Shown here: one piece after another, positions 1 to 17,733 of the stretch | Numbering within the stretch: position 1 is the first letter of the stretch | Layout of the letters: every line of letters begins with the position of its first letter | Virus record (IMG/VR): IMGVR_UViG_3300014292_000013 | Span: 1-17,733 of that record | DNA length: 17,733 nucleotides | Source: a virus | Reading direction: 5' to 3' (one strand) | Program-made: the position numbers and the translations under genes | Notes under the pieces: generated by a model | Told to the model about the DNA's origin: nothing | Seen by the model: only the letters and a program-made list of their open reading frames with translations | Databases searched by the model: none

Positions 1-1791
1 AAAGCCACTGCACGAGATGCCATTGCAATTGGCGGTAATGTGAAAGAACCTGGTGATACTCTAGCTACTCAAAAAACAACTGCATCTGGTAGACAATCCA
101 TCGCTCTTGGATATAAAGCAAATTCTAAAGGCGTTTCCGGAATTTCTATTGGTACTAATGCTTATTCTGAAGGAAGAGGTGCTGTTAGTATTGGTAGCTG
201 GTCTATTGCATCTGGAGATGGTGCAACAGCAGTAGGCGGAGGTAATGCTGGAGCAGATAGAGCCGTTGTTGTTGGTTCTGGGAATGCAGATGGTAAAGAA
301 TCTGTTTCTGTGGGGTCATATTCAAGAGTATACGCTGAAGGTGCTGTTGGTATTGGCAGAAATGTTTTTATTGATGATAGTGCAACAAACTCTGTTGTTA
401 TTGGCTCTTCCTCTGAGACAATTAGTAAAAAGAATGTGACAGCTATCGGTTCCAATACATATTCTGAAGTTGAAAATAGTGTAGCACTCGGAACATCGGC
501 AAGAGCAGATGAAGTAGTTTCTACTAGCTCTGCGAATATTGCTGGTAAAACATATAATTTTGCGGGTAAAACAGCTGATGGTACAGTAAGTATTGGTGGT
601 AAAATTATATCTGGTTATGAAACAGATAGATACGGAATACCTATCTTCGATGATAATGGTAATATGATTCCTATAGTTGATAAAACTGCTTATCGCACTA
701 TCACAAATGTAGCTGCTGGTCGTATCTCCGATACTTCCACCGATGCAGTTAATGGTAGTCAATTGAATGCAGCTATTAAAGGTATTGATAAGAATCATCA
801 AGATATTGTAGATACTGCAAAAGGTCTACAAATGCTAGGTGACGTTGTAGCAGACCATGAAGTAGCGATTGCTGCTAATAAACAATCAGCAGCTGATGCT
901 ATGGCAGAAGCTAAAAAGCATACAAGCGTTGTTGCTGGTGACAATGTAGCTGTTACAACTGGTACAAATACAGCTAATGGTAAAAAATATACTGTATCTG
1001 TTAAAAAAGACCTTACAGATATGAATTCTATTAACTTCGGTGCCAATACTGATTCTAAACATTCTATTACAAATAAAGATGGTATGCATGTATTCAATGG
1101 TGAAGTAAATACTAATTATGATTCTAATGGTATTAAAATTGAAAATACTAATACTTTAGAAACTGCTCAATATACTATGAATGGTATGCAAGCTTCTGAT
1201 GATAATGCTACTATTCGTTTCACTACTACAAATATTGATGCTGGCAATCAACAAATTCATGGTGTTAAAGCTGGTACAGCTAATACCGATGCTGTTAATG
1301 TAAGCCAACTTAAAGAAGTAGGAAATAAAGTTAATGATAACTCTGGTCGTATTAACAGAAACGAAAATCGTATCAATGATTTAGATAATAAAATTAATGA
1401 TGTTGGTCGTAATGCTTTAGAACGTGCTAATCATTATACAGATTTGCAAGTCAATAAAGGCGTAGCTAAAGCGTCTGCTCTTGCTGGTTTAAAATTCTTA
1501 GATTATAATCCTAAAGATAAATGGTCCTTCGCAGCGAGCGTAGGCCATTACCGTAATGCTAATGCGGTTGCCGTAGGTGCCGCATACCAACCTAATGAAA
1601 ACACTATGGTTCATGGTGGTATTACAGTAGATGGTAAAATAGCATACAATTTAGGTGTAAGTGTTAAAGTTGGCGGTCAAAAATATATTAATAAATATAA
1701 ATTGGCTGAACAAGTTAAACAATTACAATCTGATAATGCAGAATTACGTCAAGAATTAGCTGAATTGCGTTCTATGATTGAAAAGCGATAA
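1..1791 (+). CDS. Trimeric autotransporter adhesin (YadA-like), 5'-truncated by the window edge
   Basis: Frame 1 is open from nt 1 (KATARDAIAIGGN...), so the gene starts upstream. It has repetitive G-rich head repeats (SIALG, SIGT, VSIGS, AVGG) and neck/stalk motifs (DAVNGSQLNAA, DAVNVSQLKEV). A C-terminal YadA-type membrane anchor is present (ALAGLKFLDYNPKDKWSFAASVGHYRNANAVAVGAAYQPNENTMVHGGITVDG...). An extra heptad-like tail of about 40 aa follows the anchor. Confidence 0.85.
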   Translation, partial: KATARDAIAIGGNVKEPGDTLATQKTTASGRQSIALGYKANSKGVSGISIGTNAYSEGRGAVSIGSWSIASGDGATAVGGGNAGADRAVVVGSGNADGKESVSVGSYSRVYAEGAVGIGRNVFIDDSATNSVVIGSSSETISKKNVTAIGSNTYSEVENSVALGTSARADEVVSTSSANIAGKTYNFAGKTADGTVSIGGKIISGYETDRYGIPIFDDNGNMIPIVDKTAYRTITNVAAGRISDTSTDAVNGSQLNAAIKGIDKNHQDIVDTAKGLQMLGDVVADHEVAIAANKQSAADAMAEAKKHTSVVAGDNVAVTTGTNTANGKKYTVSVKKDLTDMNSINFGANTDSKHSITNKDGMHVFNGEVNTNYDSNGIKIENTNTLETAQYTMNGMQASDDNATIRFTTTNIDAGNQQIHGVKAGTANTDAVNVSQLKEVGNKVNDNSGRINRNENRINDLDNKINDVGRNALERANHYTDLQVNKGVAKASALAGLKFLDYNPKDKWSFAASVGHYRNANAVAVGAAYQPNENTMVHGGITVDGKIAYNLGVSVKVGGQKYINKYKLAEQVKQLQSDNAELRQELAELRSMIEKR

Positions 1792-1800
1792 GTAAACAAT

Positions 1801-1968
1801 ATGGATAATAAATTAAGAGAAGAATTAAGAAGTCAATTATTCAATCAATTAGAACAAGACGAGCGTGAATTAGCTTATCTTGTATCTGAATATGGTTCAA
1901 TTATTGACAGATATTTATTTTTACAAGAGGAAATTGAATCTGTAAGAAGACAAATTCTATCTGTGTAA
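1801..1968 (+). CDS. Small coiled-coil protein (55 aa), hypothetical
   Basis: The ATG lies 9 nt after the adhesin stop. The product is MDNKLREELRSQLFNQLEQDERELAYLVSEYGSIIDRYLFLQEEIESVRRQILSV. A strong terminator follows directly. It is too short for the ORF track, and the RBS is weak. Confidence 0.35.
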   Translation: MDNKLREELRSQLFNQLEQDERELAYLVSEYGSIIDRYLFLQEEIESVRRQILSV

Positions 1969-1981
1969 AATAATAATTAAA

Positions 1982-2017
1982 GGCCCCTACGGGGGTCTTT
2001 TTATTTTTATTTTTTTT
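1982..2017 (+). terminator. Rho-independent terminator
   Basis: The stem GGCCCC/GGGGTC closes a UACG tetraloop (1982-1997). A long T-tract follows (TTTTTATTTTTATTTTTTTT). Confidence 0.8.
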
Positions 2018-2040
2018 ACGGCTTAGTGCCGCATCACAAG

Positions 2041-2058
2041 CCTTGTATTATATTGGTG
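2041..2058 (+). promoter_or_regulatory. Conserved 18-nt promoter-like motif, copy 1 (CCTTGTATTATATTGGTG)
   Basis: One of seven same-strand copies of CCTTGTATAATAWTGGTG. It contains a -10-like TATTAT hexamer. Confidence 0.55.
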
Positions 2059-2083
2059 ATATAATTGAAAGGAGATGCTGGAG

Positions 2084-2152
2084 ATGGCTAAAGTTTTATA
2101 TTCTATTTTATATGCTATTGTTTTTATTATTGTAATTAGTATTTTCCATTAA
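2084..2152 (+). CDS. Very small hydrophobic peptide (22 aa; 25 aa if started at 2075)
   Basis: A GGAG-containing stretch (aaaggagatgctggag) precedes the ATG. The product is MAKVLYSILYAIVFIIVISIFH. It sits directly downstream of motif copy 1. This is a speculative call. Confidence 0.2.
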   Translation: MAKVLYSILYAIVFIIVISIFH

Positions 2153-2178
2153 TATAAGGCTTTGGCTATTTCGGCACG

Positions 2179-2196
2179 CCTTGTATAATAATGGTA
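2179..2196 (+). promoter_or_regulatory. Conserved promoter-like motif, copy 2 (CCTTGTATAATAATGGTA)
   Basis: Perfect TATAAT at 2184-2189. A -35-like TTGGCT lies at 2162-2167. It sits 33 nt upstream of the regulator gene. Confidence 0.6.
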
Positions 2197-2228
2197 GATA
2201 AAAATTTTTAAAAAGAGGTAAAGAAAAA

Positions 2229-2849
2229 GTGGAACAAGAATTAATTTTTTCCAGTAGAAATGGCATTTTACATAAACGTCCTAGGTTAACTAAATTAACA
2301 GAGGCTCGTAAAAAAGCTGGTTATAATAATCAACGAAAAATTGCTAAAGAATTAAAAATTACACAAACAGAATATTGTTCTTATGAGTCTGGTAAAAAAG
2401 AAATGCCAGAACGAATTGCAAAAAGAATTTCTACGCTTTTAAACATGCCAATTGATGAAGTTACTTCTGTTAATTATCAAAATGAAAAATTAACAAAAGA
2501 TGCAACAAAAGTATTGGAAAAAATGTTTAAAATGCTGGGTGAATTAGAATTATGGCAACTTGATGAATTAGATAAAACTGTAACTAATATGAGTCTTATG
2601 AATGGTGTCATGAAGTATAGAAAAATGTTACAAAGAAATCGTAGAAAATTCAGAAAAAATGCTAAGGAATTAAAAGAAATTAAAATTAATAGAAATGATT
2701 TTACGCTTTTATTTTCTGATACTATTGATATGAAAGAAATATCTAACATATCTATTCATTATGAAACAATGTTAACTTTGATTGAATATGGTTTATTGCC
2801 AGAAAATCAATTAAAGGATTTCATTAAATATTTTAATATTATTAAATAA
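2229..2849 (+). CDS. XRE-family helix-turn-helix transcriptional regulator with a C-terminal domain of unknown function
   Basis: The N-terminal segment LTKLTEARKKAGYNNQRKIAKELKITQTEYCSYESGKKEMPERIAKRISTLLNM fits the HTH_XRE pattern. It uses a GTG start preceded by AGAGG. Confidence 0.75.
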   Translation: MEQELIFSSRNGILHKRPRLTKLTEARKKAGYNNQRKIAKELKITQTEYCSYESGKKEMPERIAKRISTLLNMPIDEVTSVNYQNEKLTKDATKVLEKMFKMLGELELWQLDELDKTVTNMSLMNGVMKYRKMLQRNRRKFRKNAKELKEIKINRNDFTLLFSDTIDMKEISNISIHYETMLTLIEYGLLPENQLKDFIKYFNIIK

Positions 2850-2885
2850 CTATATTTTTAAAGTAGACAAAAAGGAGAAAAGAAA

Positions 2886-3050
2886 ATGAACAAAGTATTT
2901 GAATTGGTAGGCCGTGCAGTTATCGGCGGGATTATTGGTTTTGCAGTTGGGTATGTAACCCAAACTGCAATTAACGGTGGTTTGGCTAATAATGTGAAAG
3001 CAGACGTTAAGGGTTTTAAGAAATTGGTCAAAGACACAATTAATGCGTAA
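2886..3050 (+). CDS. Small glycine-zipper membrane protein (54 aa)
   Basis: An AAAGGAG RBS lies 8 nt upstream of the ATG. The product is MNKVFELVGRAVIGGIIGFAVGYVTQTAINGGLANNVKADVKGFKKLVKDTINA. It is below the ORF-track size cut-off. Confidence 0.5.
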   Translation: MNKVFELVGRAVIGGIIGFAVGYVTQTAINGGLANNVKADVKGFKKLVKDTINA

Positions 3051-3056
3051 GCGAAA

Positions 3057-3074
3057 CCTTGTATAATATTGGTG
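3057..3074 (+). promoter_or_regulatory. Conserved promoter-like motif, copy 3 (CCTTGTATAATATTGGTG)
   Basis: Perfect TATAAT at 3062-3067. It sits immediately upstream of the ORF-free structured region. Confidence 0.6.
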
Positions 3075-3567
3075 AAATGCCTTAGTTAAGTTATTCGTCG
3101 CATTGCGGTTTAATTTAATTAAGGCTTTCATATATGTTGAAGGTCGGCATCGAACCTTCTGGGGCAAGCTGAGACTTGCGAATAATTGCGGTATTTGGAG
3201 GAAAGCTAAGTCATAAAGATATGTGAACTCCACTGAAGGCTATATGTAATAGTGTAGTCAAGTGTCCAATGGATTGAAACTCATTAGAGAATATAATATC
3301 CTAAAAGACCGCAACTTCCATTAGCGACGATACTAATGTTGAAGAAGTAGTGGACTACCCTATCGAAAGATAGGGACTATAACTTATATTGGCGGATTGC
3401 GTTGAGGTCGAAATACCTTTCATAATCATAAGTAAATTAATAGTAGACGTAAGAGCTACCATCCGCCAATATTTCATGGGCTTAGTAGAGAAAAAAAACT
3501 GGTGCAACTCCAGAAAAGCCCTGAAATACTATTATCGTAATTTAGGTGTTCCAACGGTTCCGGAATG
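3075..3567 (+). ncRNA. Large structured non-coding RNA candidate (about 0.5 kb), class unknown
   Basis: There is no credible ORF, and the region is visibly richer in G+C than its neighbours. Helices read by eye: 3074-3089/3115-3129 (15 bp); 3139-3144/3154-3159; 3164-3168/3175-3179; a GAAA-tetraloop hairpin at 3358-3364/3369-3375; a 12-bp helix at 3386-3397/3461-3472; and 3478-3483/3516-3521. A nested long-range complementarity pairs 3095-3108 with 3309-3330. Confidence 0.5.
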
Positions 3568-3585
3568 CCTTGTACGATAATGGTG
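3568..3585 (+). promoter_or_regulatory. Conserved promoter-like motif, copy 4 (CCTTGTACGATAATGGTG)
   Basis: Same length and flanks as the other copies. The hexamer is degenerate (TACGAT, or GATAAT shifted by 3). It lies 147 nt upstream of ssb. Confidence 0.45.
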
Positions 3586-3731
3586 AGTGAAATCATTTAG
3601 TCATTCATACCTGTTTGTATAAGGAAATGGTATTGGCAATGATAAAAAGAAGAGTAACTCAAATTTTTTAATTATAAGATAAAAGTTTTAAGTCCTCTAG
3701 TCAGATAGTAGAGGCAAAATAAGGAGTAATT

Positions 3732-4163
3732 ATGAACAACTTTAGTTTAATCAAAGGGTACGTATCCCGCAAAACAACTACTTTCCATCCAGCACGTGAT
3801 GGTAAAAAAGCTGTATTTAGCACAACTATCGCAGTAGCAACTGGCACAGTTGATGGCGAAGGTAAGAAAGTATATAACTGGGTACCAGTTAAATCCTTCG
3901 GTAAAACAGCTGAATTGATGAATGAAAATCTTGTTGGTGGTGATTACACAGAAATCACTGGTCGTTTGGGTATGAACCCACGTTATACCAATAAGAAAGG
4001 CGAAACAGTTTATGAAACTTGTTTCTTGGTAGCAACACAATTCTCTCGTTTGACTCAACGCGAAACTCCAAAAGCAACTGAAGTAGCTCAAGAAGAAGTT
4101 GAAAACTTTGCAGGAGCACCAGAAGTGTTCGGCGAAGAATTAGAAGGTGCAACAATTTTTTAA
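3732..4163 (+). CDS. ssb: Single-stranded DNA-binding protein
   Basis: The OB-fold pattern is present (NNFSLIKGYV..., AVFSTTIAV, WVPVKSFGKTAELMNENLVGGDYTEITGRLGMNPRYTNKKGETVYETCFLVA). The C-terminal tail is acidic and ends in ...EELEGATIF. The RBS is a strong AAGGAG. Confidence 0.75.
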   Translation: MNNFSLIKGYVSRKTTTFHPARDGKKAVFSTTIAVATGTVDGEGKKVYNWVPVKSFGKTAELMNENLVGGDYTEITGRLGMNPRYTNKKGETVYETCFLVATQFSRLTQRETPKATEVAQEEVENFAGAPEVFGEELEGATIF

Positions 4164-4184
4164 TTTAATTTAAACTAACATAAG

Positions 4185-4240
4185 AAAAATCATACATGAA
4201 CCACTGGCGTGAAGAGATGTATGATTTTTCTTTTTTTTGT
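4185..4240 (+). terminator. Rho-independent terminator after ssb
   Basis: The stem AAAATCATACAT/ATGTATGATTTT pairs 4185-4197 with 4217-4229. CTTTTTTTT follows. Confidence 0.7.
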
Positions 4241-4270
4241 TTTTTAACTTGAGTTAAAAAATATTTTTAG

Positions 4271-4299
4271 TTGAAATTAAAAAACAAAAGTGTTATAAC
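4271..4299 (+). promoter_or_regulatory. Sigma70-type promoter (TTGAAA, 17-nt spacer, TGtTATAAC)
   Basis: -35 TTGAAA at 4271-4276. The extended -10 has TG at 4291-4292 and TATAAC at 4294-4299. Confidence 0.5.
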
Positions 4300-4326
4300 A
4301 TTTTTTTAACGAAAGGAATTTTAATT

Positions 4327-4713
4327 ATGAAAGAAAATTATTCATTAGAAGAAATCGTAGAAACATTAGCTAAATTTAAAGAAGTTATGAATTATGTGCG
4401 TCAAAATCATGGCGTATGGGACAGCACTGTACAAGAATGTGATAAAGCATTTGGTGATATTCGTCATTATTGTGAACTACAATATCCTACACAACGTAGA
4501 GATAAAACAAAAGTAGTTCGTTTAATTCATGATTTTTCTGTTAAACGTCGTGAATGTAAAGATTATCTTGAAGTCTTGGCTCCATTATTTGAAAGTAATT
4601 TGGTTGAAGAAAAACAATTGATGAATGTCAATCGTATTATTAATCAAATTAAAAAGAACCAAGAGAAAAATCGTGCGTATAAACCTCGTGTATTAGAAGA
4701 TTTATTTAAGTAA
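4327..4713 (+). CDS. Hypothetical phage protein (128 aa)
   Basis: Long ORF with the RBS context TTAACGAAAGGA 9 nt upstream of the ATG. No family recognised. Confidence 0.7.
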   Translation: MKENYSLEEIVETLAKFKEVMNYVRQNHGVWDSTVQECDKAFGDIRHYCELQYPTQRRDKTKVVRLIHDFSVKRRECKDYLEVLAPLFESNLVEEKQLMNVNRIINQIKKNQEKNRAYKPRVLEDLFK

Positions 4714-4757
4714 TATAAATTTTCGTGTTATTTTTTAATTAGAAAAGAGGTGTTTAT

Positions 4758-4865
4758 ATGAAATTTTTAGTTAATCTATTAAAAAAAGTTGCACCAAAAT
4801 GTATTATGTGCCATAATAAAATAGAATTAGAAATCTTGGAAGCACGTCTTGCTTTAGATGAATAA
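4758..4865 (+). CDS. Small hypothetical protein (35 aa)
   Basis: An AAGAGGTG RBS precedes the ATG. The product is MKFLVNLLKKVAPKCIMCHNKIELEILEARLALDE. Confidence 0.35.
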   Translation: MKFLVNLLKKVAPKCIMCHNKIELEILEARLALDE

Positions 4866-4886
4866 TACGAAAGGACATTTTTTAAA

Positions 4887-5180
4887 ATGGCAGATACATA
4901 TTTTGTAAATGACTACGCTCTTAAAGACGCTGCGGAACTACGCAAAGAAACTGAAGAGCGAATTAAAAAAGCAGTAGAACGTATCGTTAAAATTTTGTAT
5001 AAAGCGATTACAACTGCGGCAGAGAAAAATGAATTTGAAGTTACGAGTACATTAGATTTAAGCTTCGACCATGATTTGGATAGAGCTACAGTTGAAGGTG
5101 TAAAAACAGAATTAATCAATAAAGGTTATACTGTTACTTACGAAACTGAAGACCATAATGTATGGAAAGTGACTTGGTAG
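4887..5180 (+). CDS. Hypothetical phage protein (97 aa)
   Basis: ORF with the RBS ACGAAAGGA. A terminator lies downstream. Confidence 0.7.
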   Translation: MADTYFVNDYALKDAAELRKETEERIKKAVERIVKILYKAITTAAEKNEFEVTSTLDLSFDHDLDRATVEGVKTELINKGYTVTYETEDHNVWKVTW

Positions 5181-5189
5181 TTTTTAATA

Positions 5190-5220
5190 AGCTCGGATAA
5201 TCATTCCGAGCTTTATTTTT
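5190..5220 (+). terminator. Rho-independent terminator
   Basis: An 8-bp stem AGCTCGGA/TCCGAGCT pairs 5190-5197 with 5205-5212. TTATTTTT follows. Confidence 0.75.
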
Positions 5221-5236
5221 ATATGGAGAAAAATCA

Positions 5237-5602
5237 ATGGTAAATGTATTCAAACCAACCGAAGAGGAATGGAATATGGGTGTTGTCGGCATTGAAGATA
5301 TGTACGGCAATAAAGTTTTATTTAATAATATTGTAATGCTATTAGGTCAAGAATATGGTATTTATTTATTAGTTTGTAATGATGACGATGAATATGGTGC
5401 TGCGTTAACAGATGACCCAACTTGTCAAGATAAGGAAAGTCGTATCCACTTTAATGAATTTTTAGATTATGAACATATTAAAGTCGTTGGTACGTATGAT
5501 AAAGATAACAAAGTGTTAATGGGTAAAATTGGTAAAACCGAAAAATGTATTTCTTGGCAAAGTAAAAAACGTCGAAATAAAAATATGAAAGTGAGTGCAT
5601 AA
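5237..5602 (+). CDS. Hypothetical phage protein (121 aa)
   Basis: ORF with a GGAG RBS. No family recognised. Confidence 0.7.
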   Translation: MVNVFKPTEEEWNMGVVGIEDMYGNKVLFNNIVMLLGQEYGIYLLVCNDDDEYGAALTDDPTCQDKESRIHFNEFLDYEHIKVVGTYDKDNKVLMGKIGKTEKCISWQSKKRRNKNMKVSA

Positions 5603-5603
5603 C

Positions 5604-5936
5604 ATGTTATTTTTAAAAAATATGCCAGCTCATGAATTTTTAGATAAATTCTTTAAGCTAGACAATCTAAAATTTGATACTATATATGATGATAAAATTT
5701 ATAATTATAATGTAGCTTCTTACAATGATAAAGAAAAATACGGAAATATTACTGTGTTAAATTTAAGTCTTTTAGAAAAACGAGATGAAAATTCTAACTG
5801 GGCAGATATTCAATATAAATATTTATTTTTAGAATTTTATCTTAATAACGATTTAATTAAATTTAGTGATGATACATCTGACAATAAAACAAAACAAATC
5901 GTTAAAGATTTTGTTGACGCAGTTATTAATGCATAG
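5604..5936 (+). CDS. Hypothetical phage protein (110 aa), possible paralogue of the next gene
   Basis: The ATG at 5604 is preferred over the GTG at 5595, which overlaps the upstream stop. It shares short motifs with 5948..6289 (DIQY, a C-terminal ..VI pattern). Confidence 0.6.
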   Translation: MLFLKNMPAHEFLDKFFKLDNLKFDTIYDDKIYNYNVASYNDKEKYGNITVLNLSLLEKRDENSNWADIQYKYLFLEFYLNNDLIKFSDDTSDNKTKQIVKDFVDAVINA

Positions 5937-5947
5937 AGGAGTAAAAA

Positions 5948-6289
5948 ATGAAAAAACTTATTGAATTAGAACCTGGAGTTTTAAGTGCCGAAAATTTTTT
6001 ATATCAATTACAAACATGTAAAAATGTTGTACTTGAAAATGGATACGATGAAAATTTTTATATTAAAAATGTATATGTTCCTAAAAATTTTAAAGAAGAA
6101 CGTACAATTTTGTTTAGCATAAATTTTTGGCGTAAAGATATACAATATCAAAGCCATGCTGTATATACACCAGTATGTATTGAATATTCAATAAATTTAG
6201 AAACTAATCTAATTTCTTGCACAGATAATAATGCTCCATTAGGTGCAGAATTGTTAAGTAAATTAATCAACGAAGTAATCCTTGTATAA
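5948..6289 (+). CDS. Hypothetical phage protein (113 aa)
   Basis: ORF with an AGAGGAG RBS. Its last codons overlap motif copy 5. Confidence 0.7.
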   Translation: MKKLIELEPGVLSAENFLYQLQTCKNVVLENGYDENFYIKNVYVPKNFKEERTILFSINFWRKDIQYQSHAVYTPVCIEYSINLETNLISCTDNNAPLGAELLSKLINEVILV

Positions 6290-6297
6290 TAGTGGTG
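6280..6297 (+). promoter_or_regulatory. Conserved promoter-like motif, copy 5 (CCTTGTATAATAGTGGTG)
   Basis: TATAAT at 6285-6290. It overlaps the stop codon of the upstream gene and lies 56 nt before the next ATG. Confidence 0.55.
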
Positions 6298-6352
6298 TGT
6301 CATTTCGGCATAGTATTTTTAATTTAATTTATTTGTATAAGGAGTTTTAATT

Positions 6353-6709
6353 ATGATGACTTTAACTTTTAATCACGAAGCAGAAGCTATTGCGATTATG
6401 CATCATATCACACAATTTGCACAAGAAAATAATAATATTGTACAAGCAGAAGAAGATAGTTTTTCTCTTGAATATTTTGTATCTACAGATTCAATCTGTG
6501 TATTCGCAATGAATGGTGAATTCTTGAGCATTGTGATGAGTGTAGTTCGTACTGGCACTAATATTCATTTTGAAACAGATATTGAAGATAATATCGCTGG
6601 CGGTGGTTATCCTCAGCCATTGGTTTATCAGATGACGATGAATTTGATGTCTGAAATTTTAGATGATTTCAATCAAAAAGAGTATATGAATTCTGTTTCT
6701 GAAGTATAA
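6353..6709 (+). CDS. Hypothetical phage protein (118 aa)
   Basis: ORF with an AAGGAG RBS. Confidence 0.7.
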   Translation: MMTLTFNHEAEAIAIMHHITQFAQENNNIVQAEEDSFSLEYFVSTDSICVFAMNGEFLSIVMSVVRTGTNIHFETDIEDNIAGGGYPQPLVYQMTMNLMSEILDDFNQKEYMNSVSEV

Positions 6710-6719
6710 TATTTTTATG

Positions 6720-6770
6720 ATAGCCACGCATGTATTTGCGTGGCTATATAAGTATTATTTTTATTTTTTT
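6720..6770 (+). terminator. Probable terminator
   Basis: An 11-bp stem ATAGCCACGCA/TGCGTGGCTAT pairs 6720-6730 with 6737-6747. T-rich sequence follows, but not immediately. Confidence 0.55.
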
Positions 6771-6788
6771 AAAGAAAGTGTGCAAAAA

Positions 6789-7169
6789 ATGGAATATATC
6801 ATTAGGCATGAATATAGAGATATACATAATGCATTATTAAGAATTTTTTCTGAAATCTTACAAGATAAAATGGAATATACAATTTATTCCTCAAAAACAG
6901 AAAAAAGAAGAAAAGATATTGTTGGCATGGGTATGCGAATGGTAACAGAAAAAGAATTTAGTATAACATTCCATATTAGAGAAAAAACAGATGGAGCTAC
7001 TTGCAATTCAACTATCGGTTGCGAATTAATTATGAAAGAACATGGTCTAGGTGAATTTGCTATTTTCTCTAGTAACAAAGATGAAGCATATACTATTGTT
7101 AATATTTTTGAGTTTTTAACAGAAAGATTCTATCGAGCTCAACTAGATAGAGAATTATTAGGTGAATAA
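6789..7169 (+). CDS. Hypothetical phage protein (126 aa)
   Basis: The ATG at 6789 was chosen because the track start at 6717 lies inside the terminator hairpin. Confidence 0.6.
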   Translation: MEYIIRHEYRDIHNALLRIFSEILQDKMEYTIYSSKTEKRRKDIVGMGMRMVTEKEFSITFHIREKTDGATCNSTIGCELIMKEHGLGEFAIFSSNKDEAYTIVNIFEFLTERFYRAQLDRELLGE

Positions 7170-7170
7170 T

Positions 7171-7347
7171 ATGTTATGTTATAAAGACAGAACGTATTGC
7201 GGAACAGATTGTAAATTGCAAGGCACTTGTAAAGAAAGTTTTGAGTACGCAAAAGAAGAACAAAAACAGCATCCAGATGAATTTGTAAGAAATTTACCAT
7301 TTTCTATTCGGTACAAAAGTGAATGTGAAAATTTTCAAAAAAAATAA
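7171..7347 (+). CDS. Small cysteine-rich protein (58 aa)
   Basis: The ATG lies 1 nt after the upstream stop. The product begins MLCYKDRTYCGTDCKLQGTCKESF...SECENF and carries 6 Cys, so a metal-binding role is possible. Confidence 0.5.
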   Translation: MLCYKDRTYCGTDCKLQGTCKESFEYAKEEQKQHPDEFVRNLPFSIRYKSECENFQKK

Positions 7348-7375
7348 TTGACATATACTATAACTATGTTAAAAT
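7348..7375 (+). promoter_or_regulatory. Strong sigma70-type promoter (TTGACA, 16-nt spacer, TGtTAAAAT)
   Basis: Perfect -35 TTGACA at 7348-7353. Extended -10 with TG at 7367-7368 and TAAAAT at 7370-7375. Confidence 0.7.
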
Positions 7376-7381
7376 ATACAT

Positions 7382-7531
7382 GTGAGTTTTACCTCCTTTC
7401 GTTAATATAACTCACACGTGCGTATAGGGTTCTGCTTTGGTGATAGCAGAAGACTGTGGAACAACAACTTCATAGGTGTTGATTAGACAAGAAGAAGACG
7501 GTATTTGAGAGATGCCGTCTTTTTTCTTGTC
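7382..7531 (+). ncRNA. Small RNA candidate (about 150 nt) with an anti-Shine-Dalgarno hairpin loop
   Basis: It is bracketed by the 7348 promoter and a long terminator hairpin (about 7486-7531) with a T-tract. No ORF is present. Hairpin 7382-7388/7409-7415 presents a 20-nt loop containing ACCTCCTTTCGTTAA. Two further hairpins are CTGCT/AGCAG and CAACA/TGTTG. Confidence 0.55.
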
Positions 7532-7555
7532 TTTTATCCTTTTTTGTGTTATAAT
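7527..7555 (+). promoter_or_regulatory. Sigma70-type promoter (TTGTCT, 17-nt spacer, TGtTATAAT)
   Basis: Extended -10 with TG at 7547-7548 and TATAAT at 7550-7555. -35-like TTGTCT at 7527-7532. It lies upstream of the 7601 gene. Confidence 0.55.
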
Positions 7556-7600
7556 ATATGTATCTTAATTCGATAATATGGTAGAAAAAAGGATAAAATT

Positions 7601-7987
7601 ATGAAAGTTTATGGATATGCAAATAATTTAAAGGGCGAACAAATATACGGTCGCCTTGTCGATAGAAAATTCTTACTTGTAAAAGATGCTACATTGGTTG
7701 AAATTAAACCAGATACATTTCAATCTGAACAAGAAATTCGAGTAAAAGAAAGAAATAAGTTAGTGGCGAAAGCCAATCGCAAGGCTACTTCTGAAATTAA
7801 AAAAATTAATAAAAGTAAAACAAAAAATCTTCAGGAACTAGCGACACCAGAAATGCTTGGTAAATATCTTGCCATGATTATGATGCAATGGGTTCGTGGC
7901 AATAAAATTACTGAAGATGAATATACATATGAATATGAAAAAGAAAAGGCGTTAGCGAATTCTGAGTTTAAGGAGATATTATGTTAA
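7601..7987 (+). CDS. Hypothetical phage protein (128 aa), lysine-rich centre
   Basis: ORF with an AAGGA RBS. Confidence 0.7.
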   Translation: MKVYGYANNLKGEQIYGRLVDRKFLLVKDATLVEIKPDTFQSEQEIRVKERNKLVAKANRKATSEIKKINKSKTKNLQELATPEMLGKYLAMIMMQWVRGNKITEDEYTYEYEKEKALANSEFKEILC

Positions 7988-8721
7988 ATTTTTATTACAA
8001 TGGCGATGAATCAGTTCAAACATACGAAGCGGAATTTACATTAGAAATTAAAAACGACTATTACAAAGGTCATGGTACTGTCGATAAAGATAGCATTAAA
8101 ACTTTATATACTAAATTAATCGAAGATGGCAATTATGATGCCGAATTTAATTTAATTGATATAGAAGAACATGAAGGCTTTACAGTGATTAAATATGAAT
8201 CTACTGATTATATTGACGGTTCTTTCTTATTATTCGATTTAGTTTGTGAAGTGCCTAAAGATGTTTATACATATTTTATTTGTTCTCCTAGTTTTGATTT
8301 TTATTATAAGCATGTTGGTAAAAATTCTTTACCGTTTTCTTCTCGTTATTTAGTCTATACAGCTCATAATGGCAGTTATATTTTGTGTGATGATTATAAA
8401 GAAACCATTGGCAAATTAGAAGAAGTAGCACAACGTATTCTTCACGAAGGTGCTTCGTTTACTAAAGATGCGATTTTAATTTCTAAAATTGATAGTGGCG
8501 ATAATAAAGACTTTAATGACTTATTAGACGATTACAAAACGTATGATGTAATGCGTGAAAATATTAATTTTGCGGCTAAACAAGATAGTCCAGAAGAAAT
8601 CATTAAAATGCTTCGTAGTCAATTTGGCGACAATATGGAAATTGTCTTCATTGATGAAGAAACTGGTAAACGTATTGGTGGTCCAAATAAAGAAAAAAAA
8701 GATAATAAAAAATTATCTTAG
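7981..8721 (+). CDS. Hypothetical acidic phage protein (246 aa)
   Basis: ORF with a strong AAGGAG RBS. Its start overlaps the upstream gene's end. Confidence 0.7.
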   Translation: MLNFYYNGDESVQTYEAEFTLEIKNDYYKGHGTVDKDSIKTLYTKLIEDGNYDAEFNLIDIEEHEGFTVIKYESTDYIDGSFLLFDLVCEVPKDVYTYFICSPSFDFYYKHVGKNSLPFSSRYLVYTAHNGSYILCDDYKETIGKLEEVAQRILHEGASFTKDAILISKIDSGDNKDFNDLLDDYKTYDVMRENINFAAKQDSPEEIIKMLRSQFGDNMEIVFIDEETGKRIGGPNKEKKDNKKLS

Positions 8722-8778
8722 GTAATATAAAGGACGGTAGTTTATTTTAATCTTCCTCCTCCTTTGTATAATATATAA

Positions 8779-8910
8779 TAAAACTACTTGTGTAAAAAAA
8801 AGTGATGAGATATAATGTACATAGAGTATTCTATGTAATACAAAAATCTCCTCATTTTGCACACAAAAAAGATGGTTATTCTGAGCAGCGACAGAATAGC
8901 CATCTTTTTT
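8779..8910 (+). ncRNA. Promoter-hairpin-terminator module: short RNA or transcription-attenuating leader
   Basis: Two promoter candidates are present: TATAAT at 8767-8772, and TTGTGT, 17-nt spacer, TATAAT at 8788-8816. A long imperfect hairpin pairs 8788-8811 with 8846-8866 and has an inner 7-bp hairpin (8818-8824/8831-8837). A 13-bp terminator stem pairs 8871-8883 with 8892-8904 and is followed by TTTTTT. Confidence 0.35.
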
Positions 8911-8935
8911 ATTTATATCAGAAAGGAATTTAAAA

Positions 8936-9118
8936 ATGAGTGAACATATTGGCACTATATTAGCAATTATTTTTGTTGTATTATTTTTGTTAGGGAAATC
9001 ATCTTTAAGATTTTTTAATGATGAACATAAAATTGGGATTCGATATAGTTTTAGATTGTTTTTTGAAGAACCAGATAGCCCACATAGCTTTAAATTTGAA
9101 ATTATATGGAGCAAATAA
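8936..9118 (+). CDS. Small membrane protein (60 aa)
   Basis: GAAAGGA RBS. The N-terminal hydrophobic segment is IGTILAIIFVVLFLLG. Confidence 0.5.
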   Translation: MSEHIGTILAIIFVVLFLLGKSSLRFFNDEHKIGIRYSFRLFFEEPDSPHSFKFEIIWSK

Positions 9119-9121
9119 AAC

Positions 9122-9424
9122 ATGAAAAAGAAATTAATTAAAGTATATATTAGAGACCTACAGTTTGATATCCCAGATGTGTCTTTAGAAAAAATAGAAG
9201 AATTATATAAGCAATTACAATGGTCAGAAGCTAGAGATAATTCTGTACATGAAGTGATTAAAAAAATACAAACTTTACAATCAACAATTGAAATATTAAA
9301 AGAACAAATTCAAGAATTAAATGATAGAAAAATAGAATTAGAAAATTTAGTATATGTAAATGGTGAAATAAAAACATACGCAGATATCTTGTCAGAAATC
9401 GAAAAAGATGCTAAGATTAAATAG
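9122..9424 (+). CDS. Hypothetical coiled-coil protein (100 aa)
   Basis: ORF with heptad-like sequence (IQTLQSTIEILKEQIQELNDRKIELENL). Confidence 0.6.
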   Translation: MKKKLIKVYIRDLQFDIPDVSLEKIEELYKQLQWSEARDNSVHEVIKKIQTLQSTIEILKEQIQELNDRKIELENLVYVNGEIKTYADILSEIEKDAKIK

Positions 9425-9462
9425 TAACTTTTCTCTGATTTTAACGAAAGGATATTTGTAAA

Positions 9463-9861
9463 ATGGAAGATATTATTAACCAACCAAAACATTATACTCA
9501 TGGAGGTATTGAGGTACGTCCATTTATCAATTCTCAGGGTTATAATTTTGATATGGGCAATGTTATTAAATATATTGTGCGTGCAGGTATTAAAACACCA
9601 GATAAGTTAATTGACTTAGAAAAAGCATTAAACTATATCAATGATGAAATTAAAAAAGGCAATAAAAAATTACATTTTGAGCCAACAAGTATTTTCATTT
9701 CTGGCTATGAATTTATTAGAAGCCAACCACATTTAACAGATAACCTTAAAAATGTCATTTCTTTATTATCTAAAGATGAAAAAACAGACTGTATTTTAAT
9801 GGCAGAAGTAATTTCTGCACGAGATTTGTTGCAAGAAGAAATTAACATGTTAAAGATTTAA
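9463..9861 (+). CDS. DUF3310-like phage protein
   Basis: The N-terminal pattern INQPKHYTHGGIEVRPFI...NFDMGNVIKYIVRAG...IDLEKALNYI resembles the conserved phage DUF3310 signature (HY..GIE, GN.IKY..R, DL.KA..Y). The RBS context is TTAACGAAAGGA. Confidence 0.65.
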   Translation: MEDIINQPKHYTHGGIEVRPFINSQGYNFDMGNVIKYIVRAGIKTPDKLIDLEKALNYINDEIKKGNKKLHFEPTSIFISGYEFIRSQPHLTDNLKNVISLLSKDEKTDCILMAEVISARDLLQEEINMLKI

Positions 9862-9920
9862 GGTAATAAACCCATTGAAACGTTTTTTAATTCTCTTAAT
9901 TAAGAAAGGAAAGAACTCCA

Positions 9921-10568
9921 ATGGGTTTTTTACTTGCTGTAAAAAATTTTTTACAAGAAAACTGGCGATTACTCGTCGACTGTCTTAGGTGGCTCATACT
10001 TTGTATTCTTATTATATTGTCTATTTTGTATGTTTTGGATAAGTTTGGTCCACGCAACGAAGTAGATACGAAGCCATCTAAAGTCATTAATGCTGACGGT
10101 ACTGTTAATACAAATAAACATTATCAAGAAGCAACCAAAGTACAAACGAATACAATCGAAAGAACATCTTTCGTATATGTTCCCAAAGAAACACCTCGAG
10201 ATGCAGACGTAGAGTTTAATAATGCTGATAAAAAAGTATTTGTAAAAGTAAATGGTCAGCAACACGAAATTGAAAATAATGTAACTGAAACTCAAAAATT
10301 TGAAAATGGCAAATTAGTCGTAACTCAAAAAGAAGAGTCAGTTATTTCAATCGCCGCTCCTAAGCCAGCTAAAACTTCACTTAGTTTTTATTACGGTGGA
10401 GGTAATAATTATGGTGTAGGTGTTAACTACAATATTTCCAAACATGTAACTTTGAACGGACTATATGTTAATCACAAAGCATATGCCGGTGTAACGGTAC
10501 CTATCGGAAACATGGATAGTAGTTCAAAGAAACAAGATATTTCTAAACAAGAAAAGGAAGTGAAATAA
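9921..10568 (+). CDS. Membrane-anchored protein (215 aa), unknown function
   Basis: N-terminal TM segment WLILCILIILSILYVL. The C-terminal part is rich in Gly and aromatic residues in alternating, beta-like stretches (SLSFYYGGGNNYGVGVNYNISKHVTLNGLYVNHKAYAGVTV). Confidence 0.6.
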   Translation: MGFLLAVKNFLQENWRLLVDCLRWLILCILIILSILYVLDKFGPRNEVDTKPSKVINADGTVNTNKHYQEATKVQTNTIERTSFVYVPKETPRDADVEFNNADKKVFVKVNGQQHEIENNVTETQKFENGKLVVTQKEESVISIAAPKPAKTSLSFYYGGGNNYGVGVNYNISKHVTLNGLYVNHKAYAGVTVPIGNMDSSSKKQDISKQEKEVK

Positions 10569-10569
10569 T

Positions 10570-10779
10570 ATGCCAGAAGGTGCAGGTACTGAAGTACACG
10601 CAGCAGCAGCAACTCCAGTTTTTAACGTAATGTGCAAAGGTCACAAATACATGTTCTCTAGCGATATCGTTCCAAAAGATGATGCTATGCATGTAGTAAA
10701 AGCAACGGATTTGTTGAGCAATACGCTTGAATTGACATTCAAAAATAAAAAATGCGTAAGCGTAGAAATCGTAAAATAA
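10570..10779 (+). CDS. Small hypothetical protein (69 aa), paralogue of the next gene
   Basis: AAGGAAG RBS. The ATG lies 1 nt after the upstream stop. Confidence 0.6.
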   Translation: MPEGAGTEVHAAAATPVFNVMCKGHKYMFSSDIVPKDDAMHVVKATDLLSNTLELTFKNKKCVSVEIVK

Positions 10780-10780
10780 T

Positions 10781-10945
10781 ATGGAATTAAACTACAATAA
10801 CAAAAGGTATTTATTTTCTGAATATATTGAACCAGCAGACACTGGTTTATATACAGCCGTATTAATTGATGGTAACAATGTTCGTTGTGAAATCGTATGG
10901 TTTAACGGCGAACTTCGTGAAATTAACGAACTCGGCAATGAATAA
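10781..10945 (+). CDS. Small hypothetical protein (54 aa)
   Basis: The ATG lies 1 nt after the upstream stop. The product is MELNYNNKRYLFSEYIEPADTGLYTAVLIDGNNVRCEIVWFNGELREINELGNE. Its pattern is similar to 10570..10779 (K.KY.FS..I.P.D). Confidence 0.5.
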   Translation: MELNYNNKRYLFSEYIEPADTGLYTAVLIDGNNVRCEIVWFNGELREINELGNE

Positions 10946-10960
10946 AAATAAATAATAATA

Positions 10961-11020
10961 AAAAGACATGAGTCTGAGCACCTTGTATAATAATGGTGAC
11001 CTCAAACTTGTGTCTTTTTT
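10961..11020 (+). terminator. Long terminator hairpin whose loop is promoter-motif copy 6
   Basis: The arms 10961-10982 and 10995-11020 pair over about 20 bp, with some G-U pairs and small bulges. The 12-nt loop is TTGTATAATAAT. A T-tract lies at 11015-11020. Confidence 0.6.
10981..10998 (+). promoter_or_regulatory. Conserved promoter-like motif, copy 6 (CCTTGTATAATAATGGTG)
   Basis: TATAAT at 10986-10991. A -35-like AAGACA lies 17 nt upstream. Confidence 0.6.
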
Positions 11021-11076
11021 ATTATTTCTTTGGTATAATTGATTATATAAATTTAGGTAGAGAGGAAAAAATAATT

Positions 11077-11355
11077 ATGACCTATACAGGAAAAATGAAT
11101 AAGAGTTTTATTGATGACATTGCAAGTTCTATTAATCGTGTCATTCGTGAAACATCTTTTCGAAGCCAAACAAAATCTAAAAAAAAGAATTTAGATATTA
11201 CATTTAGTTTCAGTGATTTATCTGAGCCAAAAAAAGAATTGTTGTTATTAACAATTCGTAAGATTAAAGATATGAAAGAGGAAGATGTATTATTCTTTAT
11301 TGATTCTATTAATCAATGCGAAAAAGAAAGAGGTACGTACAATGAATATCGTTGA
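11077..11355 (+). CDS. Hypothetical phage protein (92 aa)
   Basis: The ATG at 11077 has an AGAGGA RBS. The track start at 10993 lies inside the promoter/terminator region and was rejected. Confidence 0.6.
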   Translation: MTYTGKMNKSFIDDIASSINRVIRETSFRSQTKSKKKNLDITFSFSDLSEPKKELLLLTIRKIKDMKEEDVLFFIDSINQCEKERGTYNEYR

Positions 11356-11428
11356 ACGAGTGATTCGTAGTTTAGTAACATATTACATTACAGGATTTAT
11401 AATTAGAACATTTAGAAAATTTAAATAA
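11342..11428 (+). CDS. Very small ORF (28 aa), doubtful
   Basis: It overlaps the upstream gene's end. The product is MNIVERVIRSLVTYYITGFIIRTFRKFK. No clear RBS. Confidence 0.2.
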   Translation: MNIVERVIRSLVTYYITGFIIRTFRKFK

Positions 11429-11458
11429 TTATATTAAAAATTTAAGGAGACAAATAAA

Positions 11459-11788
11459 ATGAACAGAGAACGATTAATTAACTTAGCAACAAAATCTATT
11501 AACGTAACAGCAGATGCGATTAATTCTGTTGTGGATTTTACACAAGAAAAATTTAATGAGGCAAAACAAAAAGCAACAGCAAAAGAAGTAGACTTTTCTA
11601 ATGCTACACAAATTCAAAAAGAATTCATTGCAATGATTGCTGAAAATTTACAAGATATTGATGATGCAACAATTATCCAATGTCGTGATATCGTAACGCA
11701 TCAATTAGATTTGAAACATGCGATTATTAAAATTAATGACGACCAAATTACAGTTGAAAATATTGTAGCAGAAAAGGTGAGTAAATAA
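11459..11788 (+). CDS. Hypothetical phage protein (109 aa)
   Basis: Strong AAGGAG RBS. Confidence 0.7.
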   Translation: MNRERLINLATKSINVTADAINSVVDFTQEKFNEAKQKATAKEVDFSNATQIQKEFIAMIAENLQDIDDATIIQCRDIVTHQLDLKHAIIKINDDQITVENIVAEKVSK

Positions 11789-11880
11789 TGATTAGTTTGA
11801 TTTTTTTCGGAATGATAACTGTAGTTATCGGTATTTATGGTGCTAAATTTATTAATAAAATTAGAGGTATCGAAAAATAA
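11788..11880 (+). CDS. Small single-TM peptide (30 aa)
   Basis: TAATG overlaps occur at both ends (11786-11790 and 11878-11882), which suggests translational coupling. The product is MISLIFFGMITVVIGIYGAKFINKIRGIEK. Confidence 0.4.
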   Translation: MISLIFFGMITVVIGIYGAKFINKIRGIEK

Positions 11881-12146
11881 TGACACAAGATATTTTAATT
11901 TTACTTGCAGTAGTAGCCATGTCTTGTATGGCTACTATCTGCTTCATTGTCCACCAAGTATTCGCAACGCGTCGTATGCGTATTGAGTATGATGGTGGTT
12001 ATACAGAAGAAGAAATTGAACAAATTGTAGTAAAAAAATTTAGATTATTAGCTTCTAGTCAATCATTAGAGCCTGGTAATTTTATTTACACTACAACTAC
12101 GAAAGAAACCAATAAAGAACCTAAAACAACAAAAGGGAGAAAATGA
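11880..12146 (+). CDS. Small membrane protein (88 aa)
   Basis: N-terminal TM segment ILILLAVVAMSCMATICFIV. It is coupled to both neighbouring genes. Confidence 0.6.
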   Translation: MTQDILILLAVVAMSCMATICFIVHQVFATRRMRIEYDGGYTEEEIEQIVVKKFRLLASSQSLEPGNFIYTTTTKETNKEPKTTKGRK

Positions 12147-12628
12147 TGTTCAAATATGTAGTTGGAAATATTTTAGATACAGAATGTAAGTATATTCTAA
12201 ATCCAGTTAATTGTGTTGGCACAATGGGTAAAGGGTTAGCTTTACAAATTGCTAAGGCATACCCTGAATCTGTTGAACCATACAAAGAAGATTGCAAAAA
12301 AGATTTATTAAATATTGGTCAATTAACTAGCTTTAAAGCTAAAAATGGTAAAACCATTATTCATTTTCCAACTAAGTATCATTGGAAAAATCCATCTAAA
12401 TATAGTTATATTGAAGCTGGATTAGAAAATTTAGCTTACCACATTAAACATAGTGGTAACGAAACATCATATTTAAGCTTCGCAATTCCTCCACTAGGTT
12501 GTGGATTAGGCGGATTAAATTATGATTTTGTTCATGAATTAATCCAAACTATTTTAAGTAAATTTAAAACTATTACATTCGAATTATATGTGACACAAGA
12601 ATGGTATGATGCACATGTACATTGCTAA
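12143..12628 (+). CDS. Stand-alone macrodomain protein, DarG/TARG1-like ADP-ribosyl hydrolase
   Basis: The motifs NPVNCVGTMGKGLALQ, HFPTKYHWKNPSKYSYIEAGL and IPPLGCGLGGL match the DarG-type macrodomain pattern (VNCVGVMGKGIALQ / NFPTKKHW / PPLGVGNGGL), including the catalytic-loop lysine. At 161 aa it has no C-terminal DarT-binding extension. Confidence 0.85.
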   Translation: MMFKYVVGNILDTECKYILNPVNCVGTMGKGLALQIAKAYPESVEPYKEDCKKDLLNIGQLTSFKAKNGKTIIHFPTKYHWKNPSKYSYIEAGLENLAYHIKHSGNETSYLSFAIPPLGCGLGGLNYDFVHELIQTILSKFKTITFELYVTQEWYDAHVHC

Positions 12629-12703
12629 ATATTCTTTTTAGTATTATAATAACAAAGATAAATAAAATATTTTACATAATTTTAACGAAAAGGAAGATTA
12701 AGC

Positions 12704-13213
12704 ATGAATGAACAAACTCAACAAGAAGAACATATTATTATTGACTTAGATAATTTAGTGTTACCTAGATGTCGATTTGAAATAGTATCTTCTTATAAAG
12801 ACAAAAACATTAATTTACCGACACGCAAAACATCTGGGTCCGCTGGTTATGATATTGAGGCTGCGGAAGATGTTATTATTAAACCACATTCTTCCACTGC
12901 TGTACCTACTGGTATTAAAGCATATATGGACGAATGTTTAGTATTGAAAATTTATATTCGCTCTTCATTGGCATTTAAACGTGGATTGATGCTAACTAAC
13001 TCTACAGGTATTATCGATAGCGATTTCTATAATAATGAAGACAACGAAGGACATATTCTTGTAGGTTTGTATAATACTACAGATAAAGAAATTATGATTA
13101 AGAAAGGAGAACGTATTGCTCAAGGTATTTTCGAAGCCTACATTATAACGGAAAACGACGCAGAACAAGAAAAAGAAGTTCGAACTGGAGGCATTGGTTC
13201 TACCGGGAAATAA
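12704..13213 (+). CDS. dut: dUTP diphosphatase (trimeric dUTPase)
   Basis: The canonical motifs are present: GSAGYDI, RSSLAFKRG, GIIDSDFY, GERIAQ and the C-terminal RTGGIGSTGK. Confidence 0.9.
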   Translation: MNEQTQQEEHIIIDLDNLVLPRCRFEIVSSYKDKNINLPTRKTSGSAGYDIEAAEDVIIKPHSSTAVPTGIKAYMDECLVLKIYIRSSLAFKRGLMLTNSTGIIDSDFYNNEDNEGHILVGLYNTTDKEIMIKKGERIAQGIFEAYIITENDAEQEKEVRTGGIGSTGK

Positions 13214-13231
13214 TACGTTTTATAAATAAAA

Positions 13232-13426
13232 ATGGACTACATTAAATTAATGGGAGATAGCGAAGATTGGACACAAGATATTGTTCAAGACTTCGTTGAC
13301 TCTCATAATAATTCTATGGAATTTTTGCTCAGAGAAATTAATGAAAAAGAATCAGATATGTTATATGAATATTATATTGACCAAATGTATAAGGAATTTC
13401 AACAATCTGGTCAAATTCCATTTTAA
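13232..13426 (+). CDS. Small highly acidic protein (64 aa)
   Basis: ORF with a weak RBS and a D/E-rich sequence. Confidence 0.5.
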   Translation: MDYIKLMGDSEDWTQDIVQDFVDSHNNSMEFLLREINEKESDMLYEYYIDQMYKEFQQSGQIPF

Positions 13427-13445
13427 TTGTTAGAAAGATATAAAT

Positions 13446-13886
13446 ATGAAAATTCAAAATATTTTAGATAGAAAATTTTGGTGTAAACAAAATTTAATTT
13501 CTATTTTAATTGCAATTATTTTCGGTGTTATTTTTGATTTATTAAAAGTTTGGAATACAGTATACGCATATTATTTAATTGGCTTAGTATTCGTATATCA
13601 AATTTTTATCACATATTTAACACATAAAACAAGACAAGAAATTTGTAATATTCTGGATAAAAAGATATGGTATATATCATTATATAATATTGACATCGAA
13701 GATTTAAAATATTATTTAAAAAGCAATGCCACTTTTTGTTTAGTTGTATTTGCTACTATTATCATAGATTTAATTTTATTGAAATTAGATATTGATATGT
13801 TCAATACTATATATATTATCTTTTCAGTATTTTCTACATCTTATTTGTTAGACCAAATTGCAATTAAAAATATTTTAAAGAAATAA
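13446..13886 (+). CDS. Multi-pass membrane protein (146 aa)
   Basis: About four hydrophobic segments (LISILIAIIFGVIFDLL, YYLIGLVFVYQIFITYL, FCLVVFATIIIDLILL, IYIIFSVFSTSYLL). Confidence 0.6.
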   Translation: MKIQNILDRKFWCKQNLISILIAIIFGVIFDLLKVWNTVYAYYLIGLVFVYQIFITYLTHKTRQEICNILDKKIWYISLYNIDIEDLKYYLKSNATFCLVVFATIIIDLILLKLDIDMFNTIYIIFSVFSTSYLLDQIAIKNILKK

Positions 13887-13905
13887 ATAAAGGAAATAGA
13901 TAAAA

Positions 13906-14358
13906 ATGAAACTTACATTTTTTGAAAAAGCCGTATTAGAAAAAGCGTATGAAAATGGATTGCGTTTTTTTATACGTGTAAATGAAAAAGATATTTTATT
14001 TGTTGAAAGAAATCCAAAAGATACAGTACGTTTAGATTCCATCGAAACAATCTTAGATAATATTGATAGCATTATCGAAAAAACAGAATGTATTTCAGAT
14101 TTTGGTGATTTTAAATTTGCTAATATTCAAGATGTTATTTCTATTGAAAAAACTCTTGGTAAAATTGATTGGACTAAAGTTAAAAAAGATACTCTTGTTA
14201 AAGTGCGTTCATTGAATGGTACAGAACATTTCCGTTATCTCTGTCGTAAAATTGATAATGTCCATGGTATCGAAGTATATCCATTTGGCACAACTTCTTT
14301 GACAGCACCTAATGAAGATACAGAAGTATATTACGATTTTGAATTGATAGAAAAATAA
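13906..14358 (+). CDS. Hypothetical phage protein (150 aa)
   Basis: ORF with an AAGGA RBS. Confidence 0.7.
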   Translation: MKLTFFEKAVLEKAYENGLRFFIRVNEKDILFVERNPKDTVRLDSIETILDNIDSIIEKTECISDFGDFKFANIQDVISIEKTLGKIDWTKVKKDTLVKVRSLNGTEHFRYLCRKIDNVHGIEVYPFGTTSLTAPNEDTEVYYDFELIEK

Positions 14359-14609
14359 TGAAATCAACTGATATTCAAACATATACCCATAAAGATGGCA
14401 AAATTGTTGAGGCAGTTCAATATATCGGGCAACCTATTTCTGAAGAATGGTTGCCTAAAACTGCTTATATTTTTGATGATGATGGCAGATTGTTTGTTGC
14501 TGGTGAAAGCTTTCAATACGAAGTAGATATTACAGATTATATCGTTAAAGATGGTCGCGGATTATTCTTTGCTTTACCAGAACAAGAATTTCTCGAAAAC
14601 ATTCGGTAA
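14358..14609 (+). CDS. Hypothetical phage protein (83 aa)
   Basis: A TAATG overlap links it to the upstream gene. Confidence 0.65.
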   Translation: MKSTDIQTYTHKDGKIVEAVQYIGQPISEEWLPKTAYIFDDDGRLFVAGESFQYEVDITDYIVKDGRGLFFALPEQEFLENIR

Positions 14610-14726
14610 TATTATATATACCAGTGTAAAATAAAATACAGTAAGAATTAAACACAGCGAAGATATGTTAGTAGCATACATATCTTGTAGTATCTTATCA
14701 GAAAAGTAAAAACACTATAAAAGATG

Positions 14727-14748
14727 TATCGATTGAAACTATCGATTG
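14727..14748 (+). promoter_or_regulatory. Tandem TATCGATTG repeats (each containing the palindrome ATCGAT): candidate operator
   Basis: TATCGATTG occurs at 14727-14735 and 14740-14748. The second copy abuts an AT-rich -10-like TGTAATATAAAT. Both lie in the 278-nt intergenic region upstream of the 3D-domain gene. Confidence 0.3.
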
Positions 14749-14887
14749 TAATATAAATTATTTCGCATTAGTGTTCTTAAATTTTGGAGATAATTGAGTA
14801 CACTAATTTTCATGTCGCCCTACGATTTATTATTTTACTTTTTAAATAATAATAGGAAGACGAAACAGAAAGTTAGGAGGCTACTAA

Positions 14888-15205
14888 ATGAGTCTTAAAA
14901 AAATTATGTTAATGTTTGTTTTTGTAATTGGTTTATTTACTATTTCTGGTCAAGTTGGTGCTACCGAATTAACTGCGTATACGCACACAGGTAGTCCAAT
15001 GGCTAATGGTGAATGGCCTTACGAAGGTGCCGTGGCTAGCAATGATTATGCTCTTGGCACAGTATTAAATATTAATGGTTATAATTACGTAGTTGCTGAC
15101 CGAATGGCTCCTGGCATTCATGGAGTTATAGATATCTTCATGAATGATTATGATAGAGCAATTGAATTTGGTCGTCAGTACGGCGAAGTGTACGTCGTAG
15201 CATAA
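14888..15205 (+). CDS. Secreted 3D-domain (MltA/YuiC-like) cell-wall-active protein
   Basis: Signal peptide MSLKKIMLMFVFVIGLFTISGQVGA. The rest follows the 3D-domain pattern (TAYTHTGSPMANGEWPYEGAVASN..LGTVLNING.NYVVADRMAPGIHGVIDIFM). The RBS is a strong AGGAGG. Confidence 0.7.
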   Translation: MSLKKIMLMFVFVIGLFTISGQVGATELTAYTHTGSPMANGEWPYEGAVASNDYALGTVLNINGYNYVVADRMAPGIHGVIDIFMNDYDRAIEFGRQYGEVYVVA

Positions 15206-15293
15206 ATTAGAAATTATCTTTTGTTTTTACTCTACTCTCCCGCTGTGTTAACACTGGCTTATTATTTAATTCAAGTATTTTATTTTTTAATAT

Positions 15294-15322
15294 ATGACAA
15301 AAAACTTTGTTCAGGGTAATAT
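15294..15322 (+). promoter_or_regulatory. Candidate promoter for the tRNA cluster (ATGACA, 17-nt spacer, TAATAT)
   Basis: -35-like at 15294-15299 and -10 at 15317-15322. GTTGGTAG follows and resembles the 3' part of the conserved motif. Confidence 0.4.
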
Positions 15323-15440
15323 GTTGGTAGAGCACATTTACTTGTGCTATTAATTTAAATAAAAAACCTAAAAACATATAGTGAATAAAATTGAGGATGT
15401 TTTCTCCCCTTATTTTTATGAGGGGTTTTCGCCTCACTAT

Positions 15441-15532
15441 GGAAGCTTACTCAAGTGGATTAAGAGACTAGTCTTGAAAACTAGGAGGCGGTTAATAGCC
15501 GTGCCAGAGTTCGAATCTCTGAGCTTCCGCCA
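15441..15532 (+). tRNA. tRNA-Ser (anticodon UGA), class II, CCA encoded
   Basis: Acceptor GGAAGCT/AGCTTCC. Anticodon stem CTAGT/ACTAG with loop CTTGAAA. Long variable arm. T-arm CAGAG-TTCGAAT-CTCTG. Discriminator G followed by CCA. Confidence 0.9.
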
Positions 15533-15533
15533 T

Positions 15534-15619
15534 GGTAAAGTACCCAAGTTGGATAAAGGGAGCAGACTGTAAATCTGTCGCTTATAGCTTCGAAGGTTCG
15601 AATCCTTCCTTTACCACCA
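15534..15619 (+). tRNA. tRNA-Tyr (anticodon GUA), class II, CCA encoded
   Basis: Acceptor GGTAAAG/CTTTACC. Anticodon loop CTGTAAA. Long variable arm. T-arm GAAGG-TTCGAAT-CCTTC. ACCA at the 3' end. Confidence 0.9.
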
Positions 15620-15624
15620 TTTAT

Positions 15625-15700
15625 AGCGGAGTAGAGCAGTTGGTAGCTCATCGGGCTCATAACCCGAAGGTCACAAGTTCAAATCTTGTCTCCGCAACCA
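15625..15700 (+). tRNA. Initiator-type tRNA-fMet (anticodon CAU), CCA encoded
   Basis: It closely resembles the E. coli initiator tRNA as recalled from memory. The anticodon stem TCGGG/CCCGA carries three consecutive G-C pairs next to the loop CTCATAA. Positions 1 and 72 are unpaired (A1 x A72). The 3' end is ...CTCCGCAACCA. Confidence 0.85.
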
Positions 15701-15703
15701 CAT

Positions 15704-15779
15704 GCTGGCGTAGCTCAATAGGTAGAGCGGTTGACTTGTAATCAACAGGTTGTGGGTTCAATTCCTATCGCCAGCTCCA
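15704..15779 (+). tRNA. tRNA-Thr (anticodon UGU), CCA encoded
   Basis: Acceptor GCTGGCG/CGCCAGC. D-arm GCTC-AATAGGTA-GAGC. Anticodon stem GTTGA/TCAAC with loop CTTGTAA. TCCA at the 3' end. Confidence 0.9.
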
Positions 15780-15817
15780 TTTTCATAATTATTTTAATTA
15801 AAAAATTGGAATATGAA

Positions 15818-16045
15818 ATGTTACAGCCTATCATCAATTTTTTTAAACATTTATTTTTCGAAGAAAAACAATGTAAACAATTTAATGCTTTCGTAGATAT
15901 GCATCAAATACATGAAGAAAACGTATTAAATCGTTTATCTACTATTGAGAACAAAATAGATGTATTAGAAAAACAAAAAGCTGCTCTAACTGCAATTCTC
16001 GATAAAATTGAACAATTAATCGAAGAATTAAAAGATAGAGCATGA
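15818..16045 (+). CDS. Small coiled-coil protein (75 aa)
   Basis: This is the first ATG downstream of tRNA-Thr. The track start at 15731 overlaps the tRNA and was rejected. The product contains LSTIENKIDVLEKQKAALTAILDKIEQLIEELKDRA. The RBS is weak. Confidence 0.45.
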   Translation: MLQPIINFFKHLFFEEKQCKQFNAFVDMHQIHEENVLNRLSTIENKIDVLEKQKAALTAILDKIEQLIEELKDRA

Positions 16046-16061
16046 ATAGCCTCCTTAAAGA

Positions 16062-16106
16062 ATAACTAAACGGTAATAATATAATGAGCCGTTTAGTTAT
16101 TTTTTT
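16062..16106 (+). terminator. Rho-independent terminator
   Basis: A perfect 12-bp stem ATAACTAAACGG/CCGTTTAGTTAT pairs 16062-16073 with 16089-16100. TTTTTTT follows. Confidence 0.8.
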
Positions 16107-16126
16107 AGTAATAAAGGAGGATTCTA

Positions 16127-16426
16127 ATGTTTTCTCAAATGTTAAAAGAAAATGGAGAATTTTCTTTAACCCGTTTTTTGGCATTTGCAAGCTTTATATC
16201 TTTCATCCTTGTTACTATAATCATTATGATTGTTAACTTCTATTTTTCGTATGACCCAGGTTGGTATAATACATTTGCTACTTCAACAGTAGGTGGTACT
16301 TTCATCCAACCTATTAATAAATTAATTAATAGTAAATTTAATACTGCTAAGGGTTCATATCAAGAAATGCCTATTACGGAAGGTACTGAAGAAGACACTA
16401 AGATTTCTAATAAGGACGTAAAATAA
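16127..16426 (+). CDS. Holin candidate (99 aa membrane protein)
   Basis: Strong AAGGAGG RBS. TM segment FLAFASFISFILVTIIIMIVNFYF, a second weakly hydrophobic stretch, and a charged C-terminus. It ends 1 nt before the endolysin ATG. Confidence 0.55.
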   Translation: MFSQMLKENGEFSLTRFLAFASFISFILVTIIIMIVNFYFSYDPGWYNTFATSTVGGTFIQPINKLINSKFNTAKGSYQEMPITEGTEEDTKISNKDVK

Positions 16427-16427
16427 T

Positions 16428-16973
16428 ATGTGGAAAATTACAGATAATGATGTACAACGTATGGCATTAGATGCTCAAGGTAAGATTAATAAAATCTATG
16501 TCCATTGGACAGCTGGTCATTACAACCAAACATTTGGTGATTATCATATTAATATCACTGGTGATGGTTCTATGTATACAGATACAGACGATTTTACAGA
16601 AGTAAAAAATCATACGTATCGTAGAAACACAGGTGCTATTGGTATTGGTGTATGTTGTGCATATGGTGCAACTGGACAAAATAATTTAGGTCCAGAACCT
16701 CCTACTCAAGCTCAATTAACACAAGTAACTCGTGTGATTGCTATGTTATGTATTGATTTGGGTTTACCAGATGATATTCAACATGTGCTTACTCACGCTG
16801 AGGCAGCTGATAATAAAGACGGCTGGTATGCACATGAACCATACGGTCCAGATTCTACAGTAGAGCGCTGGGACTTTGATGTTGTACATGAAGGTGATGA
16901 ACCACGTTCTGGTGGTGCATGGCTTCGTGGTACTGCAAGATGGCATGGAGCTCAATGGGGTTCTAGCATCTAA
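16428..16973 (+). CDS. Endolysin, N-acetylmuramoyl-L-alanine amidase (Amidase_2/PGRP, T7-lysozyme-like)
   Basis: Amidase_2-type zinc-ligand context: IYVHWTAGHY...GDYHI...NTGAIGIGVC...VLTHAE. Confidence 0.8.
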   Translation: MWKITDNDVQRMALDAQGKINKIYVHWTAGHYNQTFGDYHINITGDGSMYTDTDDFTEVKNHTYRRNTGAIGIGVCCAYGATGQNNLGPEPPTQAQLTQVTRVIAMLCIDLGLPDDIQHVLTHAEAADNKDGWYAHEPYGPDSTVERWDFDVVHEGDEPRSGGAWLRGTARWHGAQWGSSI

Positions 16974-16987
16974 CATTATGTAATAAG

Positions 16988-17032
16988 AAAAGACCTTTTG
17001 TTTTTTGTTAAAGAGATAAAAGGTCTTTTTTT
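16988..17032 (+). terminator. Rho-independent terminator after the endolysin
   Basis: A 12-bp stem AAAAGACCTTTT/AAAAGGTCTTTT pairs 16988-16999 with 17018-17029. The T-run continues to 17032. Confidence 0.75.
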
Positions 17033-17051
17033 AATACATAATTTTTGATAG

Positions 17052-17088
17052 TTGACAAAACTATTGAAAACCTTGTATTATATTGGTG
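17052..17088 (+). promoter_or_regulatory. Promoter: TTGACA, 18-nt spacer, conserved motif copy 7 (CCTTGTATTATATTGGTG)
   Basis: Perfect -35 at 17052-17057. The motif spans 17071-17088 with its TATTAT hexamer at 17076-17081. Confidence 0.65.
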
Positions 17089-17733
17089 TGGGCATTTCGT
17101 TTCTCCCCCCTAGAAATGCTCGCATATTCACTCCTATAGGATATAGATAGACAGATTGAACTCCTTTCAAATAAATAAACACATATAAATTGTACGGAAA
17201 TAATAAAAAAAATTTTAACCTCCCTGTTAAAATAAAGACTCGTAGAAATAAATACAAACAACAAGATAATTCACCTTTCTTTAAAATAAGATTCTCACAA
17301 TGATAACTTATAACCGTGGGGCACACGGGGATAGCCTATCGCCTGATTGTAAGACTTTTTGAAATAATAAAAAAGCAAATCTTTGGGTAGGAACCTCATG
17401 ATTTTGAATCATAAGAGGGTGCCAGAATGCGTCTGTCTGTCTATATCCAACACATGTTCTTGTAGTTCAATTAGAATACCTTTAACTTCAAAGGAGATTT
17501 ACGTTAAAGTCGTAACGAGAGCATTAATTATTATATTAGGGTTTTACTTTTCCCCTGCATCGATATTACATGTTTATACTTTTTGAGATGTTTTAATAAG
17601 CATAGGTATAATATCCAGTTACGTTTTTAATGTACGAGTGTGAGATGCGAATAATCGAAGAGCATAAAATATCTTAGAGGCCCAGCTGGTGGAAGGCCAG
17701 CATACTTGCTCGTGTGGCGAAATTGGAAAACGC
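17089..17733 (+). ncRNA. Large structured non-coding RNA candidate (at least 0.65 kb, 3' end beyond the window)
   Basis: No credible ORF is present. A 5' hairpin pairs 17090-17098 with 17113-17121 and has the C-rich loop TCTCCCCCC. Hairpin 17156-17160/17166-17170 has the loop CTCCT. Hairpin 17213-17219/17226-17232 has the loop CTCCCT. An 18-bp long-range helix joins 17139-17156 to 17431-17448 (16 Watson-Crick and 2 G-U pairs). Further hairpins are 17314-17318/17324-17328 and 17685-17689/17697-17701. Confidence 0.5.

What the first reader, a model, noticed from the sequence alone, without database searches (positions are those of the whole stretch)
3057..3731. Second large structured RNA candidate (about 0.5 kb) launched from a consensus motif, between a small membrane-protein gene and ssb
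Between 3050 and 3732 the only ORFs are a TTG-started 63-aa ORF without an RBS and an antisense ORF. Neither looks real.

The region begins right after motif copy 3 and is visibly richer in G+C than the flanking genes. It contains many helices:
- A 15-bp helix, 3074-3089/3115-3129.
- GAAGGT/ACCTTC at 3139-3144/3154-3159.
- GCAAG/CTTGC at 3164-3168/3175-3179.
- A 7-bp stem capped by a GAAA (GNRA) tetraloop, 3358-3375.
- A perfect 12-bp helix, ATATTGGCGGAT/ATCCGCCAATAT (3386-3397/3461-3472), enclosing smaller stems.
- GGGCTT/AAGCCC at 3478-3483/3516-3521.

The loop of the first helix (TCGTCGC-A-TTGCGG, 3095-3108) is complementary in nested antiparallel order to CCGCAA...GCGACGA (3309-3314 and 3324-3330). 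That is 13 bp and would form a long-range pseudoknot. GNRA tetraloops combined with pseudoknots are typical of tertiary-folded RNAs rather than simple leaders.

Motif copy 4 sits at the 3' edge, and a further 147-nt leader precedes ssb.
Basis: partly seen in the sequence, partly recalled or inferred. Interest (0 to 1): 0.7.

Follow-up and report, generated by a model that had tools for sequence, protein, structure and literature searches.

The report
Group I ribozyme upstream of ssb
The 0.5-kb "mystery RNA" is a group I intron-type ribozyme that the standard RNA library misses, and it sits in non-coding DNA ahead of a jumbo phage's ssb gene instead of splitting a gene.

Summary
Twelve to 25 related phage sequences keep the helices through many compensatory changes.

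It is not a new RNA class. Window 3164-3375 folds into a complete group I ribozyme core: P2, P3, P4-P6, P7, P7.1/P7.2, P8, J8/7 and P9 with a GAAA loop. This is the IA2-like type.

The same core occurs in elements that split phage ribonucleotide reductase, terminase-like and tape-measure-like genes. Removing those elements at U|...G| restores the reading frames. Rfam's RF00028 scores the window at only 18.8 bits (threshold 50) and misses those gene-splitting relatives entirely.

Its CCGCAA arm is the 3' strand of P3. The real pseudoknot is P3/P7.

The context is unusual. The ribozyme interrupts no ORF and follows a phage promoter motif. The hairpin in the P1 position never has the U.G splice-site pair. 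Closely similar copies at a second intergenic site, three of them with no P1/P2 at all, occur in other ~230-kb phage contigs.

Whether it splices, only cleaves, or has been put to another use is unresolved.

Verdict: known kind, unusual variant, moderate interest.

The parts
3057..3074 (+). Promoter-like motif copy 3 (CCTTGTATAATATTGGTG). The -10-like TATAAT is at 3062-3067. The inferred transcript start is about 3074.
   Evidence: One of 7 + strand copies in the window. The same motif precedes genes in the distant relative L007. Promoter function is inferred, not shown.
3074..3129 (+). H1, a 5' terminal hairpin: 3074-3077/3126-3129 and 3079-3090/3114-3125, with an inner hairpin 3097-3101/3105-3109. 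Its distal part is dispensable.
   Evidence: 99.5% of cells paired. GCC/GGC becomes GUU/GAC in L011 and GUCC/GGAC in L016. The inner CGC/GCG becomes CGU/ACG. The distal part is deleted in L016.
3139..3159 (+). Hairpin in the position of P1 (GAAGGU/ACCUUC). Its loop-proximal pair is U-A or C-G, never U.G.
   Evidence: 100% paired, with 2 pairs changed on both sides, e.g. GAAAGC/GCUUUC (columns 98-103/113-118).
3164..3179 (+). P2 hairpin (GCAAG/CUUGC).
   Evidence: C-G becomes U-A in L016, with a U.G intermediate in L014. Present in the second-site copies L144/L177/L183 and absent in L139/L141/L148.
3186..3314 (+). P3: UUGCGGU 3186-3192 pairs with ACCGCAA 3308-3314. It encloses P4-P6, the 5' strand of P7 and P7.1/P7.2.
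   Evidence: 97.8% paired in 13 sequences. UGGCGG/CCGCCA in L148; GUGGUA/UACCGC in L016 and GCGGU/ACCGC in L191; UCGGGU/AUCCGA in true introns.
3196..3232 (+). P4 (3196-3201/3227-3232) and the P5 region, with the conserved GAAAGCUAAGUC...AAGAUAUG.
   Evidence: Four pairs change on both sides: GGAG/CUCC, GAAG/CUUC, GAACG/CGUUC, UUAGCAA/UUGCUAA. The same P5 sequence aligns to a canonical RF00028 intron.
3238..3259 (+). P6 hairpin (GGCUAUAU/GUGUAGUC).
   Evidence: 99% paired. GACUAUU/AAUAGUC in L011.
3264..3355 (+). P7, the pseudoknot with P3: GUCCA 3264-3268 pairs with UGGAC 3351-3355.
   Evidence: 100% paired with 2 pairs changed on both sides, although P7 was not in the model. Variants are GCCCA/UGGGC, GCCUA/UAGGC, GUUCA/UGAAU and AACUAC/GUAGUU. 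True introns show GCAUA/UAUGC, GCGUA/UACGC, GAGUA/UACUC and GGGUA/UAUCC.
3270..3302 (+). P7.1 (GGAU 3271-3274 / AUCC 3298-3301) and P7.2 (CUC 3280-3282 / GAG 3287-3289). This is the invariant block GAUUGAAACU....AGAAUAUAAU.
   Evidence: A 26-nt pattern with 20 specified bases found 54 loci in IMG/VR. G-C becomes A-U in P7.1, and CUC/GAG becomes CUU/AAG.
3315..3344 (+). P8: CUUC/GAAG plus CAUUAG/CUAAUG. Its length varies.
   Evidence: 88.6% paired with 4 pairs changed on both sides. CUCC/GGAG in L014; shortened to CUUCCAUAUGGAAG in L015.
3345..3350 (+). J8/7-like strand AAGUAG.
   Evidence: Aligned by RF00028 to its AAGAUAUAGUC element and by model R1 to GAAAUAGUC of a canonical intron.
3358..3375 (+). 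P9, a 7-bp stem with a GAAA loop.
   Evidence: 98.9% paired with 2 pairs changed on both sides. In L016/L191 it is replaced by GUGCUUA-GAAA-UAAGCAC.
3376..3472 (+). Variable peripheral domain in the P9.1 position, closed by the 12-bp helix 3386-3397/3461-3472.
   Evidence: G-C becomes A-U in L011/L015. Absent in L012/L013/L193, replaced in L016/L191, shortened in L011/L015.
3478..3521 (+). Invariant hairpin GGGCUU/AAGCCC, with an A-rich internal strand and an inner CUGG-UGCAACU-CCAG stem-loop.
   Evidence: Identical in all 12 relatives, so there is no covariation information. It is specific to the ssb-linked copies.
3531..3585 (+). Long hairpin 3531-3539/3573-3581 plus 3545-3552/3562-3569. Its 3' arm is promoter-motif copy 4 (3568-3585).
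   Evidence: 100% paired. The only changes are A-U to G-U or G.U to A-U, as expected for a + strand RNA.
3586..3731 (+). ssb leader: an A/U-rich stretch, hairpin 3692-3712, and RBS AAGGAG at 3721-3726.
   Evidence: Window 3529-3731 (the motif-4 hairpin plus this leader) is 90-94% identical in relatives whose ssb DNA is 71-87% identical.
3732..4163 (+). ssb gene, the downstream cistron.
   Evidence: Pfam SSB (PF00436), E = 3e-7.

Best explanation
Window about 3074-3521 encodes a group I intron-type ribozyme of the IA2-like kind, with P7.1/P7.2.

**Shown**
- Its core (P2-P9, 3164-3375) is homologous to introns that split phage genes.
- The fold is kept by compensatory changes.
- It lies in non-coding DNA between a 54-aa gene and ssb.

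**Inferred**
- It is transcribed from the promoter-like motif at 3057, as the 5' part of a long read-through transcript that continues into the ssb leader.
- I think it most likely still acts in cis on that transcript. That would be a guanosine-dependent cleavage or excision that removes the ribozyme from the ssb message. This is how an intron or intron descendant stays harmless in an untranslated leader.
- ssb can also be expressed from its own promoter copy at 3568.

Full two-step splicing is doubtful because no canonical U.G 5' splice-site helix is conserved.

My confidence in the identity (group I ribozyme) is about 0.9. My confidence in the cis-processing mechanism is about 0.45.
For: - **Rfam:** RF00028 gives a sub-threshold hit at 3234-3375 that aligns J8/7, P7' and P9 correctly.
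- **Core structure:** written as P3-P9 plus the P3/P7 pseudoknot, it is 90.1% paired in 13 phage sequences. Slid controls give 35-44%. Fourteen pairs change on both sides, and 0 of 500 shuffles reach that.
- **Model R1:** it was built only from the jumbo-phage copies. It matches gene-splitting elements full length at E = 1e-16 to 1e-5. These include copies that were not retrieved by the seed pattern, such as L140 9850-10032 and L145 2493-2682.
- **Link to a canonical intron:** R1 also matches an intron that RF00028 calls at 65 bits, L165 2501-2748, helix for helix.
- **Relatives are real introns:** cutting at U|...G| restores open frames, e.g. RNR TTNPCG|EQPLE, and the terminase-like and tape-measure-like genes.
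- **Retention:** every relative with the HTH / 54-aa / ssb cassette keeps the element, across SSB 71-100% identity. Distant phages of the SSB ~50% type lack it.
- **Constraint:** the core is 96% identical to L008, where ssb DNA is 71% identical.
- **Strand:** G.U-containing helices and the lower folding energy favour the + strand.
Against: - RF00028 scores 18.8 bits against a threshold of 50.
- The element interrupts no reading frame.
- The hairpin in the P1 position closes with U-A or C-G, never U.G.
- The alternative GGU/GCC P1 is contradicted by covariation of GCC with 3123-3125.
- No terminal G could be fixed. The candidates G3391 and G3478 lack a consistent P9.0 partner.
- J3/4 (AUU) and J6/7 (AAGU) differ from those of the true introns.
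- Second-site copies L139, L141 and L148 have P3 starting 14-15 nt after a stop codon, so they have no P1/P2 at all.
- There is no transcript or activity data.
Confidence: 0.55

Rival explanations
1. It is a domesticated, non-splicing group I ribozyme or RNA scaffold. On this view it is a promoter-driven RNA gene that has lost its substrate helix and now does something else. Options include maturing or capping the 5' end of the ssb mRNA (in the manner of GIR1), acting on another RNA in trans, or binding a protein.
For: - No U.G pair in the P1 position.
- Three of the second-site copies (L139, L141, L148) lack P1/P2 entirely, yet keep about 90% core identity and end in their own terminator.
- It has its own promoter-like motif.
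- An invariant 3' hairpin is specific to the ssb-linked copies.
- It is retained in all cassette-bearing relatives.
Against: - No function can be read from the sequence.
- A selfish element in a leader would also be kept foldable.
- Gene conversion from functional introns elsewhere could mimic selection at this locus.
Confidence: 0.3
2. It is an inactive intron relic, or an IStron remnant that lost its transposase part, drifting in an intergenic spacer.
For: - There are no assignable splice sites.
- Large deletions and replacements occur in the 3' third.
- IStrons with IA2 introns occur in Fusobacteria, and 42% of their insertions are not intragenic (PMC4227781).
- tnpB genes lie nearby in relatives L008 and L177.
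Against: - Catalytic-core helices, including P7, are kept by compensatory changes even in L016/L191, where the sequence is largely replaced.
- The region is more conserved than the flanking genes.
- The group A IStron boundaries, TTGAT/ATTAT/TTTAT at the 5' side and TCAG at the 3' end, were not found at the edges (PMC4227781).
- There is no similarity to tnpB flanks.
Confidence: 0.1
3. This is the first reader's view: a new class of large structured RNA organised by a 13-bp long-range pseudoknot, 3095-3108 with 3309-3330.
For: The complementarity exists in the window and in near-identical relatives, with 92.9% of cells paired. There was no Rfam hit at the curated thresholds.
Against: - No compensatory change, and either arm can be deleted.
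- Uncompensated breaks occur in L002, L014, L011 and L193.
- The CCGCAA arm is P3'.
- The whole core maps onto group I.
Confidence: 0.03
4. It is a DNA-level element (a replication origin or regulatory array next to ssb), or an unrecognised protein-coding gene.
For: It lies next to ssb and holds many inverted repeats, which fold equally well as statistics on both strands (z = -5.5 and -5.3).
Against: - Helices are maintained through G.U intermediates that only pair on the + strand RNA.
- No direct-repeat iterons were found.
- No frame is open under any stop-codon reassignment.
Confidence: 0.02

Closest known systems
Group I introns of subgroup IA2 in phage genes (T4 td/nrdB, Staphylococcus phage Twort orf142; Rfam RF00028)
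   Same: - The P3-P9 core with the P3/P7 pseudoknot.
- P7.1/P7.2 between P7 and P3'.
- An AAG-rich J8/7.
- A GNRA-capped P9.
- Direct homologues split RNR, terminase-like and tape-measure-like genes at U|...G|.
   Different: - It is not inside a gene.
- No U.G 5' splice-site pair and no assignable terminal G.
- It fails RF00028's threshold (18.8 against 50 bits).
- It is preceded by its own promoter-like motif.
Intron component of IStrons (CdISt1; FnISt1/FnISt2 of Fusobacterium, LbISt1 of Leptotrichia; PMC4227781)
   Same: - An IA2-type ribozyme.
- A low-G+C lineage; a Gram-negative host is only suggested here by the YadA-like gene.
- Often found outside genes.
- IS605-type tnpB genes are present in related phage contigs.
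   Different: - No IS part is fused to the 3' end in the window.
- No TTGAT...TCAG boundaries.
- The tnpB elements in relatives are separate insertions that lie beyond a terminator.
c-di-GMP-II riboswitch-controlled group I ribozyme in a Clostridioides difficile 5' UTR (as summarised in PMC3984707)
   Same: A group I ribozyme in the untranslated leader of a protein-coding gene. There, processing of the leader is the biological output.
   Different: No aptamer was detected upstream. The ssb ribosome-binding site is already intact and does not need splicing to be assembled.
GIR1 lariat-capping ribozyme (from my own knowledge)
   Same: It is a group I-derived core without a normal P1 that sits directly upstream of an ORF and matures that mRNA's 5' end. 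That makes it a possible functional analogy.
   Different: GIR1 lives inside a twin-ribozyme intron in eukaryotic rDNA and has a rearranged core (DP2/DP2.1/DP10). None of that was tested or seen here.

Membership tests
Group I intron (RF00028) | Score at or above Rfam's gathering threshold (50 bits) | tested here: not met
   18.8 bits, E = 0.038, for window 3234-3375, and nothing in the whole-window scan. The model also misses proven gene-splitting relatives, so this test is insensitive for this subfamily.
Group I intron (RF00028) | Core helices P3, P4, P5, P6, P7, P8 and P9 in canonical order, with the P3/P7 pseudoknot, supported by covariation | tested here: met
   90.1% of cells paired, and 14 pairs with changes on both sides (0 of 500 shuffles reach this). 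P7 is 100% paired. Model R1 aligns helix for helix to an intron that RF00028 calls at 65 bits.
Group I intron (RF00028) | Homology to elements that interrupt genes and whose removal restores the reading frame | tested here: met
   R1 hits full length at E = 1e-16 to 1e-5. Exon joining gives zero stops for L164 (RNR) and L140, and continuous reading across the junction for L147.
Group I intron (RF00028) | The element itself interrupts a gene (protein, tRNA or rRNA) | tested here: not met
   It lies between the stop of the 54-aa ORF (3050) and the ssb start (3732). No exon continuity exists in any frame.
Group I intron (RF00028) | P1 substrate helix with a conserved U.G wobble at the 5' splice site | tested here: not met
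   The hairpin at the P1 position closes with U-A or C-G. GGU/GCC is not conserved in L011/L016. Second-site copies L139/L141/L148 have no room for P1.
Group I intron (RF00028) | Terminal G (omega-G) with P9.0/P10 pairings that define the 3' splice site | tested here: inconclusive
   Candidates are G3391 and G3478. True introns show P9.0 covariation (AC/GU, AG/CU, AA/UU, GA/UC), but no consistent partner exists in the window copies.
Group I intron (RF00028) | Guanosine-dependent self-splicing activity | not testable with these tools
   Needs in vitro transcription with GTP/Mg2+, or RNA from infected cells.
Subgroup IA2 | P7.1/P7.2 extension between the 5' strand of P7 and P3' | tested here: met
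   3270-3302 forms P7.1 and P7.2 with covariation. Assigning this to IA2 rather than IA1 rests on PMC4227781 and PMC3984707 and on my own knowledge; it was not tested against a subgroup library.
IStron | IS200/IS605 or IS607 part (tnpA/tnpB) embedded in the 3' region of the intron | tested here: not met
   No ORF longer than 63 aa lies in 3051-3731. There is no similarity to tnpB flanks.
IStron | Group A boundaries: insertion after TTGAT/ATTAT/TTTAT, and a 3' end of TCAG | tested here: not met
   Read directly from the sequence. No such pentanucleotide lies at the 5' edge. The only TCAG (3701-3704) is inside the invariant ssb leader hairpin.
Other large ornate RNAs (ROOL, GOLLD, OLE, HEARO, raiA) | Match to the Rfam model of the family | tested here: not met
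   No hit, even at E <= 10, in 2850-3900.

The most novel reading that the evidence does not exclude
These ~230-kb phages carry stand-alone group I ribozyme genes that are no longer introns. On this reading, cores without a working 5' splice-site helix (or with no P1/P2 at all) are kept under selection at two kinds of intergenic site, one of them driven by its own promoter ahead of ssb. They would do a non-splicing job, such as maturing or protecting the downstream mRNA's 5' end, or cutting or ligating another RNA in trans.
Probability: 0.3. Interest if true: 0.75.

Novelty: new variant of a known kind. Interest (0 to 1): 0.45.

Why it matters
- **Annotation gap.** A widespread family of phage group I introns goes unseen by the standard Rfam model. 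A blastn search with one of them hit 101 phage records, mainly from Staphylococcus, Bacillus, Clostridium and Clostridioides phages. Split genes in those phages are therefore mis-annotated as fragments plus "hypothetical proteins".
- **Possible co-option.** The ssb-linked copy and the second-site copies are group I cores outside any gene. They lack a recognisable 5' splice site, yet they are kept by compensatory evolution. If they are active, they would be natural examples of a group I ribozyme used for something other than removing itself from a gene. That is directly testable with a simple in vitro transcription assay.
- **If they are only leader introns,** the finding is an ordinary but useful correction.

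Tried and rejected
- **Hidden coding.** I translated six frames with each stop marked. No reassignment opens a frame.
- **Known RNA families.** Rfam at gathering thresholds gave only 4 tRNAs. In E-value mode the only useful result was the weak group I hit.
- **Direct DNA similarity.** blastn of 3040-3740 found nothing in the phage or plasmid collections. tblastn of SSB against phages found nothing.
Eight of those matches later proved to be weak-to-moderate R1 (group I-type) hits, so they were not a clean negative control.
- **My first structural readings** were wrong. I took UUGCGG/CCGCAA for P4, and GAGAU/AUCUC for P7. I dropped both once P7 (GCAUA/UAUGC and its covarying forms) and the match to the canonical R element CAACG(A)CUA were seen.
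- **Sequence-only homology test.** An intron-only HMM hits window 3198-3348 at E = 1.3e-10, but this is circular for the 26-mer used to find the introns. With the 26-mer removed, the upstream half still gives the top hit at 3199-3264 (E = 0.002). The downstream half gives nothing.
Rejected.
- **IStron remnant.** No boundary motifs and no similarity to tnpB flanks.
- **Splice sites.** I tried H1, the 3139-3159 hairpin and GGU/GCC as P1, and G3391, G3478 and G3537 as the terminal G. None is consistent across the relatives.
- **Intron-less alleles.** None was found among relatives with SSB >= 71% identity.
- **A second copy in the window.** None.
Full report
**1. What is in the window**

Positions 3051-3731 lie between a 54-aa ORF (2886-3050) and ssb (3732-4163; Pfam SSB).
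- No frame is open, even if any one stop codon is reassigned.
- The only ORFs are the 63-aa TTG ORF at 3389-3580 and antisense ORFs.
- G+C is 0.37-0.385. This is above the upstream genes but equal to ssb.
- The + strand of 3068-3600 folds at -159 kcal/mol (z = -5.5). The - strand gives -134.5 kcal/mol (z = -5.3).
- The motif CCTTGTATAATAATGGTG occurs seven times, always on the + strand, at 2041, 2179, 3057, 3568, 6280, 10981 and 17071. It is also used in a distant relative, L007. I read it as a phage promoter by inference.

**2. Relatives**

The ssb protein led to an abundant ~225-235-kb phage; one SSB variant alone is found on 298 contigs. I fetched loci whose SSB is 71-100% identical.
- All have the same order: HTH gene, 54-aa gene, a 570-690-nt non-coding gap, then ssb.
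- All contain the element.
- Phages with a ~50% identical SSB (L007, L197) have the promoter motif and a leader but not the element.
- The gap is as conserved as the flanking genes, or more so. The core is 96% identical to L008, where ssb DNA is 71% identical.

**3. Covariation**

In 12 ssb-linked sequences the peripheral helices are 99.6% paired, against 37-48% for slid partners. Seven pairs change on both sides. These are the helices at 3074-3129, 3139-3159, 3164-3179, 3386-3472, 3478-3521 and 3531-3581.

- It shows no compensatory change.
- L016 lacks one arm, and L012/L013/L015 lack the other.
- L002, L014, L011 and L193 break it without compensation.

**4. Identity**

Three invariant blocks stood out. 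One of them, GATTGAANCTNNNNANAGAATATAAT (20 specified bases), found 54 IMG/VR loci. They fall into three groups.
- The ssb-linked copies.
- Copies with about 90% core identity at a second intergenic site in other ~230-kb contigs. These sit just after a 116-aa gene and end in a strong terminator.
- Many elements that interrupt genes in other phages and prophages.

Cutting those last elements at U|...G| restores the reading frames. Examples are RNR ...TTNPCG|EQPLE..., a terminase-like ...LDTQGV|GISIF..., and a tape-measure-like gene. A blastn search with one of them hits 101 phage records, mainly from Staphylococcus, Bacillus, Clostridium and Clostridioides phages, often beside HNH endonuclease genes.

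Aligning these with the window gives a canonical group I layout. Window coordinates are:

| Element | Coordinates |
|---|---|
| P2 | 3164-3179 |
| P3 | 3186-3192 / 3308-3314 |
| P4 | 3196-3201 / 3227-3232 |
| P5 region | 3202-3226 |
| P6 | 3238-3259 |
| P7 | 3264-3268 / 3351-3355 |
| P7.1 / P7.2 | 3270-3302 |
| P8 | 3315-3344 |
| J8/7 (AAGUAG) | 3345-3350 |
| P9, GAAA loop | 3358-3375 |
| Variable domain, P9.1 position | 3376-3472 |
| Invariant hairpin | 3478-3521 |

P7 covaries richly.
- Jumbo-phage copies: GUCCA/UGGAC, GCCCA/UGGGC, GCCUA/UAGGC, GUUCA/UGAAU and AACUAC/GUAGUU.
- True introns: GCAUA/UAUGC, GCGUA/UACGC, GAGUA/UACUC and GGGUA/UAUCC.

On 13 jumbo-phage sequences the whole core is 90.1% paired. 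Fourteen pairs change on both sides, and 0 of 500 shuffles reach that.

I built covariance model R1 from those 13 sequences only.
- It hits the gene-splitting elements full length at E = 1e-16 to 1e-5.
- Some of these hits were not retrieved by the seed pattern, so this part of the evidence is not circular.
- It also aligns helix for helix to an intron that RF00028 calls at 65 bits, L165 2501-2748.

RF00028 itself gives only 18.8 bits in the window. Its alignment of J8/7, P7' and P9 is nevertheless correct. It finds nothing at all in the RNR intron, even in a 421-nt search, or in L145.

**5. Is it an intron here?**

The evidence points against canonical self-splicing.
- It splits no gene.
- The hairpin in the P1 position (3139-3159) closes with U-A or C-G, never U.G.
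- A 3-bp GGU(3071-3073)/GCC(3079-3081) pairing looks like the P1 of the true introns. However, GGU belongs to the promoter motif, and GCC covaries with 3123-3125 instead.
- I could not fix a terminal G. G3391 lies in a segment that several relatives lack. G3478 is conserved but has no consistent P9.0 partner.
- In the second-site copies L139, L141 and L148, P3 begins 14-15 nt after the stop codon of the upstream gene. There is no room for P1/P2.
- J3/4 and J6/7 also differ from those of the true introns.

On the other side, the catalytic-core helices are clearly under selection. This holds even in L016/L191, where the P7-P9 sequence is replaced but the pairing is kept.

**6. How it most likely works**

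- **Shown:** a group I fold, its conservation, and its position.
- **Inferred:** transcription from 3057 through the ribozyme into the ssb leader.
- **Supporting observation:** the second promoter copy (3568) forms the 3' arm of a long hairpin that is conserved at the RNA level. That hairpin can only exist in such read-through RNA.

I favour cis action on this leader, meaning self-cleavage or excision (about 0.45). The next option is a domesticated non-splicing role (about 0.3), followed by an inactive relic (about 0.1).

There are precedents for group I ribozymes outside coding sequence. One is the C. difficile riboswitch-ribozyme in a 5' UTR (PMC3984707). Another is IStrons, 42% of whose insertions are not intragenic, and which occur in Fusobacteria with IA2 introns (PMC4227781). 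The window lacks an IS part and lacks IStron boundaries.

**7. Verdict**

The interpretation as a new RNA class is wrong. The element is a group I ribozyme in an atypical, possibly non-intronic setting.

Noticed in passing
window 17071-17733, especially 17456-17523 (+): A ~650-nt ORF-poor stretch follows another promoter-motif copy. Its fold z-score is -2.3. It contains a tRNA-like match (RF00005, 34.1 bits against a threshold of 29) that ARAGORN and the whole-window Rfam scan did not report. It is not a group I copy, since R1 finds nothing there.
   Followed up: partly
window 3529-3731: The ssb promoter copy and leader are 90-94% identical in relatives whose ssb DNA is only 71-87% identical. 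The promoter copy is the 3' arm of a 17-bp two-part hairpin that is kept through A-U/G-U changes. This could be an autoregulatory or processing target, by analogy with the T4 gene 32 leader (my own knowledge).
   Followed up: partly
L164 2306-2523 (-), L145 2493-2682 and 2856-3073 (-), L140, L147, L146 and others: RF00028 is blind to a widespread family of gene-splitting group I introns. It gives no hit at E < 10 on the RNR intron. Exon joining restores the ORFs. A blastn search finds the family in 101 phage records.
   Followed up: yes
L008 7793-7988 and 8160-9416; L177 2491-3741 (-): Related jumbo-phage contigs carry IS605-type tnpB genes (OrfB_IS605 plus the Cas12f-like TNB domain). In L008 the gene is preceded by a weak group I-like match that contains the canonical AAGAUAUAGUC, so this may be an IStron. 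In L177 the gene sits about 290 nt beyond the terminator of the second-site ribozyme copy.
   Followed up: partly
L180 2300-4320: Five intron-like elements lie in tandem between two ORFs of a prophage-derived contig. Two are of the new type (R1) and three are called by RF00028, one of them at 47.2 bits, just under the threshold.
   Followed up: no
L017 1079-4905, 8001-8393 and 16287 onward: One 228-kb relative has a 3.8-kb stretch with no called gene. It also has two different ssb genes (55% and about 71% types). Only the second is preceded by the ribozyme.
   Followed up: no
window 40-1791 (+): A YadA-like trimeric autotransporter adhesin ORF, with head, stalk and anchor domains, lies inside the phage contig and is conserved in all relatives. 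It suggests a Gram-negative, low-G+C host. The host was not determined.
   Followed up: no
window 15441-15779 (+): A cluster of four tRNA genes: Ser-TGA, Tyr-GTA, Met-CAT and Thr-TGT. None is a suppressor.
   Followed up: yes
window 3074-3090 against 3586-3602: The first ~17 nt after promoter copies 3 and 4 resemble each other (GAAATGCCTTAGTTAAG against GAAATCATTTAGTCATT, 12 of 17 identical). This suggests that the promoter plus the start of the leader was duplicated when the ribozyme cassette was acquired.
   Followed up: no

Follow-up and report, generated by a model that had tools for sequence, protein, structure and literature searches.

A predicted small RNA with an open anti-Shine-Dalgarno loop in an uncultivated group of large phages

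A near-consensus promoter that runs into a long terminator after about 150 nt, with no gene in between, raises the question of what is transcribed from such a locus and what the product would act on. We addressed this question in the window, the whole 17,733-nt stretch of phage DNA that was analysed, whose genes all lie on the plus strand, and in related phages of the uncultivated group that carries the RNA gene, the genomes of which measure ~235 kb. Our evidence supports the view that the region holds a discrete plus-strand unit, non-coding and bounded by its own promoter and terminator, that is kept in relatives, with a transcript that is predicted, and its sequence features suggest that this RNA probably blocks translation start sites (Table 1). 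Regulatory RNAs of phages infecting low-GC hosts, especially of very large phages, are almost uncharted, and what we offer is a well-delimited, conserved candidate with a clear, testable seed and two or three sister elements.

Table 1. Positions in the window of the predicted small-RNA unit, its neighbouring elements and its candidate target leaders.
Feature	Position	Strand	Remarks
Promoter P1	7348..7375	+	-35 TTGACA 7348-7353, 16-nt spacer, extended -10 TGtTAAAAT 7367-7375
Predicted small RNA, ~145 nt	7382..7525	+	H1, linker, H2, H3, terminator
H1, 5'-terminal hairpin	7381..7416	+	7-8 bp stem, 20-nt open loop UUACCUCCUUUCGUUAAUAU 7389-7408
Anti-Shine-Dalgarno core ACCUCCUUUC	7391..7400	+	UUUACCUCCU is the part kept in both lineages
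Loop segment UCCUUUCGUUAA	7394..7405	+	complementary to the 12-mer of two leaders
H2 hairpin	7423..7458	+	inner stem UUCUGCU/AGCAGAA, 7430-7436 and 7445-7451
H3, small variable hairpin	7462..7481	+	from fold prediction
Intrinsic terminator	7486..7531	+	core stem 7491-7525, 16 pairs, then U-run
Promoter P2	7527..7555	+	TTGTCT-17-TGtTATAAT; serves gene 7601 and later genes
Long hairpin	7532..7598	+	7532-7557 (UUUUAUCCUUUUUU...) pairs with 7573-7598 (...AAAAAAGGAUAAAA)
Candidate target TTAACGAAAGGA, gene 4327 leader	4306..4317	+	ends 9 nt before ATG 4327
Candidate target TTAACGAAAGGA, DUF3310 gene 9463 leader	9441..9452	+	ends 10 nt before ATG 9463
Weaker candidate target TTAACGAAAAGGA, dUTPase leader	12682..12694	+	one extra A; -12.6 kcal/mol
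Weaker candidate target ACGAAAGGA, gene 4887 leader	4867..4875	+	net -9.9 kcal/mol

P1 is a sigma-70-type promoter that scores 11/12 and carries a TG extension, and it ranks first among the 106 promoter-like sites in the window. The predicted start of the RNA, at about G7382, falls at or within 1-2 nt of the 5'-terminal hairpin, and the RNA as a whole has a predicted fold energy of -51.6 kcal/mol (z = -4.75). The core stem of the terminator also closes the upstream operon, and its T-run is functional in the plus-strand direction only. All ORFs within the unit are of 23 aa or fewer and none has a ribosome-binding site; with this qualification, the description given in the first-pass annotation, of a near-consensus promoter and a long terminator flanking about 150 nt free of ORFs, holds at its coordinates. 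A type I toxin-antitoxin system was rejected, since a small hydrophobic ORF that has a ribosome-binding site is lacking.

The first hairpin of the annotation, with its GTGAGTT/AACTCAC stem and 20-nt loop, is likewise present at 7382-7415. GTGAGTT (7382-7388) pairs with AACTCAC (7409-7415), the pair U7381-A7416 adds one more, and the hairpin folded alone has a z-score of -3.5. Its loop is entirely unpaired in both the minimum-energy and the centroid folds, at a predicted opening cost of 0.4-0.7 kcal/mol. Within the loop, ACCTCCTTTC (7391-7400) has its single exact copy in the whole window, and these 10 nt are identical to what we take to be the Firmicute-type 16S rRNA 3' tail, a tail that may not be that of the host. 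Read in reverse complement, the loop gives AACGAAAGGAGGTAAAA, which an IMG/VR search showed to be a generic ribosome-binding site in ~40 unrelated viral contigs, so that some of the complementarity described below accompanies any anti-RBS sequence as a matter of course. IMG/VR was also searched for an extended perfect target, and this possibility was rejected, the matches to AACGAAAGGAGGTAAAA being the generic ribosome-binding sites of unrelated phages and the RNA gene itself.

If the RNA acts in trans, its open loop would hybridise to the Shine-Dalgarno (SD) region of an mRNA and keep the 30S subunit off, which is the way in which small RNAs with C-rich seeds act in low-GC Gram-positive bacteria, and the 5' hairpin together with the terminator would make for a long-lived RNA. 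The likeliest phage targets would be genes 4327 and 9463 (DUF3310), each through 12 contiguous bp, with gene 4887 and the dUTPase gene as weaker candidates; strong ribosome-binding sites in general, the host's included, would be equally plausible targets. The 12-mer TTAACGAAAGGA has three exact copies in the window, two on the plus strand in the 4327 and 9463 leaders and one on the minus strand at 7394-7405, against a chance expectation of 0.18, and three copies were reached in 0 of 200 shuffles. When the RNA body (7382-7490) was compared with the plus strand of the window, complementarities of at least 10 nt were found only at the 4327 and 9463 start regions, which are also the best predicted in-window targets (net about -12 kcal/mol). 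The predicted duplex energy between the 9463 leader and the loop is -16 to -17 kcal/mol, and similar raw duplex energies occur at sites that are not starts (10368-10389, -16.7 kcal/mol; 3375, -16.4 kcal/mol). At gene 7601 and at gene 7172 upstream, the loop is predicted to pair weakly with the SD (-8.8 and -8.4 kcal/mol). The first-pass annotation had described the loop segment as the exact reverse complement of the 12-mer before the 4327 and 9463 starts, and had placed a copy with one extra A before the dUTPase gene and a 9-mer before gene 4887; each was found at its claimed position, and the 9-10 nt spacing to the two start codons stands.

Relatives of the unit fall into two lineages within the phage group, the assemblies of which derive from metagenomes of human-associated origin. 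A search for a third, made with both flanking proteins against viral, metagenome and genome collections and a set of 5.8 billion proteins, returned the same two lineages only with either protein. Among the isolated phages of INPHARED there were zero nucleotide matches to the RNA region or to the whole window; by protein, the endolysin-like gene matched only distant cyanophages and the SSB found no match, and most neighbouring proteins have no family match. Rfam 15 at gathering score matched only four tRNAs in the whole window, and at E values up to 10, in a search that included RsaE and other Gram-positive small RNAs, the RNA region gave only hairpin-type noise on the terminator.

Lineage 1 comprises 11 distinct variants, all of which keep the -35 and -10 boxes of P1, with as many as half of the spacer positions diverged. 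In 11 of 11 variants the RNA is unchanged over its 5' two-thirds, a part that is better conserved than either the spacer of the promoter or the DNA on the flanks. As H1 is constant throughout the lineage, there is no within-lineage covariation to back it. In three variants (L024, L050 and L051) the terminator has undergone a change from AU to GC that is compensatory, as well as wobble changes, and the H3 sequence has been rebuilt. On the side of the candidate targets, the 12-mer of gene 4327 is retained in the lineage-1 orthologs examined, several lineage-1 phages carry CTAACGAAAGGA (11/12) with no compensating change in the loop, and the dUTPase-leader match is degenerate in L050 (CTAATGAAAAGGA).

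In lineage 2 the module has been replaced, such that the sequence corresponding to window 7311-7519 is unalignable by blastn and the flanks are 66-80% identical. These phages still hold a promoter (TTGACA-17-TATATT), a hairpin, UUUACCUCCU, an analogous terminator, P2 and the RBS-hiding hairpin of gene 7601; the linker, H2 and H3 are missing. The predicted RNA is ~95 nt long and has two hairpins, with CAU 9 nt before CCUCC. In phages of the L008 type the hairpin is rebuilt on a different stem (GGUUAUUU/AAAUAACC), and in the L009 type, the commonest lineage-2 variant, there are two stem mismatches and the predicted fold differs. UUUACCUCCU is thus the sole part of the RNA common to both lineages; it is present in every relative (with one A inserted in L023), and because it alone is conserved, we take it to be the primary determinant.

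The candidate targets do not follow the same pattern. The first-pass annotation had set as a test of its proposal that the loop and the 12-mer stay complementary in related phages, and in lineage 2 this fails: the lineage-2 DUF3310 leader retains TTAACGAAAGGA unchanged but the loop there reads ACCUCCUGUAUUAAAUAAAAU, so that the complement is lost, and the 11/12 variants of lineage 1 are uncompensated. The lineage-2 ortholog of gene 4327 has a different leader from which the 12-mer is absent. Comparison of the lineage-2 loop with the lineage-2 start regions gave none above background, and the DUF3310 start fell outside the best eight. Of the earlier proposal that a small RNA occludes the ribosome-binding sites of a defined set of phage genes, the anti-RBS loop and the 12/12 matches in the window are supported, and the defined set, which is not kept in lineage 2, is not. 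We therefore regard the proposed regulon as partly supported by these comparisons, and the 12-bp targets are best read as a lineage-specific addition. The reading in full, namely that the region is an independent small-RNA gene of ~145 nt whose open anti-SD loop would block ribosome-binding sites, we hold at about even chances.

The unit could instead be mainly a transcriptional device that insulates the 7601 operon, in which the terminator, together with the hairpin that hides the ribosome-binding site, prevents expression by read-through and P1, firing into the terminator, modulates P2 by occlusion; the RNA would then be a by-product, and its loop would have no function in trans. The layout invites this reading, which we nevertheless regard as unlikely. 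The terminator ends at 7525 and the -35 box of P2 starts at 7527, P2 is conserved in both lineages (in lineage 2, TTTACT ... TGCTACAAT), and in lineage 2 an operator-like palindrome, its arms 13 bp long, overlaps P1. The second arm of the conserved long hairpin, 7573-7598, is the Shine-Dalgarno region of gene 7601, and because the -10 box of P2 lies inside this hairpin, the ribosome-binding site is predicted to be hidden in read-through RNA only [leader fold, read-through -16.5 kcal/mol (z = -2.7), P2-initiated -3.1 kcal/mol (z = +2.0)]. L008 shares this design (z = -3.5), as does L050, where the fold is weaker (z = -1.3) and the arms are still paired through wobble changes. However, insulation requires a terminator only, and neither a conserved strong promoter nor a conserved loop sequence; the higher conservation of the 5' two-thirds of the RNA relative to the spacer and flanks argues in the same direction, as does the persistence of UUUACCUCCU through complete replacement of the module. 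The hairpin itself has the features of the T4 e / soc / I-TevI type, an SD-covering hairpin with an internal promoter that gives an open leader, and it would constitute a conserved device alongside the RNA, making translation of gene 7601 dependent on the promoter used.

A second alternative keeps the anti-SD activity and widens its range. The RNA and other RNAs with C-rich loops, expressed in bulk early in infection, would act as global mimics of the 16S tail and mask strong, extended SDs, shifting translation off host or early messages and sparing phage genes whose SDs are short, and the 12-mer matches would be incidental. Consistent with this are the conservation of the anti-SD core alone between lineages, the 10-nt identity to the Firmicute-type tail (a direct reading combined with general knowledge), the generic character of the loop complement as a strong ribosome-binding site, and the presence of a full GGAGG in only two or three of the 32 window start regions examined. 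Several more conserved C-rich loops also lie downstream of the strongest promoters. At least two further non-coding units have exposed C-rich motifs, one at ~8823-8915 and the other a multi-hairpin RNA at ~17088-17300; both are promoter-driven, and their C-rich motifs have been conserved from one lineage to the other on stems that differ. C-rich motifs on the plus strand gather in intergenic DNA, which makes up 24% of the sequence and holds 10 of 15 clusters. A preference of such motifs for hairpin loops was considered and rejected, since with stems of at least 8 bp 55% were enclosed against 32% at random, a gap too small for so loose a criterion, and lower thresholds gave no excess (6 bp, 17/22 against 86%; 7 bp, 14/22 against 57%). 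The (CCU)n element at 8751-8765 was likewise rejected as a hairpin loop, its fold being no better than those of shuffles. Weighing against global mimicry are its stoichiometry, since a small RNA would need to titrate a large share of the cellular mRNA, and the invariance of UUUCGUUAA across lineage 1, which it leaves unexplained; we judge it quite unlikely. The more specific proposal that the stable RNAs here, at ~8823-8915 and at ~17088-17300, each driven by one of the strongest host-type promoters and each exposing loops that are C-rich or resemble the 16S tail, together mimic the ribosomal tail and mask strong SDs cell-wide appears to us distinctly unlikely. If true, it would amount to an RNA-based takeover or re-timing of translation from which phage genes escape by way of short SDs, a new kind of takeover.

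The anti-SD-loop model leaves the invariance of the linker and H2 unexplained. ACGUGCGUAUAGGG, the linker that precedes H2, and H2 itself are invariant in 11 of 11 lineage-1 variants and have no predicted pairing partner within the window. This would fit a protein-binding or structured RNA in which the linker and H2 are the functional parts and the anti-SD-like loop is incidental, or a relic of an inverted RBS segment. Such an RNA is improbable in our estimate: the linker, H2 and H3 are all missing from lineage 2, which retains the anti-SD hairpin, and the region matches no Rfam family.

A functional minus strand, on which a strong ribosome-binding site AAAGGAGGTAAAA, an ATG and a tiny ORF (MYILT* in the window, MKIVNHN* in lineage 2) would amount to an RNA with a mini-ORF or to the dead start of a gene, is highly improbable, because, although the ATG stands 9-10 nt after GGAGG in both the window type and lineage 2 and the minus-strand hairpin is predicted to be more stable than the plus-strand one, the ATG is gone in L024, L050 and L051 (CACATATAT, CACATATTA) with the rest retained, no minus-strand promoter of at least 9/12 is within reach, and both the terminator T-run and all window genes have plus-strand direction. 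A minus-strand mini-ORF or CreT-like RNA was accordingly rejected, also in view of the unrelated peptides of the two lineages.

Should the RNA block ribosome-binding sites, the phage would be timing its own genes, or those of the host, by a mechanism that is standard among Gram-positive small RNAs, and the unit would represent a compact natural anti-RBS module in which a hairpin stabilises the 5' end, the seed lies in an open loop and the terminator is strong. Similar RNAs are known in Streptococcus, where the CiaR-dependent csRNAs (CcnA-E) are short and have a strong promoter, a 5' stem-loop, a terminator and an unpaired SD complement (PMC3091779). Their unpaired anti-SD sequences have been proposed to block translation start regions, and the SD-complementary stretch often also complements AUG (PMC3091779). 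The lineage-2 RNA is the most csRNA-like form. There are also differences. P1 is a plain TTGACA promoter that lacks the CiaR box TTTAAG-N5-TTTAAG, the direct repeat that replaces the -35 box in csRNAs, TTTAAG repeats being absent upstream of it, and the anti-SD sequence of the phage RNA lies inside the loop of the first hairpin, whereas that of the csRNAs lies between hairpins. The lineage-1 anti-AUG (CAU) is upstream of the likely start, probably outside the RNA, and is lost in L024, L050 and L051; moreover, the phage RNA is encoded by a large phage and has no Rfam family match.

In RsaE/RoxS and S. aureus RNAIII, loops present accessible C-rich motifs that bind the G-rich SD of several mRNAs, and the RNA at 17088-17300, with its several C-rich loops, is similar in layout to RNAIII. 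The phage seed differs in being an exact anti-SD CCUCC with 16S-like flanks, and not UCCC or CCCC; neither its sequence nor its structure shows homology to these RNAs, and the present RNA is phage-borne. Phages themselves have small RNAs whose loops pair with the RBS region of phage messages from other parts of the genome, as with c4 of P1/P7 (and P22 sar and lambda OOP). In contrast to the RNA described here, c4 is processed from a longer transcript and acts through two loops on one operon; there is no homology to c4, and the complementarity to phage leaders found here is lost in the sister lineage. T4 RegB, an endoribonuclease, acts on the SD (GGAG) of a class of messages and reshapes translation during infection; as a protein nuclease and not a base-pairing RNA, it is alike in function only.

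In being short, and in running from a strong promoter to a terminator close by, immediately before phage genes, the RNA also recalls the 6S RNA of lambda PR' and StxS. The by-product RNA StxS of Stx phages is reported to be itself a regulatory small RNA (PMC7547250). Unlike the lambda PR'/6S arrangement, the downstream genes here have their own P2 and the read-through RNA is predicted to be untranslatable, so that anti-termination is not the evident purpose of the unit. Taken with these systems, the RNA is best read as a new phage member of the functional class of small RNAs with anti-Shine-Dalgarno seeds, which includes the csRNAs, RsaE/RoxS and RNAIII and is not a homology family.

The first-pass annotation had described a promoter-to-terminator small RNA without an ORF, and each of its sequence features was found where it had been placed. 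The promoter, P1, ranks first by score among 106 promoter-like sites in a scan of the window, and the predicted RNA (about 145 nt, 7382-7525) starts near G7382, at the foot of the 5' hairpin H1. The loop of H1 is wholly unpaired in the minimum-energy and centroid folds, with a computed opening cost of 0.4-0.7 kcal/mol, and the anti-Shine-Dalgarno (anti-SD) core ACCTCCTTTC, so called for its resemblance to the Firmicute-type 16S rRNA tail, has a single exact copy in the window. No ORF in the unit exceeds 23 codons and none has a ribosome-binding site (RBS). We consider it highly probable that the unit is a true small RNA gene.

Predicted promoters, hairpins and non-coding units located in the window
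Feature	Position	Strand	Description
P1 promoter	7348-7353, 7367-7375	+	TTGACA, 16-nt spacer, TGtTAAAAT
Hairpin H1		+	Stem GTGAGTT / AACTCAC, one further U-A pair possible; 20-nt loop UUACCUCCUUUCGUUAAUAU
Intrinsic terminator	7491-7525	+	16-pair stem, then T-run
RBS-hiding hairpin	7532-7557 pairs 7573-7598	+	UUUUAUCCUUUUUU... with ...AAAAAAGGAUAAAA; directly 3' of terminator
Pyrimidine run (CCU)n	within 8744-8788		CUUCCUCCUCCUUUG; gene 7981 3' UTR, just upstream of second unit
Second promoter-to-terminator unit	8788-8916		TTGTGT-17-TATAAT 8788-8816; terminator 8865-8910; predicted RNA about 90 nt
Multi-hairpin RNA	17052-17305 (L053:4125-4380; L057:4125-4400)		Promoter 17052-17081, TTGACA-18-TATTAT; ORF-free

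The intergenic region was recovered from about 40 related loci by anchoring on the two flanking proteins, and two lineages result. In lineage 1, which is the window type and comprises 11 distinct sequence variants, the -35 and -10 boxes are retained and the 16-nt spacer is altered at up to half its positions; nucleotides 1-80 of the RNA are near-invariant, the third hairpin is rebuilt, and the terminator stem carries an AU to GC compensatory change as well as wobble changes. Such a pattern is the one expected of a promoter, a functional RNA and a terminator. In the sister group, lineage 2, the downstream protein is only 55% identical, and window 7311-7519 gives no blastn alignment, the flanks being 66-80% identical. 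The same position there holds a TTGACA-17-TATATT promoter, a hairpin with another stem (GGUUAUUU / AAAUAACC in the type of locus L008) whose loop starts with ACCUCCUGUAUUAAAUAAAAU, a terminator directly after the hairpin, and then a second promoter; two mismatches interrupt the stem of the commonest lineage-2 variant, for which another fold is predicted. The sole RNA sequence common to both lineages is UUUACCUCCU, and that this motif and the architecture have outlasted complete replacement of the module is the strongest evidence for the exposed anti-SD as the functional core.

Two further features were seen in these regions. A palindrome with 13-bp arms (AATTAATATATAA-AA-TTATATATTAATT; L008:4104-4135) lies over the spacer and -10 box of the lineage-2 P1, flanked by two copies of TTGACAAT; it is not present in lineage 1 and could be an operator. 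A TnpB/IS605-OrfB gene (Pfam OrfB_IS605 plus a Cas12f-like TNB domain; L015:4420-5685) is inserted between the terminator of the second RNA and the next gene, and a close relative lies directly upstream of the gene 7601 homolog (L001:1-1500). The intergenic regions concerned seem to serve as insertion sites.

The small RNA would be kept stable by its 5'-terminal hairpin and 3' terminator, the classic shield from 5' and 3' decay in low-GC Gram-positives, and its loop would pair with SD regions and exclude the 30S subunit. At the level of sequence and predicted folds, the comparisons establish a conserved promoter-to-terminator unit, an open anti-SD loop and complementarity to two phage leaders; the chances that the RNA acts through SD pairing seem to us evenly balanced. 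Its rivals are that it is a global mimic of the 16S tail, that it is mainly a transcriptional insulator or occlusion device, or that it is a protein-binding RNA. A functional minus-strand mini-ORF fails: in the window type and lineage 2 the minus strand of the loop reads as a perfect RBS followed 9-10 nt further on by an ATG that opens ORFs of 5 and 7 codons, but this ATG is missing in three loci (L024, L050 and L051) that retain all else, the encoded peptides are unrelated, the terminator T-run is functional on the plus strand only, and no good minus-strand promoter lies within reach.

The loop had also been proposed to block the RBS of a defined set of phage genes. The window has three exact copies of the 12-mer TTAACGAAAGGA (0.18 expected; three copies reached in 0 of 200 shuffles), one on the minus strand within the loop and two on the plus strand, 9 nt upstream of ATG 4327 and 10 nt upstream of ATG 9463, the start of the DUF3310 gene. 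When the whole RNA body is compared with the plus strand of the window, complementarities of at least 10 nt fall only in these two start regions. In predicted net interaction energy (duplex minus opening costs), the 4327 leader is best at -12.0 kcal/mol, the 9463 leader has a similar value when pairing is restricted to the 12-mer, and the 4887 leader comes next (-9.9 kcal/mol). The 12-bp matches do exist, and the RNAs would pair on meeting, but the complementarity, whose maintenance in related phages the first-pass annotation had offered as its own test, is not retained in lineage 2: the DUF3310 leader there keeps TTAACGAAAGGA unaltered and the loop is unable to pair with it. For the lineage-2 loop the DUF3310 start region is outside the best eight, and none of the lineage-2 start regions stands out from background. 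The 4327 ortholog of lineage 2 has a different leader (UUUAAGGAGGAUU), several lineage-1 phages have CTAACGAAAGGA in the DUF3310 leader with no compensating change in the loop, and the dUTPase leader drifts among lineage-1 phages. Where it does not pair with the small RNA (GGATATT), the leader core is no less invariant, and its conservation is therefore explicable without the small RNA. The loop complement AACGAAAGGAGGTAAAA is a common RBS in about 40 unrelated IMG/VR contigs, typically with a start codon some 1-9 nt after it. Generic anti-RBS is therefore the best description of the loop. Its conserved purpose does not seem to lie in the 12-bp matches, which have the look of a lineage-1 addition or of a shared origin through inverted duplication of an RBS segment, and we think it rather unlikely, though possible, that 4327 and 9463 are physiological targets in the window's lineage.

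The three leaders at 4303-4317, 9438-9452 and 12679-12694 share a motif that exceeds the SD, TTTTAACGAAAGGA in two of them and TTTTAACGAAAAGGA, with one extra A, in that of the dUTPase. Its DUF3310 copy is invariant in both lineages, independent of the small RNA, and the motif could be a shared leader cassette or the binding site of another factor.

In the hairpin that follows the terminator, the 3' arm is the SD of gene 7601 and the 5' arm side includes the -35 box and spacer of P2, the second promoter. In RNA reading through the terminator this RBS is hidden (predicted fold, -16.5 kcal/mol). Since the P2 -10 box (7550-7555) lies inside the hairpin, the RBS is hidden in read-through RNA only, and P2-started RNA is predicted to be unusually unstructured (-3.1 kcal/mol, z = +2.0). 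Lineage 2 (L008:4233-4298) has retained the design, and so has L050:6366-6432, there with wobble-preserving changes. It resembles the arrangement of T4 genes e, soc and I-TevI, in which an SD hidden in read-through RNA is freed by an internal promoter.

Other C-rich non-coding elements were found. The second RNA has an unpaired stretch 5' of its terminator, AAUCUCCUCAUUUUG (CUCCUC) in lineage 1 and ACAAACCCCCAC (CCCCC) in lineage 2. The (CCU)n run is conserved between conserved arms GGUAGUUU and AAACUACU and is one unit longer in lineage 2; the predicted fold of 8744-8788 is no better than shuffles. The multi-hairpin RNA, RNAIII-like in layout, has a near-consensus promoter, the second-best of the window, and leads on to further tRNA genes; its 5'-terminal hairpin displays GUUUCUCCCCCCUA on a stem that is not the same in the two lineages, followed on the 3' side by ACUCCUUUC and UUUUAAC[CUCCCU]GUUAAAA. 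Each of the window's three best promoters drives a non-coding RNA, and plus-strand C-rich motifs concentrate in intergenic sequence (10 of 15 clusters, against an intergenic share of 24% of the window). The phage thus repeatedly uses anti-SD-type sequences in cis and, by implication, in trans.

Downstream, about 120 nt (17306-17425; …ACTTATAACCGTGGGGCACACGGGGATAGCC…GGGTGCCAGA) are missing from the otherwise 100%-identical locus L053, an absence that points to a small insertion or mobile element. A weak tRNA-like match at 17456-17523 (34 bits, against a 29-bit gathering cut-off) appeared in a permissive scan only. From a third strong promoter, TTGAGA-18-TATAAT (17583-17612), transcription would run into a tRNA-Leu(UAG), which the window end truncates at 17733 and which is complete at L053:4660-4746.

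The window has 27-37% G+C, and its credible genes, all on the plus strand, include YadA-like, HTH regulator, SSB, DUF3310, macro-domain/phosphatase-like, dUTPase and endolysin-like genes, with four tRNAs. No DNA-level match to isolated phages was found. Its relatives come from metagenomes only. Across many independent assemblies, the lengths of their contigs show a striking concentration at 225-235 kb, pointing to a complete phage genome of about 235 kb. The most likely source of the window is therefore an uncultivated phage of that size and not a small prophage. For one relative (L001), the 208-kb contig was assigned to an 'uncultured Gemella' MAG; this contig may be a phage binned in error, or it may give a hint of the host, the only one obtained.

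This is a clean candidate, conserved and open to testing, from a setting that has been little explored, but its proposed mechanism is the one to be expected, and the case for the specific regulon is weakened. A lambda 6S-type anti-termination leader was rejected, because the downstream genes own a promoter, P2, and the read-through RNA is kept untranslatable. Anti-SD small RNAs are a well-established class, in which RsaE and RoxS act on ribosome-binding sites through C-rich regions. The working mode proposed here would be that of the anti-SD or C-rich-seed small RNAs of Gram-positive bacteria and, for the lineage-1 targets, may be likened to that of phage antisense RNAs such as P1 c4. In Staphylococcus, extended SD/anti-SD pairing matters (PMC13009471), and the csRNAs bear unpaired anti-SD sequences (PMC3091779). 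Unlike the csRNAs, the small RNA has no CiaR box and carries its anti-SD in a loop instead of an inter-hairpin spacer; as it also has no Rfam match, membership of a curated RNA family was rejected, and we file it as a new family within a known kind.

Follow-up and report, generated by a model that had tools for sequence, protein, structure and literature searches.

The isolated macrodomain of DarG suffices as an antitoxin (Jankevicius et al. 2016, PMC5179494; PDB 5M31, 5M3E and 5M3I), and stand-alone macrodomains that counter DarTG2 have been described in two phages. Phage PhiKZ encodes a stand-alone DarG2-like macrodomain, gp104, named AdfM, an abbreviation of anti-DarT factor macro (Morgan et al., Cell Rep 2026, PMC13309987). 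PhiKZ AdfM strips the ADP-ribose placed by DarT2 from a TNTC oligonucleotide and fully rescues DarT2 toxicity; it is imported into the phage nucleus and is needed by PhiKZ to resist DarTG2 (PMC13309987). Similarly, Tk.4 of phage T4, also named AdfM, was identified as the sole gene required for DarTG2 resistance, and T4 knocked out for Tk.4 becomes sensitive to DarTG2 (HIDEN-SEQ, Nat Microbiol 2026, PMC13716836). Two further phage factors act on DarTG by other routes: AdfN is an orphan NADAR antitoxin directed against DarTG1 (Johannesman et al., Nat Commun 2025, PMC11825919), and AdfB of ICP1 works by binding DarT. A first-pass annotation of the locus described here had proposed that its free DarG-like macrodomain is an anti-DarTG factor. 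As an idea this is already published for PhiKZ gp104, by experiment, and for T4 Tk.4, by genetics, and is not new here; for the present protein it gains support from a full-length homology to PhiKZ AdfM (37% identity, residues 1–159 against 1–162, E 1e-34 in BLASTP, the gp104 sequence being translated from that printed in PMC13309987).

The window, meaning the whole stretch of DNA analysed (17,733 nucleotides), constitutes the entire IMG/VR record of an uncultivated phage of ~233 kb and has a CheckV completeness of 8%. Macrodomain orthologues at 71–99% identity sit on contigs of 228–237 kb. Four complete relatives (G004–G007; CheckV 100%, three of them with direct terminal repeats) were available, two of them IMG/VR records of the window clade (231,856 and 236,114 bp) and two belonging to a second phage clade (~229.8 kb) whose macrodomain is 45–47% identical to the window protein. 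Each of the four carries exactly one macrodomain. Among GenBank phages no relative was retrieved, either by nucleotide search or by a search with the 596-aa protein encoded at the end of the window. The features that compose the locus are as follows.

11880–12146, + strand: gene of 88 aa with a hydrophobic N-terminus, a predicted small membrane protein (ORF list and sequence)
12135–12139, + strand: Shine-Dalgarno-like GGGAG, read from the sequence, 3 nt from the ATG at 12143 and 6 nt from the ATG at 12146
12143–12628, + strand: AdfM-like stand-alone DarG2-type macrodomain gene, as predicted from the ORF, its translation and profile and fold matches
12704–13213, + strand: dUTPase gene (PHROG 135, 3.9e-46), 75 nt 3' of the macrodomain gene

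The macrodomain ORF is uninterrupted from the ATG at 12143 to the TAA stop at 12626–12628 and encodes 161 aa. The three motifs by which it had originally been recognised are all present exactly: NPVNCVGTMGKGLALQ occupies residues 20–35, letter for letter, FPTKYHW residues 75–81 and PPLGCGLGGL residues 116–125. The start is more likely the second ATG (12146), giving a product of 160 aa, than the ATG at 12143, because the GGGAG element then lies at a spacing of 6 nt instead of 3 nt and because all macrodomain relatives begin with MFKY, the N-terminus that corresponds to this second ATG. Scanning for promoters and terminators near the gene returned nothing above the shuffled expectation.

The family match of the product is far above chance in Pfam, PADLOC and NCBIfam. 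Pfam Macro is matched at E 4.3e-15, the PADLOC DarG profile at 3.1e-50 (profile positions 1–148 of 329 only) and the NCBIfam DarG model NF048014 at 1.4e-48 (positions 2–152 of 338 only), the DarG-specific profiles covering residues 2–155 of the protein. The score on NF048014 ('antitoxin DarG') is 165.9 bits against an equivalog cut-off of 250 bits and falls below it because the C-terminal DarT-binding half is missing, as the first-pass annotation had recognised. The genuine full-length DarGs P0137, P0149 and P0152 score 320–383 bits and pass the cut-off, and the proven PhiKZ AdfM, with 137.8 bits, scores below the window protein. By this measure the window protein lacks the full-length DarG architecture, a macrodomain plus a C-terminal DarT-binding domain, and it has the size of a single macrodomain (~150–165 aa) devoid of the DarG C-terminal domain. 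With full-length DarGs scoring above the NCBIfam cut-off it shares 43–49% identity.

Comparison with known structures leads to the same assignment. The best PDB matches by sequence are the macrodomains of Mycobacterium tuberculosis DarG (5m3i, 3.6e-28) and Thermus aquaticus DarG (5m31, 6.8e-27), followed by the Thermosipho DarT-DarG fusion (7omu), while TARG1 reaches only 0.01. An AlphaFold2 model built from 62 homologues (pLDDT 94.9, pTM 0.90) displays one compact macro fold, whose top Foldseek match is again 5m3i (E 1.4e-17, TM 0.85, rmsd 1.6 Å), ahead of 5m3e/5m31 and the Thermosipho DarTG 7omu and then TARG1 (TM ~0.77). The profile and Foldseek results thus agree with the earlier placement in the DarG/TARG1 clade, DarG coming ahead of TARG1, and keep the protein apart from the O-acetyl-ADP-ribose deacetylases: the YmdB/MacroD-type model NF001666 reaches 39.5 bits where 246 are required, and no MacroD or YmdB structure ranks with the best PDB matches by sequence or by fold. 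Judged from sequence and model, the window protein is a predicted DarG2-type macrodomain with no further domain.

The residues on which DarG catalysis depends are retained. In T. aquaticus DarG, the catalytic lysine is K80 and the K80A mutant has no activity, mutation of N22, K29 or G119 has marked effects, and H82 and W83 line the entrance, with W83 proposed to stack on the thymine (PMC5179494). In the HMMER alignment and in an alignment of 201 sequences, N22, K29, K80 and G119 of T. aquaticus DarG correspond to N23, K30, K78 and G121 of the window protein; likewise, H82 and W83 align with H80 and W81, and G117 and G121 with G119 and G123. The lysine of FPTKYHW, which had been annotated as catalytic, is therefore the equivalent of K80. 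The residues N23, K30, K78, G121, H80 and W81, and also G119 and G123, are invariant in 18 members of the window clade. Three ligand-contact positions differ from T. aquaticus DarG, where T20 is replaced by P21, V31 by L32 and N120 by L122, and the same three positions also differ from M. tuberculosis DarG. PhiKZ AdfM shares just L32 of the three states. Across the 201 aligned macrodomains, Pro/Leu/Leu is common in short stand-alone homologues and Thr/Ile/Asn in full-length DarGs, a leucine at the N120 position being found also in 4 of 21 full-length DarGs. From this distribution, Pro/Leu/Leu at the positions of T20, V31 and N120 may be a signature of the short stand-alone subfamily.

The wider family is large and mixed in architecture. 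Among 1.84 billion representatives searched exhaustively with HMMER, 8,380 match at E <= 0.001, and tblastn matches occur in 707 GenBank phage records, all below 60% identity, including phiKZ-like, rV5-like, T4-like and PAK_P1-like phages. The nearest proteins outside the clade are 40–50% identical and comprise both stand-alone forms of ~150 aa and forms of ~350 aa, several of which pass the DarG equivalog cut-off (P0137, P0149 and P0152). In a maximum-likelihood tree of 201 macrodomains, in which 105 of 198 branches, including most of the deep ones, are unsupported, the window clade is monophyletic (SH-aLRT 99) and groups, with moderate support (75–89), with other short stand-alone forms that include the second 229-kb phage clade. 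Throughout this tree, stand-alone forms are interleaved with full-length DarG forms, and no donor lineage of the macrodomain can be named from it.

The window protein is probably an eraser of the AdfM type, which would remove thymidine-linked ADP-ribose from phage ssDNA in counter-defence against DarT2-type toxins. The grounds for this reading are the fold, the clade, the conserved catalytic residues, the stand-alone architecture, purifying selection and the lack of DarT in complete relatives; the enzymatic activity, the specificity for DNA thymidine and the identity of the host defence are inferred. In the mechanism proposed by analogy with its homologues, the phage would make the free DarG2-like macrodomain, an orphan antitoxin, during infection, when a host DarT2-type toxin, released on infection, would ADP-ribosylate thymidines in phage ssDNA and block replication or packaging. 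The glycine-rich loop G119–G124 would bind the ADP-ribose and K78 would cleave the thymidine-ribose bond, helped by N23 and K30 and with W81 positioned for stacking onto the base, a cleavage that would restore unmodified phage DNA. Since the DarG C-terminal domain is missing, the window protein would erase the mark only and would not bind the toxin.

A different or broader target for the same hydrolase, the principal alternative, is unlikely, though credible. Under this alternative the substrate would be protein- or RNA-linked ADP-ribose, placed by another ADP-ribosyltransferase defence, for example one that ADP-ribosylates mRNA, or by a phage enzyme that has escaped recognition. This would account for the presence of P21, L32 and L122 where full-length DarGs mostly display Thr/Ile/Asn, and it draws on TARG1, the next-best fold match, which acts on proteins, and on the fact that macrodomains of this clade can be multi-substrate. 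However, a leucine at the N120 position is also compatible with a genuine full-length DarG, as the 4 of 21 noted above indicate, and the DarG-specific catalytic and base-stacking residues K78, N23, H80 and W81 are all kept, while TARG1 has an alanine at the position of the tryptophan. In addition, the E-value to DarG is ~26 orders of magnitude better than that to TARG1. Searches of the relatives for the transferase families PF03496, PF01129 and PF00644 gave no match, which is weak evidence as they had no positive control, and DarT is likewise missing from the complete relatives. A partner ADP-ribosyltransferase of the phage was considered and has no support from these searches. NADAR, the anti-DarTG1 counterpart, was not found in the relatives. 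It is quite improbable that the stand-alone subgroup bearing P21, L32 and L122, many members of which lie on viral contigs, has evolved a substrate range unlike that of DarG2 and PhiKZ AdfM, such as another base, RNA or the product of a DarT-unrelated transferase; if so, the subgroup would represent a distinct anti-defence specificity and not another AdfM.

The alternative of a different target also draws on the host, DarT not having been found in the genomes searched of the sole candidate host family. The only host hint is that a related phage contig has been binned with an 'uncultured Gemella sp.' MAG. DarT was found in 0 of 40 genomes of the candidate host family, that of Gemella; since its occurrence in the candidate host class is sporadic (14 of 401 genomes), this is unremarkable and weak evidence. 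The contig concerned, USNF01000001.1 (L051/L052, G008), is a 208-kb relative of the jumbo phage that lies inside the species-representative 'Gemella' MAG UMGS1894 of 1.2 Mb; its amidase is 88% and its macrodomain 78% identical to those of the window phage. Phage DNA thus makes up part of this MAG and may affect its taxonomy or completeness. At positions 1–1791 the window holds an open-ended ORF of 596 aa with a weak match to a Hep_Hag-repeat protein, which could be an adhesin-like fibre; its best genome matches are a contig of an 'uncultured Gemella sp.' MAG (72%), probably phage DNA in its turn, and, weakly, a Veillonella MAG (33%). A search for close copies of the TnpB elements of the phage relatives found none in either of two genome sets, 40 from Gemellaceae and 61 from the family of the Veillonella MAG.

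A housekeeping or metabolite enzyme, acting on O-acetyl-ADP-ribose or ADP-ribose-1''-phosphate, or else a non-catalytic binder of ADP-ribose, is very improbable. This possibility is raised by names: PHROG 335 is labelled 'phosphatase', further database labels are 'Appr-1-p processing' and 'RNase III regulator', and homologues bear the source name 'O-acetyl-ADP-ribose deacetylase (regulator of RNase III)'. These are generic macrodomain annotations, and T4 Tk.4, which is anti-DarTG2, bears the same 'phosphatase' label. Yeast Poa1p is also matched, weakly (4e-5) and only over N-terminal residues 4–57. Against a metabolic role stands the low YmdB/MacroD-type score given above. A mere binder is also disfavoured by purifying selection on the catalytic residues, the macrodomain having a dN/dS of 0.12–0.26 against seven orthologues. 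The remaining point in favour of a metabolic role is that the gene adjoins the dUTPase, a gene of nucleotide metabolism, and it is weakened by an adjacency that is not conserved.

The neighbourhood of the macrodomain bears directly on this last point. The 88-aa gene, which has no Pfam or PHROG match, ends with a TGA stop at 12144–12146 that overlaps the macrodomain start (ATGATG), and it is kept 5' of the macrodomain in the relatives L004 and L052 and weakly in L009. Of the proposed translationally coupled operon, only the upstream gene overlaps the macrodomain gene; the dUTPase, 75 nt downstream, is not translationally coupled. The order membrane protein, macrodomain, dUTPase is retained only in the closest relatives, L004 and L052. 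In L006, L007 and L009, with macrodomains 75–82% identical, the dUTPase is not adjacent, and within 10 kb on either side only the macrodomain and one 105-aa gene are common with the window, the flanks being occupied by unknown ORFs and TnpB/IS605 elements. A functional module with the dUTPase is ruled out by this loss of adjacency together with the 75-nt gap, and the functional tie to the dUTPase and SSB neighbourhood that had been suggested falls with it, the SSB gene lying 8 kb upstream. Macrodomain identity stays at 71–84% across the clade even where the flanking genes differ. Judged by gene order, the macrodomain is conserved on its own and not as a member of a dUTPase module, because its flanks differ in L006, L007 and L009.

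Mobile elements are a feature of the region in its own right. In L004, a relative of 234.9 kb, a 202-aa HNH_3 homing-endonuclease gene splits the dUTPase into pieces of 108 and 64 aa (L004:10550–11990), whereas the window dUTPase is intact. A mobile intron may account for the split, or else a polymorphic insertion of a free-standing HEG. TnpB/IS605-family genes (OrfB_IS605 and Cas12f1-like TNB) occupy positions 3707–4969, 13179–14279 and 16464–17567 of L004, and further genes of the TnpB/IS605 family are located at 8222–9436 and 11823–13085 of L007. At the sites syntenic to these copies the window has no TnpB. Elsewhere in the window, positions 9463–9861 encode a 132-aa DUF3310 protein, 96% conserved in L004 and carrying the PHROG label 'nucleotide kinase'; the match is confined to its first ~70 residues and involves the C-terminal, DUF3310-like portion of most such kinase families. 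At 15441–15779 ARAGORN predicts four tightly clustered tRNA genes (Ser-TGA, Tyr-GTA, Met-CAT and Thr-TGT), as is typical of a large lytic phage.

No DarT gene adjoins the macrodomain, whose neighbours are the 88-aa membrane protein and the dUTPase, and no PF14487 match occurs anywhere in the window; in this respect the first-pass annotation was accurate. Since the window represents only ~8% of the genome, the claim that the macrodomain has no DarT partner cannot be judged from it, and the search was extended to complete relatives. Neither the four complete relatives nor a fifth that is 75% complete contains a match to DarT (PF14487), even at E <= 1. The same search finds DarT beside DarG in five of five bacterial genomes, picked for carrying a full-length DarG, and it is because these controls are positive that the negative result in the relatives is meaningful. 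For the window's own phage, 8% of whose genome is sampled, the absence of DarT rests on these relatives. An antitoxin of a resident DarTG pair with darT elsewhere in the genome, an option left by the small share of the genome in the window and by the presence of a macro-DarT fusion (P0140) among the homologues, is extremely improbable and largely refuted, given the DarT-free relatives, the control-validated search and the lack of a DarT-binding C-terminal domain in the window protein.

The phage lineage of the window differs in its setting from that of PhiKZ. A single-sequence query with PhiKZ chimallin, which very divergent shells could escape, found no match in the window clade, yet it matches another jumbo phage that carries a macrodomain. 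A chimallivirus setting, as for PhiKZ AdfM, is thus unsupported, and on this search the window phage is apparently non-nucleus-forming. The locus extends AdfM counter-defence, as proposed here, to an uncharted phage clade of ~233 kb and ~29% G+C with no detectable nucleus shell protein, known from metagenomes and with no cultured or GenBank relative. Because the macrodomain is among the few genes kept clade-wide in an otherwise fluid, transposon-ridden region, its retention suggests that these phages are under real selective pressure from DNA ADP-ribosylation. The protein adds no new mechanism; being highly DarG-like, it may prove useful as an enzyme for comparative biochemical work.

Among the described systems, the window protein shares its architecture with PhiKZ AdfM. 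Both are stand-alone proteins of ~160 aa with a DarG2-like fold, encoded by jumbo phages without DarT, and both display the catalytic lysine of FPTK, the catalytic asparagine (N23) and the following tryptophan. In contrast, PhiKZ AdfM has alanine where the window protein keeps K30 and G121, and asparagine in place of L122; it is imported into a phage nucleus, whereas no chimallin was detected in the complete relatives of the window clade, and its host and phage lineage are unrelated to those of the window phage with its ~29% G+C. T4 Tk.4 is likewise a stand-alone phage macrodomain (155 aa) with the generic 'phosphatase/A1pp' annotation, but it is only 26% identical to the window protein (E 1e-11) and has a tyrosine aligned with the FPTK lysine, which it lacks. 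Tk.4 is therefore a member of another macrodomain subgroup, and the window protein is much nearer to canonical DarG. Within DarTG2, the DarG2 proteins of T. aquaticus and M. tuberculosis provide the best sequence and structure matches, and the equivalents of K80, N22, K29 and G119 are kept; unlike the window protein, which is phage-encoded and has neither, they possess a C-terminal DarT-binding domain that mimics ssDNA and an adjacent DarT, and Thr/Ile/Asn is typical of DarG where the window protein has the P21, L32 and L122 of the stand-alone subfamily. TARG1 (C6orf130) belongs to the same macrodomain subclass, with an equivalent catalytic lysine and the second-best structure match, although it is only ~20% identical and is primarily a hydrolase of protein-linked ADP-ribose. 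At the position of the base-stacking tryptophan of DarG and the window protein, TARG1 has alanine (PMC5179494). AdfN offers the parallel of a phage that carries the enzymatic half of an antitoxin without its toxin and erases ADP-ribose from its own DNA, through an unrelated NADAR fold specific for the guanosine-linked ADP-ribose of DarT1.

Follow-up and report, generated by a model that had tools for sequence, protein, structure and literature searches.

What does a phage keep in a part of its tRNA region where no protein appears to be encoded? The stretch in question, positions 17052-17733, closes the window (the whole piece of DNA that was analysed, 17,733 nt). An earlier note read it as one ORF-free RNA of at least 0.65 kb, truncated by the end of the window and recalling the large ornate phage RNAs. 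Comparing it with its relatives, which fall into three clades (A, B and C; only three lineages), we found that it is a modular non-coding stretch: a leader RNA that harbours a transposon remnant is followed by a tRNA-like element, another promoter and the beginning of a tRNA-Leu gene. What looked like a single large ORF-free RNA is a row of five adjacent features, and a mis-annotation is thereby avoided.

The phage, a jumbo phage, is uncultured, has a genome of ~235 kb and comes from human metagenomes. The stretch sits in its tRNA region. At gathering thresholds, an Rfam scan of the whole window detected only the four known tRNAs. Near- and distant-mode searches of the INPHARED phage collection returned no match, either for the region or for the whole window. 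The hint of a host is limited to a Gemella MAG assignment.

Layout of the stretch

The features are as follows (all on the + strand).

16968..17049, +, inverted repeat of the terminator type that follows the amidase (endolysin-like) gene 16428-16973; context, outside the RNA
17052..17081, +, promoter P1: TTGACA 17052-17057, 18-nt spacer, TATTAT 17076-17081; 11/12 consensus matches
about 17088-17455, +, leader RNA: 5' hairpin, then a long-range helix around a G-poor loop with many CU motifs
17088..17123, +, 5' hairpin H1: 11 bp (17088-17098/17113-17123), 14-nt C-rich loop GUUUCUCCCCCCUA
17139..17156, +, 5' arm of the long-range helix H2: GGATATAGATAGACAGAT
17157..17304, +, G-poor, A/C-rich leader loop, with an invariant 19-mer, CCUCCCU 17219-17225 and CACCUUUCU 17272-17280
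17305..17425, +, solo non-coding TnpB right end (omega-RNA/reRNA scaffold segment) of the IS200/IS605 family, in the same orientation as transcription
17431..17448, +, 3' arm of H2: GTCTGTCTGTCTATATCC; ends 7 nt upstream of the tRNA-like element
17456..17523, +, tRNA-like element: Rfam tRNA (RF00005), 34.1 bits against a gathering score of 29, permissive filters
17583..17612, +, promoter-like site P2: TTGAGA, 18-nt spacer, TATAAT; 11/12 consensus matches
17619..17707, +, short tRNA-Leu leader, with the conserved hairpin GCUGGU-GGAAG-GCCAGC at 17685-17701
17708..17733, +, tRNA-Leu (anticodon UAG): 26 nt from its 5' end, the rest lying beyond the window

Promoter, strand and coding potential

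The stretch follows an ORF assigned to Amidase_2 (Pfam) and its inverted repeat I1, the 39-nt arms of which, including AAAAGACCTTTT and AAAAGGTCTTTT, are followed by a T run. Promoter P1 lies where the earlier note had placed it and overlaps the phage motif CCTTGTATTATATTGGTG; the motif CCTTGTATAATAWTGGTG occurs in seven copies on the + strand of the window, one of them in P1. P1 is conserved in clades A and B, and its start site would lie near G17088. No terminator-like site was found on the + strand of 17052-17733. In agreement with the earlier note, we regard the stretch as non-coding, with a good + strand promoter that probably drives its transcription.

RNA-level structure is supported for the first ~370 nt by the following lines of evidence. 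First, the fold z-score of 17088-17530 is −4.8 on the + strand and −1.1 on the minus strand, while the + strand values of the relatives L002, L006 and L016 (leader) are −5.5, −4.5 and −4.5, respectively. Second, the G-U pairs of H1 and H2 would become A-C mismatches on the minus strand. Third, the hairpin and the helix are kept in the three clades, the sequences of which differ. The absence of a believable ORF was likewise borne out, none being conserved on either strand and none being common to clades A and B. The longest ones (67 and 82 aa, both on the minus strand) are broken and frame-shifted in clade B relatives, clades A and B being separated by 11-nt and 4-nt indels.

A predicted leader RNA with a 5' hairpin and a long-range helix

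The leader generally measures about 250 nt; it reaches 368 nt in the window (17088-17455) because the right end of a TnpB transposon landed inside it. Its architecture is kept by the three clades despite their diverged sequences. The H1 hairpin and its loop, already noticed from the sequence, appear in both the MFE and the centroid folds. In clade B, the corresponding hairpin has 10-11 bp, another stem sequence (CCAUUGUGUG/CACAUAAUGG) and, again, a C-rich loop. RNAalifold identified H1 pairs changed on both sides between clades A and B, and the substitutions within clade A concentrate in the loop.

The H2 helix exists as it had been described, with 16 Watson-Crick and 2 G-U pairs enclosing 274 nt, and its 18 bp exceed every long-range helix found in 200 dinucleotide shuffles (mean 9.7, maximum 15). 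Helices of different sequences occupy the same relative position in clades A, B and C (18, 16 and 14 bp, respectively), and their lengths were reached by 0/200, 0/200 and 2/200 shuffles (P = 0.01 for clade C). In all three clades, the helix starts 52-62 nt from the presumed start site and ends 5-8 nt before the tRNA or tRNA-like element; upstream of the clade C tRNA-like element, a strong 15-bp local hairpin is still present. The arms of H2 are single-copy and are therefore not transposon ends. On a MAFFT alignment of clades A and B, RNAalifold recovered the tRNA-like element and part of H1, not H2; H2 has no column-wise covariation statistic because a register slip in an (ATAG)n-like repeat accounts for part of the difference between its clade A and clade B arms.

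Inside the helix, about 50% of the sequence is unpaired and 9-11% is G (27-30% GC), and the length of the enclosed loop is poorly conserved (148-260 nt). The conserved structure of the region comprises one hairpin, one long-range helix and one tRNA-like cloverleaf only. As for the larger domain of about 530 nt that two 5-bp segments had been suggested to close, both pairs do exist (CGCAT/ATGCG and CACTC/GAGTG), but they are broken in all clade B sequences. Hundreds of 5-bp complementarities are expected by chance in 680 nt (our own estimate), which places these closing pairs at chance level.

A TnpB-derived insertion in the loop

The segment 17305-17425 accounts for 121 of the ~275 nt enclosed by H2, and the sequence comparisons identify it as a recent, transposon-derived insertion. 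First, the segment is absent from L002, L005, L029, L001 and L003, whose flanks are 93-100% identical; among the distinct clade A sequences (n = 9) it is present in four and absent from five. Second, nhmmer located ~120-nt counterparts directly 3' of tnpB in L003 (558-1661 then 1667-1784; 2407-3063 then 3075-3193) and in L002 (2442-3674 then 3684-3806), and the sister-genome tnpB scores 325 bits against NCBIfam guided_TnpB (cut-off 100). Third, the right ends of these elements read G(A/G)TG(T/C)CAG, and homology with the window stops at the CAG end. Fourth, their left flanks are TTGAT/TCGAT, CTGAT and ATGAT; the target motif of the window, ATGAT, occupies 17300-17304, and the empty site of L002 consists of CACAATGAT and AATGCGTC on either side of the insertion point. 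The insertion shows precise presence or absence between genomes, with no target-site duplication.

The window copy is solo, as it lacks tnpB, together with the scaffold part embedded in the ORF and most of the left end. Common to the insert copies are a CCGUG/CACGG hairpin, a long-range pairing of GCCUA with UAGG(U), and a hairpin of variable sequence at the end; their fold z-scores are only −1.7 to −3.1, and they match no Rfam model. We also considered another origin for the 119- to 121-nt insert, either a small RNA gene with its own promoter or a MITE with two ends, and we dropped this reading because the 'promoter' is, in the other copies, the 3' end of tnpB ORFs. Beyond the terminal GTGYCAG, neither the second TnpB element (1.7 kb) nor the IscB/HEARO region shows detectable similarity to the insert. 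A candidate guide transcript from the remnant would end with ...GGGUGCCAG plus AAUGCGUCUGUCUGUC, and its putative target would be the CACAATGAT/AATGCGTC site.

Altogether, two different TnpB elements and one IscB element are inserted in or near the stretch, and a TnpB element separates the −35 from the −10 box of P1 in three clade A sequences other than the four that harbour the remnant. The remnant in the loop, carried at no apparent cost, and the TnpB element within the promoter argue that the locus tolerates disruption. The mobile omega-RNA remnant also makes it clear that TnpB elements move actively in the genomes of these phages.

A conserved and non-canonical tRNA-like element

The tRNA-like element was missed by a default-filter Rfam scan of the whole window. 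Its counterparts in clades B and C score 33.1-35.2 bits with the Rfam tRNA model. Its cloverleaf has acceptor, D and anticodon stems of 7, 4 and 5 bp, respectively. Canonical tRNAs have a 7-nt anticodon loop with U33, and their elbow is formed by G18G19 of the D loop, paired with psi55/C56 of the T loop. The anticodon loop of the element comprises 6 nt, RACUUY (AACUUC or GACUUU), with an invariant ACUU core and no U33; its D loop (AAUUA, 5 nt) lacks G18G19 and its T loop (UUAAAGU) lacks C56. ARAGORN missed the element at defaults and called it only at -ps80, with a 2-base 'anticodon'. The CCA end, encoded by all six standard tRNAs of these loci, is not encoded by the element, although the host may add it. 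It therefore departs from a canonical decoding tRNA in its anticodon loop, its elbow and its ARAGORN result at defaults.

The element is the most conserved block of the region (94% mean column identity, three clades). In its stems, 231/231 cells are paired among 11 distinct sequences, as compared with 36-62% in slid controls; every stem substitution keeps the pairing, and all eight additional pair types are standard pairs. A29 and C34 change together to G29 and U34. A U at position −1 and a G at position +1 are found in all clades, and the element always lies among tRNA genes. Looser versions of the pattern, searched in viral contigs, returned the same contigs and no further relatives. The leader is followed by the tRNA-like element in clades A and B but, in clade C, by a genuine tRNA-Met; there, the leader architecture is found directly upstream of real tRNA genes (Met, Glu, Asp). 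With its conserved 6-nt anticodon loop, the tRNA-like element is a small puzzle by itself. The inverted repeats I5/I6 (17142-17175 versus 17464-17496) were considered as an inverted duplicate of the element, a reading that we rejected since the pieces do not run colinearly and would have to cross.

A probable downstream unit with a promoter-like site

Clades A and B share an unchanged core of the promoter-like site P2, GAGATGTTTTA; the clade C sequence is GATATTTTA. The short leader that follows has a fold z-score of −0.9 in the window (not significant) and −4.3 in clade C, where the GCUGGU-GGAAG-GCCAGC hairpin is followed by a U run and no tRNA. The gene cut by the window end is not a large RNA, as had been supposed, but an ordinary tRNA-Leu, which ARAGORN and Rfam find in full in untruncated relatives (L002 11160-11246, 59.9 bits). 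P2, the short leader and tRNA-Leu would form a separate downstream unit, and transcripts from P1 may read into it because no terminator intervenes.

CU-rich motifs and an invariant 19-mer in the G-poor loop

Without the insertion, the leader contains 11% G (L002), with a negative GC skew and a positive AT skew. The MFE fold contains the anticipated CUCCCU hairpin (17212-17233; stem AUUUUAAC/GUUAAAAU), and the fourth CU-rich tract that had been listed, CACCUUUCU, lies at 17272-17280 as given. The CUCCU hairpin (17156-17170) stood only in part: its UUGAA/UUCAA stem occurs in the MFE fold, but is lost in clade B, the motif itself being invariant. The CU-rich motifs are predicted to be mostly unpaired (0.55-1.0). 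The density of CTCC/CCTC, 8.7-20 per kb versus 2.2 per kb elsewhere on the + strand, is 4- to 9-fold higher; compared with dinucleotide shuffles (P = 0.03-0.17), this enrichment is largely compositional.

The 19-mer CUCCUUUCAAAUAAAUAAA (17161-17179) is invariant across clades A and B, where its flanks are about 75% identical. Seven unrelated viral contigs carry its exact antisense in their ribosome-binding regions, and 8-9 nt of the 19-mer recur in what we take to be the Bacillus-type 16S rRNA 3' tail (P = 0.04, 0.04 and 0.003). In the loop, CUCCUUUC matches this presumed tail, and typical phage ribosome-binding sites are its exact antisense. In the phage's own genes, the Shine-Dalgarno sequences read AAGGAG/AAAGGA. 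A search for targets of the loop found no specific conserved mRNA target; the best specific one (17/19 nt) lies in the 5' UTR of a ClpP-like gene, named by eye from its N-terminal sequence, with an E-value of about 0.04 and a low complexity. Sequestration of Shine-Dalgarno sites by the leader is plausible, if statistically modest. The 19-mer could also be the relic ribosome-binding site of a former minus-strand gene; on the minus strand of clade B, an ATG lies 8 nt downstream of it and opens a 52-codon ORF.

Proposed pathway and alternatives

We propose, with a probability of about 0.45, that this modular stretch produces a tRNA-linked leader RNA that is released by RNase P and maybe displays anti-Shine-Dalgarno-like motifs. 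P1 would drive the synthesis of the leader (about 250 nt), and RNase P would cleave at the 5' end of the tRNA or tRNA-like element, thereby freeing a discrete RNA. The ends of this RNA would be protected by the 11-bp hairpin (5') and by the 14- to 18-bp closing helix (3'), which would also keep the G-poor, largely single-stranded loop open. The open loop may display CU-rich motifs identical or complementary to translation-initiation sequences, and the likeliest activity in trans would be base-pairing with purine-rich ribosome-binding regions of host or phage mRNAs. The tRNA-like element would mainly serve as a processing handle. If the leader is stable, it would exemplify the maturation of a phage non-coding RNA through a tRNA-like handle, an uncommon case, and would be a candidate phage regulator of ribosome-binding sites in a little-known group of ~235-kb phages.

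Next in likelihood, and held by us to be possible though rather unlikely, the RNA is the plain 5' leader or spacer of a phage tRNA operon, its structures serving folding, stability or processing by RNase III or RNase P before it is degraded, and its CU-rich motifs being a by-product of the G-poor composition. This agrees with the real tRNA genes that directly follow the clade C architecture, with the weak motif enrichment relative to shuffles, with the tolerated transposon insertions and with the lack of an intrinsic terminator that would mark off a separate RNA. It does not account well for the invariance of the 19-mer across clades A and B between diverged flanks, and a 250-nt leader with a conserved end-locking structure is unusually elaborate for a tRNA leader. 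Moreover, the leader of clades A and B precedes only the non-canonical tRNA-like element, and therefore has no obvious tRNA cargo.

The tRNA-like element might instead be the functional product, the upstream RNA being its precursor leader. It would then act as a decoy or antidote against host tRNA-targeting defences, or would decode in a non-standard manner, as doublets could be read by a 6-membered anticodon loop. Its conservation, its pairing-preserving stem changes, its invariant ACUU, the coupled A29/C34 change and its constant position among tRNA genes all speak for such a product, whereas the missing G18G19, C56, U33 and encoded CCA make us regard it as improbable.

We give slightly less credit to a bolder extension of the leader model. 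In that case, the leader would represent a class of phage take-over RNA, i.e. a tRNA-anchored, end-locked scaffold presenting copies of the 16S 3' tail (CUCCUUUC(U); UCACUCUCCUUUCU in clade C) to reprogramme translation early in infection, and the tRNA-like element would have a decoy or non-triplet-decoder activity of its own. Such a leader might occupy Shine-Dalgarno sites in competition with ribosomes, or titrate away a factor recognising the 16S tail.

About equally improbable is the view that the stretch is decaying intergenic DNA, with relic starts of minus-strand genes, now used mainly as a landing pad by TnpB and IscB elements and devoid of RNA function. On the minus strand, the motifs do read as good ribosome-binding sites (GAAAGGAG, AGGGAGG, AAAGGTGA), one of them is followed in clade B by the ATG and 52-codon ORF described above, and the TnpB and IscB insertions in or near the stretch suit this view. 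Against it, the minus-strand ORFs vary in frame and length between clades and lack a start codon in clade A, and the ORFs of at least 100 aa that do not overlap a longer + strand ORF are all on the + strand. Furthermore, a strong + promoter, compensating changes in the helix and the hairpin, and a fold significance confined to the + strand are not expected of junk.

A DNA-level element (replication origin, recombination site or cruciform), in which the inverted repeat is maintained as DNA, would fit the AT-rich interior (27-30% GC) between inverted repeat arms; we consider it very improbable, as no iterons or direct-repeat arrays were found, the G-U pairs and the folding asymmetry favour one RNA strand, and the position is fixed relative to the promoter and the tRNA 5' end in three clades. 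Finally, the reading as one ornate ROOL/GOLLD-type RNA (0.65 kb or longer), with a closure that spans about 530 nt and an end lost beyond the window, is hardly credible in spite of the phage origin, nearby tRNA genes, ORF-free sequence and long-range helix that suggested it, for the region is modular, none of the ROOL, GOLLD, raiA and HEARO models matches it at E <= 10, the proposed closure is broken in clade B and would span the tRNA-like element and a second promoter, the interior of the 18-bp helix is G-poor and almost unstructured with 121 nt of recent insertion, and the window end cuts a tRNA-Leu gene.

Comparison with known systems

The literature offered analogies only, and we found no description of the present RNA. 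ROOL and GOLLD RNAs are large (500-800 nt), with a conserved multi-domain secondary structure. The present locus shares with them a phage context, tRNA genes close by and an ORF-free stretch, but its unit is about 250 nt long, has a G-poor and mostly unstructured interior, and lacks a multi-domain fold. The suggested kinship was not upheld by the Rfam covariance models, which matched neither in the window nor in the untruncated relatives: none of ROOL, GOLLD, raiA, HEARO, RsaE and RNAIII was detected by cmscan of 16900-17733 at E <= 10, and none of the first four at E <= 1 in the same stretch of L002 (10500-12800), L006 and L016. The sole HEARO-like match (32.7 bits versus a gathering score of 83) lies 1.2 kb past the window end, before an IscB gene. 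The other permissive Rfam matches, the tRNA-like one excepted, are below their gathering scores and were treated as noise, including microRNA-type matches on the terminator palindrome and a Ref70 match over the transposon remnant (22 bits versus 115).

The 17305-17425 segment resembles TnpB omega-RNA/reRNA and IS200/IS605 right ends in its post-tnpB origin, its GTGYCAG end and its TGAT-type motif; it differs from them in being solo, without tnpB and most of the left end.

In rRNA operons, processing stalks are long-range helices between leader and spacer that are cut by RNase III. Similarly, a 14-18 bp long-range helix here brackets a segment in a stable-RNA operon beside tRNA genes, with a motif resembling the 16S 3' tail inside it, near the 3' strand (clades A and C). 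In contrast, the bracketed segment is 150-260 nt of A-rich sequence and not an rRNA.

RoxS (RsaE/RoxS) is a regulator of Bacillota with C-rich motifs that pairs with Shine-Dalgarno regions (PMC8216469). Like RsaE/RoxS and RNAIII, the leader has several C/U-rich motifs, predicted to be unpaired and complementary to the G-rich sites used by the phage; unlike them, it is larger, tRNA-linked, without an intrinsic terminator and without an Rfam match.

The E. coli 3'ETS(leuZ) sponge is a functional RNA cut from a tRNA precursor, and there is no sequence or Rfam relationship between the leader and either this sponge or the other RNAs of that type. These include MALAT1/mascRNA and the tRNA-linked small RNAs of murine gammaherpesvirus 68 (MHV68), which are also functional RNAs cut from tRNA precursors (PMC8457004, PMC4337559). 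Unlike in these systems, the RNA considered here lies 5' of the tRNA-like element and belongs to a bacteriophage. As in all of them, a non-coding RNA would be co-transcribed with a tRNA or tRNA-like structure, the leader being co-linear with the tRNA(-like) element with no terminator or promoter between them, and its end would presumably be set by tRNA-processing enzymes, the new end being protected by an adjacent helix, here a predicted one.

Relatives and parts of the stretch

The window had no match among 50,697 deposited phage genomes. Its relatives, retrieved through the amidase gene just upstream of the stretch (16428-16973; Pfam Amidase_2) and through exact patterns from the region, are IMG/VR contigs, metagenome contigs and one MAG contig labelled 'uncultured Gemella sp.' (L030). 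They fall into three groups, and the length of the longest (231-235 kb) points to a jumbo-size phage of human-associated samples.

Table. Related contigs (L handles) by clade, with identity in the region
Clade A: window, L002, L005/L029, L022, L024, L001, L003, L004; 93-100%
Clade B: L006, L007, L008, L023, L030; ~71-85%
Clade C: L015, L016, L025; alignable only in parts

The stretch comprises the following parts, all on the plus strand.

17052-17081: promoter P1
~17088-17455: leader
17088-17123: 5' hairpin
17139-17156/17431-17448: long-range helix
17161-17179: CU-rich 19-mer
17305-17425: 121-nt insertion
17456-17523: tRNA-like element
17583-17612: second promoter-like site, TTGAGA-18-TATAAT, between the tRNA-like element and tRNA-Leu
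17708 onwards: tRNA-Leu(UAG), its start placed from untruncated relatives

L007 (4122-4414), compared with L006 and L008, is of clade B type upstream of the tRNA-like element and clade A-like downstream of it (85% identity to the window, versus 71%), which indicates recombination within the intergenic stretch. The window, L002, L004, L005 and L007 have a tRNA-Met(CAT) gene between tRNA-Tyr and tRNA-Thr (window 15625-15700); L003, L006 and L008 lack it. A 583-aa ORF at window 40-1791 resembles a trimeric autotransporter adhesin in its domains (YadA head, stalk and anchor). Such an ORF is uncommon in phages and fits poorly with the sole host hint, the Gram-positive Gemella MAG.

The sequence features listed in the earlier note were all recovered in place, including P1 (TTGACA at 17052, TATTAT at 17076), which overlaps one of seven plus-strand copies of the phage motif CCTTGTATAATAWTGGTG; plus-strand transcription from P1 is accordingly plausible. 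The copies lie at window 2041, 2179, 3057, 3568, 6280, 10981 and 17071, only the last having a TTGACA -35, and look like a phage-specific promoter class devoid of a -35 element. After the copy at 6280 comes GTGTGTCATTTCGG, similar to the 5' end of the leader, GTGTGGGCATTTCG. The stretch is free of coding constraint: as the note had held, there is no believable ORF, zero ORFs of at least 20 aa being common to the clades on either strand, and clades A and B are separated by indels of 11 and 4 nt.

We reject the reading of the stretch as one large ornate RNA of the ROOL/GOLLD type, truncated by the window. The stretch is modular, and Rfam scans of the window and its relatives assigned the leader neither to ROOL, GOLLD, raiA or HEARO nor to RsaE or RNAIII. 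Since tRNA-Leu(UAG) begins at 17708, the window end interrupts an ordinary tRNA gene, not a large RNA. The proposed length of at least 0.65 kb may nevertheless hold for the primary transcript, as there is no terminator downstream and read-through into tRNA-Leu is thus possible, but this transcript would be a multi-part precursor rather than one RNA.

A conserved, predicted leader RNA

We take the predicted leader to be a genuine phage RNA, conserved and not described before, with a transposon remnant interrupting it here. Counted without the insert from G17088, its inferred start, up to the tRNA-like element, it measures 247 nt in L002. Its fold is biased to the plus strand, with z-scores against shuffles of -5.5 (L002), -4.8 (window), -4.5 (clade B) and -4.5 (clade C leader), versus -1.1 for the minus strand of the window. 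The same order of parts recurs in all three clades: promoter, 5' hairpin (10-11 bp), long-range helix around an A/C-rich loop (148-260 nt; leader G content 9-11%) and, 5-8 nt downstream of that helix, a tRNA-shaped element. Between clades A and B the C-rich loop of the 5' hairpin is kept while its stem is replaced, and the clade A substitutions in this hairpin are located in the loop.

In every clade the distance from the 5' end to the start of the helix is 52-62 nt; the helix sequences differ between clades. The 18-bp helix is well above chance, the longest long-range helices in 200 dinucleotide shuffles averaging 9.7 bp (maximum 15). Its arms are single-copy in all sequences searched and are therefore not transposon ends. 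RNAalifold, run on the sequence alignment of clades A and B, misses it; three lineages, with (ATAG)n-like arms that are shifted in register, are too few for a formal covariation statistic on this helix. The two 5-bp segments thought to close a larger domain are present, but carry no statistical weight and are broken in all clade B sequences.

Table. Long-range helix by clade (5' arm; 3' arm; length; shuffles reaching it, or P)
Clade A: GGAUAUAGAUAGACAGAU; GUCUGUCUGUCUAUAUCC; 18 bp; 0/200
Clade B: UGUGAAUAGAUAGGAG; UUCCUAUCUAUUCACA; 16 bp; 0/200
Clade C: GGUCAAUGUUACGU; GCGUAACAUUGACC; 14 bp; P = 0.01

The tRNA-like element

The Rfam tRNA model matches this element (34.1 bits versus a gathering score of 29, permissive filters), and ARAGORN calls it at a relaxed threshold only. 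With an anticodon loop of six nucleotides (AACUUC or GACUUU, A29/C34 changing jointly to G29/U34), a D loop without GG, a T loop without C56 and no encoded CCA, it is not a standard tRNA. Among 11 distinct sequences, 231/231 stem cells are paired (slid controls, 36-62%); every substitution keeps the pairing, and one pair is changed on both sides. U at -1 and G at +1 occur in all clades. In clade C, the tRNA-shaped element following the helix is a genuine tRNA-Met; the tRNA-like element comes later, beyond tRNA-Asp, and again has a hairpin (15 bp) in front of it. Also in clade C, the 148 nt separating tRNA-Glu from tRNA-Asp (L016 8300-8447), given no assignment by Rfam or default ARAGORN, are predicted to form a stable fold (-50.8 kcal/mol) of two stem-loop domains, of which the second has a T-arm-like hairpin.

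The insertion and other mobile elements

The insert 17305-17425 is the solo right end, or omega-RNA scaffold segment, of an IS200/IS605-type element, on the following lines of evidence. First, a profile built from diverged insert copies found the same segment immediately 3' of tnpB genes in sister genomes.

Table. tnpB genes and adjacent segments
L003: tnpB 558-1661; segment 1667-1784
L003: truncated tnpB 2407-3063; segment 3075-3193
L002: tnpB 2442-3674; segment 3684-3806

Judging by their domains (Pfam OrfB_IS605 and Cas12f1-like_TNB; NCBIfam guided_TnpB, 325 bits), the encoded proteins are RNA-guided TnpB nucleases. Second, the segment copies terminate in ...G(A/G)TG(T/C)CAG, exactly after which homology to the window restarts. 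Third, the sequences directly to the left of three insertions are TTGAT/TCGAT, CTGAT and ATGAT; L002 has an empty site, CACAATGAT|AATGCGTC.

The insert, 121 of the 274 nt inside the 18-bp helix, arrived recently in the loop of an older RNA: it is missing from five distinct clade A sequences with flanks 93-100% identical. Its would-be guide (window 17426-17445, AAUGCGUCUGUCUGUCUAUA) falls on the 3' arm of the helix, and would thus be sequestered if the remnant were transcribed with the leader.

A second, unrelated 1.7-kb TnpB element (ORF 486-509 aa; NCBIfam guided_TnpB, 101.5 bits; right end ...GGAGTGTCAG) lies directly after TTGAC of the P1 -35 (window 17056/17057) in three sister genomes, L003 (10632-12330), L001 and L004. 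Its first base restores TTGACA, so that the host -35 faces tnpB and the leader loses its own. TnpB elements (L003 1947-3193; L002 ~2440-3806), one with a truncated tnpB, also occur where colinearity with sister genomes breaks, at window 9552/9553 and 10229/10230, one insertion being immediately upstream of the ATG at 9553. Past the window end by ~1.2-2.7 kb (L002 12401-13907), downstream of tRNA-Asn, L002 has an IscB gene (412 aa; Pfam RRXRR and HNH) preceded by a weak HEARO (omega-RNA) match (32.7 bits versus a gathering score of 83). These phages thus carry both TnpB and IscB elements.

Proposed mode of action

We propose, at a probability of roughly 0.45, a composite explanation: a leader released by RNase P and protected at its ends, whose loop presents anti-ribosome-binding-site motifs to mRNAs. 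RNase P would cut P1 transcripts at the 5' end of the tRNA or tRNA-like element, freeing a leader RNA of ~250 nt; the hairpin would protect its 5' end and the closing helix its new 3' end, while the single-stranded loop may offer the motifs for pairing. These steps are inferred, whereas the data establish the anatomy, the conserved architecture, the strand bias, the lack of coding constraint and the origin of the insert. A purely cis-acting leader of the tRNA operon takes up most of the probability that is left.

Several observations bear on the motifs. In the leader, CTCC/CCTC occurs at 8.7-20 per kb, versus 2.2 per kb in the rest of the plus strand, an excess reaching only P = 0.03-0.17 against dinucleotide shuffles, and the motifs are mostly unpaired by prediction. 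The leaders and the Bacillus-type 16S 3' tail have 8-9 nt in common (P = 0.04, 0.04 and 0.003), and the ribosome-binding sites of the phage genes are AAGGAG/AAAGGA. The strongest CU element, the 19-mer CUCCUUUCAAAUAAAUAAA, is invariant in clades A and B; a viral contig scan found it in unrelated phages, where it is the perfect reverse complement of a ribosome-binding site and its upstream U-rich tract. Alternatively, it could be a relic ribosome-binding site of the minus strand, since clade B has a minus-strand ATG 8 nt after it with a 52-codon ORF, but neither start codon nor frame is kept in clade A. The 19-mer could pair, at 17/19 positions, with the 5' UTR of a gene 5.8 kb downstream in relatives (E ~0.04), labelled ClpP-like by eye from its N-terminal sequence; this pairing is not convincing. 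That 5' UTR (L002 16965-17030; also L003, L005, L001, L004 and L029) reads UUUAUUUUUUUGAAAGGAA and stands behind another CCTTGTATTATAATGG promoter.

Among known systems, the insert is a member of the TnpB omega-RNA/right-end class. The leader may work like the C-rich SD-pairing regulators of Bacillota, and its presumed working is most like that of RNAs cut out of tRNA precursors, namely 3'ETS-leuZ, MALAT1/mascRNA and the gammaherpesvirus tRNA-linked RNAs.
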